Source: Octopus vulgaris (lineage: Eukaryota). From it: a stretch of 64,000 nt of DNA. The position numbers and the translations under genes were made by a program. Position 1 is the first letter of the stretch. Each line of letters starts with the position of its first letter. The notes beneath the pieces were generated by a model. That model was not told the origin of the DNA. It saw only the letters and a list, made by a program, of their open reading frames with translations, and ran no database searches. Location: assembly GCA_951406725.2 (NCBI GenBank), contig OX597829.1:50902001-50966000 (forward strand). The letters run 5' to 3'. Positions 1 to 64,000 of the stretch are shown here, piece after piece.

Positions 1-11349: not shown

Positions 11350-11745
11350 CAAGCTGTGTTGTAAGAAGTTTGCTTTCTAATCAAATGGTTCCAGGTTCAG
11401 TCCCACTGTATGGCATCTTGGGCAAATGTCTTCTATTATATAGCCTCAGGCCAATCAAAACTTTGTGAGTGAATTTGGTGGTTGGAAAGTGTGTGGAAGC
11501 CTACTATGTGTGTGTATGTGTGTGTGTTTGTTTCCCACTATTACTTGACAACCAATGTTGGTTTGTTTACGTCCCCATAACTTGGCAGTTAGACAAAAGG
11601 AGACTAACAGCACAAGTACCAAAGTTAGAGAAAAAATAGTGACTACTGGAGGTTGATCTGTTCGCCTGAAAGACCTTCAAGTTGGTGCCCCAGCATAGCT
11701 GCAGTCTAATAACCGAGACAAGTCAAGTACAAAAACTAAAATAAA
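11350..11745 (+). mobile_element. Diverged near-full-length CORE-like octopus SINE
   Basis: tRNA-like head, internal (TG)n, and CCCCAGCATAGCTGCAGTC tail as in younger copies. Confidence 0.75.
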
Positions 11746-12173
11746 AGATGACAAATAAATATTTTGACAGACCAACTTAAATACATACAATCGCAAATTG
11801 GCATAAATCGCAAAGTTTAAATCTGGCTTATTGTGTTGTTTAAAAATTACATCAGGTCCTCATTCATCTTGTCAATTTCATGCTATATATATTATGTTCA
11901 GCATTAGAAAAAAATTATCATATCACATTCAAAATAATTACACTGTATACATTTATCATTTTCAATTGATATTTATTTGCAAGTATTTCATTACATGACT
12001 AAGAACTATGTTGACATTTATCCCACAGACAGGATATTTCTCGTACTGAATGTATATTTACCACAAAAAAAAAAAAATTGTGTAATTATTTTAGTTGGCA
12101 GTAAGTTGATATTTAACAAATATTTCACGACTGATTATTATTATTTATTTTCTTTATATATATATATACACAC

Positions 12174-12628
12174 ACAGTAAATCCTTGAGTATAGTCTGCC
12201 CTTGAGTATAATACGCAGGGGATTTTTAGGGGGTTGTACCTCTGAAAAACCTAAACCTTGTGTATAATACACACACCTTCTCTAACTTGAGTTAAGGAGG
12301 TCTATATAACGTCCTTGGTTTGTAAATATGTATACGGTAATGTCCTTTATTATTATTGCATATATAACATAATGCAAACGTGTAGCTTCTTTGTGCATTT
12401 TGTTTGCAGAAAATAAAGTAATAACAGTAATAATGTTTAATAAATGTTGCTTACTGCAAGTTATGGATGATCCTTTTATGACTTCATTGCTTTCAGGTTT
12501 AGCTTAAGGTATTTTCACACCCGACATCACAAAATGTGTCTGAATAAACATTGCCAGACAGCAAATAGAGACTCTTACATTGCTTAGAAAACATTTTTTC
12601 ATTTTTAACCTCGTATATAGTACGCACT
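12174..12628 (+). mobile_element. Pogo/Tigger-like DNA transposon fragment
   Basis: Starts CAGTAAATCCTTGAGTATAGTC with repeated GAGTATA motifs typical of such ends; followed by an RTE tail. Confidence 0.45.
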
Positions 12629-13667
12629 AGGCACGTAAAAGCACCCACTACACTATGGAGTGGTTGGCATTAGGAAGGGCATCCAGCTGTAGAAACTCTG
12701 CCAGATCAGATAGGGGCCTGGTACAGTCATCTGGCTTACCAGTCCTCAGTCAAACCATCCAACCCATGCCAGCATGGAAAGCAGACATTAAACGATGATG
12801 TTGATGATGATATCTATATACATATACATGAATATATATATACATACATATATATATACATACATATATACACATTTACACACACACAAACGTACATATA
12901 TTTGTATACACACACACACACATACACACACCATGAGCTTCTTTAAGTTTCTATCTTCCATAATCACTCAAAAAGTCAATCTGGAGCTTTTGGTAGGGAA
13001 CACATGCCCAAGGGGCCATGCAGCGATATTGAACCCATAATTCATAACCATGTGGTGCGGAAACAAACTTCTTATTTCTTTATTGCCCGCAAAGGGCTAA
13101 ACACAGAGGGGACAAACAAGGACAGACAAAGGGATTAAGTCGATTACATCAATCCCAGTGCATAACTGGTACTTAATTTATCGACCCCAAAAGGATGAAA
13201 GGCAAAATTGACCTCGGCGGGATTTGAACTCAGAACATAAAGACAGACAAAATGCCGCTTATCAACTTGTTTTTTTTTTCTTAAAGTAGCAGATCATAAA
13301 AATTAACTTTACACAAGAATTACTCTTAAGTTTGGTTGCTAATTCTATCATTGGTTATTTAATCAACCGTGGAAACAAGAAAGAAAATTATGTTTTAAAG
13401 TTATATCTTATTTATTTTCCTTTTGTATAATTTTATTTATTTATATTTTTTTTTGGTAAGCATAATATTTTCTTTTGTTCTTTTGGTTATTTGAATGACT
13501 GGATTGTGACAATGCTGGAACACTGCATCAAGAATTTTGGTCGATTTTATCAATTTTATTGAATCACAGTATTTGTCTAGTACATATTTTAGTGACTTTG
13601 CAAGGTATGAATGTAAACCAAAATACTCTTTGGCATGGCAGGATGTAATTCTAAATAGAACATTGCA

Positions 13668-13850
13668 TCCGCGTGAGCGGAAAAGACCACCCGGAAGACC
13701 TCCACGACGGTGGAGTGACGATTTCAAGAGGACGATTGGGATCACGTGGATGAGAAAGGCGCGATCCAGAGAGGAGTGGACAGCGTGCTGTGACCAGCGG
13801 TGTCAAATGGACGCCTGACGGACTGGTCGGTCAAGGTGATCAAAGTGATA
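13668..13850 (+). mobile_element. Young RTE-clade LINE 3' end
   Basis: HPRERKRPPGRPPRRWSDDF...W...REEW is the typical RTE C-terminus; CpG-rich; followed by (GATA)n. Confidence 0.8.
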
Positions 13851-13876
13851 TATAGATAGATAGATAGATATCTATC

Positions 13877-13952
<76 letters not shown>

Positions 13953-13974
13953 TCTATATATATTATATATATAT

Positions 13975-14039
<65 letters not shown>

Positions 14040-14492
14040 CAGAAGCAATGACAGGAGACCAAGGCGCTTGGAGATATGCTGTGAATGAAAAGACCCAGTA
14101 ACTAAAGTGAGATCGCAGCAATGCATGTCAGGCTCAGTTAAGAGTATCTGATGCATCATGTGTTATGATGTGCTTCAGAAGACCTGTTGAGTCAGGTAAA
14201 ACCAATATCATAGCTGTGGCCAGTGCCCCCTGACTGACTCTCATGCCAGTGGCACCATCTGAAGCACCATCTGAACGTGGCCAATGCCAGTACCCCCTAA
14301 CAGGCTCTTGTGCCAGTGACATTTAGAAAGCACCCACTACACTCTCGGAGTGGTTGGCATTAGGAAGGGCATTCAGCTGTAGAAATATTGCCAGATCAGA
14401 TTGGTGCTATGGTGCAGCTGATGGCTCTCCAGACATCAGTCAAACCATCTAACCCATGCCAGCATGGAAAACGGACGTTAAACGATAATGAT
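14040..14492 (+). mobile_element. 3' UTR of the PHD-RTE LINE family
   Basis: GGAGTGGTTGGCATTAGGAAGGGCAT...CATGGAAAACGGACGTTAAACGATAATGATG tail shared with 27021-27908 and 53023-54037; many shorter copies occur in the window. Confidence 0.8.
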
Positions 14493-15029
14493 GTGAATTA
14501 AGATGGCTAGTTACAGTTTAAAAACCAAATGGCACAAGTACAATCTTCACTAAAGCGACCAAGGATGCTAGTGATCACCAGCATTGCTAGAAATAAGAGT
14601 CAAAACAACTCTTAGCCACGGGGAAGCACTTGTCTATTGACTGACAAGGAAGACAAAGAGTTGTTTTGACTCTTATTTTTAGCAATGCTGGTGCTGGCTT
14701 GTACCCTTAATCACTTTAATGACAATTATATTATGTATTATGCTCTTCCTAATTCCAACCACTCTGAGAGTGTAGTGGGTGCTTTTTTACATGTCACCAG
14801 TACAAGAGCCAGTCAGCTGACCCTGGCATCGATCGGATAGTGCTTTTTACGTGCCACTGGCACGAGGGCCAGTCAGGGGCTACTGGCATCGGCCACATTC
14901 AGATGGTACTTTGTATGTGCCACTGGCACAAGAAGCACACACGCTTAGGTAAGTTTCAACCAAAATTGTCCTAGGTTATATCTAACTTAACAGCACCACC
15001 TGGAAGAGACATTAAATGATGTTTCATAT

Positions 15030-15580
15030 TACTGTCTTTTTTTGGGTGCCATAGCCCAAGTAAAGAGTTATTGTTTGTAGAAATATATCCGGGTGTAGGT
15101 GGTTTATCTGGAATTTGTTGGAAATATTCGTCCAGGACCTGTTTGAATGTTAGAAGACCTTTTTCTTCCCTTATGTGTCATGTCTTATGACATTGAAAGG
15201 AGTAGGGATAGTTGAGGTTAAATAGTTATGGATTAGTGCTGTAATGTTGCATGAGCATGGTTTTTGAAGATGGATGGATGGCATGGGAACGAAGCATTGG
15301 GTTAATTTTAAAGCTGATGCCAACATCATTTCGGCAATGCTGTCGGAACATTCTCCATGTCATACGAGTAATGTAGTGCTCACACCACCAGTGGAAGAAT
15401 TGAAGTTTGAGTTTCTTGAGGTGATCCCAATAATCAAGGCTGTCATGTCATCTATTTTTCTCTGATTGATCTCTGAAAACCACAGCAGAGAACAGTACTT
15501 AAGATGAGGGCTGGCGAAGGTGGAAAATAGAAGATAATGGTTGGAATATTTCTAAGTTAAAAATCCAGAGGATCCTATCT
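15030..15580 (-). mobile_element. Degenerate CR1-group LINE ORF2 C-terminus
   Basis: Minus-strand peptides LFSTFASPHLKYCSLLW and TFKQVLDEYFQQIPDKPPTPGYISTNNNSLL. Confidence 0.7.
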
Positions 15581-17403
15581 ATCAATCAATTACTCTATCA
15601 ATATCTCTCTCTATCAATATGACAAACAAATAAAAGAATAAAAGAATATATATCAATGTGCATGTTTCTTTGTATCTGTCTCTGCCCCACCACTTGGCAA
15701 CTGGTGTTGGTTTGTTAATGTTCCCATAATGTAAAAATAAGAAATAAGTACCAGGGGTTGATTCATTTGATTAAAATTCTTCAATGTGGTGCCCCAGCTT
15801 GGCCAGAGTCTAATGACTGAGACAAGCAAAATATATAAAGTTACATCATTATCATCGTCATTTTAAGAAGTACATTTTCCTGATTGCATGTGTCAGATGG
15901 AAGTACACTGGTACAGAGTCTTTCCGCAGGCTGAGACTCTTGCTGATTCCGGCACCTGTTTCAAAGTGAGTTACTGGGTTACCAGCTCAGACATGATTAG
16001 GCAGAGAACGAGAAACACATGATGATATATGAATGAGGTTTATCTCTAGTAACAGTAGACACACAAGGAGATGAGGGGAAATATGAATTCCCTCATACAA
16101 CATATACACACACTCACACACACACACACACATATATATATACCACACACAAATATAAACATCATGCAATGTCCACTCTCCATGCTGGCATGGGTTGGAC
16201 AGGTTAACTGAAAACTGATAAGCCAGGGGGCTGCACCAAGTTCCAATCTGATTTGGCAAGGTTCCTACAGCGGGATGCCCTTCCTAATGCCAACCACTCT
16301 GAGAGTGTAATGGCCGTTTTTTAAGTGCCACCAACACAGGTGCCATTGGCGTCACACCAGCATTGGCCACAACTATGGTTTCACTTGGCTTGACAGATCT
16401 ACTCAAGTATGGTATATCCTTTTCTATTCTAGGCACAAGGCCAGAAATTTTGGGAAAGGGGCCAGTCAATTAGATTGACTCCAGTACACAACAGGTACTT
16501 AATTTATTGACCCCAAAAGATGAAAGGTAAAGTCGGACAAGCATGGTATATCACCAAAGGTCTTGGTCTCCCTAACCATGATGCCCAATGCTTGAACAGT
16601 GCTCTTTACATACCACCAGCATGGGTACCAGTCAGATGACACTGGCGTCGGTCGCATGTGTGTGTGTGTGTGATCCAATTAATCTAACGAAAGTTACAAC
16701 TTCCATCTGTCAAGTATGCTTCAAACAATGCAGGTCTACAATGGGACTGAAGAGTTAATTGAAAATTTATGGTTGGATTGTCAGAAATTCCATTAACAAT
16801 GATCCCGTAACTTAGCAGTTCAGTCAAAGAGAACGATAGAATAAGTACTACACTTACAAAGAATAAGTACTGGGGTCGATTTGTTCAAGTAAAGGTGATG
16901 CTCTTGCTCTAGCATGGCACCAGTCAAGTGATTGAAAAAAACAAAAGAATAAAAGAATGAGCAAGCTCAGGGAGACAACAAACATCTGTGAAAATGAAGC
17001 AATCACCATTATAGCCATGCCTTTGTATGTGTGTCTGCATGTATGTATGTATGTATGTATGCATGCATGTATGTATGTATGTGTGTATGTATTTATGCAT
17101 GTATGTATGTATGTGTATGTATGTATGTGTATGTATGCATGTGTTTATGGACAGGTTTGTGGGTCTCGACAGTTACAACTAGATTTAGGCTCTTGGTATT
17201 GACCTTGTGTCACAATACTCTTCGTATTGAGGTTGCAGCTATATCATAATTTCATAGAACGCCTTTCAAATATTTTCCTGTACCTGTGATCTTTCTGGAA
17301 AATATTTGTCTAAGAGAGACAAGAATCTTTTACCTAAGTTAGTTTTTATGTTAAGGGAAAAGGGAAGGGTGAACCAAATAATTTTTCTTGATCTATTTTT
17401 AGG

Positions 17404-17461
<58 letters not shown>

Positions 17462-17650
17462 GTATTAGTATTATTATTATGATCAATAGTAAGGGGTTAT
17501 ATATTAATTTATCTTTAAAGCCACTACTGGCATTGTTATAGAAGAGGTCTGCTTTCTTGAAAATTCCTCCAGAGGAAGAAAGGTTAGACACAGTTACTGA
17601 TATTAGCTATTACAGAAGGGTGACAAGACTATATATATATATATATATAT

Positions 17651-18110
17651 AAGTTAATAATAATAATATTAGGGAGTAAATCCAAACTTACAGGGAAAAA
17701 TTAGATTTAGGATTAAATCCAATTTTATAATATAAATATATATTATATTAGATTAGAGATAAAACCACTATTAGGCAAATCAAACAGTGAAAATCATAAG
17801 CCAATACATAGAAAAAATTAATTAAAAAATATAAAATATAAATATAAAAAATATAAAATATAAAATTCCAAATTAAAATATTGAAATTAAAGTTAAAATT
17901 TAAAAAATTATTTATTTAAAAAATTATTTAAATAATTTAAATTATTTAAATAAAATTAAATATTTTTTAAAATTTTAACTTTAATTTCAATATTTTAATT
18001 TGGAATTTTATATTTTATATTTTTTAATTAATTTTTTTCTATGTATTGGCTTATGATTTTCACTGTTTGATTTGCCTAATAGTGGTTTTATCTCTAATTT
18101 AATATAATAT
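17651..18110. mobile_element. AT-rich fold-back element in (TA)n (family of 6398-6730, opposite orientation)
   Basis: AAAACCACTATTAGGCAAATCAAAC arm and its reverse complement; (TA)n on both sides. Confidence 0.75.
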
Positions 18111-18589
18111 ATATACACACATATACATACAGAGTGCTTTTAATGTGACACCATCTCCAGTATTTTTGCATGGCATCAGCACCCACACCAATGCTTTTTA
18201 TGTGGCATCTTGGTTTTAGGATCTCAGTTCTGTTGTGGTGGGCAGCAGATCTTCACATATTTCAGTCCTTTGTCATCTCCCTTATAAGGCTCAGTGTTTT
18301 GAGATTGGCCTTCAGTTCTTCGTCCTGTGTCTTCCTGGGTCTCCCTCTTCCACAACATCTTTCCACTTTTAAGTGATTGCCACTTCTTCATGCAACTGTC
18401 CTCATCCATCCGCATCACATGACCAAACTGTCTTCTCTTTTGAACACAGCAACTAATTCCTCCTATGCTCAGCTTCTCTCACCATACACCAATGCTTTGT
18501 TGTACATGTACGCTGATATCACGCATCCAGCGAAGCATATCAGCTTCCTTCCTCTCCAACCTACAAATACATATTATATAGATGCACAT

Positions 18590-18970
18590 GTGCACACACA
18601 CACACATACACACATAACACACCCACAAACACACACACATATATATATACATACGCATATATGTATATATATATATACATACATATATATATATACATAC
18701 ACACACATATATACGCATATATATACACACAGACACACATATACATACATACACATATATATATACATACACATATATACACATACACACGCATATATAT
18801 ATATATACATACACACATATACATATGCATATATATATACATACACACACACATATATATATACATACATATATATATACATATATATACATACACATAC
18901 ATATATATATATACACATATATATATACATATATACAGGCACATACATACACACACACACACACACACAT
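18590..18970. repeat. Compound (CA)n/(TA)n microsatellite
   Basis: Directly visible. Similar tracts at 30848-31310, 40151-40292, 44160-44410, 54800-55206 and 62930-63510. Confidence 0.95.
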
Positions 18971-19794
18971 GGAGAGAGAGAAAGAAAGATAAATAGATGC
19001 TATCTTTTATATACAGTAGACAGCATGTTTTTGTTGTGATATATAATTCATGAAAAGTTTCTGTTTCTGTTTTTTTTTTTTTGGGTTTTTTGGTGCATTT
19101 AAATTCCAGAATCCAACACTTACTAATGCACATTCAGAATATACAAATGTTACTGCTGCCATTATCGCCATTACCATTATCCTCAAGCATCACTGGCACC
19201 ACCACCACAACTGCATTCTACATTTAGGCACTGCACATTTGCAGCAATATTTGACACCAAATGTGCAAGCTTTAAAAAGCAGCTCCAATTGTCTCTGCAA
19301 AAGCTGTTAAAATTTCAGGAAACAGAAATTAAATATCACGGGTTTTAAATATTCTTTGGTTACCAAAACAAGAAGAAGAAGAAGAAGAAGAAGAAGAAGA
19401 AGAAGAAGAAGAAGAAGAAGAACAACAACAACAACAACAACAACAACGACAACAACGACAATGACAACGACAACAACAATAACAACAACAACAAGATGAA
19501 GAACAAGAAGATAAGAAGAAGAACAAGAAGAACAAGAATCACTCTTCTTGGCCGTGAAGAAGACTTTGGCATTGCCCAGCTCATTCTAGCAGATGATTTT
19601 CACCAATTAGATTAATTAGCTCCTTATTTAGCTAATTAATTATTGTCCAAAAAACCAACTTTAACAAAACTAAAACAAAATTTTGATTGAGTATAACAGT
19701 ATTTAATTTTTTTAAAATAATGTGCAGAATTTTGACTTAGGTGGACTTGTACATACACCTGTGCTTTTTTTTGTGTGTGTGTATTTTTTTGTTT

Positions 19795-20233
19795 ACTCTT
19801 CTACTCTTATTTGTTTCAGTCATTTGACTGTGGCCATGCTGGAACACTGCCTTTACTCGAACAAATCGACCCCAGAACTTATTCTTTGTAAGCCTTGTAC
19901 TTATTCTATCAGTCTCTTTTGCCAAACAGCTAAGTTACAGAAACGTAAACACAGCAGCACTGGTTGTCAAGAGATGCTGGGGGAACAAACACAGACACAT
20001 AAACATATATAACATCATCATCGTTTAACATCCGTTTTTGAAGCTAGCATGAGTTGAACAGTTCGACTAGGGTCTGGGAAGCCAGGAGGATACACCAGGC
20101 TCTGGTCTGATCTGGCAGTGTTTCTGCAGCTGGATGCCTTTCCTAATGCCAACCACTCCGTGTGTGTAGTGGGTGCTTTTTACGTGCCACCAGCACAGGA
20201 GCCAGTCAAGGCGGCACTGGCATCGGTCACATA

Positions 20234-20276
<43 letters not shown>

Positions 20277-20430
20277 ATCTTCTTTCAGTTTCTGTCTTAC
20301 AAATCCACTCACAAGGCTTTGGTCAGCCTGAGGCTATAGCAGAAGACACTTTTCCAAGTTGCCACACAGTGAGACTGAACCCTGGACCATATGGTTGGTA
20401 AACAAGCTACTAACCACACAGCCACTCCTG
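19795..20430 (-). mobile_element. CORE-like SINE with an RTE tail (about 20015-20230) nested in its central microsatellite
   Basis: SINE tail 19795-20010, RTE 3' UTR on the minus strand, (TA)n, then SINE head 20270-20430. Confidence 0.7.
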
Positions 20431-21409
20431 TTTTTTCTTTTGATTTCTTCTTTTGGGTAAGATTTTTGAACTATGTCTGTTTATTCCTATGAGCTTACCA
20501 ATACTAATGATGATAAATGCTATAACTTAATGAGCCTAGTATAGAGTTTCATTAATGAACCTGAACTAGAGAACTACTTTAAGTATCTAAATTAATTAAC
20601 TAATTAACCTTATTTTGTCAAAAGAAATACAATATCTATTGAGTGCATTTGATTAGCACCCACCCCATTACCAATTACATAAAGAAAAAACAATCAACAA
20701 AACAATAAAATAAAAATATTCCTTTCTTCTAGTGTCACAAGAGCAGTAGTTTTAGGAGAGAGGGTTAGTCAATTACATTGACGTATAAAAAACCAACTAC
20801 ACTCATGGAGTGGTTGGCGTTAGGAAGGGCATCAGACTGGGCCTGGTGCAGCCTTCTGGCTTCACAGACCCCAGTTGAACCGTCCAATCCATGCTAGCAT
20901 GGAAAACGGACGCTAAACGATGATGATGATGATGATGATGATTGACCTCAGTACTCAACTGGTACCTATTCTATCAACCCCAAAAGGATGAAAAGCAAAG
21001 CCAACCTCAGTAGGATTTGAACCCAGAATGTAAAGATGTGCGAAATGCCACCAGGCATTTTGCTTGGCATGCTAACAGTTCTGCACAACCCGTCCATGCA
21101 ACAGGTTGTACTGGGTTACATGTTACCAGCAGCGCTCAAGAGTGACCTGACATACGGCCTGAAATTTTATGCGGAGGGCTTAGTTGTTTACATCGACTCC
21201 CCCACCCCACAACCAGGTGTGATTTTATTGACCTATAAAGGACGGAAGAGGAAACTGGCTTGGGTGGAATTTGAACTCAGAACGTGCTGTCTAAAGAAAT
21301 GGCGTTAAGCATTTTGTCCAGCATGCTAACAATTCAGCCAGCTCACTGCTTTTAATAACAACAACATAAGCAATAATAATAATAAAATCGTCATCGTCAT
21401 CAGCAGCAG

Positions 21410-21895
21410 CAGGCACTTTCCTGTCTGGCCAAGTCCTCATCAATTTCTTCTAATATCATTTGAAGAGGAAGGTGAGGATAGAGAGGGAGGTGCTGCCTTC
21501 CAGTGTGCTTATCAAAAGATGGCAAACAGTTGCAAGATTGGTGAGACCAAACGGACCAACTCTGAGTATACTTTCCTAAGTAGGAGGAAAGAAACTGAAA
21601 GAGAGCATTTTCCCATGTCTTGAGGATGGCATAGTAATCTGGGATTTTTCTGTGAGGTTTACCCCAGATTACCCTACGTGCACTGCCCCATTATTGGAGA
21701 TTCTATTTATTCGTATATTTATTTCCCTAATTTCTATTATATATCCTCTGTTATATCCCTTAATGCAGTAGCATCTCCCTTTGATTGATGTAAACCCCAC
21801 CTGTTTTTGTCTTTTTTAAAAATGGTTTTTGTGTGCTGTAGCTCATCCTTCAATATTGTCCTCCATGTTTTGGGCCCTTGTGGCCAATAAAAGAA

Positions 21896-21900
<5 letters not shown>
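21410..21900 (+). mobile_element. Tx1/L1-like LINE 3' end, older copy
   Basis: Homologous to 22770-23260; ends TGGCCAATAAAAGAAA then (ATT)n. Confidence 0.6.
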
Positions 21901-21937
<37 letters not shown>

Positions 21938-22045
21938 TATTATTATTACTGAGTTAAGGTAGCATGATGGTAGAATTGTTAAATTGATTTCCCCCATCTC
22001 TCAAAGACTGCTAGCCCTATGCCAAAATTTTAAAACATGATGATG

Positions 22046-22140
<95 letters not shown>

Positions 22141-22143
<3 letters not shown>

Positions 22144-22464
22144 GGTAGTGAGCTGGCAGAGTTGTTAGCAGGCCAGGCAAAATGTTTAGCATTTCGTCCA
22201 TCGCTACATTCTGAGTTCAAATTCTGCTGCGGTTGACTTTGCCTTTCATCCTTTCAGGGTCAATAAATTAAGTACCATTGAAACATTTGGGTCGATGTAA
22301 TCGACTAGTCCCCTCCCCACAAATTTCAGGCCTTGTGCCTTTAGTAGAAAGGATTGTTGTTGTTGTTGTTATTATTATTATTATTATTGTTGTTATTATT
22401 ATTATTATTATAATTATTATTGTTATTGTTATTGTTATTACTATTATTATTATTGTTATTGTTA

Positions 22465-22498
<34 letters not shown>

Positions 22499-22715
22499 GG
22501 TAGTGAGCTGGCAGAGTTGTTAGCATCCCTCAGGAAAATGCTGAATAGTATTTCGTCCGTCTTCATATTCTGAATTCAAATTCCACCAAAGTTGACTTTG
22601 CCTTTCATCCTTTTGCGGGGGGTTGATGAAATAAGTACCAGTTATGCACTGGGATCAATGTAATTGACTTAACTCCTTCCCCAAAATTTCAGGCCTTGTG
22701 CCTACAGTAGAAGGG
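22141..22715 (+). mobile_element. Two Nin/Deu-domain-like SINEs separated by (ATT)n
   Basis: GCCTTTCATCCTTT...GGTC(A/G)ATAAA..AAGTACCA domain at about 22141-22355 and 22497-22715. Confidence 0.75.
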
Positions 22716-22768
<53 letters not shown>

Positions 22769-22769
22769 G

Positions 22770-23258
22770 ATTTCCCCACCACCTTCTTTTGGCCAGGAGG
22801 GGTAGGCAATTTTTATTTGTCTGGTGGCTGTAGCTAAAGAGATAGTATGGTGGACCCATTTGAAAGGGCTAAAGACAGACACTTTCCTCTTTGGCCATGC
22901 CCTCATCAACTTTTTCAAGTTTCACTTGAAAAGGAAGTTGAGGGTGGAGAGGGAAGTGTTGCCTTGTAGCAAGTTTGTTGAAAGGTAGGTGAATGTTGGA
23001 AGAATGACCAGTGGTGAAAGGACCAATTCTGAGTGTGCATCTGTAAAAAAGGTATCAATGGAGAAGGGCTCTTGCCCTGTTGTTCGGGTACCTGTGGCTT
23101 TTGTGTGTTTTCCCATGAGGACTTTAAAGCGCCTCCCCTATTGGCAGTTTTATATTGTTTACACACTGTAAAACTCTTTGTATCGTCCTGTTTTTGTCTT
23201 ATGTTGTTGCCTATCTTTTAATGTTATTTTATGCGAGCCCTTATGGCTAATAAATAAA

Positions 23259-23260
<2 letters not shown>
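22770..23260 (+). mobile_element. Tx1/L1-like LINE ORF2 C-terminus plus 3' UTR, within (ATT)n
   Basis: LVAVAKEIVWWTHLKG...FFKFHLKRKLRVEREVL...FVER resembles the Tx1/L1 ORF2 end; AATAAA then (ATT)n; (ATT)n on both flanks. Confidence 0.6.
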
Positions 23261-23298
<38 letters not shown>

Positions 23299-24756
23299 TC
23301 TTTTAACATTTGTTTTCTATGCTGGCATGGTTTCAATGGTTTAACCAGAGATGGTAAGCAGGAGAGTTGCACCAGGTTCCAGTTTGATTTGGCTCCATTT
23401 CTTTGGCTGGATGTCCTTCCTAGCACCAACAACTGTACAAGTTGTGCTGGGTTCCCTCTCTGTGGCACCAGCATGGGTGCTATGAAACGGCGCTGGTGCA
23501 GATGCTCTTTATGTGATGCCAGCACTGGTGCTTTTCACAGGGTGCCAGTACAGGACTCTTGCAAGCCAATCCTTTTCAGCAGGGTGGGGTGGCGGGGTGA
23601 CATTAACACTTCTGCTGGGGAGAACAGGTCTTCTTGCATACAGCAAGGCACCAGACATATCAATCCTTTGTCATCTCATCATCATTATTATTGAGTGTAG
23701 TGGTTTGGCAGAATTGTAAGGAGTACCAGAGGAATTGCCTTGCAATATTTCTTCCATGTCTTCAATCTGGAGTAAATAAGACAAACTACTAAGGCAAATC
23801 AGGGAGTTTGATAGAACTGACTTCCCCTCCCCACAAAAATTTTGCTGCCCTTGTGCTTATATTATATATTATGATTCTGGTTATTATTATAATTTTATAC
23901 TCTAGGCATAAGGCCTGAAATTTGGGGGGGGAGCAGAAGATTAGAACGACACCACTACGTAACTGGTACTTAATTTATTGACTCTGAAAGGATGAAAAAC
24001 AAAGTCGACCTCGACGGAATTTGAATTCAGAACATAAAGAAAGACAAAATACCACCAGGCATTTTAACTGGCGTGCTCACATTTCTGCCAGCTCGTCGCC
24101 TCATCATCATTATAATACATGAATGATGATGGTAATTACAATGATGATGGTGATGATGGTGATGATGATGACGATGATCATCCTCCTGTTGGTGGTAGTG
24201 GTGGTGGTGGTGGTGGCGGCAGCGGTGGTGATGGTGGTGTGAAGGTAATGAGGAGGAGGAGGTGGAGGAGGATTACGATGATGATGATGATGATGATGAT
24301 GATGAAATAAAAACCGTTCTTTTCCTTGCGGATAATATTATTATTACACCACCACATCAATCACATCAGGCAACTCTATACTAATTTCTACCATCAAAGA
24401 CACTCTATACAGTCGCAGACATGCCTTACAATACCATGAAAATACGATTCTTCCCTCTACAGACACATATTATACTAACACATATATAAAAAAAAACAAA
24501 AAAAAAAACAAAAATACTAACTACATTTTATACTGATACGGATATAATATATTGACTGGGGGCATATGGTTTCTGGATGTGTTAGGTGAGCCATACATCC
24601 CTACTAAAGATGGTACACTCATCAGAAATATTAAACTCGTATTTTTTTTTATATATAACGTAAAAACGGTGCAGACTGTGGTTTTGTGGTTTAAGAAGTT
24701 AACTTTCCCACAAACCAACATTCAGCTTTCAGGTTCAGTCCCACTGCATGGCACCT

Positions 24757-24980
24757 TACTCTTTTTTACTCTTTTACTTGTTTCATTCATTTGACTGTGG
24801 CCATGCTGGAGCACCACCTTTAGTCGAGCAACTCGACCCCGGAATTTATTCTTTTGTAAGCCCAGTACTTATTCTATCGGTCTCTTTTTGCCAAACCGCT
24901 AAGTGACGGGGACGTAAACACACCAGCATCGGTTGTCAAGCAATGCTTGGGGGACAGACACAGACACACAAACATACATG

Positions 24981-25015
<35 letters not shown>

Positions 25016-25174
25016 GACGGGCTTCTTTCAGTTTCCGTCTACCAAATCCACTCACAAGGCTTTGGTCAGCCCGAGGCTATAGTAGAAGACACTTGCCCAA
25101 GGTGCCACGCAGTGGGACTGAACCCGGAACCATGTGGTTGGTAGGCAAGCTACTTACCACACAGCCACTCCTGC
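24757..25174 (-). mobile_element. Full-length CORE-like octopus SINE nested in an opposite-strand SINE
   Basis: Complete head, (TA)n core and (AAAAGAGT)-type tail; the host SINE is interrupted at GCACCTT, which recurs after the insert. Confidence 0.85.
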
Positions 25175-25485
25175 ACCTTGGGGAAGTTTTTTTTTTTTTT
25201 TCTGGGTCATCCAAGATCCTTAAGGGAGGATCTGGTAGATGGAAAGTGAAAGAAGCCAGTTGTGCGTGTGTGTGTGCGTGTGTGTGTGTGTATGTGTGTG
25301 TATGCATGTGTGGGTATGGTTGTAAAGTTTGCTATCCAACCACGTGGTCTTTGGTTCAGTCCCACTGCATGGCACCTTGGCCAAATGTTTTCTAATATAG
25401 CCCTGGGCCAACTAAAGCCTTGTGAGTGAATCTGATAAATGAAAATTGAAAGGATAACACTGTACATCTAACTGTCTACCTCTCT

Positions 25486-25566
<81 letters not shown>

Positions 25567-25785
25567 CCAGGACCATGTGAAAAGCACGCATGAATTGTAG
25601 TCAAGGTCATTGCCAGTGTCATGTAAATGACGCCCATGCTGGAGTGATTGTCATTAGGAAGGCCATCCAGCCATATAAACCATGCCAAATCAGACTGGAA
25701 CCTGGTGCAGTTCTCTGGCTTACCAGTTCCAGTCAAACAGTCCAACCCATGCCAGCATGGACAATGGATATTAAATGATGATGAT

Positions 25786-25838
<53 letters not shown>

Positions 25839-26314
25839 GTTCTTTTACTTATTTCAGTCATTTGACTGTGACTCTACTGGAACACAACCTTGAAGGATTT
25901 TAGTCAAACAAATTGGCCCCAAGACTTATTTAAGCTTAGTACTTATTCTATCAGTCTCTTTTGCCAAACCACTAAGTTACAGGTATATAAACACACTAAC
26001 ACTGGTTGTCAACTGGTGATGGGTGGACAAATACAGACACAACGACACAAAAATAGATACATATGATGGGCTTCTTTCAGTTTCACTCTAACAAATCCAC
26101 TCACAAGGCTTTCGTCGGCCCAAGGTGCTATGCAGTGGGACTGAACTTGGAACCATGTGTTTAGGAAGCCAGCTTCTTACCACACAGCCACACCTGGGAC
26201 ATAACTCTTAACTCAAATCCCTACTCATTTCATTATCTTTTTCACAGCAACTGCAATCTGGATCTGTCTATTTACCTCCAATAAAAGAGAGCAGTCGCTA
26301 TATTTCATTCCAGA

Positions 26315-26983
26315 GAAGGCGGCGAGCTGGCAGAAACGTTAGCACGCCGGGCGAAATGCGTAGCCGTATTTCGTCTACCGTTACGTTCCGAGTTCAAATT
26401 CCACCAAGGTTGACTTTGCCTTTCATCCTTTCGGGGTCGATAAATTAAGTACCAGTTACACACTGGGGTCGATATGATTGACTTAAATTCGTTTGTCTGT
26501 CCTTGTTTGTCCCCTCTGTGTTTAGCCTCTTGTGAGTAGTAAAGAAATAAGAAACGTTAGCACACCGGGTGAAAAGCTTAGTGACATTTTGTCTGTCTTT
26601 ACGTTCTGAGTTCAAATTCTGCCGAGTTCGACTTTGCCTTTCATCCTTTCGTGGTAGATAAATTAAGTACCTGTTACACACTGGGGTTGATCTAATCGAC
26701 TTAATCCGTTTGTCTGTCCTTCTTTGTCCTCTCTATGTTTAGCCCCTTGTGGGTAATAAAGAAATAAGAAACGTTAGCACACCGGGTGAAAAGCTTAGAG
26801 ACATTTTGTCTATCTTTACGTTCTGAGTTCAAATTCCGCCGAGTTCGACTTTGCCTTTCATCTTTTCGTGGTAGATAAATTAAGTATCAGTTACACACTG
26901 GGGTCGATATGATTGACTTAAATTCGTTTGTCTGTCCTTGTTTGTCCCCTCTGTGTTTAGCCCCTTGTGGGTAGTAAAGAAAC
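26315..26983 (+). mobile_element. Tandem trimer of Nin/Deu-domain-like SINE
   Basis: Units about 26315-26550, 26551-26767 and 26768-26983; units 2 and 3 start at GAAACGTTAGCAC. Confidence 0.85.
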
Positions 26984-27020
26984 ATATATTTCATTGGCTA
27001 CCTCTGATACATATCTATGT

Positions 27021-27908
27021 AGGTAGGTGGCCCTGCTCGATCTGTAGAAAAGGGGTAGGTAGAAACTCCATAAAATGTACCCAGTGTAAGCTATGGACGC
27101 ATAAGAGGTGTAGCAACATCAAAGGAAGATTAATTGAGAAGATAGCTTTCATGTGCAGCAGATGCACAGGGGCAATAGACACCACACACACTCAGAAAAC
27201 AGATTCCATCACACTCCAGGGGCAGAAACTAGAAGTAGTTGATAGTTTCCGCTACCTAGGTGACCAAGTTAGTAGTAGGGGTGGATGCTCAGAGAGTGTC
27301 ACCACTAGAATATGAATAGCCTGGGCAAAGTTTAGAAAGCTTCTACCTCTACTGGTGACAAAGGGTCTCTCGCTCAGGTTGAAAGATAGATTGTATGATG
27401 CATGTGTGTGAACTGCCATGCTTCACGGTAGTGAAACATGGGCTGTGACTGCAGAGGACATGCATAGACTTGAAAGAAATGAAGCTAACATGATCTGCTG
27501 GATGTGTAATGTCAGTGTGACCTGCTGTGCATGAGGAGACCTATTGAGTCAAGTACATCAACATCAAAATAAATATCAAATGGAAATTGTAGTTGTGTTA
27601 CCTGTGCCGGTGGCATGTAAAAGCATCATCCGAACTTGGCCAATGCCAGAACCGCCTTGACTGGCTTCCGTGCTGGTGGCATGTAAAAAGCACCAACCGA
27701 TCATGGACGCTGCTAGCCTCCCCTGGCACCTGTGTCATGAAAAAGCACCCACAACACTCACGGAGTGGTTGGCATTAGGAAGGGCATCCAGCTGTAGAAA
27801 CTCTGCCAGATCAGACTGGAGCCTGGTGCAGCTTCGTGGCTTCCCAGACTCCGGTCGAACCATCCAACACGTGCTAGCATGGAAAGCGGACGTTAAACAA
27901 TGATGATG
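27021..27908 (+). mobile_element. 5'-truncated RTE LINE with PHD-like finger, internally deleted
   Basis: GRWPCSICRKGVGRNSIKCTQCKLWTHKRCS...CSRC, EVVDSFRYLG, MLHGSETW; family 3' UTR and (TGA)n tail. Confidence 0.85.
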
Positions 27909-27925
27909 TATATATATATACATAC

Positions 27926-28024
<99 letters not shown>

Positions 28025-28168
28025 TAAGAGAATGGTCACTATGTGGCTCATTCTAGCACTAGAAAATCCAAAAGGTTTCAACCACAAAAATACATGTTTC
28101 CTATGAAAGTCAGTACGATTGTTAGCTCACACGAACAGGGCAAATAAAAATAACAAAAATACAGATTA

Positions 28169-28249
28169 TTTTGGGACAATTGTTTCGCTATTAATGAATT
28201 AAATGTAATTTTACTTACAAAAAACCCACTTGTAGCTCCTCAGCCAAAA
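28169..28249 (-). ncRNA. Intact minimal type I hammerhead ribozyme (inverted copy)
   Basis: Reverse complement of 28464-28544. Confidence 0.85.
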
Positions 28250-28463
28250 CTATCTGGATGAAATCCACTCAATCACACGCCAGATTTTACCATAACGATA
28301 AATACACGTGTGGTTCAAATGTAGTATTTGTTTCCGTGAAAGTTTGGCGTGCTGTTGGTAAGGGCATTTGAATTATAACGTCGGATGTAATCAATTGAAC
28401 CACACGTGTATTTATCGTTATGGTAAAATCTGGCGTGTGATTGAGTGGATTTCATCCAGATAG

Positions 28464-28544
28464 TTTTGGCTGAGGAGCTACAAGTGGGTTTTTTGTAAGT
28501 AAAATTACATTTAATTCATTAATAGCGAAACAATTGTCCCAAAA
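28464..28544 (+). ncRNA. Intact minimal type I hammerhead ribozyme
   Basis: Stem I TTTTGG/CCAAAA, CTGAGGA 28470-28476, stem II GCTA/TAGC, GAAAC-AATT-GTC (palindromic stem III), cleavage after 28538. Confidence 0.85.
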
Positions 28545-28827
28545 TAATCTGTATTTTTGTTATTTTTTATTTGCCCTGTTCGTGTGAGCTAACAATCGTA
28601 CTGACTTTCATAGGAAACATGTATTTTTGTGGTTGAAACCTTTTGGATTTTCTAGTGCTAGAATGAGCCACATAGTGACCATTCTCTTATATTTATTTTT
28701 GTATAAAATATTATAATATATTATAAAATATTATAATAATCCAGGTTTCTCGAGGCACTGGGCCACTTGGTGTTGAATAGATATGCTATTAAATTAGTAT
28801 CTAATTCTCTCACCCTTATTAATTAAT

Positions 28828-28858
<31 letters not shown>

Positions 28859-28873
28859 GTATGTGTATATATA

Positions 28874-28904
<31 letters not shown>

Positions 28905-30437
28905 ATGTGTGTGTGTGTATACATATATATGTGTACACACAAAGTATAGGGTTTAGTTCACAGGATATCTAAACGATTAGGTACGCTAGGTAAATGCTGT
29001 AACGGATTACTGGGGCTCCAAGGTAATAGCCGAGACGGTAGTTACGGAGCCATAACAGATATCCGATGCAGCAGATATATAGTTGTTAAACAGGACATGA
29101 AACATTAAGGCAAGGAAAATACCTCAAGTCATATACATTTTTATTATAGAGAGAAATTTAAAAAATCTTGCTTGTACATAAATATTATAATCTGACAGTG
29201 AATATAAACAAATGGATGTTTAGACATAAAAAATATATTTATAGCTATCATTTGGTTAATGAGTGAGAGAGAGAGAAGAGGGTGAGAGAGAGGGAGGAGT
29301 GAAAAAGACAGACTAAAATAGAAGATATTGGATGGAGGTGGGAGAGGTGGGGGTATAGTGGGGGGCAAGGCAGATTTCTATCCTTTTTAGGGTTCTTAAG
29401 GATTTTAATTTTCTTTAATATTTTTATAAACTTTTTTTATTTATTTATTTTTTTTACTGGTTTTAGTCATCAGGTTGTGGCCCTGCTGGAGCAAAAGCTT
29501 TGAGGTTTAATTGTTAGTTGTTCATATTGATGTTCCCCACCCTTCACCTCTCAGCATTCATTTCGTTCCGGTGGTACCTTTATTGAATTCTCTTTGCTGA
29601 ACTGTTAAGTCTACTAAAGTGAAACGGTGGCTAGCCCTTCAACGAAGTGGTACCTCAGCACAACCATTAAAGATTCAGTCAAACAAACCAACCCCATAGT
29701 TTTTTTAGTATTTATTCCATCAGTCTCTTTTTGCTGAATTTGCTAAGTTACAGGGACATATACAAACCAACACCAGTTGTTGAGGGCAAACAGAAGTGCA
29801 CGCGTGCATACACACACATACTAACTTAAAAGCTGCCCCATTGGGCAGTTTTTAAGCTAGCTCCTATAGATGGCTTTTCATTGGGCTCTGGGCCAACAAT
29901 AACACTTCGTGCTTTGAGTACATATTAAATTTTATTAAACTTGACCAATATTTTTCAAGCAATGAACAATTTTCATCAAAACAATGATATAATTTGGAAC
30001 TTATTGCAAAGCTGCATGATAAACAACATTTTTTGTTTTCCCATTCCAAGAAGGAGGGAGTACATATTTTTTTCTGTCTAATCTCTTCTTTCTGTTGATT
30101 GTTTTCAACCATCACCATCACCTGTACCACCACCATCGCAACCAAAACTGCCATACAAACATCATTCAGACTTCTGACGCCACCAGCATCAACACCTTTG
30201 ACTTCGTCGCCTTCTCCTCCACCACTACCACCACTGTCTTTCACATCCCTTACTATCACTGTCATGCTTGACCGCCTCAGCTACCACCGTCACCATCGCC
30301 TCCGCTTCTATCACACACTGGGGTCGATTTCTTCAACTAAAGGCGGTGCTCCAGCATGGCCGTAGTCAGATGACTGAAACAAATAAAAGAATTACATTTG
30401 ACAGAGTAATTGAATGCTGAGAGTGTCACCCATACCA

Positions 30438-30690
30438 TTCGGTTGGTGCATAATTATTGTGGTTTTATCTCAACAAATTTTATTCAACAAAAACAATAAC
30501 AACATTTAACAAAAACATCTTTAACTGATTATTCTGGAGCATATTCACCATCTACTTCAATTACTGCTTCCCATTTGCTTGGCAGATGGTCAGACCATCA
30601 TTTAGAGATGTTTTTGTTAAATATTGCTGTTGTTTTTGTTGAATAAAATTTTCTGAAAAAAAAAGCCGCCATAATTATGTACCAACCAAA
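30438..30690. mobile_element. Mariner-derived MITE with long TIRs
   Basis: TTCGGTTGGTGCATAATTATTG...CATAATTATGTACCAACCAAA; about 95-bp imperfect inverted arms resembling mariner TIRs. Confidence 0.7.
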
Positions 30691-31637
30691 GAAATTAATG
30701 CTATGAATTCTTTCCTTTTCAAGTTGGTAGGTTTTGATTTGAAGGAGATTTTGCTTCTATTTCTAGCAGCTTAAGCAATGTTATAGAGGCTTCCTCTGCA
30801 TTGCTGAGTGGATAAGGTACTGAGCAGCTTCAAGGTGAAAAGGCATTTTGTGTGTGTGTGTGTGTGTGTTATTAATGTATGTGTGTATGGAAGTTTGTCT
30901 GCATGTATGTGTGTGTGTATGTAGGCTTTATGCAGCATGTATGTGTGTATGTGTGTGTCTGTATGTGTACGCTTGCAAGTATGTGTATATGGGAGTTTGT
31001 GTGTGTGTGTGTGTATGCATGCATGCATGTATGTTTGTACTTATGTATGTAGCTATGTACATATGTATATTTGTATGTATGTATTTATGTATGTGTATGC
31101 ATGCATGTATCTGTATGTATAGATGAATGTGTGCATGTATGTGTGTATGCTTGTATGAATGTGTGCATGTATGTACGCACGTATGTATGTTTTTTGTGTG
31201 CATGTGTAAGCATGCATATATGTGTATGTATATTTGTATATTTGTATGTATGTATGTATCTGTATGTTCTCATGTATCTGTCTGTCTCTCTATATGTGTG
31301 TATGTGTGTAGGCAGTAACACACTTTATTCTTACTCATTTTGGTTTGCCTATCAGGAACCGGTTCCAGATCTTCCAAGAATATCATTTATAATATACACA
31401 CACCCCAAGAGAATATCATCTCTTACCCACTCAATACCCAGTAAATCAATGTTATGCTCTTAACCTTTATGATCTCTTTGGGACATTCCAGATATTAAAT
31501 ATCCTGTTTATTGAAAAGATTTCCATTTCTGTAGGATTTCTACAACATCGCTCCATGGTTAAGAAGCCTGCTTCCCAAACATGTGGTATCAGTTTCAGTC
31601 CCACACCACAGCACTTTGACCAAGGGTCTTCTGTAAT

Positions 31638-31803
31638 CACTAGTGTAGCCATAGTGTGTGCTGCTTGGGGCGACCCTTCTGTTTGCCGTCCTTGGACCCC
31701 ACAAAAAGCACATATTGCCTACAGCAGACCCAAAAGTCATGCCCCTTTCAAAGTGTCACCCAGGGCAGACCACCTCTACCACTTCCCACAAGCTATGCTA
31801 GTG
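31638..31803. mobile_element. Short TIR element (CACTAGTGTAGC...GCTATGCTAGTG); related copies at about 32493-32630 and 62438-62580
   Basis: 12-bp imperfect TIRs and shared GACCCTTCTGTTTGCC interior. Confidence 0.6.
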
Positions 31804-32654
31804 GTTGACCCCAGTATTTCACTAGTGTAGTGGTTCCCAGCCTGGGGTCCATGGACACCTGATGGTCCATAAAGGTAGTACTGGATGTCCATGAACTAAA
31901 TTCAAAATTTCATATATACATCATCATCATCATCATCATCATTTAACATCTGTTTTCCATGTTGGCATGGGTTGGGCGGTTCAACTGGTGTCTGGGAAGC
32001 CAGGAGGCTGCACCAGGCCCCAATATGATCTGGCTCTATTCTACAACTGGATACCCTTCCTAATGCAAACCACTCTGAGAGTGTACTGAGTGCTTTTTAT
32101 ATGCCACTGGCACAGGGGCGAGAGGGGCTAGCATCGACCACAATCTGATGGTGCTTTTTACGTGCCACTGACATAGAAGCCAGTCAAGGTAGCACTGGCA
32201 TTTATATATATATATATATATATGTTTTGTGTGAGCGTGTACGTATGTAGACGTTATGAATGCAGGTGATTTATGTCTATGTATTGTGAGAATAAGGTTG
32301 CATGTATTTTTTATCTTTTATCTTTTTTCCTACCTATTAGAGTAAATTCCCTTTTATTCAATGATTTTTTTTATGGCGTCTATTGTCATAATAGCTTATG
32401 AGAATGCATCATAGCTCTTAACTCCGGCATTTGAGACTCTGAGACCTATTAGGACAACTTATTGATTGTCCTAAACTACACACACATACACACACTAGCA
32501 TAGCTAGAGTGTGTGCCACCTAGGTTGACCCTTCTGTTTGCCACCCCCAGATCCCACAAAGATACAATTCCTATACAAGACCCAGAAGTGCCACCTGAGG
32601 TGGACTCCCTCCCTACTAGCTATGCTAATGTCTGTTATTGCCCTGGATTGATCA

Positions 32655-32935
32655 TAAACTGCACATATTTCTTTGGTTGCTTGTGAAGCATTTTTCCCTT
32701 TACAGAAAAAGAGAAGCATCAAGTGCCAAAAATGAACTTTCTTATCTTCCATTTTAAAGGGTTACAGAATTAACACAGGTTATAGGAACATAAACCTTCT
32801 ACCATGAAAATATAGCTGAAACTGTGCTCTAAATGAAGGTGTAGTCAAATCCTATTTTATGGACTCAACCATGTTCTAAAATAAGTTGAAAGGTAAGCTA
32901 CTATAAATCGGCATGAACTTTCCGGACAGCCCAAT
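32655..32935 (-). mobile_element. Mariner transposon 5' fragment
   Basis: MEDKKVHFWHLMLLFFCKGKNASQATKEICAVYD mariner N-terminus, plus TIR TATTGGGCTGTCCGGAAAGTTC; not seen in the right arm. Confidence 0.8.
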
Positions 32936-33059
32936 ATATATATAGCACAAAGCATTTTGTGTATTGCTCTACTGATTCAGTTAATCTTTCTTTCTTATGT
33001 GTCTTCCTGTTTGTTGTTTTATTAATTCTGCAAATCCTGCCATCCATCCACCCTCTCTG

Positions 33060-33520
33060 TCCACTATTCCTGGATGGTTTGAGGGGACAGCTCTCTCGGG
33101 GACCTCCTCCATAGGGTCCTATCAGAAGAAACCATCATTACACTTTCTGACTGGATTCCCAAGAATGACCAAATGGAACTGAATATTATCTGGTCTAATC
33201 TTAACTCTGATTGGTTCCACTTGAAGAATTCACCTTGTGATTCTTTTCTGCGACATCCTAATCACATGTCTGCAGAACTTGGGCTGTGACATCTTAATGC
33301 AGAGAAGTAGCATTTCAACATGGAGTGATTTGCTGATCTCCAAACTCTGCTTCCTACTGAGATACATTATTCCAGGAATTCTTCAGAGGAATCCATTTCA
33401 GCTGCTTGTATTTGTTATCATACTCTTTCGGTCATTATCCAATATTTATGACCATAAGTGAAGATAAGCATGAAAACTGGGAGATAGCAAGTTTGGCTTT
33501 TTTACCAGCCTCTTCTCTTC
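33060..33520 (-). mobile_element. Old Rex3/Expander-like RTE fragment (duplicate of 59530-59990)
   Basis: Reverse complement of 59530-59990. Confidence 0.7.
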
Positions 33521-33688
33521 TGAGGATTGAATTGCCCTTCTCCTCCAAAAAACCAGAGTCATATTTTGAGTGTAAAGTCAATTTAGAAAAAAAAAAACAT
33601 GTTTAACCCTTTAATATTCAGATTAATTTGTCAAATGTAATGCTTATCTGTTCACATTAATTTTGATTTATTCAGGTTCAAGTGGGGT

Positions 33689-34785
33689 CATCATCTTCAT
33701 CGTTTAACGTCCGCTTTCCACGCTGATTTGACTGAGGGCTGGCGAACCAGATGGGTGCACCAAACTCCAAACTGATCTGGCAGAGTTTCTACAGCTGGCT
33801 ACCTTTCCTAATGCCAACCACTCCAAGAGTGTAGTGGATGCTTTTACGTGCCACCGGCATGAGGGCTAGTCAGACATTACTGGCAACGACTACGCTCACA
33901 TGGTGTTTTTTTACATGCCACCTGCACAGGAGCCAATCCAGCAGCACTGGCAATGACCTCACTCGAATGTTTTTTTCCACGTGCCACCAGCACAAGTACC
34001 AGTAAAGCGATGCTGGTAAAGATCACACTCAAATGGTGCTTTTTACATGCCACCGGCACAGAAGCCAGTTAGCTGCTCTGTAAACAATCACGCTCGAATG
34101 GTGCCATCGAATTTGATTTTAATTTCGATTTTACTTGCCTCAACAGGTCTTCGCAAGCAGAGTTTAGTGTCAAATGAAGGAAAGGTATGCATAAGTGGGC
34201 TGGTTACACCCCTGGCATAGACCACGAGGGTATGGTCTCATTTCGCTTGCTGGGTCTTCTCAAGCACAGCATATTTCCAAAGGTCTCAGTCACTAGTGAG
34301 GCCTAATGTTTGAAGGTCATGCTTCATCTCCTCATCCCAGGTTTTCCTGGGTCTACTTCTTCCACAGGTTCCCTCAACTGTTAGGGTGTGACACTTTTTC
34401 ACACAGCTATCCTCATCCATTCTCACCACATGACCATACCAGCGCAGTCATCTCTCTTGCACACCACATCTGATACTTCTTAAATCCAACTTTTCTCTCG
34501 GGGTGCTTATACTCTGTTGTGTATGCACAGACATTACACATCCAGTGGAGCATACTGGCTTCATTCCTTGTGAGCTTACAAATGTCCTCAGCAGTCTTGG
34601 CCCATGTTTCACTGCCATGTAGCATAGCTGTTCGTACACATACGTCATACAGTCTACCTTTTACTCTGAGCGAGAGGCCCTTTGTCACCAGCAGAGGTAG
34701 GAGCTCTCTGAAATTTACCCAGGCTATTCTTATTCTAGCAGCTACACTTTCAGAGCACCCTCCCCCACTACTGACTTGGTCACCT
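33689..34785 (-). mobile_element. 5'-truncated PHD-RTE family LINE inserted in the piggyBac
   Basis: GDQVSSGGGCSESVAARIRIAW...MLHGSETW and GTCGRSRPRKTW, family 3' UTR; empty site at 59367/59368. Confidence 0.9.
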
Positions 34786-35422
34786 GTCCACACTATTTGC
34801 TTGTAACTTAATAGATAATCCAATGGTTGAGCATCAGGAGGTACATTGTGTTGTGGACCAGTGTTTTCTTTGCAATCAGGAATAGTGATCTTGTTCTCAA
34901 AATCTTCCTCATCCAATGAATATTCACTAATATCGATATCAGATTCATCTGAAGACAAAATACTCTTCTTTTCATTATATTTTCTATATCGTCAACAGTA
35001 AAACCTTCAAAGTTTCTCACACCATTTCATTAAAAGCTAGGGTACAGACTTCTCTCCAAACGTTGAAAATAAAACACTATTGATTTTTTATTCTCCACAA
35101 GGGGCGAACACAGACAGGACAATACATAACATGTGGGGACATAATACAAACAAAAAAAAAAATCAAATCAACATATGAGAACATGGGATGATGGAGAAAA
35201 TGAGAAAAATGTAATGAAACTACCCGGCTCCACCTCTGAGTAAATCCATTTCTGCATTTTAACAATTCTTATACATTGATCCTTCCAAAATGTCCACATC
35301 ATGCTCTTCCAGGAATTTTTCATATGTTAGAAGGTCTGGCAGTTTGTTCCAATCAAGTTCCACTTCCTACCAATCCTATCCACTTCCATGCCTTGTCAAC
35401 CTCACCTTTTGTTCCTCAATGG

Positions 35423-36022
35423 TTACCACACATTGGTGCCACCTCTTAACATTGTCATACCCCTCTGTTTCCACTTCTTTACACTCTTCCATGTCCTTAT
35501 CTCCTTACATAATTCCTCATTTGAATTGTTGTACATTATTACGGTACATATTTCTCTTTTCCGCCTGGCTGGAGGGAATTTGAGGGTTTTGTGTGTATTT
35601 GTTTTCTTTTTCTTTTGTTCCTGTGTCGGAGGGGAATGGGTAGGCTTGGTGTCTGCAGAGGGAGGGTGGGTCTGAGAGGGTGTGGGTTGGGGGTTTAGAA
35701 TTCGAAACACTTGCCTTCTTTCTTTTTCTTCTGGTGACTTTTCCCACTTGTCCTCCATTGCTACTAATTTCTCCTCCTTTCTGGTTTCTTCTTCCTTTCT
35801 GGAACTCTCCAACCTCTCACACAGCTTCACCTCAAAACCATCCCAACTTAATAAATCTTTATACCTTCCCAATTTTCCAATAGCCATTTCCTTCTCCCGG
35901 CATTTTGCCACATCGGCAAAATTCCTCTTCTTCTTCAATTGATCGTCCATCTTCCAAACTGCCTCCAACAATTCCTCTTCCAACGGTGATATGTCTGAAA
36001 AGCTACAGTCTTCTACAGACAT
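35423..36022 (-). pseudogene. 199-aa ORF of unknown identity inside the piggyBac; possibly non-LTR ORF1/gag-like
   Basis: Non-microsatellite ORF with KRNFADVAK, coiled-coil and P/T-rich linker; a frameshifted paralog lies at 56174-56935. Confidence 0.4.
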
Positions 36023-36961
36023 GGTTTTACTAAGCTATCTCTCCTCTTACGAGAAGAGAAAGCACAAACAAACAAACCACTGCAAAGCAGCACAACACAT
36101 TCAGAAACTCGAGAAAAAAAACTCCTGTACAAAAAGCAAAGTATAAAATATACAAATGTTGAAAAACCATGTGGTCTAAACAATTTCACAATATTTATAC
36201 TTGAATAAAAGCGAGAAAAGCTTCATCTCACATTATCTCAAAGCTACGAGAATTCAATGTGATTTGTTTAATTTTTTAGCGATTTCAAAGAGCAGATGGA
36301 TATGGCCTGATTTGGCTGATTTGAACAAATAAAGGGGACTTAATTTTGGCTGGTTTAAACACTAAATTGTTAAAGATTTTGTATGTAAAATACATTTCTG
36401 TAAGAGTCGGAGAAACTCAATTAGAAAGTTTGAATTATAAATTAAACAGCATCATAGTTTTGGTTTTATGACTTTCATTCTTCAATATAAGAGAAAACAA
36501 ATGCAAAACAAAAGAAGCAACACATCTAAGACTTACAATGTTAAATGTTATTCACCAAAACAGGAATTAAAAATACAAAAAAGGAGAAAGAAATGATAAA
36601 ATTAACAAGAAAACCTACAAGAAGACATGAAAATGTTTTCTTCCAAATTTTGATGTTATTCTCTTCCGATTTTTTTAGTGCTGCTATTCTCTTCCAATTT
36701 TCATCCAATCAGTGAAATTCCATGCCAATTAGTTTTGAAAAGAAGTGAAACATGTGGCATGTTCATTACACATCTAAGCATGTTCTTCTGTTGCATTCCT
36801 GGTGTTGATAAGAAATATTGGGCATGCAGTAACCTAACAGTGCATTTTTCTGCCTGCAATTAGATATATATATGGGGGGGGGGGGTATGTATGTGTATAT
36901 GTACTTATGTATGTGTTTGTGTATAAGCATTAAAGTATATGTGTATATGTAAGTACTTATA

Positions 36962-37016
<55 letters not shown>

Positions 37017-37024
37017 TGTATCTA

Positions 37025-37093
<69 letters not shown>

Positions 37094-37108
37094 ATGTATG
37101 TATGTATA

Positions 37109-37198
37109 CTAGCAGTATAATCTGGCTTTGCCTGGGATTAAGTTAGGATTATAACTGAGTAACATCAATGTCAAATTTCGGCGAAATCCATTGAAATT

Positions 37199-37235
<37 letters not shown>

Positions 37236-38019
37236 GCAACACACGCACATACATATGTATACTCTTTTACTCTTTTACTTGTTTCAGTCATTTGACTGCG
37301 GCCATGCTGGAGCACCGTTTTTTAGTCGAGCAAATCGACACCAGAACTTATTCTTTGTAAGCCCAGTACTTATTCTATCGGTCTCTTTTGCCGAACCGCT
37401 AAGTGACAGGGATGTAAACACACCAGCATCGGTTGTCAAGCAATGCTAGGGGGACAAACACAGACACACAAACATACACACACACAAATATATATATACA
37501 TACATATATACGACGGGCTTCTTTCAGTTTCCGTCTACCAAATCCACTCACAAGGCTTTGGTTGGCCCGAGGCTATAGTAGAAGACACTTGCCCAAGGTG
37601 CCATGCAGTTGGACTGAACCCGGAACCATGTGGTTGGTAAGCAAGCTACTTACCACACAGCCACTCATCTATTGCATACATGTTTTTCATACTCATACAT
37701 ATTCGTATGTGTGTTTCCTCAATGGAAAAAACAGCAAAAGTCTTAAGAAAAACTTACTCATTGCTACAAGGGGACTTATCTACTGTTTGCAAACCATGGT
37801 GATTTCTCTGACTTCAAAATTGTTAAAAGTTTTGGTTGAAAATTTATTTTTATTGCTATTCGCTGGTGGCTCTGGGAAAAATAAGTTGATGAAATTACAG
37901 CTAGTGTCATGATGAATGTCCTCCTAAAATTGGAGTGATGTGCGTGCTAATTTGTGGACGTACATAAATTACATTCACGTACACGCAAACACACACATCC
38001 TGCCTTTTATATATACAGA
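37109..38019 (-). mobile_element. Non-autonomous Helitron with a nested SINE
   Basis: Minus strand begins A|TCTGTATATATAAAAGG and ends ...TACTGCTAG|T, like 49717-50118; the two ends are assumed to belong to one element. Confidence 0.55.
37261..37666 (-). mobile_element. Full-length CORE-like octopus SINE
   Basis: Near-identical to 24757-25174. Confidence 0.85.
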
Positions 38020-38024
38020 TATTC

Positions 38025-38101
<77 letters not shown>

Positions 38102-39893
38102 TGTATATATATGTGTGTATGTGTATGTGTGTTTGCATGAGTATATTTCCAGTTCTCCACATAAACCTCCCCGAGCTGTTTGCCGTTTGTTAACCTGGGA
38201 GATTATTACCTCCCTTGGAAACAAAGGGTGAAGTTTGGGAAGAATAAGGGCATCCAGCTGTAGAAAAGTCAATCCCAACTCTCATCTTGACCAATGCAAA
38301 CATTGAAAAGTAGACATTAAAATGATGATGAGGAGAGAATAAGAGATTTGCCATGAGTGAAAAGAGAGAGACTCCTTCAGCAAGGGTGGTGGGTGATGCT
38401 TTTATAGCAAATAACAGATACAAAATGGAAGATTTGTATATGAATTCCTATATCTATAATATTTTCCTGGCTAAATTAGATCAGGCTAAACAAAAGATTT
38501 TTTAACCTGTTAGTTGGTCTGAACTGTTGATGACTCAAAATGGTCAGTAAAAGAATAGAACTTACCTACATATAACAACAGAGTCTCGTAAATTTCTTAA
38601 TAACACCAAGTACAAAGGAACTTACAGAAAAATCTGAATATCTGGCTAAGAATCCAGAAAATTATTCGCTTCAAACCAATGACAATGTTAATAACAAGAA
38701 GAATTCTTGCAAAGGTACCTCAAGTGCCAGGTAGTCAATCAGCAAAAAAAAAAAAAAACAGTTCTGTTGATGGACTTCAACTCAGTTTCCATTTACTCAT
38801 TCCACTTCACACAATGCTTCTATAAAAGTGTAGAGTAATCCGTCAGATTAACATAATGTTTGTTTTTCTGTTAACTTATAGTAAAACAATTTTAACAGCT
38901 ACCTCTGATGAGCACAGTGTTACATAATCAGAATGCTACCTGCATTCTGTTGAACCCCAAGTGCGAAACCGATTGGTAAGATTAGCAATAATGGATATAT
39001 AATATTGTACACTTTAACACACAGACATACACACACACACACACACACACAATATATAGAAGAGGTTATAATCCAGGTTGCGTCCTCGAGCAGCACATCA
39101 GCATGCCCAAATAAATCAAATGTATGTATATGGATGTTTGATTTTGAATGAAATATACACAGCATTTGAAATTTCTTGTGAATTCTATTTGCAGAGTAAT
39201 TAGATGTCAAAATAGAGAGAAGTTTCATGTATTTCTAATTATATTTAAAATGCACCAAACTTTTCCAGTCTTCAGTTTTGATATATATATATATATTGTT
39301 GGCATCCTTTTGTCTCAGGAGACAATGGAGTTGTGCATAAACTAATCCAGTCTAGTTTTTACATTTCGCTTCCTCTCCAGTTTTGCGTAGGCCTGGGCTA
39401 GATGTAAGAAAATCCTGAGTAGAACAATCGTCAGGATTCCTCTCTCAACCTTGCTGATGTAGTCCAAAGGAGTGCAGAGCATTCCATTTGGCACCAGCTT
39501 GGTTGCAGGAACTGCCAGTAGAGTGTCGAGTCGAACACTAAACCACCTACGGGGCTCCACTCCAGATTTCTTTGAAGGTTGTCTCCTTTCCGTAACCCTG
39601 GATAGGGGCCCATACCGGATACTGTCAGCCGGAGCCAGCTGAGCCTGGGACTCATGTCAGGTAGGGGCGTCACTCCCTGAAGTAGTGAAGAAAATCGCAA
39701 CCCACTACCTAGATATATATGTGTGTGTTTGTGTATATATATAAATATAAATATATATATATATTTATATATATGTATACACACCCACACACTCATGCAC
39801 ACTTACACACACTGTAACAAAGCCATAATAATAATATTTGTCTCAAGAAGGCCTCACATACATACATACAATTATATATTTATATATATATTG

Positions 39894-39935
<42 letters not shown>

Positions 39936-40146
39936 ATATATATATCTATATATATACTGTTAAAAATTACAGAAATATGCTGTAGCAAATAAAAAAACAT
40001 GGTGCAAATATGCAGAAAACCCAGGATTTCTGCATATTTGCACATCATCAAAAGTAGGAATCCACTATCAACTGCATGCATAAACAAATTTAACCACTAC
40101 TGTTATAAGAAAACAATGATTAACAAAAGTATGCTTGTATGTCAGG

Positions 40147-40293
<147 letters not shown>

Positions 40294-40789
40294 AATAGAA
40301 AAATGGAACAAAAACTCAATAGAGGGCATTAAAACATTCAGACAGATAGACAATACAAAGGCAGACAAGAGAAACAAGTATTTGAAGGACAGGCAAAAAA
40401 AACGATGTGACTCATTCTTGGCTTTCTTTCATCAGTCAAGTCCCAGAAGTCACAACAATTTCAGGCAATTACACTTGAAATGGTTCCATCTGATTGCCTC
40501 CAAAATAGTCTAAGTTAAGGGTATTGACTCCTTTGTAAGAAAGTTACCGAATGTGTACGGCAACAAATACAAAAAACAAACAAACAAGAAATGGAGTACA
40601 TGGTACAGAGTTATGAATGCAACAACAAAAAATAACAACAGGTGTCTCTTGACTGAGAATGAATAAAATTGAGCTAGTGTATATGAAGTGAAAGCCTCAA
40701 GGCAGGAACATGGGAGATGGACATAAGAGGTGTTCGCAGTCAGCAGTCAGGCCAAGAAATCCTATAGAGTAGATTTATGCAATAAAATC

Positions 40790-41375
40790 ACCATTGGTTT
40801 CAACCACGGCCTCCTGACTGGATGTTCTCCTTGCTTAAGTGGTGAATGCTGCCATTATCCTTGCTTTCAGTTCACCTTTGTTGTTACAAAGAGTTTTGTT
40901 GGTTTCTTGTTCAGCTGCGCCCCACACATAATAATCCAGTATGTTGCAGTCTGGAGAGTTAGGTGGCCAAATGTTAGGGGTGTTGTGGTCACAAAAATTG
41001 TGTTACAGCCATGACTGGGTTCTCCTGCTTGTGTGGCATGGTGCATGAAAGATCATGGCTGGCCGGACACTGGTCACATGGAAAGAGAGATTGGTAGGGG
41101 ACAGTGGGATTGAAAGATTAGGAAAAAATCAGAGACAAAGAGAAAGGTACAGGACAGATAAATGAATGGGAAATAGTGGGGGGTCGCAGTCTGGGTAGTT
41201 AGGTGGCCAAATGTTAGGGGTGTTGAGTCACAGAAATAGTCTGTCAGCCATGACTGGGTTCTCCTGCTTGTGTGGCATGGTGCAGAATCTTATTACCAGA
41301 CATAAGGTCTTCCAGCAACCACCCTCTTGACCCAGGGTGGCACTACCTCTTCCAGGCACTTAATGTAGACATCCG
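40790..41375 (-). mobile_element. Two overlapping fragments of a DD37D (maT-like) transposase
   Basis: DSAPCHTSRRTQSWL...NIWPPNSPDCNILDYYVW; D-to-D spacing is 37 when the two fragments are combined. Confidence 0.75.
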
Positions 41376-42199
41376 TGTTGAGTGAGACCATGTGTGTATA
41401 TATGTGTATATATGTGCACATATGTATGCATGAAAGACTAGTTACAAACTACAATGGCTTTCTTGCCTGGACCAACCTCACATGCATTGTCATCCAGAAT
41501 ACGTATATAAATCACTCATGTTTATCTACACACATGAAGGTGCACAGAGAAACATCACCAGAATAATCAGGAACATTTAAGAAGTTACAAGAGTTTCTAT
41601 AAATGTCAAATCAGCAGCAAGTTGTTTAAATCACTAGCAGAATTCAAGAGCCATTGTCATTCTTATTTCTAACTTTGTGATACACTTCATTTAGTCAGCT
41701 AAAGTCATTTAACTAATTTAACACATCGACAGCCATCGTGTATGAGGGGGTGCGGAATAGTTACTGGCTTCAAGTGTATTGAAAAAGGTCGGGTTGGAGG
41801 CCCAACCTTCTGAGTTCTTTTACAAGGCTTAGAGAAGTGGAAGGACTGCTGCTAGAAGTGTGTGAATCTGAGAAGGGAACACATTGGATAAAATCATAAT
41901 TAACTGATCCTCCTGTGTTTTCCTTAACCCCTTTGTATATGTATGCATGTACGGATGGATGGGTGAATGGAAGGAAGGGAGGAAGGAAAAGGAGGGAGGG
42001 AGGAAGGAAAGAAGGGAGGGAGGGAGGGAGGGAGGGCGGGAGGGAAGGAGTGAGGGAGGGAAGAAGGAAGGAAGGAAGGATGTAAACTTATAGCCTTCAG
42101 GTGGGAACTAGCAAGAAAATATTGTGTATATGTATGTTTTTAAAGTATATACAGGGTGCAGTGTATATATTGTCGTCTAATTTATGCAATCTCTAATAG

Positions 42200-42560
42200 T
42201 GGAGGGAACCTGTGGAAGAGGTAGACCTACAAAGATGTGGGACAAAGTGGTGAGAAATGATCTTCTGACGTCGAGCCTCACAGAGGAGATGACAAGGGAC
42301 AAAGACTTCCAGTGATTTGCTGTACTTGAAAAGACATGTTAACCTAAGTAAATCATGGACATGTAAAAGGCACCCAAGCTAGTGACATGTGAAAAAGCAG
42401 CGATTACACTCTGTAAAGTGATTGGCATTAGGAAGGGTATCCAGCCACAGAAACTGAGCCAAAACATATGACTGGAGTCTGGTGCAGCTTTCCTACTTAC
42501 CAGTTCCGGTCAAAGCAACTAACCCATGCCAGCATGGAAAACGGACATTTAATGATGATG
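42200..42560 (+). mobile_element. PHD-RTE family 3' end
   Basis: VEGTCGRGRPTKMWDKVVRNDL...EKTC followed by the family tail. Confidence 0.75.
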
Positions 42561-43245
42561 AAGACACACATATATATATATATATGCATGCAGGCATATA
42601 AATCTTTATTGGAATGATGGAACTTGAAGCAGATAAAGCTATAAATAACAGCACATAAATATTGGGTTAAAATACATTTTGGACAGAGAAAGTCAAAAGC
42701 AGCAATTGACTTTTTCTATCCAAAAGGATTTTCAACTCAAAATATACATGCTATTATTTATAGCTTTATTTGCTTCAAGATGCACCATTCCCCAAAAGAA
42801 TTATCCCATGATCTATTGAAACTTTCTTTCTACTCTAGGCACAATGCCTGAAATTTTGGGGGAAAGGGATTAAGTTGATTACATCCACCCCAGTACGCAG
42901 CTAACAATTCTGCCAGCTCACCGCCTTAGAATAGATATATAAATGATAACACTGCCTGACAGAATAACCTGAATTTTAAAAGGTTGAAATAAATCACATA
43001 TCTTTATGATTAAATATTCTTGTATGATTAAATACTCATATAAACAGGTGATCTAGCTTTCATAGAGAAACCTATGGTAGAATTAGTGCAAAACATTCCA
43101 AATATGAAAGCAAAACCTAGAATCGAGAGGCCTCGAAGTAAACTTATTTAAGACTAAAGTGTTCATACATAGAAAATAATATAGGAGCCTGGAACTGTCA
43201 GGGAAAGAGGCAAGCATGTTATGCAGAAAAGGAAAACTCTATATA

Positions 43246-43454
43246 TTTCTTTATTGCCCTCATGGGGCTAAACACATAGGGGACAAACAAGGAGAGACAA
43301 AGGGATTAAATTGATTACATCGACCCCAGTGCGAAACTGGTACTTTATTTATCGACCCCGAAAGGATGAAAGGCAAAGTCGACCTCGGTGGAATTTGAAC
43401 TCAGAATGTAACGACAGACTAAATACCGCTAAGCATTTCGCCCAAGGCGCTAAT
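43246..43454 (-). mobile_element. Nin/Deu-domain-like SINE
   Basis: Reverse complement of the 26315-type unit. Confidence 0.85.
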
Positions 43455-44188
43455 GTGGTAGAATCTGAGGCAGATTTGCAGAGAAAACAGGCTTTGCATA
43501 TGGCAGATGCAATATTACAATAAACAATAAAACCACACCAAAAATGAGATTCTCTTAAACACCCAACCACCTCGGAAGCAGCAGTAGACAGCTTCAGTAT
43601 TGAAGATATAGATGAAACAGAACAAGCTGACACGAAGATTCTACGTCACAAGCAGAAGATGATAAAAGGCCGTGTTCATTGGTTATATGCAGTGCTGTAG
43701 GAAGGCTGACACCCAATACTCTCTGTAAAGCAATTGGCGTTACGAAGGGCATCCAACCATAGAAATCTACATTGTACCTTGTTGAACCCATGACTACAAA
43801 GAGTAAACAGATGTTAAATGATGACAACGACGATGATGATACAGCTGTAGATTCACACTCATATTCACATACAAACATGCACAAACACACACAAACACAT
43901 ACACACACACACAATTTTTTTTGACAGTTGACAGTATGTTCTTGTATGTCTTAAAAGACCAAGAAACAGTACTCCATACACATATCAACAATGTATACAA
44001 AGAGAAGCAAACATGCCACGCGTGCACGCGCATATAGGCAGGGTCACATATATATACTTAAAGTATACATGTGTGTATATAGTTTTTGCACTGCTGTAGA
44101 AACTCGGTTGGTTTAAAAGTTGTTGATATTTATTACACATCTTCCTAGTAAATGACAACTTATATATATATATATATATGTATATATA

Positions 44189-44325
<137 letters not shown>

Positions 44326-44326
44326 C

Positions 44327-44370
<44 letters not shown>

Positions 44371-44699
44371 GTATGTATATATATATATATATATATATGT
44401 GTGTATATATAATTATACAAGTACACATACACTCCCTGAGGAAAGCGACAGACAGACAGACTGGCACATAGGCATGCAGAAGGTCAGGGTGTTGTCGCTG
44501 GCAGGCAAAAAGGGCATAATGTTTACAGAAAGGGCCCTTCCTCTCCCCAAGAATGTGTACAATTGATACACAGGAAAGTGAGCTTATTTCAGCAGAGATG
44601 AATGAGAAATATTAACAATTTATGCAAACGCTGTTGTGTTCCTATTTTTTATCTCTTTAACATCGTTTGCTTGTCTTCGTTAGCCATATATATCTCTTT

Positions 44700-44917
44700 T
44701 TACTCCTTTTACTCTTTTACTTGTTTCAGTCATTTGACTGCGGCCATGCTGGAGCACCGCCTTTAGTCGATCAAATCGACCCCGGGACTTATTCTTTTTG
44801 TAAGCCCAGTACTTATTCTATCGGTCTCTTTTGCCAAACCGCTAAGTGACGGGGATGTAAACACACCAGCATCGGTTGTCAAGCAATGCTAGGGGGACAA
44901 ACACAGCAGGCACACAA

Positions 44918-44968
<51 letters not shown>

Positions 44969-45133
44969 TACAACAGGCTTCTTTCAGTTTCCGTCTACCA
45001 AATCCACTCACAAGGCATTGGTCGGCCCGGGGCTATAGCAGAAGACACTTGCCCAAGATGCCACGCAGTGGGACTGAACCCCGGACCATGTGGTTGGTTA
45101 GCAAGCTACTTACCACACAGCCACTCCTGTGCC
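44700..45133 (-). mobile_element. Full-length CORE-like octopus SINE
   Basis: Same family as 24757-25174. Confidence 0.85.
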
Positions 45134-45861
45134 TATTTTTTTTTGCTTCCTTTTTCTCTCTCCATTAAAACTTAATCAGAATATTCATGGTTGTAGTTGG
45201 AAAGAGTGCATGAGACATAAAGATGCATATACACACACACACACACATTCACAGAAACAGTCACACGCATAAAGACATTCACACACACACACACATTCAT
45301 AAACACACATGCACACACACACACACATACACACAAGAACACATTCACAGACACAAATTCATACCCATAAAGACACGCATTCACACACACTCATACATGA
45401 GCACATACCCATAAGCACACATGTATGCATAGACATGCACACATGCACACACATGCACATACAAACACATACACATGTACTAAAACTCATACATGTGAGA
45501 GAAAGAGAGAAACAGGTGTGTGTGTATGTGTGTGTATGCATGCATGTGTGTAAGTGTGTACATGTTTCTCCCACTTCTCTCTCTCTTTTTCTCCCTCTCC
45601 TACAATCTCTAAGCATCGTCCAGTTCTGGATCACTATCCCCAGTGGTCACTTTGTCTTTCTTATTTGTACCTTCTCTTTAATGAAAGCTTTCAGTGTATA
45701 CCATCATCATCATCATCGTCATTGTATTACAGATATGACCTATTAGTTAGGGTGTAGTATATTCAAAGTGTAAGGTTTTGGTTTTGATTCCCAGACTGGG
45801 TAGCTTATTGCATTTTTCCAAGATATAAACATACAAATAATCAGTATTGAAATGAATACAC

Positions 45862-45903
<42 letters not shown>

Positions 45904-45907
<4 letters not shown>

Positions 45908-46282
45908 GTTTAGCAACGAATTGCCTTACCACAGACCGAATTTAGAAATAGCAGTCAAAGAGTTATAGCTATTTCTTCTACTACAAAGGGAGATCTCAGT
46001 AAAAAAACACAGCAATTGGAAGGCAGACACAAACAGGTACCTGTTTGTGTCTGCCTTCCAATTGCTGTGTTTTTTTACTGAGATCTCCCTTTGTAGTAGA
46101 AGAAATAGCTATAACTCTTTGACTGCTATTTCTAAATTCGGTCTGTGGTAAGGCAATTCGTTGCTAAACCCTTTATTGCTTAGTATTACTTAAATTTTCC
46201 TCGAATGAGGCTTTTACATGCCGAAGACTACTTGGTGTAATTGATAATTATTCCAAATTAATTAATTTCACCCTTCATTATT

Positions 46283-46286
<4 letters not shown>
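45904..46286. mobile_element. Spacer-less 270-bp palindrome plus extension, family of 8596-9160, in (TA)n
   Basis: Arms 45904-46038 and 46039-46173 centred on GGTACC; long arm ends TTCACCCTTCATT. Confidence 0.9.
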
Positions 46287-46320
<34 letters not shown>

Positions 46321-46321
46321 A

Positions 46322-46367
<46 letters not shown>

Positions 46368-46375
46368 GTGTATTC

Positions 46376-46407
<32 letters not shown>

Positions 46408-46409
46408 TA

Positions 46410-46461
<52 letters not shown>

Positions 46462-46516
46462 ATAAATGTGTATTCATATATATATACATATATATATATA
46501 CATATATATGTACACA

Positions 46517-47866
46517 CAGGGGTTGCACAAAATAATGGAAACACCTTAAAATTTCAAACAAATTTATTTTAATATGGGGTATACAGCTTGAATTCTATGA
46601 GGTATGGACTCGTACAAAGTTTTAATTGATTCCAAAGGAATTTTTGTCCATATTTGAGCTAAAACAGTCTCCAACTCTTGTAGTGATGATGGTGGAGGAT
46701 ATCGACTCCTTAATTGTTTTGTAGTGTGATGGAGGAAAAGGACAACAGAAAAAGAAGCAACAGGAGAAAGAAATACAAAAGACCTTACCTCGGCAAAATC
46801 AGCGGTCACTCTCACGAAGTCAACACGTCTTGTCGCTCTTCGCACTTTGCTGGAATTGACCACATGTGCTTGCTGACCACATGTGCTTCCTCCCACTCAT
46901 GCCCCTTTCACTCTTCCGCCGACCCCTGCAAGCCTTACTTCCGCCCACCTCATCTGTCATCCTCTCCACCAACACCACATAGCTCATCACAGCCCATAAC
47001 ACTGCTAACATCACATGTTTTTCTAAAATGCACCATAAATGTTCAATGATATTGAGATCTGGGGACTGTGGTGGCCAGATAAGATGTTCAACTTTACTAG
47101 AATGTTCTTAGTGTCATTCAGTAACAACTTTAGCTGTGTGAATTGGTGCATTATCATCCTGAAAGACTGTGTTTCCCTCCAGAAACACTTCCATAACCAC
47201 AGGATGAATTTCAGATAAAATGCTTGAATAGACTTAACTATTAATTCTGCCATGAAGGGAAACCATTGGGCTGGCAGATATCCAAGATATATCCCCACCC
47301 CTCATCCCCAAATCATTATAGATCTTCCTCCGTGTTTAACATTTGGAAAAAGGCAGTCTGGGCCAAATGCTTCTTTTAGCTGTCTTAACACATATATTCG
47401 GCCAGTGGTTGGAAATAGGGTAAAAGATGACTCATCTGAGAAAATAACATTCTTCCACTGCTCTAGGCGCCAATTCTGTAGGTTTTTACTCCACTCGAAA
47501 TACTTTGCAATGTTTGTTTTTAAAAGTAGTGGGTTTTTTTTATTGCAGCCCTCCCTTGAAATCTGGCTTTGAGCAGCTTCTGGCAAACAGTTTTTGTGGA
47601 AACTGGGTTCTCAAGGTGGTCATTAAGTTCTGCAGTAATTTTGGGAGCTGTACTTTTGTGATCCTTTCTAACAATTCACATAAGAGGCCAACAATCCCTA
47701 TCTGAAAGTTTGGGTCTTCTTCCAGAGTTTTGTTTCAACAAGGAGGTTTTTCCCTCTTTCTCAAAGGCTGTCATTACTTTCGAGACAGTACTTCTTGATA
47801 CACCAAACATTTCAGCTGTTTTCATTATGCTATCACCTGCCATACGAGCACCAACAATTTGACCCC
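46517..47866 (-). mobile_element. Tc1-family transposon relic with DD36E catalytic spacing
   Basis: TIR CAGGGGTTGCACAAAATAATGGAAACACC; GQIVGARMAG, VIFSDESSF, FQDDNAPIH...WPPQSPDLNIIEHLW; contains stops and frameshifts. Confidence 0.9.
46720..47015. mobile_element. Solo LTR inserted in the Tc1 transposase
   Basis: TG...CA termini and 5-bp TSD TGTTT (46715-46719 / 47016-47020); removal restores LWCILEKQLRSRYPPP. Confidence 0.85.
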
Positions 47867-48016
47867 TATGTGTGTATGTGTGTGTGTATTTGGATTTTTA
47901 AAACAGGTATTGAAAATATATATCAACAGTTGCTATTCAATACTTGAATATCAGTATATGCTTGCATGTGCATCGTGTGCACATTGCATTTATTTATGAT
48001 TTTTCTTCAATTATAA

Positions 48017-48237
48017 TCCTTTAGTGTTCAGATTATTCTGTTAAATGTAATACTTTTTCACTCAAATTGTTTTGAATTAATCATGCATTATCTTATAGCT
48101 TTGAGGTTTCAATGATTGTGGTTGTTTATTTTTAGAATGTCAATGTAGGTTTGGTGTGAGAGGCTGGATCTGGCCAGTTTGAATATAAAACATGTGGAAT
48201 ATCTGGGCCGGATATGGCCAGTTTAAACACTAAAGGG
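48017..48237. mobile_element. piggyBac-type MITE (family A)
   Basis: ATAA-TCCTTTAGTGTT...AACACTAAAGGG-TTAA; same family at 51444-51981 and in pieces at 4555-4745. Confidence 0.8.
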
Positions 48238-48829
48238 TTAAAAAAATATTTAGGATCTTTGTATGTAATGATTAGAAAAAAGACAATTAACCCCTTTTCA
48301 TACTAACCTACTTGATATTACCTTTTTATTCTATAATACAAATTTCCTGTTTTAAAATTATCTAAATCAAGAACTTACATCAAAATTTCATGCTGATTTT
48401 GTGTCTCAAATATCAGTTTGATAATGACAAAGTTATTTTACTAAATTTTTCATTCTTTTCAAAATTAGATTAATCAAAGTCAGTGTGTTTCAATAGAAAT
48501 AAGGCAACAGAAAGGCCAACATGAATATTTTATGCATCTTGTTCTTTGCCTTAGGCTTAAAAGTCAAAATTATCACTCAACCATGATTTATGATTTATTT
48601 AAAAGTGATTATCTCCCGCAAGGCACCTTGTGTTATAATCTATTATAGTAATAAATACAACTGTCATAATAGTTATAATAATGATAAAGAGATTTAGAAT
48701 ACTTGGGGGATGTTTATAATAACTACGAATTATGGTAATGTTAGTGTTGATGGAGTGGCTGATGCATAGAGCAATTCTGTTGAAAATGTTATGAATTATG
48801 TAACCTACAATGTTCTCATTGAGACATTA

Positions 48830-49220
48830 ACTAAATTATGTAATTTTAAGAATAAATGTGAATGCCCACTAGGAAATAAATGTTTAACCAAAAACATTAA
48901 ATTTAATGATAAAACTGATCCAGATACTTTTAGTTACATAGGTTCCACTTTTTTCATTTTAAAACTGAGATAAAATAATTCTCTTTATAGATTTAGAAGG
49001 AGGGATAAAATGAAAAATAACATCACTCTTCACAAAGGCCTTGGACTTAAGGAATGAAAACGCTGATTGTCATCTATCATGGAGCATTGCTAGACACATT
49101 AAGTCTTATAATAGTGATAGATATGGTTGCAATTTCTGCTGTTTGGAATTGTTGGAAACCTTAAAATGCTCAGGTGATACTATTAATAGATCAGATGAAT
49201 TAAGGATCACATAGTCTCAT
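48830..49220 (+). pseudogene. Degenerate Penelope-like GIY-YIG endonuclease domain
   Basis: CNFKNKCECPLGNKCLTKNI...SYIGST...LKLR, then LSWSIARHIKSYNSDRYGCNFCCLELLETLKCSGDTINRSDEL. Confidence 0.75.
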
Positions 49221-49716
49221 TCTGTTTGTAGAACTCTCTTATACCTTATACCAATTCTATAACATCTAAATACAAGCACTAAATACATTTACCTTAATTA
49301 CTGGAAATAGAATTCATGGATTATATTTAGGTAATCAATCATATCTTAATGTTATCAATACAGATAACTGATTATATTTAAGTTATGTTTGCCTATACTT
49401 AGTCATAGTAACAAACACTGATGGCTATAATTTTATTTAATTTACTTTTTATATAATTTAATTCAATAACTTTATTGAATTTGCTTCAAGCCTTAGATAA
49501 TATCTTTGTTCTCTTAGTTATGACCGTTATAATTTTTTTTAAACACTTTCTTAATATTCCCCATAATTTAAAATTATTTTAGTAGTGATCTAACCCCTCT
49601 ACTGAACTTTATTTAATTCATTTGCATTATTCTCAATGATATTGTAAAAATATTTATTAAAGAGAAACGTTGGTGTTCATAATCTTTCATTTTCCTATTT
49701 TATTTTTTATTGAGAA

Positions 49717-50118
49717 CTAGCAGTATCACCTGGCGTTGCTCGGGTTTGTACGGGAAATAACTATATAAGCATTTTTAGAGAATTATAGCAAAAAAATAGC
49801 AAAAAAATGCATTAAAAATGGAAAAAAAAATGATGGTAAATTTTTTTTTTAAATCGTTGACTCATCGTAGACATTTTTAGAGAGTTACTTCCCTTATATA
49901 ATAGCAAAAAATGCATTAAAATGGAAAAAAATGATGGTAAATTTTTTTTTAAATCGTAGACTCATCATAGATGCGCGCTAATACCCAGAAGGGCTCGATA
50001 TGAATCACGACTATAAGATACCCGGTTTTGGTTAAACTGCACCGCAAAATGTGGGAGTAGTTAGGAATCTAAATCGTAGGAGACAGACAGCACACAACCT
50101 CACTTTTATATATAAAGA
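49717..50118 (-). mobile_element. Non-autonomous Helitron
   Basis: Minus strand 5' TCTTTATATATAAAAG, 3' CCCGAGCAACGCCAGG hairpin and CTAG, inserted between A and T with no TSD. Confidence 0.8.
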
Positions 50119-50566
50119 TATCAGATCTTTTTTCCTTCTCTATTCTTTTCAGCCTTTCAACTTGTAACTTTCTTAAATCTATATAACTGATCTCTCAAAA
50201 GTTCCATATTTAACTAACATACATTCATAAATTTATAGAGTTGTCTTTATGTTGTCACTGATTACTGCCTAAGCTACTTTCATTAGTCTTGTGTACACAT
50301 CTGTTTGTTTATGCCAATGTCATCTTCCAATCAATGTGTTGACCATTTTTCTATTAGATTTGTTTTATTCTGTTTATTGTTTAGTTTTTATAAGTTATGA
50401 TTATTGGCACAGATTATGGCTCTCTCTATACATAAATTATTGTTTTTTTCCTTTCTCTCCTCGTTTTCCTTCTCTCTCCTCTGAAATTTCACAGAGACTT
50501 TCACTGTTCCCTGCATTTTTCCTTAAGTTATTTTCTGCGAATTATAATTAGTTGATTCTCCATTAA

Positions 50567-50786
50567 CCCTTTCATTACCAACCCGGCTGAAACCAGCTCT
50601 GGCTCTGAGTAAAAATGTCTTGTTTTCATAGGTTTTGAATTAAAATCTTCCACCAAACCTTAGTCACAATTTATGTTCTTAACACTAGCTTAATGATAAC
50701 TAAGTTATTTTACTAAATTCTTTGTTATATTTAAAATAATTGAGAGAAACTAAGGGCATCTAAAAATAAATACAGTAACAAAAGGG
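50567..50786. mobile_element. piggyBac-type MITE (family B); degenerate relative at about 48291-48520
   Basis: TTAA-CCCTTTCATTAC...GTAACAAAAGGG-TTAA. Confidence 0.85.
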
Positions 50787-51001
50787 TTAATTAGAGCTAA
50801 TACTCAATCAGTACCACAATTATTAATCAGAGTACTTTGATTCAGATTAATTAAATAAATGAATAAGTAACATTGGAACTTATAAACAATGTCACACCTC
50901 AAATTACCAAGCAATATAACAATAAATGGAGGGTTTTTTTAGAACAACATCAGTAACTGTCTTCTAATATGTTTTGAAAGGTCAAATGTCATACCGGTAT
51001 C

Positions 51002-51404
51002 TCTTTTCTCTTTTTTCTCTCTTACTCGTTTCAGTCATTTGACTGCGGCCATGCTGGAGCACAGCCTTTAGTCGAGCAAATCGACCCCGGGACTTATTCT
51101 TTGTAAGCCCAGTACTTATTCTATCGGTCTCTTTTGCCGAACCTCTAAGTGACGGGGACGTAAACACACCAGCATCGGTTGTCAAGCAATGCTAGGGGGA
51201 CAAACACAGACACACGAACATAAACACACACATACATATATATACATATATACGACAGGCTTCTTTCAGTTTCCGTTTACCAAATCCACTCACAAGGCAT
51301 TGGTCGGCCCAGGGCTATAGCAGAAGACACTTGCCCAAGATGCCACGCAGTGGGACTGAACCCGGAACCATGTGGTTGGTTAACAAGCTACTTACCACAC
51401 AGCC
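51002..51404 (-). mobile_element. Near-full-length CORE-like octopus SINE
   Basis: Same family as 24757-25174. Confidence 0.85.
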
Positions 51405-51443
51405 GTCAATACAAGCCTTTATGAACGAAGCTGTTAAGTTTAA

Positions 51444-51981
51444 TCCTTTAGCATTCAGATTACTCTGTCAAATGTAATATATATTAATTTACATTGATTT
51501 GAATTAAGCACTCATTAATTCAAAAGATGTTTGTCTTGTAGATTACTTAGTGACCCTGTCAGTGCAGGTGCCACTTAAAAAGCATACAGTCCACACTGTA
51601 AAGTGTTTGGCTTTTTGAAGGGCATCCAGCTGTAAAAACCTTGCCAAAACTGCTTGTGCCACATAAAAAGCACTCACACTCTGCTGAGTGGTTGGTGTTA
51701 GGAAGGGCATCCAGCTGTAAAAATCCTGCCAAAACAGTCACAGAAGTCTGGTGCAGGCTTCTGGCTGGCTGGCTCCTGTCAAACTGTCCCACCCATGCCA
51801 GCATTTGAGGCAGATGTTAAATGATGATGCATTGTCTTGGAACTTTGAGATTTCAACGATGCAATTGTTGATTTTCACAATGACATTGTTAAGTCAGGGT
51901 GAGAGGCCTGATCTGGCCAGTTAGAACATAAAACAAGTAGAAAATTTTGACCCAAATACGACTGGTTTAAATGCTAAAGGG
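51444..51981. mobile_element. piggyBac MITE family A with a nested RTE tail (about 51520-51830)
   Basis: TTAA-TCCTTTAGCATT...AATGCTAAAGGG-TTAA. Confidence 0.8.
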
Positions 51982-53022
51982 TTAATGACATTTTAAGAAT
52001 AAAGATGCCTTATAACTATTCTTTAACTTCACAACTTCATCCTGGAATCCACCTTTATGGTTGACAGATTATAGTTCCACCCATTTTACATTTCTTAAAT
52101 GTTGGTAATTCCAGTTGGAAATTTCCTTTGTTAATTAATCAACATGTCACAGCTCGCTTTTATATTTGGTAAGCTTGATGAATCAAGAATTGCATAATGC
52201 ATTACATAGCAACATATTTCTTGTATATTGTTCATACTGCATACCTGAAAGTGCTATGTTTCTATAGTAACGAAGACTGCTAACGCAACATTTGTAGCAG
52301 TACCGGATAACCAGTTTGTCTATTTTTATTAAGTTCTTATACCACACTCGAGGTTCCATTCTTCTTTGAATATTTCTAAACACTACTGGAGTTGTGGACA
52401 ATCAAGCAACAGTGAATGTCTCTTCATCAACACATTCCAGACGGAATACTTAACTGAATACTTAACTGTCTGATTCGTACCATTCTGTCAAAACAATTTG
52501 TGGCATGCTTCACTGTGATATGCCTGACTTGATCTTTGGGAGGTCCCCTTTAAGGAAATCTACATATGTATGTATGTGTGTGTGTGTGTTACTTAACACA
52601 GGCTTTCCATTGCATTAGATAAATGAGAAATTAATCCTTCATTGTGGCACATGTTAGTCTATTGCATTACAACTTTTCCTACAAGAGAATTTGAATTCAG
52701 TATTGCTTATCAATGAAATGCTGCTTGAAGTAATGTTTATGAGCTTATGGTAAATACTCGCAGCTTAAGCCCACAAGAGGGAAGGTTTATGCAGTCAAGT
52801 CATTAAATTTTCTCCAAATCACACACCACAACCATGAAATGTGAGATTTACTTTTGGATAATGTCCTCCTAGGTAAACAATGCAAGAAACAAGGATAGTC
52901 ATGGCTGTTAAGCTGTGGATGATAGATATGCTAGATCATAGCTGACCAGCAGCTACTCAACTTACATAAGTATATATATATTACAAAGTAAGATAGGGGT
53001 TATATATATATGCATACATACA

Positions 53023-54037
53023 TATCACAAATCCCTTCAGGTAGATGGCCCTGCTCGATCTGTAGAAAAGGTGTAGGTAGAAACTCCTTAAGAAGTACCT
53101 GGTGTAAGCTATGGACACATAAGAGGTGCAGCGATATCAAAGGTAGGCTAACTGGGAATATAGTTTTTGTGTGTGGCAAGTGCACAGGAACAATAGACAT
53201 TGAAAATGCGCAGAAAACAGCCCCCGTCACATGCCAGAGGGAAAAACTAGAAGTAGTTGATAGCTTCTGTTACCTATATGGCCAAGTCAGTGGCGGGAGT
53301 GGATGCTCTGAGAGTGTTGCTGCTAGAATAAGAATAGCCTGGGTAAAGTTCAGCGAGCTCCTACCTCTGCTGGTAACAAAGGGCCTCTCACTCAGAGTAA
53401 AAGCTAGACTGTATGACGCATGTGTACGAACAGCCATGCTGAATGGCAGTGAAACATGAGCCATGACTGCTGAGGACATACGCAAGCTCACAAGGAATGA
53501 AACCAGTATGTTCCGATGGATGTGTAATGTCAGTGTGCACACACAACAGAGTGTAAGCACCCTGAGAGAAAAGTTGGACATAAGTGTCACACTAGCTGTA
53601 GAGGGAACCTGTGGAAGAGGTAGACCCAGGAAGACCTGGTGGTGAAGCATGACCTTTGAATGGTGGGCCTCACAGAGGCGATGACGTGTAGCTGAGACCT
53701 TTTAAAATATGCTGTGCTTGAGAAGACATGGCAAGTCAAGTGAGACCATAACCATGGCCTATGCCAGGGCCGCCAGACTGGCTCCTGTGCCAGTTGTACA
53801 TAAAAATCACCATTCAAGCATGGTCATTGCCAGTACCGCCTAACTGGCCCTCGTGCCTTTGGCACGTAAAAAGCACCCACTACATTCTCGAAGTGGTTGG
53901 TGTTAGGAATTGCATCCAGCTGTGGAAACATTGCCAGATCAGATTGGAGCCTGGTGCAGCCTTCTGGCTTGCCAGTCTCCAGTCAAACCGTCCAACCTGT
54001 GCCAGCATGGAAAACGAATGTTAAACAACAATGATGA
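53023..54037 (+). mobile_element. 5'-truncated RTE LINE with PHD-like finger
   Basis: GRWPCSICRKGVGRNS...HKRCS...CGKC, RIRIAWVKF, GSET, GTCGRGRPRKTW, family tail. Confidence 0.88.
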
Positions 54038-54097
54038 CATATATACATATGTATGTACATGCATGCATATACATACATGTGTACATCTATACATACA

Positions 54098-54131
<34 letters not shown>

Positions 54132-55709
54132 CATATATACATACATTAATACACACAAACACAAGTAGTTTCTTTTTTTTTTCTTTTTTTCAGTTTTTGC
54201 CAACCCCATCCATTTTATAGCTTTGGTTAGCTTGGTGCTACAGGTGCTGCACAGTGGGACTGAACTCAGAACCATAGAGCTGAGAAGAAGACTTCATGAC
54301 CACACGACCATACTTGCATGTACACATGTATGTTTGTACATATGTATGTGTATGTATGTACTTACACGTGCATCTATGCTTGTACAAGCTTATGCATGTA
54401 CGTGTAAGTTCTATGTAAGTATGATGGTGGTGGTAGTGGTGATGGTGGTGGTGGTGGTGGTGGTAGTGGTGATGGTGGGTGGTGGTGGTGGTGGTGGTGG
54501 TGGTAGTAATGATGATAAAGATAGTGTGTGCATATGAGTTTGTACGTATATGTAGTTATAATATTTTTCTTTCCCATAGCTTCCTAGATTTTCTAGGAAG
54601 GCAACACACATGGCAAACCTTGTCCCTTATAGATTTGGCATTCGCGTCACCCAAATTCCTTCTCTTCAGCTTTCTTTGCTTCCGTTCACTTCTCGTTACG
54701 TCATGGAAAAATGTACGTGAAATTTTAAGTAAAAGTCAAAATTTGAAAGACATCAGAGGTTTACAATTCCTTCTCTTTGCACAAATGTTTTGAAATTTTA
54801 TACATACATATGTGTGTGTGTATATATATATATATATATACACATATACATATATATACACATATACATGTATATACATATACACATATATACACACATA
54901 TATATACACATATATATATACACATATATATATATACACACACACACATACACATATATATACATACATACACATATATACATGCATATATATATACATA
55001 TATACACACATATACATACATATATATACATATATATACACATACACATATACATACATATATATACACATACACACACATCTACATATATATAATACAC
55101 ACATATATACATACATAAATACATATACACATGTACATACTGAAATGCATATACACATATACTTAAATGCCTATACACAAACACATGTGCATGCACACAC
55201 ACACACAATTGCAGGCAGAAAAATGCACTGTTAGGTTACTGCATGCCCAATATTTCTTATCAACACCAGGAATGCAACAGAAGAACATGCTTAGATGTGT
55301 AATGAACATGCCACATGTTTCACTTCTTTTCAAAACTAATTGGCATGGAATTTCACTGATTGGATGAAAATTGGAAGAGAATAGCAGCACTAAAAAAATC
55401 GGAAGAGAATAACATCAAAATTTGGAAGAAAACATTTTCATGGGAAAGGATGTCTTCTTGTAGGTTTTCTTGTTAATTTTATCATTTCTTTCTCCTTTTT
55501 TGTATTTTTAATTCCTGTTTTGGTGAATAACATTTAACATTGTAAGTCTTAGATGTGTTGCTTCTTTTGTTTTGCATTTGTTTTCTCTTATATTGAAGAA
55601 TGAAAGTCATAAAACCAAAACTATGATGCTGTTTAATTTATAATTCAAACTTTCTAATTAAGCTTCTCCGACTCTTAGAGAAATGTATTTCACATACAAA
55701 GTTCTTTAA

Positions 55710-58700
55710 CAATTTAGTGTTTAAACCAGCCAAAATTAAGTCCCCTTTATTTTTTTAAACCAGCCAAATGGCGGTGCCCCAGCATGGCCACAGCTCGTGA
55801 GCTGAAACTAGATAAAATAAAATAAATAAATAAATTTTTTAAATCAGGCCATATCCATCTGCTCTTTGAAATTGCTAAAAAATTAAACAAATCACATTGA
55901 ATTCTCGTAGCTTTAAGATAATGTGAGATGAAGCTTGTCTCGCCTTTATTCAAGTATAAATATTGTGAAATTGTTTAGACCACATGGTTTTTCAACATTT
56001 GTATATTTTACACTTTGCTTTTTGTACTGGAGTTTTTTTTCTCTAGTTTTTGAATGTGTTGTGCTGCTTTGCAGTGGTTTGTTTGTTTGACATATATACA
56101 TACATATATATACATACATGTGTACATACATACAGTGGTTTGTTTGTAAGAGGAGAGATAGGTTAGTAAAACCATGTCTGTAGAAGACTGTAGCTTCTCA
56201 GACATATCACTGTTGGATGAGGAATTGTTGGAGGCGGTCTGGAAGATGGACGATCAATTGAAGAAGAAGAGGAATTTTGCCGATGTGGCAAAATGCCAGG
56301 AGAAGGAAATGGCTATTGGAAAATTGAGAAGGTATAAAGATTTATTAAGTTGGGATGGTTTTGAGGTGAAGCTGTGTGAGAGGTTGGAGAGTTCCAAATG
56401 TGGAAGAAGAAACCAGAAAGGAGGAGAGATTAGTAGCAATGGAGGACAAGTGGGAAAAGTCACCGGAAGAAAGAGAAAGAAGGCAAGTGTTTTGAATTCT
56501 AAACACCCCACCCGCACCCTCTCAGACCCACCCTCCCTCTGCAGACACCAAGCCTACCCATTCCCCTCCGACACAAATACAAAAGAAAAAGAAAACAAAT
56601 ACACAAAAAACCCTCAAATTCTCTCCAGCCAGGCGGAAAAGAAAAAGGAAAAAAAAGGATGTATTGTAATAATGTATGACAATTCAAATGAAGAATTATG
56701 TAAAGAGATAAGGACATGGAAGAATGGAAACAGAGGGGTATGACAATGTTAAGAGGTGGCACCGATGTGTGGTAACCATTGAGGAACAAAAGGTGAGGTT
56801 GACAAGGTATGGAAGTGGATAGGATTGGTGGGAAGTGGAACTTGATTGGAACAAACTACCAGACCTTCTAACATATAAACAATTGCTGGAAGAGCATGAT
56901 GTGGACATTTTGGAAGGATCAATGTATAAGGGGTGTTAAAAGGCAGAAATGGAGATGCTTGGAGGTGGGGCTGGATATTTTCATTGCATTTTTCTTGTTT
57001 TCATTATCATCCCATGTTCTCATACGTTGATTTGATTTTTTTTTGTTTGTATTATGTCCCCACATGTTATGTATTGTCCTGTCAGTGTTCATCCTTTGTA
57101 TATAATAAAAAATCAATGGTGTTTTTTCTAATGTTTGAAGAGAAGTCTGTACCTTAGTTTTTAATGAAATGGTGTCAGCAAGTAGCGATTCTGACTTTGA
57201 AGGTTTTACTCTGGAGGATATAGAAAATATAATGAAAACAAGAGTATTTTGTCTTCAGATGAATCTGATATCGATATTAGTGAATATTCATTGGATGAGG
57301 AAGATTTTGAGAATGAAAGTGATAAAAATGAAAGTGATGAAAAGGATATTGTAAACATGGCAACATGGTCAAAGATTACAACACCAATCACTATTCCTGA
57401 TTTCACAGAAAACACTGGTCCACAACACAATTTACCTCCTGATGCTCAACCATTCTACTATCTACTTTCATTTTTACTGGAAAGTTATTTGAAACTGTTA
57501 AGGAGGAAATGAACAAATATGCGCAACATATAATTTCTGGTCTTGGAAGAAACGATCCACTATGGCAGCCAAGTTATACCGTGGAAATGAGAGCATTTTT
57601 CACAATCAATATTACGTTTGGTCTTCAACAGCTTCCTCGACTGTGGAACTACTGGAGTCCTGATACAAGGTATGGCAATCCATATATCTCAAGTATAATG
57701 TTGAAGACAAGGTATTCAAAAATATCTCAGTATTTACATTTAACTGATTCTGCTAATGCCCCCAGAAAAACAACCCAAACTACAATCCCCTGTATTGTAC
57801 AGTATGCCCTGTAATTGATTTACTTTTTAATAGTTAAAAACTGTGTATCTACCTGGGAAAAATCTCAGTGTAGATGAAGCCATGATAGGCTATACAAGCA
57901 GAGTACATTTTTGGCAGTACATGCCTGCCAAACCCACTAAAGTGGGTATCAAGGTATGGGAATTCCGTGAATCAGACACTGGATATTGTTTAAACTTTGA
58001 TGTTTACACAGGTAAAAAATATAATAGAAACAGACCATATCACTATCAGCACCGACACTTCTATTTTGACTGGGTTTTTTTCCTTCAGTGGCTTTGACAA
58101 AAAAATCTTGCCTGTGTAAGTACTTACAAGTGCAGTACTGTTATGGGCAACCGTAAAGGTTTAACCCATGACATGAAAACAAAATTTTAAAAAAAGAGGG
58201 GACATTTTATAAATGCAAAAGGAAAATTTATTAGCTACTGCTTTCAAAGATAAAAGACAGATTTCATATGTCTTCTAATGAACAACCTGGTGTTTGTGCT
58301 GAGGGGAAACCCCTAGTGAATATTTGTTATTACAAATATATGGGTGGGGTTGATAAATCTGACCAGTATCGGGCGTGTTACCCAGTTGGTTGACCCGGGA
58401 AGAAATGGTAGAGGTACATTTTGTGGGTTTTAATTAATTTAACTATAGTTAATTCATATACTGTATATGTAAAAAAGCCACAATGTACCTCCGCCACCAA
58501 AAGACTACGACCACTTGAAATTTGTAGTTGACATCACATCTCAGTTACGTGAGGGCTTTTCTTCTAGAAAGCACGGAACTGGGAGAAAAGCAAAATTAAG
58601 TGAGGTGGATGTCAACAGAGAAAATATTGACATTAATAAAGTCGAAAAGATAAATGGAAGGAAAAAAGTTTGCAGACAGTGTTTGCTGCAAAAAAGAAAA

Positions 58701-59449
58701 ACTGCAAAAGGTTATCAGATTGAGACTTCATAGATGTGTTCCATTGGCAAAGTGTCATTGTGTAAAGGGTACTTTACACAGAAATATGTCATAACTATAT
58801 TATTTTGTATATTCCTTCTCATTTTATTATAAATAATATGTGAAAGTGAGAAATACATATTAATTTTCAGTATGTTACACACCTGTACTCACCTTTGTCT
58901 CACCTGTTAATGAGATATTTTATTAGATGCATCCTGTTATGTAAGTGAATTTGTTAAATTGTATAAGAGTACATAGCCAATGGTATATTGACTAATAAAA
59001 GAGTTTGGTACTTTATTTTCTATGAAAATATTTGAATGAAATATAAAGAATAAAATCTTGTACCGATTACACCGGTATTTTAATTAATTCAAATTAATGT
59101 ACCTCATCTTGAAAAATGTAAAATTGTTGGCAGTTGATATCTGGGATAATTTTAGTAACAAATCAAACAGTTAAGACGTATTAAGAATATGAATTTTAGT
59201 GTTTATTCATAATGTTATTATTTTTACACATGTTAATTATATTTACCTGCCCATAAAAGTCAAATTTAATCAGCAGAATCAGCTAAAATTACATAACTAT
59301 AAACCACTGGCATAAAAGCACCCATTTACAACATTACAAATCTCTGTTACAAGCAAATATTGTAGACACCCCACTTGAACCTGAATAAATCAAAATTAAT
59401 GTGAACAGATAAGCATTACATTTGACAAATTAATCTGAATATTAAAGGG
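55710..59449 (+). mobile_element. piggyBac element, right (more complete) copy, about 3.7 kb
   Basis: TTAA at 55706-55709 and AAAGGG-CTAA at 59444-59453; ends match MITE family A; contains a transposase. Confidence 0.78.
57169..58790 (+). pseudogene. Decayed piggyBac (PGBD-like) transposase
   Basis: Acidic N-terminus, YLPGKNLSVDEAMI, QYMPAKPTKVGIKVW, FDVYTGK, FYFD, YMGGVDKSDQ, C-terminal CRQC; multiple frameshifts and stops. Confidence 0.9.
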
Positions 59450-59529
59450 CTAAACATGCTTTTTTTTTCCTAAATTGACTTCACACTCTGGTACTTTTGG
59501 GGGAGGGGAGCAATTCAATTTTCAGAAGA

Positions 59530-59990
59530 GAAGAGGCTGGTAAAAAAGCCAAACTTGCTATCTCCCGGGTTTTCATGCTTATCTTCACTTATGGTCATAA
59601 ATATTGGATAATGACCGAAAGAGTATGATAACAAATACAAGCAGCTGAAATGGATTCCTCTGAAGAATTCCTGGAATAATGTATTTCAACAGGAAGCAGA
59701 GTTTGGAGATCAGCAAATCTCTCTGTGTTGAAATGCTTCTTCTCTGCATTAAGATGTCACAGCCCCAGTTCTGCAGACATGTGATTAGGATGTCGCAGAA
59801 AAGAATCACAAGGTGAATTCTTCAAGTGGAACCAACCAGACTTAAGAGTAGACCAGATAATATTCAGTTCCATTTGGTCATTCTTGGGAATCCAGTCAAA
59901 AAGTGTAATGATGGTTTCTTCTGACAGGACCCTATGGAGGAGGTGCCTGAAAGTGCTGTCGACTCAAACCTTCCAGGAATGGTGGACAGA
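59530..59990 (+). mobile_element. Old Rex3/Expander-like RTE fragment
   Basis: KAKLAI...FTYGHKYWIMTERV..QIQAAEM...RHVIRMSQKRI. Confidence 0.7.
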
Positions 59991-60160
59991 GAGGGTGGAT
60001 GGATGGCAGGATTTGCAGAATTAATAAAACAACAAACAGGAAGACACATAAGAAAGAAAGATTAACTGAATCAGTAGAGCAATACACAAAATGCTTTGTG
60101 CTATATATATTTAGGGTTATATAAAAAGAGAGCAAATAGAAATTATGACTTACCTGTGTA

Positions 60161-60192
<32 letters not shown>

Positions 60193-60399
60193 ATTCAAAA
60201 ACATGTAAATAAATACAGACAAACAGAAAACACAGGTCACCAACTCCTCTTTAGTTATCAGTCAGAGGGTCCAAGCGCAATTTCGGGAATTATCAATAAT
60301 ATTCCTTCCACTCTGGAGATACCAGTAAGAAACTTGTGGTGAATGGGACCAAAACATAAGGCAAGACAAGACCAATGGTTAAAGGATGAAGAACATATA

Positions 60400-60600
60400 T
60401 ATATAAAGGGAAAGTTTACAAAAATAAACAAAAGACGAAGGCAGGTGGTGTACAAAACAAACAGATGTATTAGTATAGCACTCAGGAATAGAAAAAGTCT
60501 TTTACGTTTCGAGCCTACGCTCTTCTACAGAAAGGGACACAGAAAAAAACAAGGAGAGAAAAAAATGTGTGTAGTAGCTAAAGATCTATCATGGCGTCTG
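60400..60600 (-). mobile_element. Penelope-like 3' end with hammerhead variant (60499-60534)
   Basis: Minus strand CTTT CTGTAGA A GAGC GTAG GCTC GAAAC GTA AAAG; ends TTCCCTTTATATA. Confidence 0.6.
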
Positions 60601-61336
60601 ACTCGGACAGAATTTTAAGTTTCTAAGTTCAAATACTGTAAAAATAAACGACCAACAAAGTCTGGGGTTAATTGAGTTTCTACTAAAAGATAAAGCAAAA
60701 CTCTTACATCTGATCATGAAAAGGTAGGTTGTATAAAACAAAAATAAAATAGAATAAAGCAAAAAGAAGAAAAAAAGAGAAAGAAAAATCAATGTCTTTT
60801 CATGTTCAAACAAAATAGTTTATCTGAATATACAGTGTCCTTCAAATTTGTTGGCATTTAGACCCAAGATAATTTTAACCAGCCAGGCCCATGATCAAAG
60901 ATGTACCAACTATAGCCATCCTCTCTGTCTCTCTCTTTCTCTCTCTGTCTTTGGAGAAATGTATTTAAGAACACATCTGCCAATGTGTTACTCTTTTAAA
61001 ACTGAAGATACGATTTGAAAGAAATTTAACTACGATTTCTTGCAGATCAAGCAACCATAGTGAGGCCACCCTTTAATTGGAGCAGGTGTATATCTTATAT
61101 GAAATATGGCATGGCTATGAGGATAAGAACTTAATTTTGTAATGCCCTGGTTCTCAGTTTGGTTCCACTGCATGGTACCTTGAGACCTGCTATACAAACA
61201 GGCTATGAACTGACCAGTTCCATGGATGGAAATATGATAGACATAAACAGTGCAAAAGCTTGTTTTGTAAGTGTTCATATGTGTGTGTGTATTTATAATG
61301 TTTATAGGACAAATGTTATCATCACTAAGTGTGACT

Positions 61337-61722
61337 GTGGAAGCACTCTGTCGGTTACGACGACGAGGGTTCCGGTTGATCCGAATCAACGGAACAGCCT
61401 GCTCGTGAAATTAACGTGTAAGTGGCTGAGCACTCCACAGACACGTGTACCCTTAACGTAGTTCTCGGGGATATTCAGCGTGACACAGAGAGTGACAAGG
61501 CCGGCCCTTTGAAACACAGGTACAACAGAAACAGGAAGTAAGAGTGAGAGAAAGTTGTGGTGAAAGAGTACAGCAGGGATCACCACCATCCCCTGCCGGA
61601 GCCTCGTGGAGCTTTAGGTGTTTTCGCTCAATAAACACTCACAACGCCCGGTCTGGGAATCGAAACCGCGATCCTATGACCGCGAGTCCGCTGCCCTAAC
61701 CACTGGGCCATTGCGCCTCCAC
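61337..61722 (-). mobile_element. Full-length young tRNA-derived SINE (OR-like), 10-bp TSD
   Basis: Head GGAGGCGCAATGGCCCAGTGGTTAGGGCAG...GGTTTCGATTCCC; TSD AAGTGTGACT at 61327-61336 and 61723-61732. Confidence 0.9.
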
Positions 61723-63762
61723 AAGTGTGACTAAGGGTGTAAGAAGAGCTCAAGATATACATATACTGACAGGGGAGGTAACCGCCCCACGTGCTTATAT
61801 ATATACACATGTATATATGAATGATAGAAAATGGAACAAATGACATTCATTTAATGTCCAGCTTCCATGCATGCATGGGAAGGATGGTTCACAGGAGCTG
61901 TCCAGGTAGAAAATCTATCCAAGGCTACTGCGTCTGTTTTGGCAAGGTTTTTACAGCTGGATGTCCTTCCTGACACCAACCACTCTGCAGAGTGGACTCA
62001 GTGCTTTTTACATGGCACAAGCGCAGGCGAGGTCGGTTTTGGCAAGAATTTTACTGATCAATGCCCTTCCAAATGCTAACCACTTTACAGTGTGGACAGG
62101 ATGATTTTTACTTTGCACCAGCACTGGCAGTGGTACTTATTCGATCGATGTCCTTTGCCAAACTGCTAAGTTATGGGAATATAAACCGCACCACCAACGG
62201 TTGTCAAGTGGTGTCTCAAGCTCAGACAAAAAGACACACTCAAATTGCACCAAAGAATGAGGACCACATTTTAGAAAAAGAGAACTAAGTTCAATTTATT
62301 CAACTAAAAATTCTTCAAGGTGGTGCCCCAGCATGGCCACAATCTAATAATTGAAACAAGTTAAAAATAAAAGATAACTGACAGAATGACCTGCCAAATT
62401 AATTCACAAGGCTTTGGTCAGTCCAGGGCTATAACAGACATTAGCATAGCTAGCAGTGGTGAGGGGAGTCCACTCCAGATGGCACTTTTGGATCTGCTGT
62501 AGGCAATGTACCTTTGTGGGGTCTGGGGGCTGGCAAACAGAAGGGTCACCCTGGCAGCACACACTCTAGCTACACTAGTGTGTGTGTGTGTGTGTGTGTG
62601 TGGTCTTTGTGATATGGAAAGATGACTCCTCTGGGAAAGCAGCTTAGACCCCCACCACATGTCTAGATTCAAGAAATGAACTTTTTGGGACATGTCCACT
62701 CATGGCTAAATATTTTTTACGTTTTGGGTCCTCCCAAAATCACAGATAGAACTTGCTTTTTATATTGTGTCCATGTACAAGCTTTTTATCTCTCTATTCT
62801 TTTTATATATATTTCTTATATATTTTTTACACATTTTTTTACATATTTATAGAGTTATTTTTATATTTTTACTGCTTTATTTACTTTTACACATTTTTAC
62901 TGTATTTTACCTTTCACCCTGCATTTTTCTTGTGCATGTGCATATATAGACGTGTATATAAATTTTTTGTATACGTGTCTGTGCATGTATGTACATGTGT
63001 ATGGCTGCATATATACATTGGTGTACATGCGAGTGTTCCACGCAAGTTTGAGCAAGCATATGCATATATAGCATGTACGTATTTTAGACATGCATTTGAA
63101 TGTAACTATGCATATGGGTAGGTGCATGTGTGCACATGTGTGTGTGGGTGTGGGTGCACATGCATATGTGTGCATGCATGTGCATGCAGATATACATGTG
63201 TGCATAGTGTGTGTGTGTACATGTATATGTGTATGGTTGCATATATATGTGAGCATACATGCATGTGTTCCACGCGAGTGTGAGTGAGCATATAGCATGT
63301 GTGCGTATAGGTGTGTGCACACATGTGTGTGTGTGTGCATGTGTGTGTGTGTTTGCATGCATGTGTGGTTATGTATACGTGTACATGCATGGTTGCATAT
63401 ACATGGGCATCTATTGACGTGTGTTTCATGCGAGTGGGAGTGAGCATGTGCATTTAGGCACATGTGCATGGGTGTGCATGCATGCCTCCATATGTATGTA
63501 TATGCACGCATACACGATTGCTATGAGCATTTTTATTCCTTTACTTTTTACTTCCTCCCCTTCGGTTTTAACGGTCATTCTAATAGCTCTTTTGTCTTAA
63601 TAACAGTCAATTACATAGTACTTTCCCTTAGTTTAACGGTCATTTTATAGGCTATTTCGATTGCCTTGATAACTGAAGAGATGCCAGTGTGGGTTTCCGC
63701 CCTGACATATGAAGCTCGGAGTTTTATTATGGCAACCGAATAATTGTTACATATTATATTAC

Positions 63763-63828
<66 letters not shown>

Positions 63829-64000
63829 GTATAGTTTAGGACAATCAGTAAGTTGTCCTAATAGGACTAAGAGCTATGATGCATTCTCATCAGCTATTAT
63901 AACAATAGACACCATAAAAAAATCATTGAATAAAAGGGAATTTACTCTAATAGGTAGGAAAAAAGATAAAAGATAAAAAATACATGCAACCATATTCTCA

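Follow-up and report, generated by a model that had tools for sequence, protein, structure and literature searches.

Penelope-like retroelements (PLEs) and retrozymes are the closest described systems for the locus analyzed here. Insertions of PLEs are 5'-truncated and microsatellite-biased, often have an adjacent inverted copy, and carry a one-sided tail of 30-40 bp as well as hammerhead motifs in their pLTRs (PMC8557442). The head-to-head orientation is the commonest PLE arrangement, and palindromes are found at the junction (PMC3846280). In Schistosoma, dual hammerheads were reported on opposite strands 100-700 bp apart, and most motifs were linked to truncated PLEs; the PLE hammerheads were not cleaved as monomers and were cleaved weakly as dimers (PMC4209133). 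Both target strands were reported to be cut and extended during PLE insertion, with two internal reverse transcriptase (RT) start sites bounding the tail, while the ribozyme was protein-assisted and dispensable for insertion in vitro (PMC11167929). For Octopus vulgaris, 336 recent PLE insertions in 31 families were described in a paper whose main text does not include hammerheads (PMC13282606). Retrozymes are built of short tandem monomers that each carry a hammerhead (PMC7229834, 10.64898/2026.07.22.740005). Their stems I and II are of canonical size and their stem III is short and palindromic (PMC7229834), and in a preprint they were argued to derive from the pLTRs of PLEs (10.64898/2026.07.22.740005).

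The locus at 28016-28826 was analyzed within a window of 64 kb, which is the whole stretch of O. vulgaris DNA under study. The structure is very probably the result of one recent insertion by PLE machinery into a (TA)n microsatellite, in which a 5'-truncated copy of 508 nt on the + strand (28319-28826) stands head-to-head with a 303-nt inverted copy (28016-28318) of the same element end. The left arm of the inverted repeat (28016-28318, 303 nt, - strand) is the inverted, 5'-truncated copy and is without a tail. The right arm (28395-28698, 304 nt, + strand) is the pLTR-like part of the main copy. The two arms were found to pair in exact runs of 173 bp and 135 bp, with 0 substitutions and a single indel corresponding to a difference in homopolymer length, A5 at 28146-28150 against T6 at 28563-28568. 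The original prediction of an apparently perfect 303-bp inverted repeat was therefore correct for substitutions but not for the homopolymer, and the repeat is nearly perfect. The 76-nt spacer (28319-28394, + strand) and the (TA)n flanks were both found where that prediction had placed them.

The flanks consist of (TA)n/(TATG)n microsatellites at 27909-28015 and 28828-28906. The left one is the likely insertion target and doubles as the 3' end of a broken LINE (26917-27900), for which the best named relatives were Octopus bimaculoides proteins (67-88% identity). The right copy extends beyond its arm by 128 nt (28699-28826, + strand), and the left side has no mirror of this extension, which ends in a predicted GGUG/CACC-closed hairpin followed by CCCTT. 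An 8-nt palindrome is present where the inverted copy begins (28391-28398). The two hammerhead motifs, at 28162-28256 on the - strand and at 28457-28551 on the + strand, face outward, away from each other, and therefore the two copies are head-to-head.

The motifs were assigned to type I hammerheads. On the + strand, stem I is formed by 28457-28469 and 28539-28551 and comprises 7 bp, one A.A mismatch, and 5 bp, giving 12 bp. The core consists of CUGAGGA (28470-28476), GAAAC, and a GUC triplet ending at C28538, after which the cut is predicted. Stem II is GCUA/UAGC (4 bp) with the G10.1-C11.1 pair and a loop of 42 nt, and the palindromic stem III is ACAAUUGU. In the left copy, C3 is at 28243 and C17 is at 28175. 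The features that had been read from the letters alone, namely CTGAGGA, GAAAC, GTC, a self-complementary stem III, and a stem I of about 12 bp, were all located in the motif. The description of two intact hammerheads likewise holds for the sequence, with the full core and helices I and II present. Pair probabilities of 0.97 to 1.0 were predicted for helices I and II in the isolated motif, and the folding z score of 28455-28555 was -4.2. A strict descriptor matched 3 hammerheads in the window and 0 in each of 40 shuffles; a relaxed descriptor gave 6 matches in the window versus a mean of 0.07 and a maximum of 1 in 100 shuffles. Among the listed variants of the family, the hammerhead core changed only at the free N7 position, and this constancy would fit selection on the motif in the family, though not at the present copy.

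No stable helix III was obtained for the monomer, where stem III was 2 bp with a pair probability of 0.01. When two motifs were cofolded, an intermolecular stem III of 8 bp was formed, with a self-duplex energy of -6.4 kcal/mol. In these models, the 2-bp stem III points to cleavage that would depend on dimers. The full core, the G10.1-C11.1 pair, the short palindromic helix III, and the predicted need for a dimer are all shared with metazoan PLE type I hammerheads (PMC4209133), and opposite-strand pairs of hammerheads 100-700 bp apart are likewise described in that report. No hammerhead was matched in Rfam at the gathering score (0 matches) or among 46 matches at E<=10, possibly because loop II is long and a duplex surrounds the motif. 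The miRNA matches from Rfam were generic hairpin and microsatellite matches below the gathering score and were rejected.

Membership in the PLEs is likely by analogy of architecture and is unproven by sequence. The locus was filed as PLE type on architecture because the coding partner (RT/GIY-YIG) was not found, Pfam giving 0 matches to RT or GIY-YIG in 208 reading-frame pieces of the window and none in the truncated 508-nt copy. The 46-aa piece before the hammerhead returned nothing by word search or by HMMER against 1.84 billion proteins, and an antisense frame of 66 aa (28318-28515) had no Pfam match. The frame at 28320-28457, which we had presumed to resemble a GIY-YIG C terminus, was dropped as such a candidate since it gained no support from the word search, HMMER, or Pfam.

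The architecture itself is close to that of endonuclease-bearing PLEs (Penelope/Poseidon and Neptune), with which the locus shares the 5' truncation, the inverted head-to-head copy, and the one-sided tail (PMC8557442, PMC3846280, PMC11167929), as well as a terminal-repeat hammerhead, here of type I, an AT-rich or microsatellite target, and a short palindrome at the junction. The one-sided 3' tail lies between two alternative ends (28705 and 28819). The octopus locus differs from the endonuclease-bearing PLEs in the length of the tail (128 nt versus the published 30-40 nt) and in that no RT/GIY-YIG coding sequence was found. No target-site duplication, an optional feature of these elements, was readable because the microsatellite on both sides would hide one. 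Long inverted arms in a TA context would also be seen if a hammerhead happened to lie in the terminal inverted repeats of a MITE or a fold-back DNA transposon. The terminal repeats of such an element should be symmetric, however, whereas the 128-nt one-sided tail renders this element asymmetric. Furthermore, the family sequence continues past the spacer, in none of the compared records is the family a fold-back in its own right, and a hammerhead is a mark of elements that are RNA-based. An origin of this kind is hardly credible.

The assignment of spacer, arm, and tail to one element was deduced from a survey of the family, in which 28319-28826 was compared with the records of 4 (X1, X4, X14, and X21) of 24 listed runs. 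The stretch was matched by 999 contigs in X1 and by 646 contigs in X4, with all 30 bins covered in both, and therefore the spacer, the arm, and the tail constitute one very abundant family (summed contig depth is not a copy number). X14, which is presumed to be RNA, held 36 family contigs. Part of the stretch was present in 20 of these 24 runs, and the 20 bear 7 organism labels. X21, which is raw DNA of 1,934 million letters, gave no true match, just 12 poor matches to an AT-rich patch. The organism label of X21 is the same as that of several family-holding runs, and more than one organism may be grouped under it. When metagenome contigs and viral contigs were scanned for exact 30-nt motifs, 0 matches were obtained in each. 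No publication describing these octopus hammerhead families was found by title or start of abstract in a search that most subscription papers fall outside, and the repeat library of O. vulgaris in PMC13282606 may already hold the family.

Record 16 of X4 and a loose end in X14 contain family sequence upstream of the spacer on the + strand. Since the family runs on in this way, the spacer was assigned to the truncated 5' part of the right copy. The ends on the other side were also informative. At 28705, family contigs pass into (TA)n (5 in X1 and 4 in X4), and this recurrent end is 7 nt from the mirror (28698) of the end of the left arm, which accordingly stops at the first 3' end of the family. 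The second end was observed in one X14 contig, whose match to the stretch stops at 28819 and which reaches (TA)n after eight more letters.

A mechanism with two nicks and two start sites accounts for the geometry of the locus, the one-sided tail, and the alleles shared by the arms. A PLE RT/GIY-YIG protein would nick both strands of the AT-rich (TA)n target, and each nick would prime cDNA that starts at one or the other of two internal sites, either on the same RNA or on a sister RNA. The distal start site would give rise to the tailed right copy and the proximal site to the tail-less left copy. Both cDNAs would stop early and would be joined head-to-head at their truncated ends. The hammerheads at the locus would be passengers, their likely job being in the parent RNA, as dimers. 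The locus itself is an ordinary copy of a published insertion type, and it exemplifies how a single event would yield one arm with a tail and one without from the two RT start sites known from in vitro work.

In a filtered listing of joints from the four runs, none changed strand at 28319/28395, and no listed record spans the inversion junction or the whole stretch. An artifact of assembly or polishing might account for the left arm or for the perfect arm identity. Structures of this type trouble assemblies (PMC8557442), and the single difference between the arms is a homopolymer length, which is typical of sequencing error. This explanation was deemed quite improbable as the flanks are unmirrored, the tail is one-sided, both outer ends coincide with family ends, and structures of this build occur elsewhere in the window with several levels of divergence. 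One such build is an older head-to-head palindrome at 2548-2940, which belongs to a family other than that of 28016-28826 and has two outward hammerheads of a minimal type (C3 at 2636 on the - strand and at 2852 on the + strand), a spacer of 7 nt, and arms diverged by 14.7%.

For a genuine insertion of PLE type, the arms provide an estimate of age. With 0 substitutions in 303 sites, the 95% upper bound of arm divergence is 0.98%, corresponding to approximately 1.4 million years by the calibration that PMC13282606 quotes. Judged from the arm sequences, the insertion is probably young. The earlier claim of youth is thus plausible, with a bound below 1% compared to 14.7% in the older pair, but is qualified by gene conversion or polishing, either of which could also give identity.

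The alleles of the copy were informative on this point. Among the rows listed, the copy carries a minority allele, defined as over 70% other letter in both X1 and X4, at 14 of its 508 sites, with 10 in the 304 arm sites and 4 in the 204 sites of spacer and tail. This comparison was made from a table of 24 positions taken from the 40 rows listed, beyond which there were 6 more, and none of the 15 rows left out had a majority other letter in X1 or X4. CpG decay was rejected as the source of the minority alleles, fitting just 1 of the 14. The 14 sites exceed the number expected for a very young copy made from a single master, and all 10 of the arm alleles are mirrored in the other arm. Had these alleles arisen after the insertion, 12-20 differences between the arms would be expected, while 0 were seen (P of 7e-6 or less). 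These numbers would be produced by an older insertion with arms that were kept or later made identical by arm-to-arm gene conversion or by DNA-level fold-back of one copy, and a fold-back of mixed SINE and microsatellite DNA is indeed present in the window at 4474-5541. A variant source serving as template for both arms would, however, give the same numbers. In addition, the end of the left arm is no more than 7 nt away from a recurrent family end, a position unexpected for a random fold-back, and the divergence of the pair at 2548-2940 indicates that homogenization is not general. An older insertion is considered improbable. Because the older pair diverged freely, the mirrored alleles favor a template that would be a variant subfamily or species form over arms homogenized by conversion or polishing.

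The original prediction also held that one transcript would include both a ribozyme and a long double-stranded RNA (dsRNA). The whole hairpin has a folding z score of -58 and an energy of -572 kcal/mol. On each strand, there is one sense hammerhead, located downstream of its own perfect complement, and for this reason the ribozyme and the hairpin are predicted to exclude each other. Across six lengths of read-through RNA, the predicted mean probability that the hammerhead pairs with the opposite arm was 0.955-0.999. The long hairpin is thus predicted to switch the ribozyme off in such RNA, with up to 99.9% locked, and the two features would not coexist in one transcript. In the sense RNA, the spacer was predicted to pair with 28446-28457, lifting the probability of stem I from 0.01 to 0.96, and the right motif is predicted to be freed only in RNA starting within the spacer. 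The left motif was predicted to fold poorly in outward transcripts (stem I probability of 0.11-0.28).

According to these models, the locus would be a possible ADAR or siRNA substrate only if it is read through. Read-through RNA, if it exists, would be a likely ADAR substrate by analogy to many other octopus inverted repeats. None of the listed family-holding runs was recorded as RNA, which has no bearing on expression. A>G changes were found at 18 places in X14 versus 8 in X1 and X4. This excess is not evidence of editing at the locus because the X14 contigs represent other copies of the family, under another organism label and without matched DNA, and the RNA status of the run is a guess.

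These data bear on the functional reading that the locus yields an active ribozyme and a long dsRNA and is of special regulatory interest. The intact motifs and the very stable hairpin are consistent with it, as are the exceptional hyper-editing and near-perfect dsRNA potential of octopus (PMC5625713) and, at face value, the A>G excess in X14. It is nevertheless very improbable, given the predicted mutual exclusion of hairpin and ribozyme and the 2-bp stem III; comparable PLE monomers were uncut and their dimers cut weakly (PMC4209133), and the anole motif required protein (PMC11167929). The locus had also been put forward as the best experimental candidate in the window. This ranking was not sustained, as the locus is a single copy from a very large family whose architecture has been published, and the monomer that had been proposed for cleavage has the short, improbable stem III. 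The locus is instead useful as a marker of PLE activity, one that is likely to be recent and may be polymorphic.

The template RNA used by the PLE machinery could be of a different kind from a complete PLE. The locus shares a type I hammerhead, low GC content (32%), the lack of any ORF found, and a high copy number with animal non-LTR retrozymes (PMC7229834, 10.64898/2026.07.22.740005), though it differs from retrozymes in that no tandem array is present. The parent might accordingly be a non-autonomous, retrozyme-like monomer of approximately 570 nt moved in trans by PLE enzymes, which is compatible with the preferred explanation and changes only the template RNA. This was suggested by two other hammerhead families in the window that have a shared terminal motif and are ORF-less units. 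One is a partial tandem at 5549-6380 with a period of 566 nt (5549-5814/6115-6380), a decayed hammerhead core at 6128, and no long ORF, ending in (TA)n. The other (C3 at 8894) is represented at 8596-9160 and 45904-46287 and has a unit of approximately 582 nt, deduced from the summed module distances of 8596-9160 with 46039-46287. The modules of the present element (228 and 119 nt versus 262 and 102 nt) are similar in length. The retrozyme-like stems, with I and II of canonical size and III short and palindromic (PMC7229834), and the preprint deriving retrozymes from PLE pLTRs (10.64898/2026.07.22.740005) are also consistent with such a monomer. On the other hand, no tandem repeat of the element's own family was found in the window, no tail-to-spacer joint was present among the joints listed, and the neighboring-family units of 566-582 nt exceed the roughly 170-400 nt of published animal retrozyme monomers. 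The body of the element aligned unconvincingly with the other families (47% mean column identity), and an alignment of five hammerhead-bearing bodies was uninformative. A monomer of this kind is a serious possibility to which we give somewhat less than an even chance.

Further structures in the window are related to these families. The segment at 45904-46173 is a perfect 135-bp palindrome (0/135 differences) with no spacer, followed by a tail into (TA)n; its arms are identical to each other, yet they differ by approximately 10% from the copy at 9 kb. The tails of three hammerhead families have CTTGGTG...ACCCT in common and can fold into a GGUG/CACC-closed hairpin. In 4 sequences, 0 of 11 pairs of this terminal hairpin had a two-sided change, and the GGUG/CACC stem appears conserved in sequence but is not proven as a structure. 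The wider lead from the window is one of density, as it contains 6 hammerhead motifs by the relaxed descriptor in 64 kb along with several palindromes of PLE type. Should much of the near-perfect dsRNA in octopus come from these families, a transposon mechanism would be linked to the known hyper-editing. A broader and rather unlikely proposal is that octopus genomes carry undescribed, very high-copy, non-autonomous hammerhead PLE satellites of approximately 570 nt that target (TA)n, have tails of 85-128 nt, and terminate in a conserved GGUG/CACC hairpin. These satellites would routinely form perfect head-to-head palindromes and would be a main source of the near-perfect dsRNA behind hyper-editing, the palindrome silencing the element's own ribozyme.

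Several minor observations were made in the window. The segment at 5723-5899, part of the tail of the 566-nt unit, is repeated exactly over 177 bp in inverted orientation at 173-349, at a distance of 5.4 kb. The large fold-back at 4474-5541 has approximately 1.3% arm substitutions and a 19-nt center and lies directly upstream of the 566-nt unit; it may represent host DNA that was carried along in that unit's insertion event, or else a palindrome formed at the DNA level. A hammerhead motif with a degraded stem I is located at 38905 within 38895-39110, where 39060-39096 resembles the start of the 128-nt tail. AT-rich palindromes of one further family, with arms diverged by approximately 1%, adjoin (TA)n at 6393-6645 and 17736-18114, and no hammerhead core was found in either. 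Short inverted repeats at 8307-8595 and 9567-9650 (61 bp exact and approximately 25 bp) enclose a (TA)n tract. The letters CCCT(T/A) stand just before the AT-rich run at the family ends 28812-28817, 9150-9156, 46270-46275, 5890-5895, and 6368-6374, and presumably recall the complement of telomeric repeats. No host gene domain was found in the 208 reading-frame pieces of the window. Broken pieces of DNA transposons (Mos1-type HTH, DDE_3 with HTH, and DDE_Tnp_1_7) and an inverted duplicate of 2.2 kb with approximately 88% identity were identified at 32507-32761, 46823-47897, 57443-58094, and 34894-37108/54959-57313.
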